A stretch of DNA of 40,000 nucleotides. Origin: Clostridium sp. OF09-36 (GTDB lineage Bacteria; Bacillota; Clostridia; Lachnospirales; Lachnospiraceae). The stretch is taken from assembly GCF_003481985.1 (NCBI RefSeq), contig NZ_QUMD01000005.1, positions 1-40,000 on the forward strand, written 5' to 3'. The first letter of the stretch is position 1; the number at the start of each line of letters is the position of its first letter. Below the pieces are notes generated by a model. That model was given only the letters and a program-made list of their open reading frames with translations, did not search any database and was not told the DNA's origin. The translations under genes were made by a program, and so were the position numbers. Of this stretch, positions 1-40,000 are shown in pieces.

Positions 1-602
1 AGATGGAGGGCGTTGTTCTTCCAGATGGCTATAAACTGGAACTATTAAGTACCGGAGGCAGCCGACAATTTGATACAAACGCAATCATCAACCGCTATGA
101 TAACCGTATTGCAATGACGGTACTGGCGGATTTTATATTTTTGGGGCATGAGCAAAACGGCAGTTGGGCGTTGAGTTCCGATAAAACGGAGCTGTTCTCA
201 ATGGCGTGCGGAGCATTTCTTGATATTATCTGCGAAACATTCAACAGCCAGGCAATCCCGGCTTTGATTGATATTAACGGAGAGCATTTCAAGGGCATCA
301 CAGATTATCCCAAAATGACGCATGGGGATATTGAGGATGCAGACATCACGAAAGTTTCTGCATTTATCAAAGATATGACCGGTATCGGTGTACTGGTTCC
401 CGATGATGGTTTGGAAGATTACATTAGACAGGTGGGACATTTACCGGAGAGAACATCTGACACAAGAACACCTGATGAGGTAAGAGCAACACAACAGACG
501 CAGAACCAACCGCCAGAAAGCGCAACGGCGGCAGGGAAAGAGCCAAAGGATGGCGATGGAGAAATACCCAGTGACATTACTGAGCTGCCAAACGGCGGCT
601 AG
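1..602 (+). CDS. Portal protein, C-terminal fragment (gene begins upstream of the window)
   Basis: Frame open from the window edge to TAG 600-602; lies directly upstream of a Mu-F/SPP1 gp7-type gene; acidic, Pro-rich tail. Assigned by synteny. Confidence 0.5.
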   Translation, partial: MEGVVLPDGYKLELLSTGGSRQFDTNAIINRYDNRIAMTVLADFIFLGHEQNGSWALSSDKTELFSMACGAFLDIICETFNSQAIPALIDINGEHFKGITDYPKMTHGDIEDADITKVSAFIKDMTGIGVLVPDDGLEDYIRQVGHLPERTSDTRTPDEVRATQQTQNQPPESATAAGKEPKDGDGEIPSDITELPNGG

Positions 603-615
603 GGAGGTACTAATC

Positions 616-1575
616 ATGGCAATATTGATAAGACCTGGGAAGAGGTTCAGAAAAGCCAGAGCCGGTAACGGTGCGGAAATCCTGAAAAAGTTGGAGGATT
701 ATCTGAAAACAGCCAGTTCAGAACCGGTTGAGCTGTTATGCGGATTCTGGAAAGACCAGTCCAATGCCATCACGTATCAGGAATTAAGACAGGCAGTGCT
801 TGATGGAGAGCTGGACGAAAAGACAGCCGATGAATGGATGCAGGACTATTCTTTATTGGTGCAGGGAAAACTCAACGGTATGTGGCAGAATGCGATTATA
901 GCCGGTTCCACAAGCCAGCCAATAATCCAGGCTCTTGCAGATATGGATTATATTTTTTCAACGAAGCAGGTTCTTGGATGGATACAGGAAAGAGGGGCCG
1001 AGCTTGTGACACAATGCACTGATACGCAGAAAGAGGCAATCAAGGTATTCCTGGAAAGGACAGTTCGGGAAAGACATTCGGTTGATGAACTGGCAAAGAT
1101 GATTCGCCCCTGTATTGGGCTGACGAAGCCGCAGGCGCAGGCAAATCTCAAATATTACGAAAATATGGTCAAAACTTTGAGAGAACAGCATCCGAGGATG
1201 AAAGCAGAAAGCATCCAGAAGAAAGCCAGGACAGCCGCAATGAAGTATGCAGAACGTCAGCACCGGCAGAGGGCGGACAATATTGCACAAACGGAAATGG
1301 CATACGCTTACAACAAGGGAGCTGATGAGAGCGTGCGACAGGCGCAGGAACAGAAACTTATAGGCGAGGTCATAAAGAGATGGAGCACATCAGGCGATGA
1401 TATGGTGTGCTCTTTGTGTAGTTCTTTGGAGGGTGTGGAAATTGGCATGGATGAGGAATTTTCTTTCAAGGGAATAGGAACCAAAGTTACAACCGACCTC
1501 ACACCACCAGCGCATCCGAGATGTGCGTGCGCTATTGAGTACATAGAGGTCACACCTGATAAAAATAAAAAGTAG
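616..1575 (+). CDS. Head morphogenesis / minor head protein (SPP1 gp7 - Mu gpF family)
   Basis: ATG 616 follows GGGAGG 602-607 (track start 550 has no SD); C-terminal PPAHPRCACAIEY motif is typical of this family. Confidence 0.8.
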   Translation: MAILIRPGKRFRKARAGNGAEILKKLEDYLKTASSEPVELLCGFWKDQSNAITYQELRQAVLDGELDEKTADEWMQDYSLLVQGKLNGMWQNAIIAGSTSQPIIQALADMDYIFSTKQVLGWIQERGAELVTQCTDTQKEAIKVFLERTVRERHSVDELAKMIRPCIGLTKPQAQANLKYYENMVKTLREQHPRMKAESIQKKARTAAMKYAERQHRQRADNIAQTEMAYAYNKGADESVRQAQEQKLIGEVIKRWSTSGDDMVCSLCSSLEGVEIGMDEEFSFKGIGTKVTTDLTPPAHPRCACAIEYIEVTPDKNKK

Positions 1576-1590
1576 AGGAGGCGAGGAATC

Positions 1591-2060
1591 ATGCAGAAGT
1601 TTTCGGAGCTGATAAAGAAATCAACGGAAGATGGAGTCGGAAAGAAGAAACCGGCAGTGCAGAAAGGGCGGTTCAAGATTGCAAAATCTGATGATGATAA
1701 GATGCTGGCGTTTGGATGGGCGAATGTATCCATCACCGCAGATGGGGAATTGATAGAAGATTACCAGGAGGACATCATCGAACCGGAGGAACTTGAAAGT
1801 GCTGCTTACAAGTTCGCAGAACTGTACCGGGAGGGCGGAGAGATGCACGAAAGAGGCGGAGCCGCAGTCCTTATCGAATCGGTGGTATTTACCGAGGAGA
1901 AAATGAAAGCAATGGGAATCCCGGAGGCACGTTGCCTGTCGGATGGTGGATTGGCTTCAAGGTGCTTGATGAGGATGTCTGGGAAAAGGTCAAAAGCGGC
2001 GAATACCCGATGTTCTCCATTGAGGGAGAAGCAGAGCGAGTGGAGGTTGAGGAAGAATGA
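1591..2060 (+). CDS. XkdF-like putative prohead serine protease, interrupted by an apparent 1-nt frameshift near 1927-1929
   Basis: N-terminal part (FGWANVS...GEMHERGG..ESVVFTEEK) is in frame 0. The conserved C-terminus TLPVGWWIGFKVLDEDVWEKVKSGEYPMFSIEGEAE is in the -1 frame, 1929-2060. The frame-0 tail to 2160 looks like junk. Confidence 0.65.
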
Positions 2061-2236
2061 CAATACTTGCAGGAATAGGGATTTCCTTTTCGGTATGGCT
2101 GTTGGGGTGCTGTTAATATCCCTAAGCACAGTCACGAGAAAATATTTTGATGAAAAATAATAGCGGTAATACAGGGAGACATCCGGGAGGGTGCTTTTCT
2201 TGCATTATAAAGAATTTTTAAGAAAGGAGCAGAGCG

Positions 2237-3480
2237 ATGGCAACAAAATTGAAAAACCTCAAAATCACAAAAGTTGATTTTGTGGACGATGGAGCCAATC
2301 CAGAGGCACACATCCGATTGTTTAAGAGCAAGGACGGTGTGGAGCCGCCACATGATGAGGGTGCAGAGAAGAAACCGAATATCTGGAAACGCCTGATTAC
2401 GGCGATTACAAAAGCCGCAGGAAGTGAACCGGATACATCGGAGCTGGAAAGCGTGATAGATGATATTCAGAAGAGTTCGGAGAGCTTCGGAGAAAGAATT
2501 GCCGAAGTAAAAAACCGAAAAATCGCAGATGAAATCTGGGATATCTGTTACGCCCTCCAATCTTCTCTGTGTTCCATTCTGAATGATGAGGAAATGGATG
2601 GAACCAGTGCAGCAACAGCAATGCAGGAAAGCCTTGACGAGTTTTGCGAGTTTACAAAAGATGCAATCTCGCAGTGGTCCAGTGGTAAGGCAACCAACAT
2701 TGTGAAGAAAGAGGAGGTTACGGCATCAGACCTGGCGATGATGAAATCCATCCGCAAGAGATTGGATGATACCATCGAAAAAGCAGAAAAGGCGCAGGAT
2801 GAGCCTGGAACCGGAGAACCAAAGAAAAAGGACCAGAACAAAAATCAGAACGATGCGAAAGGAGCAGAAGAAATGAAAATTGACAAGAGCAAACTTACAC
2901 CTGCAGAACTGGCTTTCTTACAGTCCATTGAGAAGCGTTACGGCGAAGAGGAGGTAGCCGCAGGAGCAGAGGGCGTAACTCCACTGGCGCAGAATCCGGA
3001 GGGAATACCGGCAACAGAGGTCGGTAAATCCAATACACCGGCGCAGGGAACAGATGGCGGAGAAGATATCTACAAGGGTATGCATCCGGCAGTAAGAGCG
3101 GAACTTGAGAACTTAAAGAAGTTCAGAGAGGCAACAGAGGAGCGTGAGCTGAGGACGTTGCCAAAAAGTATGAAATCATCGGAAAGAAGAAAGAAGAGCT
3201 TGTACCGGTACTCAAAAGTCTGAAAGCCGCAGGAGGCACAGCATATACAGATATGATTGCTGTACTCGATGGAGCGGTTGCAGCCGTTGAGAAGTCCGGT
3301 GCTTTTACTGAAATCGGTAAATCCGGTGGAGCTGGCACAACAGATGGCGCAGCATGGTTAAAGGCAGAAACCCAGGCGGCAGAGATTATGAAATCAAAGA
3401 ATGTGACAAAGGCGCAGGCACTTGATGAAGTATTCCAGAATGACCCGGAACTTGCAGCAGAATGTGAAAAGGAGGAGTAA
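2237..3480 (+). CDS. Scaffold-like head protein, split by an apparent 1-nt frameshift near 3151-3154 (track ORFs 2237-3223 and 3253-3480)
   Basis: N-terminus KITKVDFVDDGANPEA resembles the XkdF/scaffold N-terminus; charged coiled-coil body. The -1 frame is open from 3148 and reads DVAKKYEIIGKKKEELVPVLKSLKAAGG... through to 3480. Confidence 0.6.
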
Positions 3481-3483
3481 GAC

Positions 3484-3882
3484 ATGGCAGATTATTTTGG
3501 CACAAGCATCAATGAAAGCCCGACTATCGTGTTAGAGGCTGGAAAAGACATTGAGGGCGCACAGGGAATTGCCCTGGCAATCAAGAATGGTAAGGCTGAA
3601 AAGCCGACAGCCGGTGCAAATGTTATCGGCTTATCACTGTTTACGAATGATGAGAAAGTAAAGGCCGGTGATGATGTAGACATCCAGGTAAAGGACATCG
3701 GAAAGTGGATTGCCGGAGAGGCAGTTGCGGTTGGAGATGAGCTTACAACCAATGCAGAGGGAAAGGCAGTAAAAGCGGCGGCAGGTAATTTTATTACAGC
3801 AGTTGCCCTTAGTGCAGCAACAGAAGCAGGTAGCGTGGTAAAGGTTCAGCTTATTAAGGCTGGCTACAAACCGAAAGAGTAA
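3484..3882 (+). CDS. Head decoration / capsid cement-like protein (DUF2190-like)
   Basis: 132 aa, Gly/Ala/Val-rich beta-type sequence directly upstream of the capsid gene; start follows GGAGG. Confidence 0.55.
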   Translation: MADYFGTSINESPTIVLEAGKDIEGAQGIALAIKNGKAEKPTAGANVIGLSLFTNDEKVKAGDDVDIQVKDIGKWIAGEAVAVGDELTTNAEGKAVKAAAGNFITAVALSAATEAGSVVKVQLIKAGYKPKE

Positions 3883-3903
3883 GAAAGAGGAGGACTATAA
3901 ACG

Positions 3904-4941
3904 ATGGGCAACACAAGAGAAGTAAACGGAAATGCGGCGATTCTTGCGAGAATCAATAAGGGATGGAAACCTAACCGCTATTTAACAAACATGAGCATGG
4001 CTTATTTTGCTGACCCGAAAGACCATGTTGCAACCAGTATTTTTCCGATTTGTCCGGTGGATTTTTCTACCGGATTTTATTATGAATTTCTGAAAGGCGA
4101 CCTTGCAAGAGATAATGTTGCGAGAAAGCCGGCTTTCGGTAAAGTATCACCGGCAAAGATGGGACACACTGATAACAGCTACAAATGCGTTGTAGACCAG
4201 ATTATCGTAGGCGTAGACCAGATTGGAGCCATAAACTATCAGCGTGCAGGAGTACCGGCATCCATCGACCCAAGACGTAGCAAGGTACGTTTTGTATCAG
4301 AACAGCAGTTGCTTCACCTTGATATTTTATTCGCAGAGAGCTTTTTCAAGACAGGAGTTTGGGCGAATGAGTTCACTGGTATTTCATCTGGTACACCGAG
4401 CGGCAGCCAGTTCCTGAAATTCAATGATGCGAATTTCGACCCGGTTAATTTCTTCGATGCAAGAAAGAGAGAAATCAAGCTGGCAGGCAGACGTATGCCG
4501 AATAAGTTAAGCCTCGGCTATGATTCATTCACAGCATTAAAGAATCACCCGGACATCCTGGAGCGTGTGAAGTACACAGGCGGTACGGCAAATCCGGCAA
4601 TCGTAAATGAACAGGTACTTGCACAGGTACTTGGATTTGAGGAAGTAAAGGTCCTGGAGGCAACATACAATGCCGCAGAAGAGGGACAGCCGGACGATAT
4701 GAAGTTTGTATGCGAATCTGATGGAGCATTACTTACATACACAACAAATGCACCGGCTATTGATGAGCCGTCCGCAGGATATATCTTTACATGGGATATG
4801 CTCGGCAACGGAAACTACATGGCAACAGACCAGTTCGAGGGCGAGGGTGGTACTCATTCAGAGTTCATCGAGGGCTTAATGTCTACGGATATGAAGAAAA
4901 CCTCCGATGACCTGGCTTGCTACCTGTCTGCGTGTGTGTAA
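3904..4941 (+). CDS. Major capsid protein
   Basis: 345 aa; strong SD (GAGGAGG); position after scaffold and decoration genes; sequence character of gpE/gpT-type coat proteins. Confidence 0.75.
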   Translation: MGNTREVNGNAAILARINKGWKPNRYLTNMSMAYFADPKDHVATSIFPICPVDFSTGFYYEFLKGDLARDNVARKPAFGKVSPAKMGHTDNSYKCVVDQIIVGVDQIGAINYQRAGVPASIDPRRSKVRFVSEQQLLHLDILFAESFFKTGVWANEFTGISSGTPSGSQFLKFNDANFDPVNFFDARKREIKLAGRRMPNKLSLGYDSFTALKNHPDILERVKYTGGTANPAIVNEQVLAQVLGFEEVKVLEATYNAAEEGQPDDMKFVCESDGALLTYTTNAPAIDEPSAGYIFTWDMLGNGNYMATDQFEGEGGTHSEFIEGLMSTDMKKTSDDLACYLSACV

Positions 4942-4960
4942 ACAGTAAGGAGGTACAGCG

Positions 4961-5461
4961 ATGAGCTATGTTTGTACAAAAGCTCTTCGTATCAGTGGTG
5001 TTGATTATGCCCCTGGGGATGCAATCCCTGATGGGGCAATCCGCCCTGAAAGAGTAAGAGCATTAAAAACATCCGGCTTTATTGGAGAGCTTACAGAGGA
5101 AGTAGCACCACCGGCTGATAAGAAACCGGAGGAAAAAGTGGTTATCGAGCAGGTAACAATCCCGGTAAAGGCAGAAGATGGCAGAGAAATGGAGGTATCA
5201 CTTGTGCTTTCAGGAGTTGTGAAAGTATTTGAGGTTATGCAGATGCCGGAAGAGGATGCTGTCAAAGAAATTGCAGGAATTGAGGATGAAAACATTCTTA
5301 TTACGATTCATGCCACAGAGAGCAGAGAAGCGGTAAAAGCGGCGGCAAAATCCAGAGCCGTTGAATTAAGCACAGGCGGCGAGAAAAAGGCAGCCACAGG
5401 CGGTAAGAAGCCTACAAAGGGTAGTGCGAAAGACACAGACAAAGATACGGAGAAAAAGTAA
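4961..5461 (+). CDS. Hypothetical head-associated protein with Lys-rich tail
   Basis: AAGGAGG SD; 166 aa; follows the capsid gene. Confidence 0.55.
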   Translation: MSYVCTKALRISGVDYAPGDAIPDGAIRPERVRALKTSGFIGELTEEVAPPADKKPEEKVVIEQVTIPVKAEDGREMEVSLVLSGVVKVFEVMQMPEEDAVKEIAGIEDENILITIHATESREAVKAAAKSRAVELSTGGEKKAATGGKKPTKGSAKDTDKDTEKK

Positions 5462-5476
5462 AGGCGGTGCGTGAAT

Positions 5477-5890
5477 ATGGCAACAGGAACTTACAGTTAC
5501 AACCCGGCAGACCTTAAAGGAAACACGATGAGCCGTATGCGTTTTGAGCTTGGCGATACGATGGTACAGGGAGCCGAAAATACTTGTGCGGTAACGGATG
5601 AGGAAATCAATGCTGCCATTGAAATGTACCCGAAGTCATGGAAGAAAGCAAAGCTGATGCTGGTAGAGAGTATCTACCGGCGTTTTTCGTATGAGGTGGA
5701 TACAAAGACAGGACCATTATCTTTGAGCCTACACGAAAGGGCGGAAACCTGGAAAGAGGCATACGAGGCATTGAAGAAAGAAGTCAAAGCCGAAAATATT
5801 TCCGTTCCGGCATTTGCAGGAAACGCAGGCAAGAAACCACCGTATTTCTTTACCGGTATGCAGGAGAATGAAAGGACGAGGCAGGGATGA
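5477..5890 (+). CDS. Putative head-tail connector/adaptor protein
   Basis: Position between capsid and tail genes; ATG 5477 (track GTG 5471 also possible). Confidence 0.45.
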   Translation: MATGTYSYNPADLKGNTMSRMRFELGDTMVQGAENTCAVTDEEINAAIEMYPKSWKKAKLMLVESIYRRFSYEVDTKTGPLSLSLHERAETWKEAYEALKKEVKAENISVPAFAGNAGKKPPYFFTGMQENERTRQG

Positions 5891-6264
5891 TAAATGCAAA
5901 CATGATGTATTTAAGACCTGGCAACCTTTTCAAAGAATTTGTGATTGAAAATAACCGGCAGAAAGTGACATCCACCGGGCGAGTAGTGAATGACCATAAA
6001 GGGGACGGCATAAAAACTCTGTATGGATGCCTTGCAGATGCAACCACAGAAACTGCGAAAAATAAGTCTACCGAGGACCATACCGTTACACATACGATTG
6101 TGCAGAGAGGAACACCTTTAGCGAAGAAAACTGATAAATTAGTGCTGGGAAATCGTGTTTTTTATGTTGTTGCAGTAGATGATACAGGAGGTCTTGGAAT
6201 TTCCACCCTGTATTATGTCGAGGAAAGGGATGATATAAAAAATGACACCAGAACAGGCTCCTGA
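5887..6264 (+). CDS. Putative head closure / head-tail joining protein
   Basis: ATGA overlap with the upstream gene; 125 aa. The 3' end may really stop at the A6 run 6236-6241. Confidence 0.45.
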   Translation: MINANMMYLRPGNLFKEFVIENNRQKVTSTGRVVNDHKGDGIKTLYGCLADATTETAKNKSTEDHTVTHTIVQRGTPLAKKTDKLVLGNRVFYVVAVDDTGGLGISTLYYVEERDDIKNDTRTGS

Positions 6265-6676
6265 TGGAGTAAGAGAGGCAGTCGAAAAAGAGGTAAAGCA
6301 CATCAATCAGAAAGTCCGGTCAAAGGCAGCCAGAGTAAATAATGCATTGAGAAATGCAGAGCTGGAAGTGCTGAAAGGACAGAGAGGCGGAAAGAGATAC
6401 CGCAAGCCGCATTCAAAACGTACCTATCAGGCATCATCACCCGGAGAACCACCGGCAAGAAGAACAGGTGCATTGCGATTACAGTGGGCCAAAGGCGTTG
6501 ATGGTGGTTCATCTGGAAGTGGTGGAGCAAAATATACGGCATACATCGAAAGCCAGGTTCCGTATGCAGGGTATTTGGAAAACGGTACAAGCAAAATGGC
6601 GGCAAGACCGTATGTGGAAAAAATCAAAGAAAAGGCACTGCCGGAAATAGAAAGTATTTTCAGCGAAGATAGCTGA
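6242..6676 (+). CDS. HK97 gp10-family head-tail joining protein
   Basis: Motifs PGEPPARRTGALR ... VPYAGYLENGTSKMAARPYVE are typical of the HK97 gp10 family. Confidence 0.7.
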   Translation: MTPEQAPDGVREAVEKEVKHINQKVRSKAARVNNALRNAELEVLKGQRGGKRYRKPHSKRTYQASSPGEPPARRTGALRLQWAKGVDGGSSGSGGAKYTAYIESQVPYAGYLENGTSKMAARPYVEKIKEKALPEIESIFSEDS

Positions 6677-6690
6677 TAGGAGGCGAAGAG

Positions 6691-6999
6691 ATGGAACTGA
6701 TTACAGAAAAGCCAGTGAAGCAGTTCGACACATCCGCCATAGCGAAAGGCAATCTCATATATGCAAAGCATTCCTCATGGGATGCAGGAAAGAGTGGATT
6801 CGTTACAGGAGTGAACGGAAATGAAATTGCGGTGCAGTTTCATCCGGGCATTGGGAATGTGACGAATCATTTTTTTATCCTGGCATCAGAGGCAGCCGCA
6901 GGGCAATGGGAAATCCGATGGTCTGTGGATATGTCCGAAGTATATGAGTACGGCATAACGCATGAGGAGGAGCCTGTCGAGAATGGAGGGCAGGAATGA
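6691..6999 (+). CDS. Hypothetical structural protein
   Basis: SD AGGAGG; 102 aa; ATGA-coupled to the next gene. Confidence 0.5.
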   Translation: MELITEKPVKQFDTSAIAKGNLIYAKHSSWDAGKSGFVTGVNGNEIAVQFHPGIGNVTNHFFILASEAAAGQWEIRWSVDMSEVYEYGITHEEEPVENGGQE

Positions 7000-7883
7000 A
7001 ACTGGAAGAACTGATTCAAAAAAGATTTACAGAGCGTGAGGGATTAACAAAATTCCTTGTCAAGTTTGGAGATTACCCGGCGATATTCAGCCCGGAGGCT
7101 CCAAAGGATAACCAGAACTGGGGTACAGATGTTCATTATCCGAGGCTTGTATATAACTATGATATGCAGGCGGATGAGGAGCGGAAGAGCGCAGGAACAT
7201 TGTCTGTATCGTTGCTATGCCAGAACACAGAGGATGCGACAGAGGAAGATATAACACCGGAAATGCTTGAACCGCTGGTTCGGGATTGTCTGAAAGATGT
7301 GTTGCTCCATTCCGAAGATGGAAAGCTGTATGCATTCGCATGGAACCGGACGGACGCATTTGAACTGGCAGAAAGCAAAACAGACCTTATTATCGGTAGC
7401 GATGTGAGGTTTGACATCCTGGAATATACAAGCCAGGAAACAACCGACCCGGACCCGGTAATGGCAATGAATAAGTTCGTAAAAGAACTGTATCCAGAGT
7501 GCATCGTGGTAGGGCTTGACCGTATGGAGGAAATTACAGAGGCTTCAAGAGAAACGCCTGTTATATATTGCAGGCTCAATAGCATGGAAAAAGTAGAGGA
7601 AACGAATACGGTTGTTTGGATGGATGGTAAACTTGCCATCCATATTTTATGCCCGGACACTGATATGAGGCTGAAAATGGCAGCCGCTATCACAAATGCG
7701 ATGTCACCAGACGGAGAAGTCACAATGCTGGATTACTCACCAATGTTTATCCGCAAATTACAGATGGACAATAAATCTGATTACCTGAAAGACGGTCAGA
7801 TTTTTGTAACAGGCAGATATGGTTTATTGCGATACAAAGCAAAACCACATCAGCTTAATAGAACCACGCAAAATTATTTTTAG
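6996..7883 (+). CDS. Hypothetical tail-completion-region protein
   Basis: 295 aa ORF, translationally coupled, immediately upstream of the sheath module. Confidence 0.5.
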   Translation: MKLEELIQKRFTEREGLTKFLVKFGDYPAIFSPEAPKDNQNWGTDVHYPRLVYNYDMQADEERKSAGTLSVSLLCQNTEDATEEDITPEMLEPLVRDCLKDVLLHSEDGKLYAFAWNRTDAFELAESKTDLIIGSDVRFDILEYTSQETTDPDPVMAMNKFVKELYPECIVVGLDRMEEITEASRETPVIYCRLNSMEKVEETNTVVWMDGKLAIHILCPDTDMRLKMAAAITNAMSPDGEVTMLDYSPMFIRKLQMDNKSDYLKDGQIFVTGRYGLLRYKAKPHQLNRTTQNYF

Positions 7884-7894
7884 GAGGTATGAAG

Positions 7895-8167
7895 ATGCCA
7901 AGAACAAAAGCAGAATCCACAGCAGATGCAGTGGAGGAACAGAAAACCGATGCTGTCGAAGATACTGCACCGGTACAGGCAGAAGAGCCAAAAGCTCCGG
8001 CAGAATCCGAGTACACAATCGAGGAACTTGCAGACGGGGCAGGAAACATTTTCAAAGTCCAAAGAGAATGTGTTGTTGCGGCATTAAAAGTCGCAGGAGT
8101 AACAACGTGTACAGTGTCTAAAGCCAAAGAGCTTGTGGACGCATTCATGAAAAAGGAGGTCAAATAA
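7895..8167 (+). CDS. Small acidic protein upstream of the sheath gene
   Basis: AGGAGG 7882-7887 is better spaced for ATG 7895 than for track start 7889. Confidence 0.5.
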   Translation: MPRTKAESTADAVEEQKTDAVEDTAPVQAEEPKAPAESEYTIEELADGAGNIFKVQRECVVAALKVAGVTTCTVSKAKELVDAFMKKEVK

Positions 8168-8170
8168 GAT

Positions 8171-9577
8171 ATGGCTGGAACTTATGTCTTAGGAGAAACA
8201 AAAGTCAGACCGGGAGCATATTTCAATATTCAGAAGAAAGGGACAGGACAGCAGAGTGGCACTGTAAGCGGTGTTACGGCTGTCCTTTTTCGTTCCGATT
8301 TTGGACCGTTAAATACTGCGGTTGAATTAAATCCCGATGATGGATTTGCAAACACTTTCGGTAATGGAGGCACAACAGATGCCATCCAGGAGGCAATCAA
8401 CGGCGGAGCGCAGACAATTATTGCTTGCCGAGTTGGTAATGGAGGAACATCGGCAACTGCCACTCTGAACACAGCAGAGGGACAGGCGGCAGTAAAAATC
8501 ACAGCAGCATATCCGGGAAAGAAAGCCTTTACCGTAACGGTAAGGGAAAAGCTGACAGACAGCACCCTGAAAGAGTGTATCATCTATGCCGGTGTGACAG
8601 AATTTGAGAAAGTCGAATTTACCGCAGGCGCAGGAGAAGCAAAAGCACTTGCAGATGCATTTGCAGCAACGAAGAAATTCAAAGCAGAGGTACAGTCTGG
8701 AAAAGACCAGGCAATCGTGATGAATGTATCACAGAACGCCTTTACTCCGGGAACCGACCCGCAGGTTACGAATGAGGATTACTCAAACGGATTTGTAGCT
8801 GTCGAGCCTTACGAGTTCAATACAATCTGTGTTGATACGGAGGAAACAGCAGTACATATCCTGATGCAGTCATTCATGAAACGTATTTTCGGTGTAGGTT
8901 CCCTGACACAGGGAGTTGTAGCAGAAAAGCATACTGTTGACCTGGAAACCAGAATGAGCCATGCGGCATCATTCAATGATGAAAAAATGAACTATGTTCT
9001 CAATGCTTATGTGAATGAGCAGGGCAAGGAGATTGACGGATACCAGACGGCGGCACGTTTGGCAGGAATGATTGGAGCTTGCGCTTCAAATTCTTCCCTT
9101 ACACATACTGTTGTGAGTGGATTCAGTGAAATCCTGGAACGCCTCACAAATACACAGATGATTGCTGCAGAAAAGAAAGGCTGCATCGTACTCAGCTACA
9201 GCAGCGCAAAACAGGTGTGGATTGATAATGCTATCAACACTCTTATTACACCGGCTGACAATCAGGATGATGGTTGGAAGAAAATCAGAAGAGTAAAGAC
9301 CAGATTCGAGCTTATCCGCAGAATGAATGCGGCGGCAGATGCACTTGTCGGAAAGGTAGACAATGACAAGGATGGTCGAAGCACTGTAGTAAGCCAGTTA
9401 CAGGCAATCGGTGACAATATGATTGCCGAGGGAAAACTGACAGCGATTACCGTTTCCGAAAGCGCAGTAAATGTGGCTGATGGGGACAGTGCTTGGTTTG
9501 ATATTGACGTTGTTGACAAGGATTCTATGGAACACATCTACCTGTCTTATAGATTCCAGTTCAGCACAAATGCATAA
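8171..9577 (+). CDS. Tail sheath protein (XkdK-like)
   Basis: 468 aa; N-terminal GAYFNI...GVTAVLFRSDFGP motif; followed by tube, chaperone and tape measure genes. Confidence 0.85.
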   Translation: MAGTYVLGETKVRPGAYFNIQKKGTGQQSGTVSGVTAVLFRSDFGPLNTAVELNPDDGFANTFGNGGTTDAIQEAINGGAQTIIACRVGNGGTSATATLNTAEGQAAVKITAAYPGKKAFTVTVREKLTDSTLKECIIYAGVTEFEKVEFTAGAGEAKALADAFAATKKFKAEVQSGKDQAIVMNVSQNAFTPGTDPQVTNEDYSNGFVAVEPYEFNTICVDTEETAVHILMQSFMKRIFGVGSLTQGVVAEKHTVDLETRMSHAASFNDEKMNYVLNAYVNEQGKEIDGYQTAARLAGMIGACASNSSLTHTVVSGFSEILERLTNTQMIAAEKKGCIVLSYSSAKQVWIDNAINTLITPADNQDDGWKKIRRVKTRFELIRRMNAAADALVGKVDNDKDGRSTVVSQLQAIGDNMIAEGKLTAITVSESAVNVADGDSAWFDIDVVDKDSMEHIYLSYRFQFSTNA

Positions 9578-9591
9578 GGAGGTAACGGAAG

Positions 9592-10050
9592 ATGATTAAC
9601 ACAAGAGCAGCCGGAGATTCTCGTTTTGCGAGAACCGGTAAAGATGGAGCGATTTACAACGCTGACGGCGTGTTGCTGGCTACCGTAGACAGCTTCACAG
9701 CTAATGTAACTTATAACAATGCCGCATATTCCGTTTTAGGAAATGCGCAGGAGCTTGAAACCGCAAACACATTTAAGGTTGCCCTTACAATGTCCCAGGT
9801 TGTGGTTGAGGATGATGCTTTCATCCAGGAGCTTGTCGAGGCTATGGAATCACAGACAATGCCTGTATGGGATTTCCAGGGCGTGCTCAAGGGAAGAAAC
9901 GGCACCGAGGAAAGAATGGTGTATCGTGAGTGCATTCCGAGTGGACAGGTTGATTTACAGAACATTACCGTCGGGGATGTTATCAAGAGAGCATGGAACT
10001 TTGCGGTCAACAGACCACCGAAATTACAGAACTTACTTGCACTGGGTTAA
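9592..10050 (+). CDS. Tail tube protein (XkdM-like)
   Basis: 152 aa directly after the sheath gene; strong SD. Confidence 0.8.
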   Translation: MINTRAAGDSRFARTGKDGAIYNADGVLLATVDSFTANVTYNNAAYSVLGNAQELETANTFKVALTMSQVVVEDDAFIQELVEAMESQTMPVWDFQGVLKGRNGTEERMVYRECIPSGQVDLQNITVGDVIKRAWNFAVNRPPKLQNLLALG

Positions 10051-10070
10051 GAAATACAGTGCGATTCACC

Positions 10071-10105
10071 GGAGGGTGCCGAGATGGCATCCTCCATTTA
10101 ATTTT
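10071..10105 (+). terminator. Intrinsic terminator/attenuator after the tube gene
   Basis: 10-bp stem GGAGGGTGCC / GGCATCCTCC (one G-T pair), 5-nt loop, then ATTTAATTTT. Confidence 0.6.
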
Positions 10106-10140
10106 AACAATATTTTTTGAAAGATGGAGGAAAAAACGAT

Positions 10141-10698
10141 ATGGCAGATACAACAAAAAAAGCAAGTGTACAGATTGTAAATGAGGAGCAGGAGAACATG
10201 GCAGTTACGGAAGTGGAAACAACCGAAGAGGAGAACAAAACCCTCATCAGAATGAATGAGGATGATTTCATCCAGGGACTTATCAGTGCGGCTGATTATG
10301 CGAAAGATGATACACAGCGCATCGAAATTGCCAGAAATGGAAAGGTGCTTTTCGCATTTGAAATCAGACCGTTATCCGAAGAGGAATACAACAAGTGCAA
10401 GAAGAAACACACCAAGTACGTGAGAAACAAACAGTTCGGTATGAAATTACCGGAGGAAACGAACACTGTCAAATTCAGAGATGCACTGATTTATACAGCG
10501 ACGGTTGAAGCAGACCGCGAAAAGCTCTGGGATAACAAAAAGGTATGGGAAAGCCTTAGAGCAAAAGACCTCCAGATTATGAATGGTCTGGATGTTATCG
10601 AATACTGCCTGAAAGCCGGAGAGAAAGACAAGATTATTGAGTGCATCGATTCTCTTAGCGGATTCGAGGAGAATATCGAGGAAGTAGCAAAAAACTAA
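10141..10698 (+). CDS. Tail assembly chaperone (XkdN-like, gpG analogue)
   Basis: Position between tube and tape measure; ATG 10141 after GGAGG; ends with slippery A_AAA_AAC just before TAA. Confidence 0.75.
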   Translation: MADTTKKASVQIVNEEQENMAVTEVETTEEENKTLIRMNEDDFIQGLISAADYAKDDTQRIEIARNGKVLFAFEIRPLSEEEYNKCKKKHTKYVRNKQFGMKLPEETNTVKFRDALIYTATVEADREKLWDNKKVWESLRAKDLQIMNGLDVIEYCLKAGEKDKIIECIDSLSGFEENIEEVAKN

Positions 10699-10874
10699 TT
10701 AAAGCCGGAGGAAAGACTTGTCTGTTGCATCACATATTCCAACGGACAGGAATTACACCGGATGAATTTTATAAAAAACCGCATGGAGTACAGGCGTTTA
10801 TGCTTGCGTCCATGCGGATTTATTTAGAAAGCACGAAAGGAGGAGAGGAGGACGGCGGAAACAATACGAATTGA
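10695..10874 (+). CDS. -1 frame extension of the tail chaperone (gpT analogue)
   Basis: -1 frame open 10659-10874, reads LIKAGGKTCLLHHIFQRTGITPDEFYKKPHGVQAFMLASMRIYLE...; no start codon or SD of its own. Confidence 0.6.
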   Translation, partial: LIKAGGKTCLLHHIFQRTGITPDEFYKKPHGVQAFMLASMRIYLESTKGGEEDGGNNTN

Positions 10875-10932
10875 GATACCTATCGAAGTCGATGATAACA
10901 CTGGTCCTGGTACATCGAGTGTTGAAAAGAAC

Positions 10933-13900
10933 ATGAACAAAGTCAAGGATGCAGCCGACAAAGTGAAAAGCTCTACCGACCAAATGAGCACATCTGCGAA
11001 AAAGGCAAATGATGAGGTTACAAAGTTTGACCGGTCGGCACAGAAAACACAGAAAAGTTTGTTATCATGGGCGAAAGAAAAGTATTCGGTGCTGTTGGAG
11101 GCGAAAGATAAGATTTCACCAATATTGTCAACAATCAAGGGTGGTCTTACCAGTTTTGGAAGAAAGACCTGGAGCGTGACAATGAAAGCAGTAGACCTTG
11201 CCACCGCACCGATACGAGGCGTAATAAACCTCCTAAAAAATCCAATCTTGCAAGTGGGGGCGGTTCTCGGTGTCAGTATCGGATTGAAAGATACGATTGA
11301 TACATATAAGGACTTCGAGGCCGCTATATCACAGGTCAAAGCAGTAAGCGGGGCAACCGGCAGTGAATTCGATAAATTAACAGCCAAGGCAAAGGAGATG
11401 GGAGCGACCACAAAATTTACCGCCACGCAGAGTGCAGAGGCATTTAATTATATGGCTATGGCCGGATGGGATTCACAGCAGATGCTTGATGGTATCGAGG
11501 GAATCCTGAACCTGGCAGCTGCATCCGGGGAGGATTTAGGAACAACCAGTGATATTGTAACAGATGCGCTCACAGCGTTTGGTTTGAAAGCCAGCGATGC
11601 GGCGCATTTTTCAGATGTATTGGCACAGTCGGCGGCGAGTGCAAATACCAATGTTTCCATGATGGGAGAATCTTTCAAATATGTTGCACCAATCGCAGGA
11701 GCGATGAAGTACAGCGTTGAGGACACATCTCTTGCCCTGGGACTGATGGCAAATGCAAGCGTAAAGGGTTCGATGGCTGGTACATCCTTAAAAACAGCGT
11801 TGGCGAATATGGCGGCACCAACAGATAAGATGGCAACCGCCATGAAGAAATACGGAATCAGCCTTACGGATAGCAACGGAAATATGAAAACGCTGAAAGG
11901 CGTTCTTGATAATTTACGTTCAAGCCTGGGAGGATTATCTGAAACCGAAAAGACAGCAGCCGCAAGTACCATTTTCGGTAAAGAGGCTATGTCTGGTATG
12001 CTGGCAATTATCAATGCGACAGAATCCGATTACAACAAACTGGCTGAATCTATCAACAATGCAGATGGAGCCGCATCTAAAATGTCTGACACTATGCTGG
12101 ATAACTTAGAGGGTTCAATCACATTGCTGCAATCAGCTATGGATGGAGTAAAAATCTCATTCGGAGAAAGATTATCTCCTTATGTGAGAGGCATTGCGGA
12201 TTGGCTGACGGAGCAGATGCCGGAAGTTGAGCAGGGACTTAATGAGATGATGGACTGGGTAGACAGCAAAGTGGACCGAATGAAGAGGAAATTCAAAGAA
12301 TTATCACAGTCGGATGAGTGGAAAAATGCGGATTTCTTCGGAAAAGTGAAACTTGCCTGGGATGATTTCATCGCAGAACCGTTCAGCGAATGGTGGCACA
12401 GCACCGGAAAGCAGAAAATCGCAGATATTGCAGGCGATATGGGAACCAGCATCGGAACCGGATTAAAGCTCGGAATATTAACACTTCTTGGAGTGGATGT
12501 TTCGGACACTTTGAATGAGGGTGCGAGCGTTGGGGCTTCGTTTGCGAAAGGATTTGCAGAGGGGTTCGATACAGATGCGATAGCAAGCAAACTGTTTGAG
12601 GGCTTCGGAAATATGGTAAAGAGCGCAGGAAAGTTACTTCCAGGGGGAGAATCGGCAGATTTATCCTCCATTTTTTCTGCAATTATGCTTGCCAAAATCG
12701 CAGGTCCAGTTGCGAGCCTTGGCAAAGGTGCTTTCAGCGTAGGAAAAGCAATTTTCGGTAAAGATGCAGCCACCGGAACATCACTGGCCGGAAGTATTGG
12801 AAGTTCAATCATAGGTTCAGCCGCAAAGGGAACCGGTCTAAAAGGACTTGGCGTAACGATGGGTATGATTGGAAACACATTCGGTTCTGGAGCCACTACC
12901 GGTGCAGGATTGATTGCGGCAGGAACAGCCGGTACAGCCGGAGGGGTAGCCGCAGGAGCAACACTTGTAAGTGCAGGAATTGATGCGTACAAAGCATTGA
13001 AATCCGATGATAAAGCCGAAAAGTCAGCTTATGGAGAATCCGCCGCATGGAAAGCAGGGGGAGTTGCAGCCGGAGCAGCCGCAGGCGCGGCAATCGGTAG
13101 CATTATTCCTGGTCTTGGTACTGCGGTAGGTGCCTTGGTAGGCGCAGGAGTTGGAGGCATTGCAGGTTGGATAAAGGGAAACAAGGTCAAGAAAGAGTAT
13201 CAGGACAATGTGGAGGAGATGCAGAAAGAAGCTGAAAAAGCTCAAAAGGTATTCGATGCCACTGGATTATCAATCGACAAAGTAAGATTTGCGAATGATG
13301 ATTTGAACGATGCAATGAATGACAGTTCCGTAACCGCAGAACAGCTTGCATCATACATCCAGGAGGATGTTGCAAAGGTCGGAAAAGAGGCTTTCGGTAA
13401 CATAAAGTTATCGCTTAGTGAAATTAAAGACCTTGCGAACAAAATCACGTTTGCTGATATGGGCGATGGAATTACAAAGTTCAATGAGGCAACGGAGAGC
13501 GCAAAAGAATCCTTATCATCTTTGGAGAGTTCTGTTTCCACGATGAAAAAGGAAAACTGGAAAGTTGGTCTGGGTATGCAGTTATCCGAAACGGATGTGG
13601 ATGATTACAAAACATCCATTGATAATTTTGTGAAGTCGGCGCAGGACTACATCGAAAACAGCCATTACGAGGCTACAGTTGCCCTAGAATTGCTTACAAA
13701 CGGCGAGGGCAGCACAGAGGGGCTTGACAGTATGTATAACAACATGAAATCCCAGATAGAAGAACTATCGGGAAAATTGAGTGATACAGTGAACATTGCC
13801 CTGGAAGATGGAGTTATCACGCTGGATGAATCGAAAGAAATCACAAATCTGCAAGAACAGATTACAGAAATTACAGAGAAAGTATCAAAAGCGCAGGAGG

Positions 13901-15333
13901 ATGCATCGTTCCAGACCTTGAAAATCAAGTACGGAAATGGTGCAAGTCTTGATATTGATTCATTCAATCAGTTGCAGGAGGAGTTGCAGGCACAGGTAAG
14001 TTCTTTCAAAGAAACTTATGATAATGCGCTTACAGTAACCCTCACAAACCTTAATTTGCAGTTATCCGAGGGAGCTATCACGCAGGAGCAGTACGATGCG
14101 GCTGTACAGCAGGCTACCGATGGATATTACGCAAACATCAACGATATGGAGGTGAGAGTATCAAGTTTCAATCTGGATACGATAGCAGAGGCTTGGAATG
14201 ATGAGCTTGCCGGTATTATGCCGGATATGGAGGGTAGCGTTTCTGAAAAATTGAACGCTGCTTTACAGACTGCATTATCAGAAAAACCGGATATATCAAG
14301 CTGGACCCAGGAGGATATGATGGGATGGCTTGGACTTGATGATATGACAATAGACACATCAGCTTTTGAAAATATCTATCAGGAGTTGGTGGCAACAGCA
14401 GAAAATATGGCACCGACAGCTAAAGAGGAAATCGTGCAAAGTCTGAAAGAATCCATCCCAACGATGGAGGAAGTCATGGCAGAGTACGGTCCAATTTCCA
14501 ATGAGGCATACGAATCCATAGTAGAGCAATACAAAGAAGCGATGAACAGCTCTTTCGAGAGCGCAGATTTTTCTAGTATTGGCACAACATTAAGCACGAA
14601 AATGAGTGATTCGATTTTGAATACTGATACGTCAGCATTCTCAACAGCATTTGCGGAGCTTGGAACGAAATCTGGAACCGATGCGGCAACAGCTTTCCAG
14701 GCTGCGGATTACTCCGGTGTAGGTGCGGCTGTTGGAAGTGGAATCAGCAGTGCTATTACAAATGCTGATATGGCACAGATTAACAGTGCGGTAGATGCAC
14801 TGAAATCAAATACGGATAGTTCCGTAAACAGTGCGTTTGGCGCAGGCGTTTCTACAACAATGCCGGTAAGCGTAACCCTGGACTATTCACTTGTGAATCC
14901 GACAAAGACGTTCACGATAGGCGGTGGAGGAAGTGGAAGTACAACACTTACTGTATCGGCTCATGCAAGCGGCGGTTATGTAAATGACAAGCAGTTGTCA
15001 TGGGTTGGAGAAGAGGGACCGGAGGCAATCATACCTTTAGTTCCCGGCAGAAGAAACAGAGCGCTGGAACTGTACAAAGAGGTTGGGGACATTCTCGGAG
15101 TACAGGCAAATGCGAATGGTAACATCATCGGAGAGGCAGCACCTTTAGGTGGAGGAAGTGGAAGTACAACCATCGGAAGTACAGCAACAGAAATGTTTGC
15201 TTACAGCTCCATTTCGGACTTTTTATCTCTCAATGATAATTTGTTAGCCGAAGCGATTAGAAACGGAGCCACAGGCTATAACGGATTCACAGAGGGTACA
15301 GAAAGCGATTCAGATACGCAGATGAACCTTTGA
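10933..15333 (+). CDS. Tail tape measure protein (probably continues into 15330-15557)
   Basis: 1466 aa; helical N-terminal and C-terminal regions; central Gly/Ala-rich hydrophobic block; canonical position. Confidence 0.9.
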   Translation: MNKVKDAADKVKSSTDQMSTSAKKANDEVTKFDRSAQKTQKSLLSWAKEKYSVLLEAKDKISPILSTIKGGLTSFGRKTWSVTMKAVDLATAPIRGVINLLKNPILQVGAVLGVSIGLKDTIDTYKDFEAAISQVKAVSGATGSEFDKLTAKAKEMGATTKFTATQSAEAFNYMAMAGWDSQQMLDGIEGILNLAAASGEDLGTTSDIVTDALTAFGLKASDAAHFSDVLAQSAASANTNVSMMGESFKYVAPIAGAMKYSVEDTSLALGLMANASVKGSMAGTSLKTALANMAAPTDKMATAMKKYGISLTDSNGNMKTLKGVLDNLRSSLGGLSETEKTAAASTIFGKEAMSGMLAIINATESDYNKLAESINNADGAASKMSDTMLDNLEGSITLLQSAMDGVKISFGERLSPYVRGIADWLTEQMPEVEQGLNEMMDWVDSKVDRMKRKFKELSQSDEWKNADFFGKVKLAWDDFIAEPFSEWWHSTGKQKIADIAGDMGTSIGTGLKLGILTLLGVDVSDTLNEGASVGASFAKGFAEGFDTDAIASKLFEGFGNMVKSAGKLLPGGESADLSSIFSAIMLAKIAGPVASLGKGAFSVGKAIFGKDAATGTSLAGSIGSSIIGSAAKGTGLKGLGVTMGMIGNTFGSGATTGAGLIAAGTAGTAGGVAAGATLVSAGIDAYKALKSDDKAEKSAYGESAAWKAGGVAAGAAAGAAIGSIIPGLGTAVGALVGAGVGGIAGWIKGNKVKKEYQDNVEEMQKEAEKAQKVFDATGLSIDKVRFANDDLNDAMNDSSVTAEQLASYIQEDVAKVGKEAFGNIKLSLSEIKDLANKITFADMGDGITKFNEATESAKESLSSLESSVSTMKKENWKVGLGMQLSETDVDDYKTSIDNFVKSAQDYIENSHYEATVALELLTNGEGSTEGLDSMYNNMKSQIEELSGKLSDTVNIALEDGVITLDESKEITNLQEQITEITEKVSKAQEDASFQTLKIKYGNGASLDIDSFNQLQEELQAQVSSFKETYDNALTVTLTNLNLQLSEGAITQEQYDAAVQQATDGYYANINDMEVRVSSFNLDTIAEAWNDELAGIMPDMEGSVSEKLNAALQTALSEKPDISSWTQEDMMGWLGLDDMTIDTSAFENIYQELVATAENMAPTAKEEIVQSLKESIPTMEEVMAEYGPISNEAYESIVEQYKEAMNSSFESADFSSIGTTLSTKMSDSILNTDTSAFSTAFAELGTKSGTDAATAFQAADYSGVGAAVGSGISSAITNADMAQINSAVDALKSNTDSSVNSAFGAGVSTTMPVSVTLDYSLVNPTKTFTIGGGGSGSTTLTVSAHASGGYVNDKQLSWVGEEGPEAIIPLVPGRRNRALELYKEVGDILGVQANANGNIIGEAAPLGGGSGSTTIGSTATEMFAYSSISDFLSLNDNLLAEAIRNGATGYNGFTEGTESDSDTQMNL

Positions 15334-15557
15334 GCAGTTCGAGCACAGTGGAAACCGGAAAGACAAATATAAACCTTAATATCCAGATGTCACCGCAGTT
15401 CAATATTTCGGATTCAGGCACCGGAAAAATGGATGAGGCAAGCATCATGGCAATTATCCGAAAGAACATGAAGTCAATGGCTGATGAACTGGGAGGAGAA
15501 ATTGCTGACAGACTGGAACAGGTATTTTCAAATATGCCGGTAGTGAAGGAGGGGTAG
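15330..15557 (+). CDS. Small ORF, likely the displaced C-terminus of the tape measure protein
   Basis: TTG start with no SD; -1 frame relative to the tape measure gene; PBSX-type phages have no gene between tape measure and the LysM protein. Confidence 0.4.
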   Translation: MSSSSTVETGKTNINLNIQMSPQFNISDSGTGKMDEASIMAIIRKNMKSMADELGGEIADRLEQVFSNMPVVKEG

Positions 15558-15560
15558 GCG

Positions 15561-16250
15561 ATGGAAATAAAACTGTTTGAAGCGGCTGATAAAAAGAAGT
15601 CGTTTACGTTCTCTTCGTTGCCGGAGAAGATAAGCGGCAGTCTTGGGACGAAGTATCAGACCTATGATATTATCTCCCAGGGTGCCGTAAAGGTGCCAAA
15701 GGGAACAGAAGTGGCGGAAATCTCATGGGATGCCGTTTTCTTCGGACCGGACAGAAAGAATCTGGCGGTTGTGAAAGCGGAAAGTTACCAGAAACCCGAT
15801 AAGTGCATTAAGCAGTTGAGGGAATGGCAGGAAAAGGGAACGGTGCTGAATCTGCTTGTAACAGAAACATGGATTAACATGGATGTTACGATTGATTCAT
15901 TTACACCCGACCCTTTTGGTGCTTATGGAGATGTAAGCTATGGCATTAAATTTTCACAGGCAAAAGACCTGAAAATCTATACAACAAACGAATTGAAAAT
16001 TGCCGCCTTTGTAAAAAAGACAGTTCCGAGAAATGATAACTCAAATAAAGGCTCTTCCTACACGATTGTCAGTGGCGATACGTTGTGGGGGATTGCTTCA
16101 CGAAAACTTGGAAGTGGTACAAAGTGGACGAAGATTTACGATGCAAATGCTTCAACGATTGAGGCGGCAGCCAAGAAACATGGCAAAAGCAGTTCAGACC
16201 ATGGTCATTGGATATGGCCGGGAACAACGCTGTCGATTCCGGCGGCATAG
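15561..16250 (+). CDS. LysM-domain tail protein (XkdP-like)
   Basis: C-terminal LysM motif YTIVSGDTLWGIASRKLGSGTKWTKIYDAN. Confidence 0.8.
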   Translation: MEIKLFEAADKKKSFTFSSLPEKISGSLGTKYQTYDIISQGAVKVPKGTEVAEISWDAVFFGPDRKNLAVVKAESYQKPDKCIKQLREWQEKGTVLNLLVTETWINMDVTIDSFTPDPFGAYGDVSYGIKFSQAKDLKIYTTNELKIAAFVKKTVPRNDNSNKGSSYTIVSGDTLWGIASRKLGSGTKWTKIYDANASTIEAAAKKHGKSSSDHGHWIWPGTTLSIPAA

Positions 16251-16261
16251 GAGGTGCGAAG

Positions 16262-17500
16262 ATGATAGATTTATCAAAAATCGCATACCGACTTACCGTT
16301 ATGGATAGTGGCGGAAAGCAGTATAACATAAAAGAATTTGTCACAGGTCTTGGCTGGGAAGAAAACAAAAATGAGATTTCTGTCCGAACTTCATTTACAG
16401 CAAAGAATGATAAGACATCTGCGGGGCGATTATCAGAGTTAATCAAACCCGGATGTCTTATTGGTATTTTTGCGAGTGATGGAGGAAAGCAGGACAGAGA
16501 AGTGGCAAGGGGAACGGTGCAGGAATGGAATCCGCAGGAGCAAAGCAGTTCCAATACCCTAAAATGCGTTGCATATGATTCTCTGTATGATTTGCAGAGG
16601 AGCCAGGACAACAAATTTTATTCCGCAGGAACCGGTACAAAATCCATTATGACCGGTGCATTTGACGAGTGGGGAATACCCACAAAAGGATATAGCGGAC
16701 CGAATGTATCTCACGAAAAAATGAAATACAGCAGTTCGTATGTATCTGATATGTTGCTGGATGTTTTGGACGATGCCTACAAAAAGGGCGGAGGAAAATT
16801 CATCATCCGGGCGGCGGAGGGGTATGCAGATGTGGTGGAGCGTGGCACGAACACAGATGTTTATGTGTTCCGGGTGGATAACACAAAATCTATCAGCCAG
16901 TCAATAAGCACCGCAAGCCTTGTTACCAGGGTAAAGGTGCTGGGGCAGGCAGACGATGATGGTAATTCTCCGGTCGAGGCAACGGTAGATGGGCTTACAA
17001 AATACGGAATCCGTCAGAGAATCTACACCAGAGGAAAAGACGAAAGCCTGGATGAGGCAAAGACAGCCGCACAAAAAATCATCGATGAAGATGGTGTGAT
17101 TGATGAAGAAATCACAGTGCAGGCTCCAGATGTGCCATTCATCCGAAAAGGCGATTTAGTTTACGTTATGATAGGTTCCGCACAGAATTATTATTACGTG
17201 GTTGGAATCCGGCACGATTGCGATAATTACAGCATGACAATGGACCTGGAACTTGCTAAGACCGAAACAGCAACACAGACAACAAAGAAAAAGGATTACA
17301 ATGTCGGAGATATTGTAAATTTTAAGGGCGGTACGCATTATGTATCGTCCTATTCTGGTTCAAGAGGATATAGCGCAAGAGCCGGAAAAGCGAAAATAAC
17401 AATCAAAAATGGTTCTGGAAAAACTCATCCCTGGCACTTGATACACACTGACAGTGGCAGCAATGTTTACGGATGGGTGGATGATGGAACTTTTGAATAA
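16262..17500 (+). CDS. Baseplate hub/late-control-D-like tail protein (XkdQ-like)
   Basis: ATG 16262 after AGGAGGTG (track TTG 16208 overlaps the upstream gene); C-terminal GDIVNFKGGTHY...HPWHLIHTD..NVYGWVD module. Confidence 0.7.
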   Translation: MIDLSKIAYRLTVMDSGGKQYNIKEFVTGLGWEENKNEISVRTSFTAKNDKTSAGRLSELIKPGCLIGIFASDGGKQDREVARGTVQEWNPQEQSSSNTLKCVAYDSLYDLQRSQDNKFYSAGTGTKSIMTGAFDEWGIPTKGYSGPNVSHEKMKYSSSYVSDMLLDVLDDAYKKGGGKFIIRAAEGYADVVERGTNTDVYVFRVDNTKSISQSISTASLVTRVKVLGQADDDGNSPVEATVDGLTKYGIRQRIYTRGKDESLDEAKTAAQKIIDEDGVIDEEITVQAPDVPFIRKGDLVYVMIGSAQNYYYVVGIRHDCDNYSMTMDLELAKTETATQTTKKKDYNVGDIVNFKGGTHYVSSYSGSRGYSARAGKAKITIKNGSGKTHPWHLIHTDSGSNVYGWVDDGTFE

Positions 17501-17868
17501 TGGGAGGCGATAACGTGGAAAATTTCGATGCGAATGCCGGTACAAATAAGCTGGCAAATGTTTTAAGTGACAGGATGCGAAGAGAAAATGATACATCGTT
17601 ATGCCTGGACTTTGGAGAAATCCAGGGAAACGGCAGCCTCATCACAAATACTTTCCCAGTAGCAATTCCGAAAGGTCAATATTCGGTATGCAGACACGTA
17701 GGAGGATTATCTTTTACAACAAGCGGCGGAAAGCATGGAGGACATTCAAGCGGCGATGGTTCACATGGTCACACAATTACGCCTCCACAGATAAAGCCTG
17801 GGGACAGGGTGCTTGTGGCGTGGGTAATGAATGAAGCCTGCGTCATAGACGTTGTAACAGGTTCGTAG
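17500..17868 (+). CDS. Baseplate protein (XkdR-like, DUF2577-like)
   Basis: 122 aa; LDFGEIQ...GDRVLVAWV pattern; synteny. Confidence 0.6.
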   Translation: MGGDNVENFDANAGTNKLANVLSDRMRRENDTSLCLDFGEIQGNGSLITNTFPVAIPKGQYSVCRHVGGLSFTTSGGKHGGHSSGDGSHGHTITPPQIKPGDRVLVAWVMNEACVIDVVTGS

Positions 17869-17878
17869 GAGGTAAACG

Positions 17879-18310
17879 ATGGCAAATATTGTAACAGTTG
17901 CCGTTCCTGCGTTTATCGAAGAAAGTTCCGAGTATGATACACAATACAAAAGGACAATGAAATGGAATCCCGAAAAAGGGGATTTCGTGAGAAATGCAGC
18001 AAACCAGGTTGTGGAGTGTACCGGAGAAGAGGGCTACATGATTTGGTGCATGAAAGTATCTATGACAGAACGATATTCCTGCCTTGCATATTCCAACGAT
18101 ATAGGTGTTGAGATGGAGGACGCACTGGCGCAGGACGATGAAAAGACAGTCGAATCAATGGTGGAGCGAACCATCAGAGATGCACTGCTTGTAAATCCGA
18201 GGACTGAATGGGTGCGAGATTTCGAGTTTGAATGGAACGGCGATAGCATGAACTGCTCTTTCAAGGTTAAGGGGAAAGAGTGGGACAAAGTATTTCAAAT
18301 CAATATTTAG
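17879..18310 (+). CDS. Baseplate wedge protein (XkdS-like / gp25-W-like)
   Basis: 143 aa; synteny between the XkdR-like and Baseplate-J genes. Confidence 0.6.
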   Translation: MANIVTVAVPAFIEESSEYDTQYKRTMKWNPEKGDFVRNAANQVVECTGEEGYMIWCMKVSMTERYSCLAYSNDIGVEMEDALAQDDEKTVESMVERTIRDALLVNPRTEWVRDFEFEWNGDSMNCSFKVKGKEWDKVFQINI

Positions 18311-18325
18311 AACGGAGGTGGTAAG

Positions 18326-19450
18326 ATGGCGCAACCAGAATTTCATAGACCGGAGTGCTTCGATGGGAGCACAACCGATGAAATACACGAGCGAATGATG
18401 GCGAGCTTGCCGGATGATATAGACGATATGCCTGCCGGATTTCCTTATGATTTCACAAGACCGGCGGCAGAGGAAAAATCAGAGTTTATCAATTATCATC
18501 TGATAAGGGCAGTAATGCTTGCGTTTCCGCAGTATGCCTGGGATGATTGGCTCGATTTGCATGGGGCGCAGGTTCATGTGACAAGGCACGCAGAACAGTA
18601 TGCGACTGGAAACATAACAATTACCGGTGTTGCAGGCAGCGTAATAGCCGCAGGCACCGTTTTTTGCGTACCGGCTGTAGATGATAACCCTGCGATAGAA
18701 TTTGCCACGAATGAGGACTGCACAATAGCTGATGATGGCACTGTAACAGTAGCCGTAACAGCAGTTGAAAGCGGTATCGGTTCAAACGTGGCAGCGCATA
18801 CCGTATGTATCATGGCAAAAAGTGACAAGAACATTACCGGCATAGATAATGCAGAGCCGATTTCTGGCGGAACGGTACGGGAAGAGGACGGAGATTATTT
18901 CGACAGGATATTTGCTGAATATGATAACAGCAAAACATACCTCGGAAATGACAGCGATTTTGTCCGATGGGCGAAAGAAGCAGGCGCAGGAGATTGCATC
19001 GTTGTGGCGGCTTTTGATGGACCCGGAACCGTAAAACTGGTACTGGTAGATGGAAACGGACAGCCGGCAAATGCAAAGTTGATAAATGATGTATATAACT
19101 ACATTGTTTCTCCGAATGACCGGATGCAGCGATTATTGCCGACAGCGTGCGCAAAACTGTCATGCGTGGCTGCAACCACTGTAAAGATGAATTATACCAT
19201 TACTGGATTGTTGCTGGATGAATCGGTGGACAAGTCGCGTGTGGAGGAAGATTTCAAAAAGTTGGTGCTTACCGTTTACGGTGTGGCGAAAAACGAGGGG
19301 ATACTTCGATACAATGATGTGCGCCCGCTGATAACTGCCATTGATGGAGTGGAGGACTTCGACACATTCCTGATAAATGGCAAAATGAGCAATATCAAGT
19401 TGGAGAAAGAAGAATATCCGGTTACTGGAACGATTGATTTCAGAAGTTAG
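18326..19450 (+). CDS. Baseplate J-like protein (XkdT-like)
   Basis: 374 aa; position and sequence character of the Baseplate_J family. Confidence 0.75.
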   Translation: MAQPEFHRPECFDGSTTDEIHERMMASLPDDIDDMPAGFPYDFTRPAAEEKSEFINYHLIRAVMLAFPQYAWDDWLDLHGAQVHVTRHAEQYATGNITITGVAGSVIAAGTVFCVPAVDDNPAIEFATNEDCTIADDGTVTVAVTAVESGIGSNVAAHTVCIMAKSDKNITGIDNAEPISGGTVREEDGDYFDRIFAEYDNSKTYLGNDSDFVRWAKEAGAGDCIVVAAFDGPGTVKLVLVDGNGQPANAKLINDVYNYIVSPNDRMQRLLPTACAKLSCVAATTVKMNYTITGLLLDESVDKSRVEEDFKKLVLTVYGVAKNEGILRYNDVRPLITAIDGVEDFDTFLINGKMSNIKLEKEEYPVTGTIDFRS

Positions 19451-19461
19451 GAGGACGGACG

Positions 19462-20505
19462 ATGACAGATGAAGAATTGGAATTATTCCCGACGAGCGAG
19501 AGCGCCTTAAAAATGCTGTCCTATGTGACACCCGGATTTTACGATAAATCGTATGTCGGCAAATGGATGTTTCAGGTCATGGGGTTGGAATATGACAAGG
19601 CCTTGAAGCTAGCGGAGGAATTACCGGAACAGTTTTTCCCGGAAACAGCGACCTGGGGATTATGCTGGCATGAAATAAAATGGGGATTGCCGGTGCAGGA
19701 AAATCTTTCTTACCAGGAGCGCAGACAAGCGATATACGAAAAGAGAGATTATCATTCGCCAATGACACCGTACATTATGGAGCGGTATCTGGAAAATGCA
19801 ACCGGATTTACGGTACATATAGCAGATTGCCACGATGCAGGACCATTGAAGTATAAGCCGCCTCACCCGAATGTATTTAAGGCTTTTTTCAATGGCGATG
19901 GCACGCTGGATTCAAAGAAAGTCCGAAAGCTGATTGATAAATTAAAGGAATCACATACAACATATTTTGTGAATGACTATTCGATGTTCGAAATTGTGTT
20001 TTCTGAAAAATTCATGGTCAGCAATATAGGGTTGCTATTCAAAATACCGTTCTGGAAAGCTCGACGGTTTGATGGTTCCGAGTTGTGGGATGGTTCACAT
20101 CTCATGGATGCGGCTATCGAATATGAAATGCGACTCGGAGTGAAATACAAAGAGGGCGAATTTCGGATTGCAGAAACGTTGGATATTGAGCGAATGACAG
20201 CGAGGGCGAAAGTTCCGCTATCAGAAAAAATGCATATTGAGAAGCAGACTGTCAGTGCGAAAGCATTTAACTGGCAGTCTTTGTTTTTTGATGGCTCTGT
20301 TCCGATGGATGGAAACTTGCTGATGAATTATTGCAGAGCAGACAATAAGACTACGGCAAATATCAAAATACCGGTGGCATCCATTTCTGAAAGTTATGGA
20401 AATGCTACCTGCACAGTGAAAAGGAATCTGGCATATTTTGATGGTTCATTGAAAATGAACGGTTCAAGATTGCTTAATTCATTAAACAGAAAGGAGACTA
20501 TCTAA
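19462..20505 (+). CDS. Tail protein (XkdU/YmfQ-like N-terminus) with C-terminal FDGS repeats
   Basis: N-terminus FPETATWGL..WE..WGLP.. resembles the DUF2313 type; three FDGSxxxxGxxL(M/L)(D/N) repeats in the C-terminal half. Confidence 0.65.
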   Translation: MTDEELELFPTSESALKMLSYVTPGFYDKSYVGKWMFQVMGLEYDKALKLAEELPEQFFPETATWGLCWHEIKWGLPVQENLSYQERRQAIYEKRDYHSPMTPYIMERYLENATGFTVHIADCHDAGPLKYKPPHPNVFKAFFNGDGTLDSKKVRKLIDKLKESHTTYFVNDYSMFEIVFSEKFMVSNIGLLFKIPFWKARRFDGSELWDGSHLMDAAIEYEMRLGVKYKEGEFRIAETLDIERMTARAKVPLSEKMHIEKQTVSAKAFNWQSLFFDGSVPMDGNLLMNYCRADNKTTANIKIPVASISESYGNATCTVKRNLAYFDGSLKMNGSRLLNSLNRKETI

Positions 20506-20507
20506 GA

Positions 20508-20891
20508 ATGGCACAGAATGTAATTATTACAAAATCAGCCAGAAAGAAAATGGTACAGGCAAGAGCAGGAGCGATTACACTTCCTAAAATTGTCGGCATG
20601 GCATTTGGCTCTGGAGGAGTAGACAGCGCAGGAAATGTTATTTCTCCGTCTGAAACACAGACAGCACTGAAAAAGGAACTGCTCCGTAAGCCTATCAGCG
20701 GCTATAACTTTATCACAGAAACCACATGCAGATACGAATGCACGCTTGGAGAATCAGAGCTTGCCGGACAGTATATCAGTGAAATTGGGCTGTATGATGC
20801 CAACGGCGATATTGTTTGTATCAAGACCTTTACCAGAAAGGGAAAGGATAACGATATTGAAATGACATACACGCTGGATGATGTTTTCTAA
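20508..20891 (+). CDS. Tail-collar fibre protein domain
   Basis: 127 aa; ITLPKIVGMAFGSGG ... ISEIGLYDANGDIVCIKTF pattern matches phage tail-collar fibre N-terminal domains. Confidence 0.65.
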   Translation: MAQNVIITKSARKKMVQARAGAITLPKIVGMAFGSGGVDSAGNVISPSETQTALKKELLRKPISGYNFITETTCRYECTLGESELAGQYISEIGLYDANGDIVCIKTFTRKGKDNDIEMTYTLDDVF

Positions 20892-20912
20892 TCCGGCAGA
20901 GAGGAGGAAACC

Positions 20913-21116
20913 ATGAAAGCATACAAACCGAGTTCCGCTACCTACAAAGACAGCATTCCGATAGTGGAAACAACCGACACAAACCATGCGGATAATGTGA
21001 ACCAGGCACCGAAACAGCTCATTGAGAATGACATCGCATTAAAAGAGCAGATGGACGGATATGGATTTTCAGTTGTCGATGGCACGTTATGCGTAACCTA
21101 TGAAAGTGAGGAATAA
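20913..21116 (+). CDS. Small fibre-associated protein
   Basis: 67 aa; good SD (GAGGAGG); lies between the collar and variable fibre genes. Confidence 0.5.
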   Translation: MKAYKPSSATYKDSIPIVETTDTNHADNVNQAPKQLIENDIALKEQMDGYGFSVVDGTLCVTYESEE

Positions 21117-21121
21117 AAGAG

Positions 21122-22339
21122 ATGAGCAAAATTACAGAACCGATGCTGTTGGATAAAACCGGTCAGCAGTTTCTTGGATTGATGGAGAAACAGAACGAAT
21201 TACTCACAGCGATTGCCAGTGGGTACAATTACAAACCGACTTCCATTGCAGATGTGTTTGCAGTGGTTCAGTCAGGAAATGCAAGCCAGGTTTTTAATTA
21301 TGGCGACCAGATTATTTTACCATGGACCGACAAAGCAACCGGAAAAACATATGAGTGTCCGCTTGATGTGGTACATTTTGGAGATGTCACACTTGCGGAT
21401 GGCGAAACTGTACCGGGAATGTTGGTACAGTGGCATTATGCAACGCCTTTTGGCGTGCAGTTCAACCAGTTCCAGGCGTTTAAGTATTGCGAGGAGCAGT
21501 TACCGGCAGGAACCTACAATGTCATTATCGGTGATACCTGGGGAAATAACTGCGTAAAGGGTAAAACATACCAGTTCACGCTTACGAAGCCTGTACCAGC
21601 GAAAGGACAGCTTGCAGGATTATACAGAGCACCGGATGTCAGCCCGAGCGAATGGAAAGTATATTCATTCGAGAGCAATACGGCAACAGACCCTATCGAA
21701 ACTGTAGCGATGGTGGAGGGAACAGGCGGAACCGCCCTTGGTACATTATCTTTCAAACCGACATCGCCATTGAATGGATTGCAGAGCACAGCTTACGGAT
21801 ATAACCGTTGGGCGCAGAGTGCTATGCGTCAGTGGCTTAATTCCGAAGAGGCAAACGGTAAGTGGTGGACACCACAGCACAATTTTGACCGTACACCGGA
21901 CCAGCTCAAAGAAAAGCATGGATTTCTTACCGGATTCGATGAGGAATTTACAAAGAGATTGAAAGCAACGAAAGTATCCACCTGGAAGAACACTCTTACA
22001 GACAATGGAGATACGGACGGTATTGAGGTAACTTACGATAAAGTGTTCCTGCCGAGTTTGGAGGCAATGTCAATCAATCCGCAGAAAGCTGGCGAGGACG
22101 ATGTATGGGAATACTGGAAACGTGCATCCGGTATGGCGGAGAAAATGCAGCAGTACAAGACTTATCCGCAGATTCGTACATTTGCGATTGAGAATCACAC
22201 TTCGCCGCATTACGTCCGCCTGCGCTCGGCTTATCGGGGCGCCTCGCACGGTACGTGGTATGTGTACGCCGATGGTAACGTCAACTACTACAACGCGTAC
22301 TGGGCTGTTCGCTGCGCTCCGGCTTGTTGGCTTTGCTAA
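21122..22339 (+). CDS. DGR target 1: variable receptor-binding (fibre) protein with C-terminal VR
   Basis: The 3' end (22212-22327) matches TR except almost only at TR adenines; C-terminus ...WYVYADGNVNYYNAYWAVRCAPAC is typical of lectin-fold DGR targets. Confidence 0.85.
   Translation: MSKITEPMLLDKTGQQFLGLMEKQNELLTAIASGYNYKPTSIADVFAVVQSGNASQVFNYGDQIILPWTDKATGKTYECPLDVVHFGDVTLADGETVPGMLVQWHYATPFGVQFNQFQAFKYCEEQLPAGTYNVIIGDTWGNNCVKGKTYQFTLTKPVPAKGQLAGLYRAPDVSPSEWKVYSFESNTATDPIETVAMVEGTGGTALGTLSFKPTSPLNGLQSTAYGYNRWAQSAMRQWLNSEEANGKWWTPQHNFDRTPDQLKEKHGFLTGFDEEFTKRLKATKVSTWKNTLTDNGDTDGIEVTYDKVFLPSLEAMSINPQKAGEDDVWEYWKRASGMAEKMQQYKTYPQIRTFAIENHTSPHYVRLRSAYRGASHGTWYVYADGNVNYYNAYWAVRCAPACWLC
22212..22327 (+). 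repeat. DGR variable repeat VR1
   Basis: Gap-free 116-nt alignment with TR 22867-22982; 14 mismatches by hand, 13 at TR adenines. Confidence 0.9.
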
Positions 22340-22358
22340 TCGAATAATCGTTTTAATC

Positions 22359-22380
22359 CCCGGCACCCACGGATGCCGGG
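22359..22380 (+). promoter_or_regulatory. GC-rich hairpin 3' of VR1 (DGR target-recognition-type element; also terminator-like)
   Basis: CCCGGCA-CCCACGGA-TGCCGGG followed by ATATTTTTT; 21/22 identical to 37204-37225 downstream of VR2. Confidence 0.75.
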
Positions 22381-22405
22381 ATATTTTTTGAAAGGAGGAA
22401 TCAAG

Positions 22406-22831
22406 ATGGCAGTACCAGAGGGAGAAAGACGACCATGTAAGATGGACGTATTCATGCACGAGTTGGACCTTGTGACATATACGCTCCAGATTACAAGAAA
22501 TGAGAAAATATTTCTTCCAGAATATAAAGGCTGCGTTACGGACGATATTGTGGAAACCGCAAAGAATATTTACATAGATTCATGGGACGCAAACAATATC
22601 AGAGTACAGAAACGTGGCGATAGCAACTGGGAGGAGAGGAGCCGTCTACAGTTAAGAGCCGCAAGAAATTGCAACAGGCTTTTAGCACTCATAGGCATCG
22701 CAAAATCCTCGTTTCACCTGAAATCAAAGCGTGTCAAATACTGGGTTGGTAAAGTATTAAAAATCCGGGGAATGATACGAAACTGGAATGAAAGCGATAG
22801 TGAACGCTATGCCGTAAAACAACGGAAATAG
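22406..22831 (+). CDS. avd: DGR accessory variability determinant (Avd-like)
   Basis: ~141 aa, basic, helical; lies between target and TR; ATG 22406 follows AAAGGAGG (track start 22373 is inside the hairpin). Confidence 0.7.
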   Translation: MAVPEGERRPCKMDVFMHELDLVTYTLQITRNEKIFLPEYKGCVTDDIVETAKNIYIDSWDANNIRVQKRGDSNWEERSRLQLRAARNCNRLLALIGIAKSSFHLKSKRVKYWVGKVLKIRGMIRNWNESDSERYAVKQRK

Positions 22832-22866
22832 TGTTTATTATACAGGGATGAGGACTGAAACGCAGA

Positions 22867-22982
22867 ACGTCCGCCTGCGCTCGGCTAATCGGGGCAACTC
22901 GAACAATACGTGGTATGTGAACTCCGATGGTAACGTCAACAACAACAACGCGAACTGGGCTAATCGCTGCGCTCCGGATTGT
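22867..22982 (+). repeat. DGR template repeat (TR)
   Basis: Adenine-rich (29 A in 116 nt; 12 AAC/AAT codons in the VR frame); matches VR1 and VR2; immediately upstream of the RT. Confidence 0.9.
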
Positions 22983-23083
22983 GTGGTATTTAGGACATAC
23001 GGCTGCCTCACAGAGGTGGTGCTCCGACCAATCTAACACAAGGAGTTCTTATCCTTGCCGAATGGCAAAACACCACTGTAGCG

Positions 23084-24205
23084 ATGCAGTCAGCCCTTGA
23101 AAGGACTGGTACTGCTATATACGTTATGGACAATAATTCAAATTACGTGGATAGAGAAGAGATAATCGGTTTCGATGCCTTGTACGATTCAATGATGAAA
23201 AGTAAGAAAGGGGTTACCTGGAAAGGTTCGGTTGCTCATTATGTGCTTAACAGCATGGAGGAAACTTACAAATTGAGCGAAGAGCTTGAAAAGGGAACCT
23301 ATAAAGCAAGGCCGACAACACAATTTAAGATAACATCACCGAAACCCAGGGACATAATAAGTACTTGCTTTCGGGATAGGGTATATCAGCGGAGTTTGAA
23401 TGATAACGCTCTATACCCGATTATGACAAAACAGCTCATTCGTGATAATTGGGCTTGCCAGAAAGGAAAGGGAACGGACGATGCAAGGGATAGAATGAAA
23501 ATATTTCTGCAAAGGATGTACCGGAAATATGGCACAGATTTCTATGGTTTACAATGCGACATTCATGGATATTACCCGAATATGAGGCATGACCTTACAA
23601 AAGAATTGTTCCGGGATAAACTGGACGATTGGCTGTATGAGCAGACTGCAACTGTTCTTGACGGACAGTACGCAGGGGATGTGGGATATAATCCTGGCAG
23701 CCAAATGATACAGATAGCCGGTATTACATTTCTAAGTGAGTACGACCATATGATGAGGGAGCAGACCGAAGCCGAGGATTACGGCAGATATATGGATGAT
23801 TCAACACTGTTCCATCCATCAAAAGAATATCTGGAAAACCTAAAATTGATAAATGAGAAATACCTTGCAAGCAGGGGAATGGAGTACAACTCGAAGAAAA
23901 CGAAAGTATTCAGCATTAAAGAGGGCTTTACATTCCTGGGATTCAAGTATCGGTTGACGGATACTGGAAAAGTTATCATGACAGTCAGCTCGGAGAAAGT
24001 CAAAGAAAGGCGCAGAAAGCTCCGTAAGCTGGTGAGGAAAGCCAAAAGAGGCGAAATCACAAAGGCGAAAGTAGATGACTGTTATCAAGCATGGAGGAGC
24101 CATGCGAGCAAAGGAAATTCCTTTCACCTTATACGCCGCATGGACAAATTTTACAAGAGTTTATGGAATGACCAAGAAACGGAGGTAACTGACAATGAGA
24201 ATTAA
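23084..24205 (+). CDS. DGR reverse transcriptase
   Basis: RT motifs RDRVYQRSL, QKGKGT, GYNPGSQ (DGR-type SQ motif), YMDD, FLGFKY; start uncertain (ATG 23084 or 23126, neither has a clear SD). Confidence 0.85.
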   Translation: MQSALERTGTAIYVMDNNSNYVDREEIIGFDALYDSMMKSKKGVTWKGSVAHYVLNSMEETYKLSEELEKGTYKARPTTQFKITSPKPRDIISTCFRDRVYQRSLNDNALYPIMTKQLIRDNWACQKGKGTDDARDRMKIFLQRMYRKYGTDFYGLQCDIHGYYPNMRHDLTKELFRDKLDDWLYEQTATVLDGQYAGDVGYNPGSQMIQIAGITFLSEYDHMMREQTEAEDYGRYMDDSTLFHPSKEYLENLKLINEKYLASRGMEYNSKKTKVFSIKEGFTFLGFKYRLTDTGKVIMTVSSEKVKERRRKLRKLVRKAKRGEITKAKVDDCYQAWRSHASKGNSFHLIRRMDKFYKSLWNDQETEVTDNEN

Positions 24206-24362
24206 GCAGATGGACGGCAGTATTTATGATAGCCGGGCGAATGAAAACCTGCGTGCAACAGTTGCAGAGCAGGCAGCCACGATTGATTATCTGGCTATGA
24301 TGGCAGATATTGATATTCCGACAGAAGATAAAAACGAAATGGGAGGCGTAGACGATGAGTGA
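24195..24362 (+). CDS. Small hypothetical protein (55 aa, below the track threshold)
   Basis: ATG 24195 is 8 nt after GGAGGT; overlaps the RT stop; reads MRIKQMDGSIYDSRANENLRATVAEQAATIDYLAMMADIDIP... Confidence 0.5.
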   Translation: MRIKQMDGSIYDSRANENLRATVAEQAATIDYLAMMADIDIPTEDKNEMGGVDDE

Positions 24363-24534
24363 TACACAGAACATGGAACAGGCGCAGGAAGTACAGCACA
24401 GTCCTAAATTTGAGGACATCAAAGGTTACCATGACAGCGGTTTCTGGAACGCCGCCATGGTAAAAAATGCTGTCAAGAAAAAGAGAATCACAGCAGAAGA
24501 ATATACGGAGATTACCGGAAAGGAATACCAGTAA
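24355..24534 (+). CDS. XkdX-like small phage protein (59 aa)
   Basis: ATG 24355 after GGGAGG; C-terminus WNAAMVKNAVKKKRITAEEYTEITGKEY matches the XkdX-family signature. Confidence 0.6.
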   Translation: MSDTQNMEQAQEVQHSPKFEDIKGYHDSGFWNAAMVKNAVKKKRITAEEYTEITGKEYQ

Positions 24535-24585
24535 GAGGAGGGAAAAAGCAGGTGCTTTGCAGAAGTCCACCTGGCATAATGCCTT

Positions 24586-24855
24586 ATGAATAAAATATCG
24601 ATACCGCCCTTGTCAGAATATTACAACTTTGACCGGTTGGAGGATGCGGCAAGGGAATTACATCTGAATACAGAAGAGCAGGAGAATGAAGAAAAATTAT
24701 TCAACCTGCATAACCATTTGATATGGCATTCGTACCGTCCTTTCGAGGATGCGCTTACGGATGCCATTTTCAGTGTTGTTATTCAGAAAATAATTGAGGA
24801 TTACAACCTTACTCCGCAGGACGCACCGGCTGACTACCGGGATTTGTTGGAGTGA
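24586..24855 (+). CDS. Hypothetical protein
   Basis: 89-aa ORF with no obvious SD. Confidence 0.35.
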   Translation: MNKISIPPLSEYYNFDRLEDAARELHLNTEEQENEEKLFNLHNHLIWHSYRPFEDALTDAIFSVVIQKIIEDYNLTPQDAPADYRDLLE

Positions 24856-24875
24856 GAGAAAGGAAGTATAGGACA

Positions 24876-25229
24876 ATGGATTTATTTTCATTAGCCATCG
24901 CCATAGGGATTCCATCGGCAATCACAGGTTTTTGCTTTTGGTGCTTGGAACACCACATGGAGAAGCGAGAGGAGCGGGACAAGGAGGAACGCAAGAAAAG
25001 GCAGAAAGAGCAGGACGAGAGGGAACAGGCGAGAGAAAAGGGCGAGCTGTGCATCATCAACTGCATAAATGCCTCGCTTGCGCTCGGAGAAGCCACAGCA
25101 AAAGCGGTACAGCGTATCCCTGATGCGAAATGCAATGGAGATATGCACGCCGCCCTGGATTATGCTCAGAAAGTGAAGCATGAACAGAAAGATTTCCTGA
25201 ACTCCCAGGCTTTACATCAACTTTACTGA
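24876..25229 (+). CDS. Membrane-anchored coiled-coil protein (lysis-cassette associated)
   Basis: N-terminal TM LFSLAIAIGIPSAITGFCFW, then a charged helix; ATG 24876 after GAAAGGAAG. Confidence 0.5.
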   Translation: MDLFSLAIAIGIPSAITGFCFWCLEHHMEKREERDKEERKKRQKEQDEREQAREKGELCIINCINASLALGEATAKAVQRIPDAKCNGDMHAALDYAQKVKHEQKDFLNSQALHQLY

Positions 25230-25243
25230 TTGGAGGTTGCGGA

Positions 25244-25594
25244 GTGAGGAAAAGAAGAGTTACTAAAAATAAAAGTAAAGCCGCCATTCTTTGGATGTGG
25301 GAGCATACCAAAATGATTGTGAACTGCCTGTCGGTATTGTATGTGCTGAACTGGCTGTATTCCCTGGTCGTGATTGTGGTTGCGATAAAGGAAACCGGGC
25401 AATTCAGCTACCTAGATACTCTTATAAGCGAAACGAATGAAACGTTCCGAATTGTGGTGGGGGCGAACATAGTCAAAGCAGGTGTTGAAAACATATTCAA
25501 ATACAACGATTTTGGCGGCAAGGGTTCCCGGTATATGGGGACCAGTAACAGTGAAAATGAAAACATAGAAAATGTGGAGGACAACAGAGGATGA
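25244..25594 (+). CDS. Membrane protein (holin-like candidate)
   Basis: GTG start after GGAGGT; hydrophobic segment IVNCLSVLYVLNWLYSLVVIVVAI. Confidence 0.5.
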   Translation: MRKRRVTKNKSKAAILWMWEHTKMIVNCLSVLYVLNWLYSLVVIVVAIKETGQFSYLDTLISETNETFRIVVGANIVKAGVENIFKYNDFGGKGSRYMGTSNSENENIENVEDNRG

Positions 25595-25950
25595 ATGACA
25601 TTATTTTTGAAGCATTAAAGTTACTGATTATGGTTTGCGTGGCTGTAATTGCCAGATACGTTATTCCTTGGCTTAAAAGCAGAATCGAGCAGGATAAGAT
25701 GGCAGCCATCGAAAAGATGGTTACACAGGCCGTACTATACGCGCAGCAGGTACTCACATCAAAGAGTGGAGCCGAGAAAAAAGCTATTGTTACTGACCTG
25801 CTAAAAGAAATGCTGACAGCAAAGAATATTTCCATTACTGATGAACAGCTTAACATTTTGATTGAAGCGGCTGTCAAGCAGATGAAGATGGAGGAAAACG
25901 CAGGAATCGTAATCGAAGCAGTAGACGAACAGACAACAAAAACTGAATAA
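25591..25950 (+). CDS. Holin (LL-H / phi-LC3-type)
   Basis: N-terminal TM plus ...AQQVLTSKSGAEKKAIV...ISITDEQLNILIEAAVKQM pattern; directly upstream of the endolysin. Confidence 0.7.
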   Translation: MNDIIFEALKLLIMVCVAVIARYVIPWLKSRIEQDKMAAIEKMVTQAVLYAQQVLTSKSGAEKKAIVTDLLKEMLTAKNISITDEQLNILIEAAVKQMKMEENAGIVIEAVDEQTTKTE

Positions 25951-25968
25951 AAGACAGGAGATGATACC

Positions 25969-27477
25969 ATGTCGCTCAAAGGAAATAGCAATGAAGAGCG
26001 CATCTGGAATTTTCTGATAAGCAAGGGGCTTAATCCATTTGGTGTTGCAGGTTTGATGGGAAATCTGGACCGAGAAAGTGGGTTGAGCCCTATTAACTTG
26101 CAGAATACCTACGAGAAAATACTGGGATTTACGGATGATACCTACACAACATCCGTAGACAATGGCGATTATCAGAATTTCGTACATGACAAAGCAGGAT
26201 ACGGCATTGCGCAGTGGACGTATTGGAGCAGAAAACAAAACCTGCAGAAGTATGCGCAGAAAAAGGGAGCCTCCATCGGTGACCTGGAAATGCAACTCGA
26301 ATTTCTTATACAGGAATTGAGCAGCAGCTATAAATCTGTGCTGAACGTGCTGAAAACAGCAACGAGCGTTTCCCAGGCATCAAATGCCGTACTGCTTAAT
26401 TTTGAAAAACCGGCAAACCAGGGAAGTTCCGTACAAAAAGAAAGAGCCGAATGCGGACAGAAATTTTATGACAAATATGCGTCTGGAAAAGGAGGAACAT
26501 CTATCATGGGAAAGACGATTACAACAGGATGGCTTTCAGCCGTTATCAATGGAATTAAAATCAAATCTGATTTGAGATGCAACCTGGATAATTACAGCAG
26601 CAGGTCAAGCAGAGATGCTTCATACGTGACTATGCATTACACAGGAAATAATAAGGACACAGCAAGGGCGAATGCAAACTATTTCGGTGGAGCCGGAAGA
26701 AATGCATCCGCCCATTTGTTTGTGGATGATACGGAAATCTACCAGAGTGTACCGTTAAATTCTGTAGCATGGCATTGTGGAGCGCAGACATATAAACACG
26801 CATATTGCAGAAATGCAAACAGTATCGGTATTGAGATGTGCTGTACCGCCGGAAATTATAAGATTTCCGAAAAGACTAAACAGAACGCCGCATATCTGTG
26901 CGCGTATATCTGTAAAATGCTTGGCATCAGTGCAGGCGAAGTTGACAAGTATGTACTCCGTCACTGGGATGTTACAGGAAAGAATTGCCCGGCACAGATG
27001 GCAGGAAGTAACAATGCTGAATGGGTAGCATTCAAAAATATGGTAAAATCCATCCTTAATGGTGGAGGAACCGGCAACAGCACTTCCGGTGGAACGCAGA
27101 CAAAGCAGATGTACAGAGTGCGTAAAACCTGGGCTGATGCAGCGAGTCAGAAAGGTGCATTTACGAGCCTGGAAAACGCAAAAAAATGTGCTGACGAAAA
27201 TAAGGGTTATAGCGTATTTGATTCCAACGGAAACAAGGTATATCCGGCATCGGCAAATACCGGAACGTCATGCAACTATGTGGTAAAAATCACAGTTGAT
27301 GGATTGAGATACAGGGACAATCCTGGAACCAGTGGAACAAAGGTACTGGGATATTTGAAAAAGAATTACAAATATACAGTAGTGGAAGAACGCACTGTAA
27401 ATGGCGTAAAATGGGGCAAGCTGAAATCTGGCGCAGGATGGTTTTCGTTACAGTCAGAATATTCTGTACGCTGTTAA
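25969..27477 (+). CDS. Multidomain endolysin (lysozyme-like N-terminus + MurNAc-L-Ala amidase + SH3-like wall-binding C-terminus)
   Basis: GLMGNLDRESGL..YGIAQWTYWSRK (phage lysozyme type); AHLFVDD..AWHCG..IGIEMC..RHWDVTGKNCP (amidase_2); C-terminal VKWGKLKSGAGW. Confidence 0.85.
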   Translation: MSLKGNSNEERIWNFLISKGLNPFGVAGLMGNLDRESGLSPINLQNTYEKILGFTDDTYTTSVDNGDYQNFVHDKAGYGIAQWTYWSRKQNLQKYAQKKGASIGDLEMQLEFLIQELSSSYKSVLNVLKTATSVSQASNAVLLNFEKPANQGSSVQKERAECGQKFYDKYASGKGGTSIMGKTITTGWLSAVINGIKIKSDLRCNLDNYSSRSSRDASYVTMHYTGNNKDTARANANYFGGAGRNASAHLFVDDTEIYQSVPLNSVAWHCGAQTYKHAYCRNANSIGIEMCCTAGNYKISEKTKQNAAYLCAYICKMLGISAGEVDKYVLRHWDVTGKNCPAQMAGSNNAEWVAFKNMVKSILNGGGTGNSTSGGTQTKQMYRVRKTWADAASQKGAFTSLENAKKCADENKGYSVFDSNGNKVYPASANTGTSCNYVVKITVDGLRYRDNPGTSGTKVLGYLKKNYKYTVVEERTVNGVKWGKLKSGAGWFSLQSEYSVRC

Positions 27478-27494
27478 TGCTTGACAAATAAGGA

Positions 27495-27542
27495 GAACGG
27501 ACCTCTCTATCACACAAAATGTGGTGGAGGGGTTCTTTTTTT
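27495..27542 (+). terminator. Possible weak terminator after the endolysin gene
   Basis: Imperfect stem (GAAC..CCTC / GAGG.GTTC) followed by a T7 run; large loop. Confidence 0.3.
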
Positions 27543-27603
27543 ATACTCGAAAATATTATGCATATATGGTAGACTGTAGAAAAAGCCAGGAGGTCTAAGA
27601 GGA

Positions 27604-28536
27604 ATGAGAAAAAGACATTTTTTATTATTGGCGTTTGCCATAACTGGTCTTGCCCTGAACGGATGTTCGGGGGGGGGTACAACGGATGTTGATACCTCGC
27701 AGACCGAGAGCGTAGCGGAAAGCGAAAGTAGCGAAGTAGAGCCGACATCGACGGTAGAAATGCCGGACGGATTCACAAAAATAACGCAAGAACAGGCTGA
27801 ATCATGCCCGGATGGGGATGGAGCGGTCAAAGCTCTGGAAACGGCTTTACAGTCGATTGGAGTAAAGAAAGTTTCTGATTGCTATTGGGGGAATTACAAG
27901 ACAGCCGGAAGTGTTGTCGATATGGAGGCTTACCTTATCACAGATGCACAAAACCTTATCGTCAGATGCCAGTACCTGAATAATAACTGGACGGTTGTTT
28001 ATATCACTGACAGCGAGAACGGACATTTGTATTATCCTACAACCGGTAAGGATGCGTATAACTACACAACAGGGGAATTGATAAAGCAGGAAGAAACAAC
28101 AGAGCCTGCGGCGGTAGAGGACACGCAGGAGGAATCCAAAGAGCCTGAAACGCAGGAAGTACCACACCGGGATGGAATGTACGGAATCAGTGACAAGAGC
28201 TGTCACGATATAGATGCAACCTTTTCCAGGGATAAAGTGCGGAATGATGTTACTGGAAAGTGGAGAGTGTCTGCCATTTCTGCGGATGTGCAGATGGTGG
28301 AATACGCAAAAGATTACTACCAATGGAAATTTACGAACGATGATGAGATTCACTGCATTGTGAATTTTTATAATAATACAACAACGAAGATACAGTATCT
28401 TAGCGGAAACCTGTTCGTTACGGTCCATGAGTATGTAAAGGGAGAGGAGCACGATGCTAACCTGATGTTCAGTGGAACAGTCCTCCAGGATTTTATAGTT
28501 TATCTCGATAATGGAGATATTGAGCAGATACAATAA
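27604..28536 (+). CDS. Lipoprotein (moron) with a G9 tract after the lipobox
   Basis: MRKRHFLLLAFAITGLALNGC signal/lipobox; acidic linker; AGGAGG SD; last gene before the non-coding region. Confidence 0.75.
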   Translation: MRKRHFLLLAFAITGLALNGCSGGGTTDVDTSQTESVAESESSEVEPTSTVEMPDGFTKITQEQAESCPDGDGAVKALETALQSIGVKKVSDCYWGNYKTAGSVVDMEAYLITDAQNLIVRCQYLNNNWTVVYITDSENGHLYYPTTGKDAYNYTTGELIKQEETTEPAAVEDTQEESKEPETQEVPHRDGMYGISDKSCHDIDATFSRDKVRNDVTGKWRVSAISADVQMVEYAKDYYQWKFTNDDEIHCIVNFYNNTTTKIQYLSGNLFVTVHEYVKGEEHDANLMFSGTVLQDFIVYLDNGDIEQIQ

Positions 28537-28541
28537 CAGAG

Positions 28542-28571
28542 TTATCCCCATAGTTATTCACATTATCCACA
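28542..28571 (+). promoter_or_regulatory. Three tandem DnaA-box-like 9-mers
   Basis: TTATCCCCA (28542-50), TTATTCACA (28554-62), TTATCCACA (28563-71; perfect consensus), all in the same orientation. Confidence 0.6.
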
Positions 28572-28602
28572 AAATATTGAGTTGATAAAATAATCGTTTG
28601 GT

Positions 28603-28830
28603 AACCGACCGATACCGAACGGTTATTTTTTTATGCGTTCGGAAAATTTCGGTTTATTTTTTGAGTTTGTACCAGGTTCAAACCTGGACTTCAAAATTTG
28701 TACCACCAGTACAGAAAACCGAAAAACCGAACGGTTATTTTCTTACAATCCTTGAAAGCCGCATAAAATAAGGATTTTCTGATGATTCATTTCTAAAATA
28801 AAAACCGAATTACCGAACGGTTATTTTCTG
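28603..28830 (+). repeat. Three dispersed hairpin-iteron units containing the exact 16-mer ACCGAACGGTTATTTT
   Basis: 16-mer at 28614-29, 28726-41 and 28812-27. Each unit is AACCG-N10-12-CGGTT plus a T-run. Further ACCGAA/TTCGG copies at 28636-28660 and 28831-28837. Confidence 0.8.
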
Positions 28831-28844
28831 AACCGAAAAAACCC

Positions 28845-28880
28845 GATACAGATACAGAAACAGATAAAGATACAGATATA
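28845..28880 (+). repeat. Tandem hexamer array (GATACA-like x6)
   Basis: GATACA GATACA GAAACA GATAAA GATACA GATATA read directly, followed by AT-rich DNA. Confidence 0.8.
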
Positions 28881-28940
28881 TAAATATATTTATGTTCATT
28901 TGTACCTCAAAAACTTTTTCAAAAATTGTAAATAAGCATA

Positions 28941-28996
28941 TTGACACTACTAACCTACGTGTTATTATAATGTCAACAACTCAATAAAACGAGTTG
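28941..28996 (+). promoter_or_regulatory. Early promoter module P1 (-35 TTGACA, TGt-TATTAT) plus downstream inverted repeat
   Basis: TTGACA 28941-46, 16-nt spacer, TATTAT 28963-68 preceded by TG; inverted repeat CAACTC-N8-GAGTTG 28977-96; module repeated at 31840 and 34252. Confidence 0.7.
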
Positions 28997-29026
28997 GAAT
29001 AAACCAAGGCAGGAGGTTAAGAGTAC

Positions 29027-29185
29027 ATGGAGGAATTTGAAATGACACAGACAGAGTTGATTTTATTTTTAGAAACATTAGCAGAAAACGTGGAGCTGAA
29101 AGCAAAGACCGGAGAAGATGCCGCAGGCATCATACGAAAGAAAATTGAGGTATTAAAAAAGGAAACCCCGACACCTGGTAAGTAA
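29027..29185 (+). CDS. Small early protein (52 aa, below the track threshold)
   Basis: AGGAGG 29011-16 then ATG 29027; reads MEEFEMTQTELILFLETLAENVELKAKTGEDAAGIIRKKIEVLKKETPTPGK. Confidence 0.5.
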   Translation: MEEFEMTQTELILFLETLAENVELKAKTGEDAAGIIRKKIEVLKKETPTPGK

Positions 29186-29205
29186 GAGGGTTTCCAATCC
29201 GTAAT

Positions 29206-29250
29206 AAGGGTAAGGCGGTTCCTGCCACCGCCAAGCCTTACCCTTTTATT
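29206..29250 (+). terminator. Strong intrinsic terminator after the first early ORF
   Basis: 11-bp stem AAGGGTAAGGC / GCCTTACCCTT (inner GGCGG/CCGCC pairing is an alternative) followed by TTTATT. Confidence 0.65.
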
Positions 29251-29300
29251 ATAGCAGGGCGGTGGAAGAAATCAAGAGCGGAATGCAGGAGGACATAGAG

Positions 29301-29789
29301 ATGGCAGCAACCAAAGAGCAGGAACGGAAAGCGTTGGAAAAAATCAAAAAAATCGTGACAGACCTTGGAGAGGATAGCTATATCAGCATGGCATTTGAGG
29401 GATGCTTTGAAATTGCCGAGGGAAACATTGAAAATGATTTCGGATGCAGCATGAAACAGAGAGCCGAAAGTTCGGCGGCAGAGGCAGCAAAATATAAAGA
29501 AATGTACGAAAGTGCAGTGAAAGATTATGAAGCAGAGAAGAGAACTGTCGAAGAACTTGAACAGAAAGTTCTCACGTTGGAAGAGGCTGGCGCAATAAAA
29601 GCTATTCTTATTGATAGCAAGACGGAGGCGATAAGAAGAACAGAAGAATCCGCCAGAAAAATTGTTGAATTTGCGGACAATCCGGATAGCGCAGAATTTA
29701 AGCAGGCTGTGCAGGACAACAGACATAACAAACAGTTGGTTGAGGAAAGCGAAAAACTTATCCAGAGGATTCTTGATACTATGTTTTAG
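29301..29789 (+). CDS. Hypothetical coiled-coil early protein
   Basis: ATG 29301 is 7 nt after AGGAGGA (track GTG 29262 overlaps the terminator). Confidence 0.55.
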   Translation: MAATKEQERKALEKIKKIVTDLGEDSYISMAFEGCFEIAEGNIENDFGCSMKQRAESSAAEAAKYKEMYESAVKDYEAEKRTVEELEQKVLTLEEAGAIKAILIDSKTEAIRRTEESARKIVEFADNPDSAEFKQAVQDNRHNKQLVEESEKLIQRILDTMF

Positions 29790-29803
29790 GAGGAGCAGAG
29801 CTG

Positions 29804-30514
29804 ATGAAAAAGTACAGAGTAAACGAGAGCGAACATTTCAACCTGTATTCGATGCACGATAAGCTGAAATGCATCGAAATTGACATGCAGGAGGCACCGG
29901 CACACACATATACAGACGAGCAGTGGGATGAGGTCCAGGAAAGAATCAGCGAAGTCGAGGAGCTTATGGAAAAGGCGTATTGCGTGGGCGCATTGGTGGA
30001 CTGGCCAACCTTAAAGAGAATCAGGGAGATTAAAGAGGAACGGCAGTTGATGAGATACAACGCTGCATGGAACAGGGAGCATCGGAGAAAGATGCAGCAA
30101 TGGCATTTGAATTATAAAACAGTTACCCGCCCCGGAGGTACGAGGGCAGAAAGTGAGGACATACAAATGATGGCGAATATTGTAGCAATGTTTCATTCAG
30201 CACTGCATATGGATGATGGATACGTGAATCATATCGCAATAGTCCAGGACGTTGATGGATACCACAATCATTTTCTTTATGATGAGGACAAGGGAAAAGG
30301 AGCCGCAGGGACAGGACCATTCAAAACAATAGAGGATGCGAAACAGGATGTCATAGCACATTACCCTGATGCGAAAGAAAAGAAAATCTCCCCGGCAGGG
30401 TACAGGTATTACAGCACACAGCGTCCAATCATGCCGGGAGGATACCCGAAGCCAAAAATAACGAAGTCCTGGAGATTGAGAACTTCGACAATAAAAAGTT
30501 TGTTGAGGAAGTAG
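29804..30514 (+). CDS. Hypothetical early protein; probably the first part of a longer ORF 29804-30839 broken at two A-runs
   Basis: AGGAGCAGAG SD. After A5 (30454-58) the -1 frame reads NNEVLEIENFDNKKFVEEVGCQAWGYIEYKKPL..., whereas the frame-0 tail is basic junk. Confidence 0.55.
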   Translation: MKKYRVNESEHFNLYSMHDKLKCIEIDMQEAPAHTYTDEQWDEVQERISEVEELMEKAYCVGALVDWPTLKRIREIKEERQLMRYNAAWNREHRRKMQQWHLNYKTVTRPGGTRAESEDIQMMANIVAMFHSALHMDDGYVNHIAIVQDVDGYHNHFLYDEDKGKGAAGTGPFKTIEDAKQDVIAHYPDAKEKKISPAGYRYYSTQRPIMPGGYPKPKITKSWRLRTSTIKSLLRK

Positions 30515-30605
30515 GCTGCCAGGCATGGGGCTATATCGAATACAAAAAGCCGCTCGGACATTTTGATGTTATCAATTATGAATTGGCTGCTGTAAAGATA
30601 AAACA

Positions 30606-30839
30606 TTGCATCTGAAATATATCGGCAGGGATGATTGGGGACGGTACGTGTATGAGGATGAAAACGGAAAGCTCTGGAAGAATACAGACTGTTGCAGTCC
30701 GAGAGAGTGCTGCGAGGAAAGAGGAGATACGCTCAACTCATCCGCAGGCAACGAATTTGACGGAGAACCTGATTGCTTCATGGCGGCTCACATTAAAGTT
30801 GAGTATTTACCGGAAGAGGGAGGCGAGCAGGATGGATAA
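30606..30839 (+). CDS. LKYIGRDDWGRYVYEDENGKLWK-domain segment (likely the C-terminal part of 29804-30839)
   Basis: TTG start with no SD; again -1 relative to the preceding open frame, at A4 (30600-03). Confidence 0.4.
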   Translation: MHLKYIGRDDWGRYVYEDENGKLWKNTDCCSPRECCEERGDTLNSSAGNEFDGEPDCFMAAHIKVEYLPEEGGEQDG

Positions 30840-31008
30840 AGAAAATACCGGCGAACAGCCGGCGAAACTGTACCGGAATAAAGAAACAGGAGAGCTGTTT
30901 ACATATCGGGAAATGTTGAAAGAATGGCGAGAACGGTACGAGGGGATTAACCCTGCCAATGGATTTTACCAATACCACTGGCACACAAGGTACGATTACT
31001 TAGGATAA
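30832..31008 (+). CDS. Small hypothetical protein (58 aa)
   Basis: ATG 30832 after GAGGGAGG, overlapping the upstream stop; the track ORF 30631 N-terminus overlaps another frame. Confidence 0.5.
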   Translation: MDKENTGEQPAKLYRNKETGELFTYREMLKEWRERYEGINPANGFYQYHWHTRYDYLG

Positions 31009-31027
31009 CGGAACAGGAGGGCGGAAA

Positions 31028-31300
31028 GTGAGAACGATTGATTTACTGTATCAGGCATATGTCGATGAGCGCATGGAGAGCGCAGAAAGCGGAGAGGAGC
31101 AGGAGGCGATTCGCCAGTTTAGAAATATATGCAGCAAAGCAGATAACAGCCTTATGAAATTGCAGGGCGATATATGGGACAGTATGGTCCAGTATGGAGA
31201 TAGCAGAGAAAAGCAGGGATTCATCGCAGGCTTTATGATGGCGTGTGATTTATTCAGAACAGGAGGTACAGGGAGCTATGACAGTAAGGGAAATGCTTAA
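31028..31300 (+). CDS. Hypothetical protein
   Basis: GTG start after AGGAGGG; 90 aa. Confidence 0.5.
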   Translation: MRTIDLLYQAYVDERMESAESGEEQEAIRQFRNICSKADNSLMKLQGDIWDSMVQYGDSREKQGFIAGFMMACDLFRTGGTGSYDSKGNA

Positions 31301-31514
31301 CAGTGCAAGCGATGATGCGATAGCAAGTGCAATATTGAGAGGGGCATTCAAGAAATGCGCGTACTGTATTTATGATGATGCGATTGCACATGAAGCTGGC
31401 GAGCGAGCGTGTCCGAATCCGTACACAGGACAGTATTGCAGAGAGGGAATAAAGAAATTTCTTCAAAGCGAGGCAACAGAAACAAAGGCAGATAGAATCA
31501 AGAAAGGCAGATAG
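31278..31514 (+). CDS. Cys-rich hypothetical protein
   Basis: ATG 31278 after AGGAGG/GGGAG; 78 aa. Confidence 0.5.
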   Translation: MTVREMLNSASDDAIASAILRGAFKKCAYCIYDDAIAHEAGERACPNPYTGQYCREGIKKFLQSEATETKADRIKKGR

Positions 31515-31526
31515 GAGGCGTGAGGC

Positions 31527-31805
31527 ATGGAGGATTTAATTCTACACCCTGATATTGCAGAGCCGGTAATGACGTTGAGCGATAGAGATATGGGGGCACT
31601 CTTCAAAGCGCTTATGATTTACAGATGGAGGGGCGAAGAACCAAAAGACTTGAGTGCGGCGGCGGATATGGCATTTATATTCATTCGGACAAAAATGGAT
31701 ATGGAAACCGAGGCAAGAAAAGAATACTGCCGGAAACAGCAGGAAAGAGGAAAACTTGGAGGCAGACCGAAGAAAAATCCAGAGGAAAGCAAGGAAAAGA
31801 AATAA
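31527..31805 (+). CDS. Hypothetical protein ending in GKLGGRPKK (DUF6291-like)
   Basis: AGGAGG SD; the C-terminal ERGKLGGRPKK motif is common in Firmicute phage early proteins. Confidence 0.55.
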   Translation: MEDLILHPDIAEPVMTLSDRDMGALFKALMIYRWRGEEPKDLSAAADMAFIFIRTKMDMETEARKEYCRKQQERGKLGGRPKKNPEESKEKK

Positions 31806-31839
31806 AACTCATTTTTTGAGCTTTTTGTAAATAAAGGTA

Positions 31840-31886
31840 TTGACACCTACCTACTACGTGTTATATTAAACTCATAAGAATGAGTT
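31840..31886 (+). promoter_or_regulatory. Early promoter module P2
   Basis: TTGACA 31840-45, identical spacer CCTACCTACTACGTGT, TATATT 31862-67; inverted repeat AACTCAT-AAGA-ATGAGTT 31869-86. Confidence 0.7.
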
Positions 31887-31921
31887 ATGAAACGCACAAA
31901 AGTGAGTAGGAGGTCAAAATC

Positions 31922-32434
31922 ATGGCAGCACAGATTATCCAGTTTCCGGTACAACATAGCAACGGTTATAACAATCTGATTCAGTTATTTGAGATTTGCG
32001 ATTCTTTAGAATCCTGCAATTTCTATCTTGAAAGCGTAGAACAGCTTTTTCAGAAAGGATATATTTCTGAAAAAGAGATGTACACTCTTCGCAGGATTGG
32101 CAGAGGAAAACGCCTGGAGCTGACACAGCCAGAAAAGCAGGAGTCGCAGGAGGCAACCGAACCTGGGGTGTATCAGTATACGCCGGAGATGGGAGGCGCA
32201 AAGCCTGATTGCCAGATGGAGGCGAGCCGGGGATATTATGGCGGTCATTGGTTTATTGATACGCCACTGGAAATCAAAGGCCGGGGAATTACATTCCTGA
32301 AAAAATATACGGATAAGGATTTCTGCACACCGGGGCATTACCGGGTAGGCTGGAACGAATACCGAGTAACCAATAAAGCGTTCGATAAATTAAAAGAACA
32401 GTACACAATTTCACAGGAAGTCTGCCTCGATTAA
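31922..32434 (+). CDS. Hypothetical early protein
   Basis: TAGGAGGT SD; 170 aa. Confidence 0.6.
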   Translation: MAAQIIQFPVQHSNGYNNLIQLFEICDSLESCNFYLESVEQLFQKGYISEKEMYTLRRIGRGKRLELTQPEKQESQEATEPGVYQYTPEMGGAKPDCQMEASRGYYGGHWFIDTPLEIKGRGITFLKKYTDKDFCTPGHYRVGWNEYRVTNKAFDKLKEQYTISQEVCLD

Positions 32435-32467
32435 GAGGCAGATACAGAATGGAGGGAGGGCAGAAGC

Positions 32468-33222
<755 letters not shown>

Positions 33223-33223
33223 A

Positions 33224-33523
33224 GTGTGGAATATACCGGATGAGGACGAATACTGGGAGCGCAGGCGAGAAGAATTTGAAAACCCACCACGCAGGCGGAG
33301 CCAGTGGGATGATGAAGAGCCGCCGCCATTGAGAGAGGACTATCTGTTCCTGGATGAGGAGCAGGAAGAGTTGGAAAGCAAATACGGCTGCCCGATGGTG
33401 GAACTGGACGAAGATGAACTGTTAGAGATTGTAGAACAGTTCGTAAAATTAACGCCCGAGTCTGCCAAATGGGAAGAGAATATGCAGGGCATAAAATATA
33501 AATACCAGGAGGAATGTGCGTAA
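33224..33523 (+). CDS. Highly acidic small protein (candidate DNA mimic)
   Basis: GTG 33224 is 5 nt after AAGGAGGA; hand count ~32 D/E vs ~12 K/R in 99 aa; the track start 33104 overlaps the upstream gene. Confidence 0.5.
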   Translation: MWNIPDEDEYWERRREEFENPPRRRSQWDDEEPPPLREDYLFLDEEQEELESKYGCPMVELDEDELLEIVEQFVKLTPESAKWEENMQGIKYKYQEECA

Positions 33524-33894
33524 TGATAACAGCAAAAATCGTAAAGTATTATAACGATTATAACCAGAAAGCGTTCGACAAGACGTTTGAAAATCTGGAC
33601 GAATTGGCAGATTGGATATTCGACCAGATGCAGCTTGACTACACCAAAAAGCCGGGATGCGATTTCTTGACATTTCCGACCGATAGATTCGGAAAGTGGT
33701 ATGAAATTTCAGTACGACCGAATTATGGGGGATATGTGTACTGGATTCACGAAATTGACAGTGAAAGTGGCATTATTTTTTCGAGTGGGAAATATACAGC
33801 CGGGAAAGATTTCTGTGCAGAAAAGGTGCAGGAGTGGTTCCAGAAATGCGAGGAGCGAAAGAAACATCCAAAATTCAATTTTGTGGAGGTGTAG
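33523..33894 (+). CDS. Hypothetical protein
   Basis: ATG 33523 after AGGAGGA; 123 aa. Confidence 0.55.
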   Translation: MITAKIVKYYNDYNQKAFDKTFENLDELADWIFDQMQLDYTKKPGCDFLTFPTDRFGKWYEISVRPNYGGYVYWIHEIDSESGIIFSSGKYTAGKDFCAEKVQEWFQKCEERKKHPKFNFVEV

Positions 33895-33897
33895 GCA

Positions 33898-34218
33898 GTG
33901 GATATTATAGAAAAATTCAAGCAGTATATGCTCGATAATGGTATCACATACGAGGAGGCGGCAAAACGTATCGGATGGACCAGGCAGAATCTGTGGTACA
34001 AACTGAATGTGGGAGTATCACCAACCTATGGAACAATCAAAAAAATTGCGGACGGTCTTGGTTTTGAAATTAAACTGACGCAGGATGGAAAGCCGGATAT
34101 AACAAAGCTGGAAGATATAGCGGCTGATACAGAGGATGATTCTGCAAGATTCATAATTATTGAGCACGTCATAAATTCTATGGGATATTCTCTCGAAATA
34201 GTACCACCTGAAAAGTAA
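33898..34218 (+). CDS. Helix-turn-helix (XRE-like) DNA-binding protein
   Basis: GITYEEAAKRIGWTRQNLWYKLN...TYGTIKKIADGLG is an HTH pattern; GTG start after GGAGGTG. Confidence 0.6.
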   Translation: MDIIEKFKQYMLDNGITYEEAAKRIGWTRQNLWYKLNVGVSPTYGTIKKIADGLGFEIKLTQDGKPDITKLEDIAADTEDDSARFIIIEHVINSMGYSLEIVPPEK

Positions 34219-34251
34219 ACTCAAAAAATTGAGATTTTGTTAATAAAGGTA

Positions 34252-34307
34252 TTGACACCTACCTACTACGTGTTAGTATATACTCAAACAACTCAATATA
34301 GTGAGTT
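34252..34307 (+). promoter_or_regulatory. Early promoter module P3
   Basis: TTGACA 34252-57, same spacer as P2, TAGTAT 34274-79; inverted repeat AACTCA-N6-TGAGTT 34290-34307. Confidence 0.7.
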
Positions 34308-34328
34308 ACAACACAAGGAGGAATGAAG

Positions 34329-34562
34329 ATGGGATTATTCAAAGAGCTTATGAATGCAGTCGAAAACAGGTTATATGGAACAGGGGCAACCGCTACAGCC
34401 AAGGAAAACAACGGCGTACAGATGATTTTGATTCAGACAGGAAAAGCATTACAGGCATTGTATGTTGGCTCAATCCTGAATGAGATGGCAGCCGGTATCA
34501 TGGATGCGGAAGAGGGAGCAGAGGAAGTGGAAAGAATGTTCTTCCACGCAACAGCAGAATAA
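34329..34562 (+). CDS. Small hypothetical protein
   Basis: AAGGAGG 34315-21 is spaced for ATG 34329 (track start 34323 is too close). Confidence 0.5.
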   Translation: MGLFKELMNAVENRLYGTGATATAKENNGVQMILIQTGKALQALYVGSILNEMAAGIMDAEEGAEEVERMFFHATAE

Positions 34563-34579
34563 GAAAGGAACTCACAAAA

Positions 34580-34837
34580 ATGAGCAAAGAAAAAATTGAA
34601 ATGACAGAGAAACAGTTCGAGGAATTATGCAAAGCAGTATATCCGCACCTGAAAGCAATTCAGGAGGCATTAAAAGGGAATGGCGAGGAAATGTCAGCGA
34701 GCATATCAGTTGGCAGTGATGGATACCTTAACTTCCATCCTTACAATTCAGATTGGGAGCTTTCAAAGTTCAAAGATTCACAGGCAACGATGAAATATGA
34801 GCACAGAACAATCTTAAAAATGGAGGAGGACGAATAA
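34580..34837 (+). CDS. Small hypothetical protein
   Basis: 85 aa; TAATG-coupled to the next gene. Confidence 0.5.
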   Translation: MSKEKIEMTEKQFEELCKAVYPHLKAIQEALKGNGEEMSASISVGSDGYLNFHPYNSDWELSKFKDSQATMKYEHRTILKMEEDE

Positions 34838-35760
34838 TGGAGATTCAGTTCTATACAATCAGCGAGGATATGGCAAGAGCCGCCAACGATGCCAATTCAA
34901 TGAGTGATTATAAGCAGGGCAGCGCAACAGAGGAATACCGCAAGCGAGTGGAGAGTGTCTATGCGGTTGTTGAGAAAATCAAACAGAAGAGACCGAACCT
35001 TGCTGAAAAGGCAGAGAGAATGGCAGGGAGATACAGCAAAAAGCTGGCGGAATACTACAATTCCTACTACAGAAACGAAGCGAGCTGTCCGTCAGTTCTG
35101 ATTTCTGGAGCCGGTAACTTCCCGGTTAAGAAAAAGAACAAGCAGAACAGCCGCAGGGATTCACTCATGCAGGAGTGGAACAGCCTGGAATCCTATGCAA
35201 AGAAGATTACAAATCTGCTCACAATGAACCAGCCGATTTTATCCGGGGACGCACAGGCCATTGAGATGTTGGAGGAAAAGCTGGAAAGCCTTACAGAGCT
35301 TCAGGACAGAATGAAAGCGGTCAATGCATATTGGAGAAAGCACAAAACAGTCGAGGGATGCCCGGAACTTTCCGTTTCACAGCAGGAAGAATTGAAAAAG
35401 GCTATGTCAGAAAGTTGGCATTTGAGCGATGCACCATTCGCAGGGTATCAGCTTTCAAACAATAATGCAAAAATCAAAAATACCAAGGCAAGACTGGAAA
35501 GACTGAAAAAGGCAAAAGAGGCAGGAACTAAGGAAACAGGGAACGATTTCTTCAAAGTGGTAGAAAATACAGACCTTATGAGATTACAGCTTTTCTTTGA
35601 TGGAAAACCGGATGAAGAAACAAGGGATATTGTAAAAAAACATGGTTTCAGATGGTCACCGAAGAATGGATGCTGGCAGAGGCAGCTTACAACGAATGGC
35701 AAATATGCTTTGAAAGAAGTTATCACAGAATTACAGAAAACGTCTGCTTCGGGCGTATAG
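34837..35760 (+). CDS. DUF3560-like protein
   Basis: C-terminus FFDGKPDEETRDIVKKHGFRWSPKNGCWQRQ is the pattern I associate with DUF3560 of plasmids and phages. Confidence 0.6.
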   Translation: MEIQFYTISEDMARAANDANSMSDYKQGSATEEYRKRVESVYAVVEKIKQKRPNLAEKAERMAGRYSKKLAEYYNSYYRNEASCPSVLISGAGNFPVKKKNKQNSRRDSLMQEWNSLESYAKKITNLLTMNQPILSGDAQAIEMLEEKLESLTELQDRMKAVNAYWRKHKTVEGCPELSVSQQEELKKAMSESWHLSDAPFAGYQLSNNNAKIKNTKARLERLKKAKEAGTKETGNDFFKVVENTDLMRLQLFFDGKPDEETRDIVKKHGFRWSPKNGCWQRQLTTNGKYALKEVITELQKTSASGV

Positions 35761-35774
35761 GAGGTAACAGAGGT

Positions 35775-36044
35775 ATGGCAGAACTTTTGACAAGGGCGAT
35801 TGTAGAAGAATACCGGAAACGTGCAAAAGCTCTGCCGGACACAGCAGGGCAGGACATAAGGGAGCGAAGAGAATTAAGAATTGAGTTACAGAACCGATGC
35901 GGAATAACGGAATTACAGGCAGTTAATATCCTGAACGGATTCCATGCGGACAGCTACATAGTAAGTGAATACAGAAAGGCGGCTGAAAATGCATCGGAGA
36001 AAGCTCAAGACCATGAAAGACTGGGAAAGAGAGGCAAACGGTAA
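35775..36044 (+). CDS. Hypothetical protein
   Basis: ATG 35775 after TAGGAGGT; the track start 35652 overlaps the upstream gene. Confidence 0.5.
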   Translation: MAELLTRAIVEEYRKRAKALPDTAGQDIRERRELRIELQNRCGITELQAVNILNGFHADSYIVSEYRKAAENASEKAQDHERLGKRGKR

Positions 36045-36300
36045 TTGCCAATATAGCTGGTATGATTATGCGAAACCGGGTGACCTGGTGGATGAAAGCG
36101 TATTCATATATTTTATGGATGTCACAACACCAAGAATATACAGAGATGGATACTTGCAGGTGGGTGCGCCATACAGCAGAGTGATGGACGATGAGATGGG
36201 AACGGAGCGTGACACTTTCCCGACTTTTGAAAGGGTGGAGAAAGGCATATACCGGTTCTGCGGAAATTGCTTTGCAGGAGAAACAAAACATATCGAATAA
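35989..36300 (+). CDS. Hypothetical protein (start uncertain: 35989 or 36013)
   Basis: ORF overlaps the end of the previous gene; weak SDs. Confidence 0.45.
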   Translation: MHRRKLKTMKDWEREANGNCQYSWYDYAKPGDLVDESVFIYFMDVTTPRIYRDGYLQVGAPYSRVMDDEMGTERDTFPTFERVEKGIYRFCGNCFAGETKHIE

Positions 36301-36316
36301 CAGGAGGACAAAAAGA

Positions 36317-37183
36317 ATGAGTATCAATTCAATCAGATTAAGTGCATACGGATTCCGTATGGAGGCAGTAGGCAGCAAGAAGTTTATCAAGAGGGAAAGA
36401 GATGCGTTTCTGGAATTTGCGGCAGGAAGAGTAAACGAAACGGCACAGAAATTAGCAGAGGCAGTATGCGCAGAACCGTTGCATCCATTTTGCAACTGCG
36501 CCATGCCTGGTGTGGATTCGGACCAGGAGCATGAAAAGTCAAAAGATACCGGAAAAGAGCTGAACATCACACATAAATACAAGAAAACATTTACGCTGGA
36601 TGAATTAAGAGCACTTATCAGAAACGGAGAAATCCAGAACCATGTTTCGGTTGGAGATACAATCTGGATTATGTTTGACGGAAAAGAGGTTCCATACGAT
36701 GTTATCGGCTTTGATGTGGAGGAACTTGCGGACAAAACGCTTGACCATAGCATGACAATCCAGGCTCATGTAGCGATTGAGGCGAGAGAGTTCGATACAA
36801 AAGGAGATTACGGCAGTAATGTATGGGCGGATTCCGAGCTGAGAGAATATTTACAGAGTGATGAGTTCAAAGAAAGATTTGCAGACCTCATTCCTTACCT
36901 GGCAAAAGTGAAGAAAAACAACAGCAATGGAGAACAGACAGAAGATTTGTTTTTCCTACTCTCAAAAGAGGAGTTCGACCCGGAGGAAACACCATACGAA
37001 TTTTATGAAAATAAGGCGAACAGAGTGAAATTCACAGAGGATGGCAACACCTGCCGACACTGGACCCGCTCGGCTCTTCGGGGCACCTCGTACCTTACGT
37101 GGTATGTGTACTCCGATGGTTACGTCCACGGCTACACCGCGTACTGGGCGTTTCGCTGCGCTCCGGCTTGTACCATTGCATAG
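36317..37183 (+). CDS. DGR target 2: remote variable protein, shorter paralog of the fibre target
   Basis: ATG 36317 after AGGAGGA; C-terminal VR matches TR; shares the GDxI..Y.V.GFD..LAD and N.WA.S.LR..L.S motifs with 21122-22339. Confidence 0.8.
   Translation: MSINSIRLSAYGFRMEAVGSKKFIKRERDAFLEFAAGRVNETAQKLAEAVCAEPLHPFCNCAMPGVDSDQEHEKSKDTGKELNITHKYKKTFTLDELRALIRNGEIQNHVSVGDTIWIMFDGKEVPYDVIGFDVEELADKTLDHSMTIQAHVAIEAREFDTKGDYGSNVWADSELREYLQSDEFKERFADLIPYLAKVKKNNSNGEQTEDLFFLLSKEEFDPEETPYEFYENKANRVKFTEDGNTCRHWTRSALRGTSYLTWYVYSDGYVHGYTAYWAFRCAPACTIA
37067..37171 (+). repeat. DGR variable repeat VR2
   Basis: Gap-free 105-nt alignment with TR 22878-22982; 18 mismatches by hand, 17 at TR adenines. 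Confidence 0.85.
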
Positions 37184-37203
37184 AAATCTATCAATCTTCT
37201 CAT

Positions 37204-37225
37204 CCCGGCACCCATGGATGCCGGG
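37204..37225 (+). promoter_or_regulatory. GC-rich hairpin 3' of VR2
   Basis: CCCGGCA-CCCATGGA-TGCCGGG, 32 nt after the end of VR2; near-identical to 22359-22380. Confidence 0.75.
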
Positions 37226-37249
37226 GAGGGGATAGAAAAGAGGCGCAGA

Positions 37250-37837
37250 ATGGCGAAGAAAAGGACGAGAGCAGAGGAATTGCAGGAAAATTTGCAGAAA
37301 GATTTTCAAAGATGGGAATATCTCAACACGCATGGAGGCAGCGACCCATTATATGAAGATGGCTTCAACATGAACATTGTGCGGAACCATATCATATATG
37401 ACAAGCGGAAGTGCCAGGAGGAGTTGGAAGAAAAGGACTACCCGAAAGAATATTTCAGAGAAACACCGCCGCAGGTAGACAATTATTATATGGCGAGGAT
37501 GGATGAAATCAGGGAAAATGCTAAAAGCTCTCTCTTGGTTTATAAGGCAGATGAAAATTATATTTTTATCATGCAGAATCTTGGGAAGTTGAACGAAAGG
37601 CAAAAAGAACAGTGCCATATCGGTGCGGTCATGGGATATATTACAGGATTGCAGAGTTTTATCAATGGGAATGATTATGTCGGAATGAGGCGGCACGAAC
37701 GCCCGGAAAGATACCAGGACAGTTTTAAATATTGTCGCAAACAGATTGAGGAATACCTGAAAGAGATTCCCAAAGAAAAGGTACTGCCTACCGGACAGCT
37801 TACGTTATTTGACCTATTCGATATGAGTGGAGGCTAG
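37250..37837 (+). CDS. Hypothetical protein
   Basis: ATG 37250 preferred; track start 37214 lies inside the hairpin. Confidence 0.55.
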   Translation: MAKKRTRAEELQENLQKDFQRWEYLNTHGGSDPLYEDGFNMNIVRNHIIYDKRKCQEELEEKDYPKEYFRETPPQVDNYYMARMDEIRENAKSSLLVYKADENYIFIMQNLGKLNERQKEQCHIGAVMGYITGLQSFINGNDYVGMRRHERPERYQDSFKYCRKQIEEYLKEIPKEKVLPTGQLTLFDLFDMSGG

Positions 37838-37840
37838 AAG

Positions 37841-37966
37841 ATGGAGGAAAGAAAGTGCTTGTATTGCAGGAAGATATTTCAGACGGATATTCCAGGAAAG
37901 AAATATTGCTGCCGCAAGTGTTCTGTAAAATACAGGAGGCACAGAAAAGATGGATATAAAAAATAA
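37841..37966 (+). CDS. Small zinc-ribbon protein (41 aa, below the track threshold)
   Basis: MEERKCLYCRKIF...KKYCCRKCSVKYRRHRK: CxxC...CxxC; GGAGG upstream. Confidence 0.45.
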   Translation: MEERKCLYCRKIFQTDIPGKKYCCRKCSVKYRRHRKDGYKK

Positions 37967-38288
37967 AAATGAGTTGAAACGGCGAATAGACCTATTCCTG
38001 CATGATTTCACACATGAGGAATACCGAATCAACGAAGAATATTGCAAAGAAACCATGCGGATAATGGTAGATTTCATAGGTCATGTAGATAATCGCCTGG
38101 ATGCGGCGGACAAGAGATTGAAAAAGGCGAAAGCCGGAGAAAAAGCTCTTGCAGAATACATTATCTCAAATGCTCATAGTTGCCCTATACCGGTGGAAAT
38201 GGTATGCAAACCAGGATTTCAGCAGATAGGATGCGTGCAATGCTTGATAAAGCATCTGGATGTTTTGAATAAGCCGAGGGAGGACTAG
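37950..38288 (+). CDS. Hypothetical protein
   Basis: AGGAGG 37934-39; 112 aa. Confidence 0.5.
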   Translation: MDIKNKNELKRRIDLFLHDFTHEEYRINEEYCKETMRIMVDFIGHVDNRLDAADKRLKKAKAGEKALAEYIISNAHSCPIPVEMVCKPGFQQIGCVQCLIKHLDVLNKPRED

Positions 38289-38291
38289 GAA

Positions 38292-38813
38292 ATGCTGTTA
38301 AATACAAAATGTGAAAGATGCAATGAACCGACCAAACACGTTGTCGGGTTTTGGGATGGAGAAAACGGAAAAAGCGGCTTTGTACATGATTGCGAGAATG
38401 AGAAATGCGAAGTACGGCAACTGATTAAGGCTACAGAAACAAAAGCCATGCAGGAAAGATTCAGAATCCAGAATCTGAACAGCCGAAAAAGAATGTACGC
38501 AGGGTACATAGCAGCATTACGGAAAGACGCAAAAATATCGATGATGGAAATGTCAAAGATTGCCGGTTGCAGTCCGGCTGAATACAGTGCATATGAGCAT
38601 GAAAGAAAGCCATTTGATGAGGAGACTTACAGAAAATGTGAAGAGTATTTGCTGAAAAATGAAAAGAAGTTTAAGTCGAGTGGATTATCTGCATCTGAGA
38701 GGCTACTGCTCCTTGGACCTTTTGCAGGGGAACAGAAAGACTGGAAAGAACTGGAACGGTGGGTTGATACGGTAAATGGAATTATTTACGATTTGCAGAA
38801 AAACAGACAGTAA
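38292..38813 (+). CDS. Zinc-ribbon + HTH (XRE-like) protein
   Basis: N-terminal CERCNE...HDCENEKC; central ISMMEMSKIAGCSPAEYSAYEHERKP HTH-like segment. Confidence 0.55.
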   Translation: MLLNTKCERCNEPTKHVVGFWDGENGKSGFVHDCENEKCEVRQLIKATETKAMQERFRIQNLNSRKRMYAGYIAALRKDAKISMMEMSKIAGCSPAEYSAYEHERKPFDEETYRKCEEYLLKNEKKFKSSGLSASERLLLLGPFAGEQKDWKELERWVDTVNGIIYDLQKNRQ

Positions 38814-38824
38814 GGAGAAAAAAG

Positions 38825-39481
38825 ATGGAAGTTAAAATTATTAGTGGATATGGAGAAAATACATTTCAGATGGACGATGCGGATACAATGTCACTTCTTA
38901 ATAACGCCATGAGATTCCATAATAAAATCAAAGCGATTGACGGTGTTGAGGATAATACTGGTATCAAAGCTGAAAAGGAAGAGGAAATCAAGGAAAGTAT
39001 CACAGCACAAGAATTTGTGAAAAGAATGCAGGAAAAGCCTCACAGCCGGAATGACAGCCTGTTTGGTACTGGATGGAAGAAAGAACCAGAGAAAACCGAA
39101 GAGCCGCAGGATATGGAACATCCTGACGGATACAAAGGGTTCCTGTATATCAAATGCGATAAATGCGGAAAGGAAAAAGGATTCTGTGCAAAAGAAAAAA
39201 TCAAGTCCTATAAATGTGAATGTGGCAAAGAAACGGAACTGGTAAACCTTAAACCGCTTTATACGAAATGCAAGTGTGGCAATGAATTTAAGTACATGAC
39301 AAATATGAATACTGCGGAATTTACTTATAAATGCTTTACTTGCGGTAGTCCTGTAGATGTAAAGATGAACAGCAGAAGAACAGCCTATATTACAATCGGG
39401 GGGGGTACTAAAGGTTATACCGCAAGCTGGCTCGGAAATATGGTGCATCAGTTAGTTGCTGGTAAAAGAAAGAGAGGCTAA
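38825..39481 (+). CDS. Multi-Cys zinc-ribbon protein; G8 tract near the 3' end
   Basis: CDKCGK...CECGK...CKCGN...CFTCGS motifs; the C-terminus depends on the length of G8 at 39398-39405. Confidence 0.55.
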   Translation: MEVKIISGYGENTFQMDDADTMSLLNNAMRFHNKIKAIDGVEDNTGIKAEKEEEIKESITAQEFVKRMQEKPHSRNDSLFGTGWKKEPEKTEEPQDMEHPDGYKGFLYIKCDKCGKEKGFCAKEKIKSYKCECGKETELVNLKPLYTKCKCGNEFKYMTNMNTAEFTYKCFTCGSPVDVKMNSRRTAYITIGGGTKGYTASWLGNMVHQLVAGKRKRG

Positions 39482-39483
39482 AA

Positions 39484-39897
39484 ATGAATAAAGCAATCGA
39501 GATAGGCCGCCTTACGCGCGACCCGGAAGTTAGATATTCGCAGGGGAACAATACAGCAGTAGCAAGATACACTATTGCGGTAGACAGAAAATTCAAAAGA
39601 GAGGGAGAACAAACAGCAGATTTCATCCCTTGCGTAGTGTTTGGAAAACAGGCGGAGTTTGCCGAGAAGTATTTCAGAAAAGGAACAAAAGTTGTTATTT
39701 CTGGAAGAATCACAACAGGAAGTTATACAAACAAGGATGGTCAGAAAATATATACCACTGAAATAACAGTGGAGGAGCAGGAGTTCGCAGAGAGCAAAGG
39801 AAGTAGCGAAGCACAGGGAACCGGTCAGATGCCAACTCCGAATGGCGATGGTTTTATGAGCGTCCCAGATGATGATACCGGCTTACCGTTCAATTAG
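39484..39897 (+). CDS. ssb: Single-stranded DNA-binding protein
   Basis: OB-fold N-terminus IGRLTRDPEVRY...FIPCVVFGKQAE; acidic tip DDDTGLPF at the C-terminus. Confidence 0.9.
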   Translation: MNKAIEIGRLTRDPEVRYSQGNNTAVARYTIAVDRKFKREGEQTADFIPCVVFGKQAEFAEKYFRKGTKVVISGRITTGSYTNKDGQKIYTTEITVEEQEFAESKGSSEAQGTGQMPTPNGDGFMSVPDDDTGLPFN

Positions 39898-39917
39898 AAT
39901 TATGAGGAGAAATATCA

Positions 39918-40000
39918 ATGCTTGCAAATTATGAAAAATTCGGTTTCAAAATTAAGGCGGAGCATCTGCCTGAATCATGCACATGGTGTCCTTTTTGGAC
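39918..40000 (+). CDS. Start of an unidentified ORF running off the window
   Basis: ATG 39918 is 7 nt after GAGGAGA; only 27 codons visible. Confidence 0.3.
   Translation, partial: MLANYEKFGFKIKAEHLPESCTWCPFW

Follow-up and report, generated by a model that had tools for sequence, protein, structure and literature searches.

Evidence for a complete diversity-generating retroelement with two DUF6273 targets in a PBSX-like human-gut myophage

Results

Gene order and features of the locus

The window, the whole stretch of 40,000 nt that was analysed, showed the local gene order baseplate J, P2 I/gp48, fibre, target, Avd, template repeat (TR) and reverse transcriptase (RT). A sequence-only reading had proposed a complete diversity-generating retroelement (DGR) with the order target, avd, TR and RT at 21122-24205. 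This order was borne out, and the element was larger than had been noted (Table 1). The ORF of target gene 1 had been delimited correctly. The PBSX-like context was also recovered, with contractile-tail sheath, tube, tape measure, baseplate J, Mu gp48, a tail-collar fibre N-terminus and XkdX. The host of the phage is probably a Lachnospiraceae bacterium.

Beyond the parts named in that reading, a second target gene, conserved hairpins and structured spacer RNA were observed. Target gene 2 encoded a DUF6273 protein paralogous to target 1 but smaller (BLASTP against target 1, 9e-15; Pfam DUF6273, 5.5e-12). It was located on the same strand among early and replication genes, between a primase-like gene and SSB, and its end formed VR2, 14 kb downstream of the main element.

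Table 1. Coordinates of the retroelement, its RNA features and its two targets in the window
Feature	Position	Strand	Basis or remark
Target gene 1	21122..22339	+	405 aa; Pfam DUF6273 1.2e-14
VR1	22206..22327	+	TR alignment and comparison of near-identical genome copies
Hairpin CCCGGCACCCACGGATGCCGGG	22359..22380	+	32 nt after VR1, then T-run
avd	22406..22831	+	141 aa, pI 9.7; PHROG 3206 'Avd protein of DGR' 5.3e-9
5' arm of long-range RNA duplex	22845..22856	+	Pairs with 23044-23056, enclosing TR; RNAalifold
TR	22861..22982	+	Repeat alignment and comparison of public copies
Spacer (Sp) RNA, TR to RT	22983..23146	+	Covariation in several helices
Spacer stem-loop	23002-23020	+	Covarying
Invariant spacer segment ACCAATCTAACACAAGGAG	23027-23045	+	
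3' arm of long-range duplex	23044-23056	+	
Spacer stem-loop, then A-run	23055-23068	+	Covarying
Spacer hairpin	23076-23129	+	
DGR reverse transcriptase	23084..24205	+	Maximal ORF 373 aa; Pfam RVT_1; PHROG 1423 8e-74
Target gene 2	36317..37183	+	288 aa from ATG 36317 (AGGAGG RBS); ORF open from 36191
VR2	37067..37171	+	Matches TR 22878-22982
Hairpin CCCGGCACCCATGGATGCCGGG	37204..37225	+	33 nt after VR2, without T-run

Template repeat and variable repeats

Machine alignment of TR 22867-22982 with VR1 22212-22327 reproduced the earlier hand alignment. It was gapless, with 14 mismatches in 116 nt. Thirteen of these were located at TR adenines, of which the TR has 29, and one was a change of T22923 to G (Fisher exact test for adenine bias, p = 1.5e-8). 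The repeat search extended the pair to 122 nt (22861-22982 and 22206-22327), beginning 6 nt further 5' than noted, with 16 mismatches, 14 at A. Read in the VR frame, the TR gave NVRLRSANRGNSNNTWYVNSDGNVNNNNANWANRCAPDC. The 12 Asn codons counted in this string were confirmed, and a 13th (22866-22868) just upstream was likewise mutagenised. None of the 13 AAY codons gives access to a stop codon; together with three other A-containing codons, they represent a potential peptide diversity of about 1e17 without a stop codon. VR2 differed from TR 22878-22982 at 18 positions, 17 at TR adenines and one with T changed to G.

The adenine-mutagenised span of the TR covered 22866-22963 and was followed by an A-free, GC-rich block at 22964-22977. 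In VR1, the mutable part comprised approximately 22211-22308, and the A-free, GC-rich, IMH-like 3' end at 22309-22327 was TCGCTGCGCTCCGGCTTGT. A 3' boundary of the IMH/IMH* type was present: TCGCTGCGCTCCGG was invariant in the TR and all VRs and was followed by a TR-specific difference. A22978 was specific to the TR, with C in 12 of 12 VR copies, and the homology stopped 4 nt further on.

Variation among natural copies

The public comparison comprised 16 near-identical copies, 11 of them with an unchanged TR. The TR was 100% identical in these 11, one of which was only 96.5% identical overall. Ten VR1 and two VR2 copies, taken from the public copies and the window and all sharing an identical TR, were pooled. 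At non-A positions, 6 of 186 changes were found, so that 97% of the differences were located at template adenines, and 29 of 31 TR adenines varied. Each of the ten VR1 copies was distinct, differing at positions facing TR adenines. Changes from A to G accounted for 83 of the 168 non-fixed VR changes. In natural populations the TR was thus invariant and VR1 hypervariable. At the protein level, the target 1 cluster at 90% identity held 10,311 distinct sequences, and the hypervariable columns among 17 cluster members were exactly the TR-A codons. Because 180 substitutions were found at TR adenines and 6 elsewhere across the 12 VR copies, the differences between assemblies indicate that the DGR has recently been active.

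The same phage was present in GenBank as MT835491.1 (UNVERIFIED Bacteriophage sp. scaffold_33; human faeces, Mexico), an unannotated record with 98.9% identity over 38 kb and with TR, avd and RT identical to those of the window. Over 9.5 kb, with 99.7% identity, 16 of 26 substitutions and a 3-nt insertion (one extra codon) were located within VR1, and none in the TR. Its VR2 showed 13 differences from the TR, all at TR-A, and differed from the VR2 of the window. Changes in both VRs between genomes this close, an unchanged TR, a different VR1 in every copy and the size of the protein cluster make it very unlikely that the element is a fossil, with a real TR/VR relation, no present activity here, and VR differences that are old polymorphisms sorted by recombination. 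The DGR had also kept all its parts intact, namely avd, the TR, the two hairpins and an RT ORF that encodes YMDD. In favour of a fossil, the window itself gave no sign of activity, and no variation was seen among reads when Faecalibacterium phage Lelie, with the same kind of DUF6273 target pair, was induced experimentally (PMC11792537).

Reverse transcriptase and Avd

The conserved start of the RT probably lies 3' of position 23084, either at ATG 23126 or at GTG 23147, giving approximately 352 aa. The motifs QKGKGT, GYNPGSQ and YMDD listed in the sequence-only reading were all present, but GYNPGSQ was out of register with canonical GxxxSQ. The motif 4 region reads GYNPGSQMIQ and the canonical form is [LIV]GxxxSQ; the in-register segment is PGSQMIQ, within N-P-G-S-Q-M-I-Q. 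Relative to the Bordetella enzyme bRT, G182 and Q187 were kept, I181 was replaced by Pro, and S186, the Ser of 'SQ', by Ile or Val. All of the 120 closest RT homologues shared the variant G[YF]NPGSQ[ML][IV]Q. The RT clade with these residues may differ in its misincorporation spectrum, a possibility raised by the share of A-to-G changes noted above.

By its search scores, the RT sided with phage DGR RTs rather than with those of group II introns, retrons or defence systems. In phmmer searches against labelled DGR and group II references, scores were 258 bits for nd12, 178 for Shimadzu, 163 for Brigit, 144 for Lelie, 125 for VP585 and 58 for BPP-1 Brt. Group II RTs reached at most 49 bits and were aligned only over fingers and palm. 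The length and C-terminus of the RT matched DGR RTs, and its top PDB match was bRT (8ub7_A), aligned end to end. The single-sequence PDB search was nearly tied, with 5.7e-15 for bRT and 9.1e-15 for a group II maturase. The best NCBIfam match was also a group II intron RT model (TIGR04416), with 83 bits where the cut-off is 300, and several DRT models matched weakly, among them Drt3a (33 bits, cut-off 200) and Drt5 (21 bits, cut-off 550). These values were well under the cut-offs. Among the 25 PADLOC matches listed, RT_II-A was the sole retron model (27.7 bits), and one metagenome source labelled an RT homologue as 'retron-type'. No maturase or endonuclease domain or C-terminal extension was found on the RT, no intron RNA or msr/msd was detected, and Rfam gave no match. 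An RT of another class (group II intron, retron or DRT/Abi), with TR and VR as products of ordinary duplication or of gene conversion among fibre paralogues, is therefore extremely improbable; under gene conversion, one copy would not stay invariant, nor would 97% of the differences face template adenines.

The basic helical ORF in the avd position, adjoining the TR, was identified as a divergent Avd-like four-helix bundle. Its AF2 model (pLDDT 88) showed four helices. Foldseek matched it to 2gsc, 2rld and the Avd chains of 4dwl and 8ub7, with target-normalised TM of 0.77-0.89. For the 4dwl and 8ub7 Avd chains the range was 0.77-0.85, with an rmsd of 2.2-2.5 A. The Avd sequence had no match in Pfam, NCBIfam or PDB sequences, profile search included.

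Hairpins and spacer RNA

The hairpins after VR1 and VR2 were identical except for one loop base. The same hairpin was present after the VRs of related DGRs with RTs 66-71% identical, and no such hairpin was found 3' of the TR. The hairpin after VR1 is a candidate DGR target-recognition hairpin or cruciform. It is plausibly an intrinsic terminator as well, since a T-run follows.

Covariation in the RNA was calculated from only about five independent lineages and was observed in several helices. The long-range duplex around the TR comprised 12 pairs, four of them with compensatory changes; 95% of cells were paired, compared with 39-46% in slid controls, and RNAalifold predicted the duplex independently. 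A putative priming duplex between the TR 3' end and the spacer lacked covariation support because it lies in invariant sequence, with two alternative predicted registers. The spacer RNA matched no Rfam family. For BPP-1, a 'cPRT Stop' duplex, an adjacent stem-loop followed by adenosines and an Avd-binding stem-loop have been described, with such elements predicted in 207 of 278 DGRs (bioRxiv 10.1101/2023.10.23.563531). By comparison with this published description rather than by structural alignment, the helices around the TR in the window appear to correspond to the BPP-1 elements.

Target proteins

In target 1, a helix at the N-terminus and a beta-rich central domain preceded the C-type-lectin-like DUF6273 domain, which formed the C-terminus and ended in VR1. 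The sole PDB fold match of its AF2 model (pLDDT 90) was the DUF6273 N-terminal domain of the T. ramosa IgA peptidase (9qa6; Foldseek E 2.5e-6), which has been solved as a C-type lectin-like core (PMC12237041). This match of a predicted model lends indirect support to the earlier suggestion of a lectin-like C-terminus. VR1 is thus carried on a C-type-lectin-like fold of the target protein; VRs of DGRs are typically displayed on a C-type lectin or Ig fold.

By analogy, target 1 is plausibly the receptor-binding protein at the tip of the tail fibre. Mtd, the paradigm DGR target, is a C-type-lectin-fold receptor binder. Target 1 was located directly 3' of baseplate J, a gp48/P2-I-like protein and a protein with a tail-collar fibre N-terminus, the same position as in related myophages, and the BFVD fold matches to its domain include a 'tail-collar fiber protein'. 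The position beside fibre genes is circumstantial, and a real DGR whose target 1 does not bind a host receptor, while unlikely, retains appreciable weight. DUF6273 proteins may bind mucus, environmental or immune ligands or, as may hold for target 2, be non-virion. The function of DUF6273 targets was left open in published work (PMC10743442, PMC11792537), and in the T. ramosa IgA peptidase the domain was dispensable for activity and had no defined ligand (PMC12237041). The location of target 2 among early and replication genes points in the same direction, as does its lack of an obvious signal peptide.

It is doubtful that target 2 is a non-structural, early-expressed, DGR-diversified binder rather than a virion receptor-binding protein. 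Its VR and homing hairpin were maintained, and the sequence differences suggest that VR2 has been rewritten recently.

Comparison with known DGRs

The DGR of Bordetella phage BPP-1 (mtd-avd-TR-brt) is the paradigm of these elements. The window element shared with it the order target, avd, TR, spacer and RT, the adenine-specific transfer from TR to VR and a target of C-type lectin fold that carries the VR at its 3' terminus. In both, the TR and VR have a GC-rich block free of A at their 3' ends, directly behind which the TR-specific differences start, and the VR is followed by a hairpin. The TR is enclosed by a long-range duplex in both, and the spacer, some 140-160 nt long, contains a stem-loop directly 3' of the TR. 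The Avd folds matched with a TM of about 0.8-0.85 and the RTs aligned end to end. In contrast, the RTs shared only about 58 bits, Avd had no detectable sequence similarity, and the palm of the window RT differed at the I181 and S186 positions of bRT. The window target was a DUF6273 protein instead of Mtd, without beta-prism or beta-sandwich trimer domains, and the element had two targets, one of them non-adjacent. The window hairpins were located 32-33 nt after the VR, whereas that of BPP-1 follows the IMH immediately. The window phage is a myovirus of Bacillota and BPP-1 a podovirus of Bordetella.

Roseburia phage Shimadzu (LR596903) is also a Lachnospiraceae myophage, with the order baseplate J, P2 I-like, fibre/target, Avd, TR, RT, small ORFs and endolysin. 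Of its 18 TR/VR mismatches, 17 were at A, and a hairpin of other sequence occupied the same position, about 37 nt after the VR. The RT was only 33% identical, and the TR, spacer and hairpin sequences were unrelated. According to a report cited in PMC11792537, the Shimadzu DGR acts on two proteins, one of the tail and the other without a known function.

The Faecalibacterium phages Lelie and CP11 and the gut phages nd4 and nd12 likewise carry two-target DGRs with DUF6273 targets, one target being large and the other small, and their VR maps to the DUF6273 C-terminus (PMC11792537). The closest named RT was that of nd12 (39% identity). In these phages the targets are located downstream of the RT, and nd4 and nd12 each have as one target a 'tentaclin', whose VR is N-terminal. 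In the window, by contrast, target 1 precedes avd, and target 2 is found among the early genes at a distance of 14 kb.

Discussion

The element at 21122-24205 is very likely a complete DGR of a temperate PBSX-like human-gut myophage that diversifies two DUF6273 paralogues from one template. The sequence-only reading had set two conditions for its own rejection, mismatches lacking an adenine bias and an RT clustering with retron or group II intron RTs; both were examined, and each outcome favoured a DGR. A mechanism can be outlined by analogy with BPP-1. The transcript from the avd 3' end through the TR into the spacer of about 160 nt would fold so that the long-range duplex encloses the TR, with the first spacer stem-loop just downstream, and the RT-Avd complex would bind this folded TR RNA. 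Synthesis of cDNA would be cis-primed from the spacer and begin within the GC-rich block free of A, 5' of A22978, which only the TR has. The RT would be faithful at C, G and U and misincorporate opposite adenines. The adenine-mutagenised cDNA would then replace VR1 and, from TR 22878 onward, VR2, presumably guided by the common GC-rich 3' end and the near-identical hairpin downstream of each VR. The absence of the hairpin from the TR would keep the transfer one-way.

If the doubtful reading of target 2 as a non-structural binder were true, the phage would hypermutate a cytoplasmic or non-tail protein, for example one tracking a variable host factor or defence component. All features of the element agree with published knowledge; DUF6273 targets, non-adjacent targets and indels in AAC tracts have all been described previously. 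DGRs are already known to be common among gut phages, and the present element represents a well-documented example.

Template and variable repeats

The template repeat (TR) and the first variable repeat (VR1) of the diversity-generating retroelement (DGR) were compared by computed ungapped alignment. VR1 22212-22327 and TR 22867-22982 differed at 14 of 116 nt. Thirteen of these mismatches faced one of the 29 TR adenines and the remaining one was T22923 to G, exactly as counted by hand in the sequence-only reading. Fisher's exact test gave p = 1.5e-8 for the adenine bias. A repeat search of the window lengthened the pair to 122 nt, adding 6 nt with two further mismatches, G22865 to T and A22866 to T. 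The G22865 change adjoins a mutagenised adenine, and rare non-adenine changes tend to neighbour A sites. The G22865 change makes residue 363 of target 1 a His in the window, against Gln in 16 other members of its protein cluster. Translated in the VR frame, the TR reads NVRLRSANRGNSNNTWYVNSDGNVNNNNANWANRCAPDC. It holds 13 AAY codons, and A-to-N changes reach no stop codon. The theoretical peptide repertoire was about 1.25e17 for VR1 and 8.3e15 for VR2.

This second variable repeat was found by scanning the whole window with the TR, reading A as N, which gave a third repeat copy at 37056. Compared with TR 22878-22982, VR2 had 18 mismatches, 17 of them at adenines. The ORF whose 3' end is VR2 is open from 36191; its likely start is ATG 36317, after an AGGAGG site, for a product of 288 aa. 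This product, target 2, is smaller than target 1 and paralogous to it (BLASTP 9e-15), and carries the DUF6273 domain common to target 1 (Pfam, 5.5e-12). The target 2 gene is found 14 kb downstream of the TR, in a stretch of early and replication genes that includes a primase-like PHROG and an SSB. Such an arrangement is not novel. Non-adjacent targets within the same prophage were described by Wu et al. 2018 (PMC5758913) and are common for prophage DGRs within 50 kb. Two-target DGRs with a large and a small DUF6273 target have also been published for the phages Lelie and CP11 (PMC11792537) and nd4 and nd12 (PMC10743442).

Among 50 distinct TR/VR pairs of this DGR clade, the VR was longer than its own TR in 12, by 3 nt (11 cases) or 6 nt (one case), and shorter in none. 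The extra bases always fell within the AAC repeat tract. The loci concerned were L001, L004, L009, L028, L029, L032, L041, L055, L057, L060, L063 and L067, all public contigs bearing copies or relatives of this DGR. The insertions fit slippage of the reverse transcriptase (RT), a reading that leaves their one-sided bias unexplained. They are not new, as in-frame indels at AAC repeats were attributed to RT slippage by Wu et al. 2018 (PMC5758913) and revisited in PMC12875486.

Coordinates of features in the window
Feature	Position	Remark
Target 1 ORF	21122-22339	405 aa
VR1	22206-22327	122 nt
(AAC)4 tract of VR1	22283-22294	
Hairpin after VR1	22359-22380	
VR1 G-to-T change opposite TR G22865	22363-22365	VR1 position 22210
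avd ORF	22406-22831	141 aa
Long-range duplex, first strand	22845-22856	12 bp, just upstream of TR
TR	22861-22982	122 nt
(AAC)4 tract of TR	22938-22949	
Spacer between TR and RT	22983-23146	
Stem-loop	23002-23020	20 nt past TR
Long-range duplex, second strand	23044-23056	
Spacer hairpin	23076-23129	
RT ORF	23084-24205	
ORF with DarA_C match	29804-30514 (+)	236 aa
Target 2 ORF	36317-37183	288 aa
VR2	37067-37171	
Hairpin after VR2	37204-37225	

Signs of recent activity in public copies

The phage is already public in GenBank as MT835491.1, an unannotated 'UNVERIFIED Bacteriophage sp.' record from human faeces with 98.9% identity over 38 kb. Between window positions 18000 and 27500, the two sequences differed by 26 substitutions. 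Sixteen of these and a 3-nt insertion were inside VR1, and none was in the TR, avd or RT. VR2 also differed, and that of MT835491 departed from the TR at TR-adenine positions only. Exact-pattern scans for the TR 3' end retrieved 3 viral and 12 human-gut metagenome contigs. Among 185,579 reference genomes scanned, none contained the exact TR. The 122-nt TR was identical in 11 public copies, including one that was 96.5% identical overall (L003), and each of the 10 recoverable VR1 copies was different. Pooled with two VR2 copies, they carried 180 substitutions facing TR adenines and 6 at other sites, and 29 of the 31 TR adenines varied. TR A22978 was C in all 12 VRs. The 90%-identity protein cluster of target 1 comprised 10,311 distinct sequences, and among 17 members the hypervariable columns were exactly the TR-A codons, residues 364-396. 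The population heterogeneity proposed as a check in the sequence-only reading was thus examined across assemblies, not reads, and variation was seen at TR-A positions. In nature the TR stays invariant and the VRs change, with dozens of independently rewritten VRs for one TR in public data.

Some copies were structurally different. In three independent low-coverage human-gut metagenome assemblies (L005, L007 and L010), VR1 and TR were merged into a single repeat copy (window 22206-22982), and the 655 bp between them, including avd, were absent. Assembly may have collapsed the 122-bp repeat, or VR1 and TR may really have recombined with loss of avd. Contig L015 aligned to window 22894-24106 only. 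Its TR 3' half (from GTCAACAACAACAAC on), spacer and RT matched the window, and its TR 5' half was a different sequence encoding NWWLRSPNASNSNNFVNVNTDGT. This mosaic TR suggests recombination between related DGR templates. Divergence of MT835491 outside the DGR was clustered. There were 226 differences at 2-4 kb of the window, where the head-morphogenesis region precedes the major head protein gene, and at 37-40 kb there were 122, with rearrangements. The first two kilobases held 11-13 differences and the others mostly 0-7. This unevenness suggests mosaic recombination outside the DGR.

Reverse transcriptase, Avd and target proteins

The ORFs and motifs named in the sequence-only reading were present in the window. 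The RT matched Pfam RVT_1 and PHROG 1423 (8e-74). Its best match among solved structures was the Bordetella phage bRT (8ub7_A, residues 11-323 of 328), with a group II maturase nearly tied by E-value. Phmmer searches against labelled references favoured the DGR RTs (nd12 258 bits, Shimadzu 178, Brigit 163, Lelie 144, VP585 125 and BPP-1 Brt 58) over three group II intron RTs (49 bits, 36 bits and no match). The NCBIfam group II model scored 83 bits against a cut-off of 300, and DRT and retron models were far below threshold. No maturase or endonuclease domain was present, the protein ending where DGR RTs end. The RT was thus placed among DGR RTs, as proposed, and not with group II or retron RTs. 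The segment GYNPGSQ named in the sequence-only reading is out of register with the canonical motif 4, [LIV]GxxxSQ, and was rejected as that motif. The 25-residue spacing to YMDD and the HMMER and MAFFT alignments set MIQ against TSQ, so that P-G-S-Q-M-I-Q faces bRT I181-G-S-L-T-S-Q187. In this register Gly and Gln are conserved, Pro takes the I181 position and the Ser of SQ is replaced by Ile. The variant G[YF]NPGSQ[ML][IV]Q was conserved in all 120 closest RT homologues. In bRT, I181, G182 and Q187 touch the template base and incoming dNTP (10.1101/2023.10.23.563531).

The conserved spacer hairpin overlaps the RT ORF over its first 14-21 codons (window 23084-23147). In alignments, homologues begin opposite GTG 23147 or ATG 23126, and their coverage of the ORF is about 91%. 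Together these alignments and the overlap indicate that the annotated start probably lies too far upstream. No Shine-Dalgarno sequence preceded any candidate RT start.

Avd (pI 9.7) matched PHROG 3206, 'Avd protein of DGR' (5.3e-9). It had no match in Pfam, NCBIfam or PDB sequences as a single sequence, nor in the PDB as a 35-sequence profile. PDB sequence searches with Avd and target 1 retrieved only a spurious TIM at E 1.5, so fold searches were needed. The AF2 model of Avd was a four-helix bundle (pLDDT 88). Its best PDB fold matches were the Avd-like 2gsc and 2rld, followed by Bordetella Avd (4dwl and 8ub7 chains), with target-normalised TM of 0.77-0.89.

The only significant PDB fold match of the target 1 model (pLDDT 90) was the T. 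ramosa IgA peptidase (9qa6, E 2.5e-6), whose N-terminal domain is DUF6273 (PMC12402451). [quoted passage not shown] Foldseek against the PDB did not retrieve Mtd, TvpA or FGE, so the lectin assignment of target 1 is indirect, via 9qa6 and the literature. BFVD matches came from many uncultured phages and were DUF6273 proteins, one of them annotated as a tail-collar fibre. Target 1 is a candidate receptor-binding protein.

Cis elements and RNA structure

The TR and all VRs share the A-free, GC-rich block TCGCTGCGCTCCGG. In the TR the block is followed by A, in each VR by C, and homology stops 4 nt on. This 3' boundary is an IMH/IMH* arrangement. The hairpin CCCGGCACCCAYGGATGCCGGG lies 32 nt past VR1 and 33 nt past VR2 and nowhere else in the window, the TR being without any. 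The VR1 hairpin is followed by a T-run, fitting a terminator pattern, and the VR2 hairpin is not. DGRs with RTs only 66-71% identical also have this hairpin after their VRs, with a different intervening sequence. In the Roseburia phage Shimadzu, a hairpin of other sequence stands at a similar distance from the VR.

For the RNA, about five lineages obtained from two further pattern scans were compared with RNAalifold and explicit pair counting. A long-range duplex connects the region just upstream of the TR with the spacer. Four of its pairs were compensatory, and 95% of cells were paired compared with 39-46% in slid controls. It is followed by a GAAT-loop stem-loop and an A-run. The stem-loop 20 nt past the TR had four covarying pairs, and the spacer hairpin was likewise supported across these lineages. 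The whole-fold MFE of the TR-spacer RNA was not more stable than that of shuffled sequences (z = -0.33), and the structure emerged from comparative analysis only. No Rfam family matched this RNA. Two alternative registers of pairing are predicted between the TR 3' end and the invariant spacer motif ACCAATCTAACACAAGGAG, and the TR-only A22978 is part of one of them. Both lie in invariant sequence and hence without deciding covariation, and neither is claimed as the priming register. Compared with the BPP-1 ribonucleoprotein, the window RNA has counterparts to the 'cPRT Stop' duplex, the adjacent stem-loop followed by adenosines and the Avd-binding stem-loop. BPP-1-type RNA elements were predicted in 207 of 278 DGRs (10.1101/2023.10.23.563531).

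Phage context and host

The DGR is surrounded by a PBSX-like contractile-tail module. Genes were ordered sheath, tube, tape measure, LysM protein, baseplate wedge, baseplate J, Mu gp48-like, tail-collar fibre N-terminus, DGR and XkdX, with an endolysin later. Shimadzu has the same order as the window: baseplate J, P2 I, fibre target, Avd, TR and RT. The cassette of target, avd, TR, RT, small ORF and XkdX recurs in related myophages. A 41-kb Logan contig (L031, SRR31228062) had this cassette, with a DUF6273 target, in a very different backbone with a P22/SU10-type portal, three S74-peptidase fibre genes and a giant polyvalent protein. Its presence in a P22-type-portal backbone as well as in myophages indicates that the DGR moves as a module between phage types. 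Contigs carrying cluster members reached 326 kb, a size that suggests a prophage. An RT-based scan retrieved only a 1.3-kb Lachnospiraceae MAG contig as the sole host hint, so the host assignment is weak. The 236-aa ORF had a sub-threshold match to Pfam DarA_C, defence against restriction (4.9e-5, 24 bits against a cut-off of 27, 19 residues), which is probably not meaningful.

Proposed mechanism and significance

No natural system known diversifies proteins more powerfully than DGRs, and gut phages very commonly carry them. By analogy with BPP-1, for which it is established, standard mutagenic retrohoming is the best explanation for this locus. cDNA synthesis would be cis-primed from the spacer and initiate in the GC-rich block upstream of A22978. 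The RT would misincorporate opposite adenines, and the shared 3' block and the hairpin downstream of each VR would guide the cDNA as it replaces VR1 and VR2. The analysis directly demonstrates the anatomy, the adenine specificity, the natural asymmetry between TR and VRs, the family placements and the RNA covariation, whereas the priming site, the hairpin's role and receptor binding are inferred.

Given the public phage sequence and the published two-target, non-adjacent and AAC-indel cases, the locus belongs to a known kind and is well supported. It yields no new principle and is an unusually clean natural example, with an invariant TR and many rewritten VRs, two targets of which one is non-adjacent, an identical hairpin after both VRs and covarying RNA. 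Modest additions are an Avd family missed by current Pfam and NCBIfam, a conserved natural RT palm variant, the second target among early genes and, from the comparison of lineages, support for RNA elements like those of BPP-1 in the DGR of a Bacillota phage. The Avd family and palm variant could serve annotation pipelines and the engineering of DGR-based mutagenesis tools. The covarying RNA around the TR agrees with the solved ribonucleoprotein architecture of the distant DGR from Bordetella phage, which supports conservation of the priming and termination RNA architecture in Bacillota-phage DGRs.

Follow-up and report, generated by a model that had tools for sequence, protein, structure and literature searches.

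The DGRs of phages are commonly regarded as devices for switching between host receptors. In the Bordetella phage BPP-1, an IMH and a GC-rich hairpin located downstream suffice to target a gene, and it was found that the structure of the hairpin stem matters, the sequence of the stem does not, and the spacing may vary from 4 to 34 bp (Guo et al. 2011, PMC3240598). Wu et al. 2018 described many phage-associated DGRs with a target that is not adjacent to them but lies within 50 kb and presumably belongs to the same prophage (PMC5758913). In the Roseburia phage Shimadzu, both variable repeats (VRs) were shown experimentally to vary (Cornuault et al., ISME J 2020; bioRxiv 10.1101/575076), and the Faecalibacterium phages Lelie and CP11 carry a large and a small DUF6273 target, the function of which was called 'not entirely clear' (PMC11792537). 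The second DUF6273 target of Toutatis (gp24) is situated 17.5 kb from the template repeat (TR) and is a core gene present in 98.8% of 173 genomes, the DGR being found in 68%; its authors guess that it is a receptor-binding protein (10.1101/2024.10.15.618418). According to the Toutatis record, gp24 lies in the early region, upstream of a replication initiator and the antiterminator Q. Recently, a DGR-diversified DUF6273 protein of Mushuvirus was reported to be expressed and secreted in lysogeny (2026 preprint 10.64898/2026.05.08.723808).

Non-adjacent second DGR targets in prophages are thus an already known kind (Wu 2018; Shimadzu; Toutatis, Lelie), and a small DUF6273 second target in an early region, resembling the one considered here, is on record as FP_Toutatis gp24. 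Because this class is documented, the value of the present locus lies in its conserved context and in the population evidence, and not in the discovery of a remote target. What is added here is a population-scale proof of activity for a family of such targets and the conservation of their placement across clades.

The window, that is the whole stretch of 40,000 nucleotides that was analysed, contains a complete DGR (Avd at 22406-22831, TR at ~22861-22982 and reverse transcriptase, RT, at 23084-24205) with one target next to it (T1) and another one far downstream (T2). It may be concluded, with a probability of roughly 85%, that the open reading frame 36317-37183 (T2) is a genuine, currently active and non-adjacent second target of the single DGR of this phage, and nothing was found that contradicts this status. 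The principal features are as follows.

20508-20891: separate tail-fibre N-terminal anchor protein, 127 aa
21122-22339, plus strand: T1, the adjacent DGR target, 405 aa, with a DUF6273 domain; closes the baseplate/fibre module and carries VR1 at 22223-22327
22406-22831, plus strand: Avd accessory gene (phrog_3206 'Avd protein of DGR', E 7.6e-9)
22878-22982, plus strand: TR segment aligned to VR2, encoding RSANRGNSNNTWYVNSDGNVNNNNANWANRCAPDC in the VR frame, with 12 AAY codons
23084-24205, plus strand: DGR reverse transcriptase (Pfam RVT_1 1.8e-10; phrog_1423 E 8e-74)
36317-37183, plus strand: T2, the remote DGR target gene, 288 aa, with the RBS AGGAGG; homologues share the start Met
37067-37171, plus strand: VR2, the TR-templated variable repeat, aligned to the TR without gaps and hypervariable among relatives

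The TR stands beside an RT with an intact catalytic motif (YMDD at residue 236), which also carries an SQ-containing motif, and Avd completes the cassette. The mechanical open reading frame of Avd begins at 22373; since an RBS precedes the ATG at 22406, the latter is the likely start. Avd shows weak similarity to the Avd of Toutatis, and no NCBIfam match was obtained for Avd, T1 or T2. Neither further copies of the VR, the IMH or the hairpin described below nor a third paralogue were detected in the window or in the related genome MT835491.

The TR segment 22878-22982 finds its best gap-free registration in the region at 37067-37171, where 87 of 105 bases are identical. Seventeen of the 18 mismatches fall on TR adenines, of which the segment has 28 (hypergeometric P = 2.1e-11 for 17 or more of 18), and the confinement of differences to template adenines that characterises a DGR target holds for VR2 with a single exception. 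This exception is a synonymous T>G change (TR 22961, window 37150; codon GCT>GCG). An earlier note on this DNA had given the same alignment, with the same 18 mismatches, and recomputation reproduced it exactly, together with the boundaries and strand of the reading frame and the distance of 14.1 kb; VR2 is on the strand of the TR and starts 14,085 nt beyond its end. VR1 differs from the TR at 14 positions, 13 of them adenines, and a comparison of VR1 with VR2 shows 14 differences, 12 of them at TR adenines. The homology of the TR to VR1 begins slightly before the segment aligned to VR2, at ~22861-22868. A run of AAY codons in the TR is the classical DGR design. Here the 12 AAY codons and four other adenine-containing codons correspond to the variable C-terminal part of T2, and the TR segment is identical across six related genomes.

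Two cis elements accompany both variable repeats.

37153-37171, plus strand: IMH-like GC-rich 3' end of VR2 (TCGCTGCGCTCCGGCTTGT; 19-nt block TCGCTGCGCTCCGGNTTGT), identical in VR1
37204-37225, plus strand: hairpin CCCGGCA-CCCATGGA-TGCCGGG, 33 nt past VR2, a putative DGR target-recognition element
22359-22380, plus strand: VR1 hairpin, 32 nt past VR1

Within the window, the 19-nt GC-rich block is confined to three sites, namely the ends of VR1, of the TR and of VR2. The copy in the TR differs by one fixed base, A (22978) against C in both VRs; the encoded APAC is invariant in 45 homologues, and the TR encodes APDC. DGR targets carry an IMH at the 3' end of the VR and the TR a differing IMH*, an arrangement that is found here, and the fixed C/A difference is what would be expected of such a pair. 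The hairpin 20-mer CCGGCACCCAYGGATGCCGG occurs in the window only after VR1 (22360-22379) and VR2, with 0.01 occurrences expected by chance. It folds as a GC-rich stem-loop, is conserved in relatives and has no copy at the TR, so that a GC-rich hairpin soon after the VR and none after the TR, as in other DGRs, is combined with a loop unlike the published GRNA consensus. In fact, the hairpin consists of a 7-bp stem with an 8-nt loop (or of 7+2 bp with a 3-nt loop), in contrast to the 4-nt GRNA loop of BPP-1. In related clades, the adjacent and remote targets of one phage are followed by hairpins with different 10-bp stems and the same 4-nt CGCY loop; the structure is thus conserved and the sequence is not. 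Hairpins follow all the remote targets in the other clades, which fits the rules of Guo et al. 2011 (PMC3240598). Thus, the Mtd/DGR system of BPP-1 resembles that of T2 in the C-terminal VR, the GC-rich 3' IMH with a variant copy in the TR, and the GC-rich hairpin located 4-34 bp downstream of the VR and absent at the TR (PMC3240598). Unlike the BPP-1 target, T2 is situated outside the tail module.

By analogy with BPP-1, the enzymology of VR2 diversification would consist in the reverse transcription of TR RNA with adenine-specific misincorporation and the replacement of VR2 by the resulting cDNA in trans, 14 kb away. Homing would be steered by the cis elements that VR2 has in common with VR1 and not with the TR, namely the IMH variant and the hairpin 33 nt downstream.

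The pattern of variation itself was observed directly. The unannotated 59.5-kb genome MT835491 (GenBank; human faeces) is 98.9% identical to positions 1-37952 of the window and has an identical TR. Within the T2 gene, it differs at 2 positions over 36317-37053 (737 nt), at all 3 positions of 37054-37056 (3 nt), and at 17 positions over VR2 (37067-37171, 105 nt), 16 of which are TR adenines. The public 90%-identity protein clusters of the T2 family comprise 9373, 1972, 868 and 725 distinct members. When 45 full-length cluster members were aligned, 18 columns had high entropy, and 16 of these fall within residues 254-279, on the adenine-containing codons of the TR; the framework, including APAC, is essentially invariant, and the length differs by one or two codons inside the AAC run. 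The same pattern was seen in seven DNA copies, in which the IMH block and the hairpin are conserved. Two contigs have identical VR2 sequences and different VR1 sequences, and therefore the two repeats change independently, as the earlier note had suspected. That note had also proposed that a lack of population variation in VR2 would speak for a relic; VR2 varies strongly both in the close relative and in the clusters, diversification in populations is ongoing, and VR2 is therefore an active target. Within-genome convergence of VR1 and VR2, which might occur if both proteins bound the same ligand, was not obvious in the small sample of six genomes.

The prophages of Wu et al. resemble this one in having one TR, an RT-adjacent target and another target kilobases away (<50 kb), with A-to-N changes only; that survey was made without an analysis of function or module context, and the placement beside SSB and replication genes across clades is shown here (PMC5758913). 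Shimadzu, too, is a prophage of Lachnospiraceae; its VR1 belongs to a tail gene that precedes the RT, and its VR2 to orf43/44 of no known function (10.1101/575076). Its activity was established from read heterogeneity and that of T2 from the comparison of genomes and cluster members. No sequence match between Shimadzu and T2 was detectable in the phage collection.

T2 consists of an N-terminal part (residues 1-85) and a DUF6273 domain (~88-288) with the VR at the C-terminus. The Pfam DUF6273 match has an E-value of 5.5e-12 in T2 (residues 155-287) and 1.2e-14 in T1. BLASTP aligns the two proteins over the C-terminal part with E 6e-15 and gives a weak second segment, E 7e-5, in the GDxI...YDVIGFD region (T2 residues 86-153 against T1 residues 35-107); hhalign gives a probability of 99.2% over the C-terminal 123 columns. 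T2 is accordingly the shorter paralogue of the adjacent target that the earlier note had recognised, and its N-terminus is indeed unrelated, since residues 1-85 match nothing else in the genome. These residues are confined to the clade of the present phage and to a clade of 51% identity, and a search with residues 1-90 against 1.84 billion representative proteins returned the own family and coiled-coil noise only, with no informative fusions. The signal peptide whose absence had been claimed was not found in T2, nor was a transmembrane segment (maximum 19-residue Kyte-Doolittle mean 0.67), and DUF6273 is the only domain detected by Pfam, PHROGs and NCBIfam.

In the AF2 model, the core (88-250) is confident, and residues 1-85, modelled as one helix followed by a disordered linker, are of low confidence, as is the VR, which is expected because this region is hypervariable. 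A Foldseek search of the PDB with T2 gave a sole significant match, 9qa6, an IgA peptidase of Thomasclavelia ramosa, and recovered neither Mtd nor TvpA; a sequence search of solved structures returned the same single weak match. The N-terminal domain of 9qa6 was annotated as DUF6273 by its authors (PMC12402451), and DUF6273 has been described as C-type-lectin-like (PMC10743442). A C-type-lectin fold of T2 would follow from that description of the family (PMC10743442); it was not recovered directly by the fold search, which gave 9qa6 alone. Structural matches in BFVD are phage DUF6273 proteins, some of which are labelled as tail-collar fibres or receptor-binding proteins. T2 is a free-standing DUF6273 module, predicted to bind a ligand, in which the VR codons would form a hypervariable C-terminal surface.

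Similar pairs of one large and one small DUF6273 target occur in Toutatis, Lelie and CP11 (10.1101/2024.10.15.618418; PMC11792537). Toutatis gp24 differs from T2 in that its VR is not at the extreme C-terminus and in belonging to another backbone and another host family; considered as a sequence homologue of T2, it was rejected, as there is no similarity beyond the VR motif. The gut phages nd4 and nd12 also combine one TR with two DUF6273 targets, the second of which (tgt2) consists of one globular domain with the VR at its C-terminus (Baykov et al. 2023, PMC10743442). Both of their targets lie inside the DGR cassette, in contrast to the remote T2, which has no Ig domains and is not a tentaclin (PMC10743442). 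In tentaclins, an N-terminal C-lec domain with the VR is followed by Ig-like domains, whereas the VR of T2 is C-terminal and Ig-like domains are absent.

The surroundings of T2 do not resemble a tail module.

27499-27535: strong terminator after the endolysin
33898 and 38292: HTH proteins
34252-34279, plus strand: nearest upstream sigma-70-like promoter match (TTGACA-16-TAGTAT with TG), found by consensus scan only
34837-35760: PHROG 'primase' gene, 5e-91, with a sub-threshold DUF3560 match
39484-39897: SSB

T2 starts 16 nt past the preceding gene, and from 34323 to 36317 the genes are separated by 17 nt or less, or overlap. Between the promoter match at 34252-34279 and T2, the plus strand contains one weak terminator-like site (35082) and no other. 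The position among non-virion genes that the earlier note had described is borne out, T2 lying between the primase-like gene and SSB. Its list of early-type neighbours stands for the HTH proteins and SSB; its DUF3560 label corresponds to a sub-threshold match only, in the primase-like gene. No RNA genes were found in the window by Rfam and tRNA scans.

On the map of MT835491, starting from the left end, a serine integrase is followed by RecT, an exonuclease, a DnaC-like loader and ParB, and next by the terminase, portal, myovirus-type baseplate, T1 with the DGR, holin and endolysin. Past the terminator, a block of ~13 kb with ~30 small plus-strand genes extends to the right end of the prophage; it includes HTH proteins, a DarA_C-like protein, the primase-like gene, T2 and SSB, with T2 ~4.7 kb from the prophage end. 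A lysogeny switch formed by minus-strand genes at 27.3-29.7 kb was considered and rejected, because a gene caller places plus-strand genes there on a near-identical contig. With its location between the lysis genes and attR, the block would be compatible with an early operon, if the genome is read as a circle, and also with a set of accessory genes expressed in lysogeny. On account of this location past the lysis genes, at the right end of the prophage, the term 'early' is not secure in this clade.

The same placement recurs in other phages. T2 homologues are encoded in 51 IMG/VR loci, which fall into three tiers: ~95% identity, ~51% identity over the full length including the N-terminus, and a short form of 205-215 aa with ~50% identity. 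SSB follows 2-5.5 kb downstream of the homologue in 38 of the 51 loci, the remainder being mostly truncated, and an RT within 10 kb was found in only one. Targets and TRs were paired on contigs with a T2 homologue that were also found by an RT search. In all seven pairs, the remote VR matches the RT-adjacent TR, with mismatches almost all at adenines, at distances of about 13-14 kb, 23.5 kb and 8 kb. For the clade of 51% identity, the TR was predicted by setting every variable VR2 column to A. Exact copies of the resulting 46-mer are present in 22 contigs; in nine of these, the homologue is encoded on the same strand at a distance of 15.4-15.9 kb. The survey of related phages that the earlier note had suggested thus yielded three further clades, in which the homologues are remote DGR targets at 8, ~15.7 and ~23.5 kb, also near SSB. 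In one locus of the short-form clade (L035), with a different backbone, the order is tyrosine integrase, repressor, early genes, an SSB-like gene and the T2 homologue, followed by a replication initiator, ParA, ParB, SSB and the terminase. The placement of a small DUF6273 target far from the DGR, inside a replication-type block near SSB, is conserved in at least four related phage clades and, given this recurrence, is not an accident of the present genome.

As judged from the gene layout, T2 seems to be packed in an operon with replication-type genes. Its position, the 16-nt gap and the consensus promoter match make it plausible that T2 is non-structural and early-expressed, and it would probably be co-expressed with the early genes. 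We tentatively regard T2 as a soluble evolvable binder that would be made together with early or replication genes in the infected or lysogenic cell and directed against a variable molecule of the host or of a competitor phage, a reading that falls somewhat short of an even chance. In our opinion, this role is likelier than that of a stoichiometric tail component. To our knowledge, the phage DGR targets that have been characterised by experiment are all proteins of the virion surface, which counts against a soluble binder. The narrower proposal that T2 acts inside the cell, as a DGR-diversified binder tracking a variable factor of the host, a defence protein or a protein of a competitor phage, is conceivable and rather unlikely. 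If it is true, DGR diversification in phages would extend from receptor binding by the virion to intracellular conflict, and the conserved place beside SSB and replication initiators on several backbones would reflect co-regulation with early functions.

A serious, if doubtful, alternative is that T2 serves on the virion as a second protein for receptor binding or adhesion (Mtd-like or a decoration protein), its gene lying outside the tail module and the finished product being added to the particle. T1, the paralogue of T2, is the last gene of the baseplate/fibre module; DUF6273 domains occur in proteins labelled as tail fibre, receptor-binding or Hoc-like; and the fibre anchor is encoded separately (127 aa, 20508-20891), so binding modules could dock non-covalently. 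The same role was guessed for Toutatis gp24 (10.1101/2024.10.15.618418). However, Mtd-like fibre proteins combine a location in the tail module with an attachment domain, and T2 has neither: its tight packing is with the upstream replication-type genes, the placement beside such genes is conserved in at least four clades with different backbones, and no virion-attachment domain was recognised in it by Pfam, PHROGs and NCBIfam. Moreover, the short homologues comprise little beyond the DUF6273 domain.

It is improbable that T2 is an accessory gene ('moron') expressed in lysogeny for the benefit of the host, as a sensor or excluder of superinfection or a released lectin. The block between the terminator at 27499-27535 and the right end of the prophage does have its own sigma-70-like promoter matches, and the Mushuvirus protein offers a precedent of a diversified DUF6273 protein expressed and secreted during lysogeny (10.64898/2026.05.08.723808). 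T2, however, is without a signal peptide, and the gene of the short-form clade, like that of Toutatis, belongs to a classical early operon, where the repressor lies on one side of it and the replication initiator on the other. Still far less probable is that the T2 block, with its own HTH regulators and replication-type genes following a strong terminator, is a separate mobile element (a satellite or tandem prophage) beside the DGR phage, the DGR acting across elements; the same layout and a size of ~59-60 kb recur in independent assemblies, and the homologues of L035 and Toutatis each stand within a single phage, with the integrase/repressor on one side and the terminase on the other. Finally, the reading of VR2 as a relic, left by an earlier duplication or retrohoming event and no longer diversified, was raised solely a priori and is refuted by the population data, that is by the 17 differences in VR2 from a 98.9% identical genome and the thousands of distinct variants in databases, along with the conserved IMH and hairpin elements.

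A highly diversified second target kept in the replication-gene blocks of several gut-phage lineages is not easily reconciled with the receptor-switching reading of phage DGRs. The T2 family is very abundant, with thousands of distinct variants in the 90%-identity clusters. T2 is small and easily expressed, and its partner phages infect culturable Lachnospiraceae, which makes it a tractable case for the study of non-tail DGR targets; the hosts of T2 homologues include Lachnospira eligens and an uncultured Clostridium MAG.

The variable repeats of the two DGR target genes, VR1 in the adjacent gene T1 (21122-22339) and VR2 in the remote gene T2 (36317-37183), were rewritten in separate events, because two IMG/VR contigs, 3300045988_053231 and 3300045988_025050 (loci L012/L067 and L013/L066), pair the same VR2 with unlike VR1 sequences. 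This is direct evidence of separate rewriting of the two targets.

Changes not templated by adenine were also found. Each VR contains one T-to-G difference from the template repeat (TR), at window positions 22268 (VR1) and 37150 (VR2), and at the equivalents of both sites the 98.9%-identical phage genome MT835491 has the TR base. Rare non-adenine changes of a like kind have been reported in other gut-phage DGRs (PMC10743442). At 37054-37056 a cluster of three nucleotides reads CCG in the window but TTC in MT835491, where Ser replaces Arg; the cluster precedes the TR-homologous part of VR2 by 11 nt, lies beyond the TR homology and is not templated by adenine, and the same R/S polymorphism was seen again among the database variants (TCRHW vs TCSHW). 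Moreover, relatives show a codon-length polymorphism, with one or two codons added within a run of AAC-AAC-AAC-AAC in both VRs (around 37127-37138 in VR2 and around 22281 in VR1), and some database homologues (P0025, P0028, P0033 and P0072) carry a frameshift inside the VR. Such length changes and frameshifts could result from slippage during cDNA synthesis or from assembly of mixed populations.

A T2 homologue with 38% identity (L008) is located at 4232-4870 of MT835477.1, an 84.7-kb phage scaffold. Over the whole length of this scaffold, neither a TR-like copy was found nor a reverse transcriptase related closely enough to that of the window to be picked up by tblastn at E<=1e-4. L008 may be an orphan target, comparable to those of the Toutatisvirus genomes that have no DGR yet retain the targets.

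The 127-aa protein of 20508-20891 matches tail-collar/tail-fibre proteins (phrog_1780) only in their N-terminal ~110 residues, and an ORF of 67 aa stands between its gene and T1, which comes next. It therefore appears that this phage makes its fibre anchor as one polypeptide and the binding module diversified by the DGR as another.

Two lysin-type genes are present in the window, and the first of them probably encodes a tail-associated lysin. The features of this part and of the gene block carrying T2 are as follows.

15561-16250, endolysin-like protein of lysin type, inside the tail module
25969-27477, two-domain endolysin of 502 aa, 3' of the holin (25591-25950)
27499-27535, strong terminator after this endolysin
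27604-28536 (+) and 27847-28551 (-), overlapping ORF pair
29262-29789 (+) and 29238-29726 (-), overlapping ORF pair
29804-30514, 236-aa protein with a short match to DarA_C (defence against restriction)

The coding strand of 27500-29800 is ambiguous: long ORFs overlap there on both strands; a gene caller picked the plus strand on a near-identical contig, and none of the overlapping ORFs has a family match. The DarA_C match of 29804-30514 is weak (E 5e-5, under the Pfam cut-off), and such a match is on record for its orthologue on a near-identical contig (L120). Within the block that carries T2, 29804-30514 is thus a possible gene for anti-restriction. Outside the window, a gene for a radical-SAM-like protein was observed directly upstream of the terminase in MT835491.1 (13941-14903).
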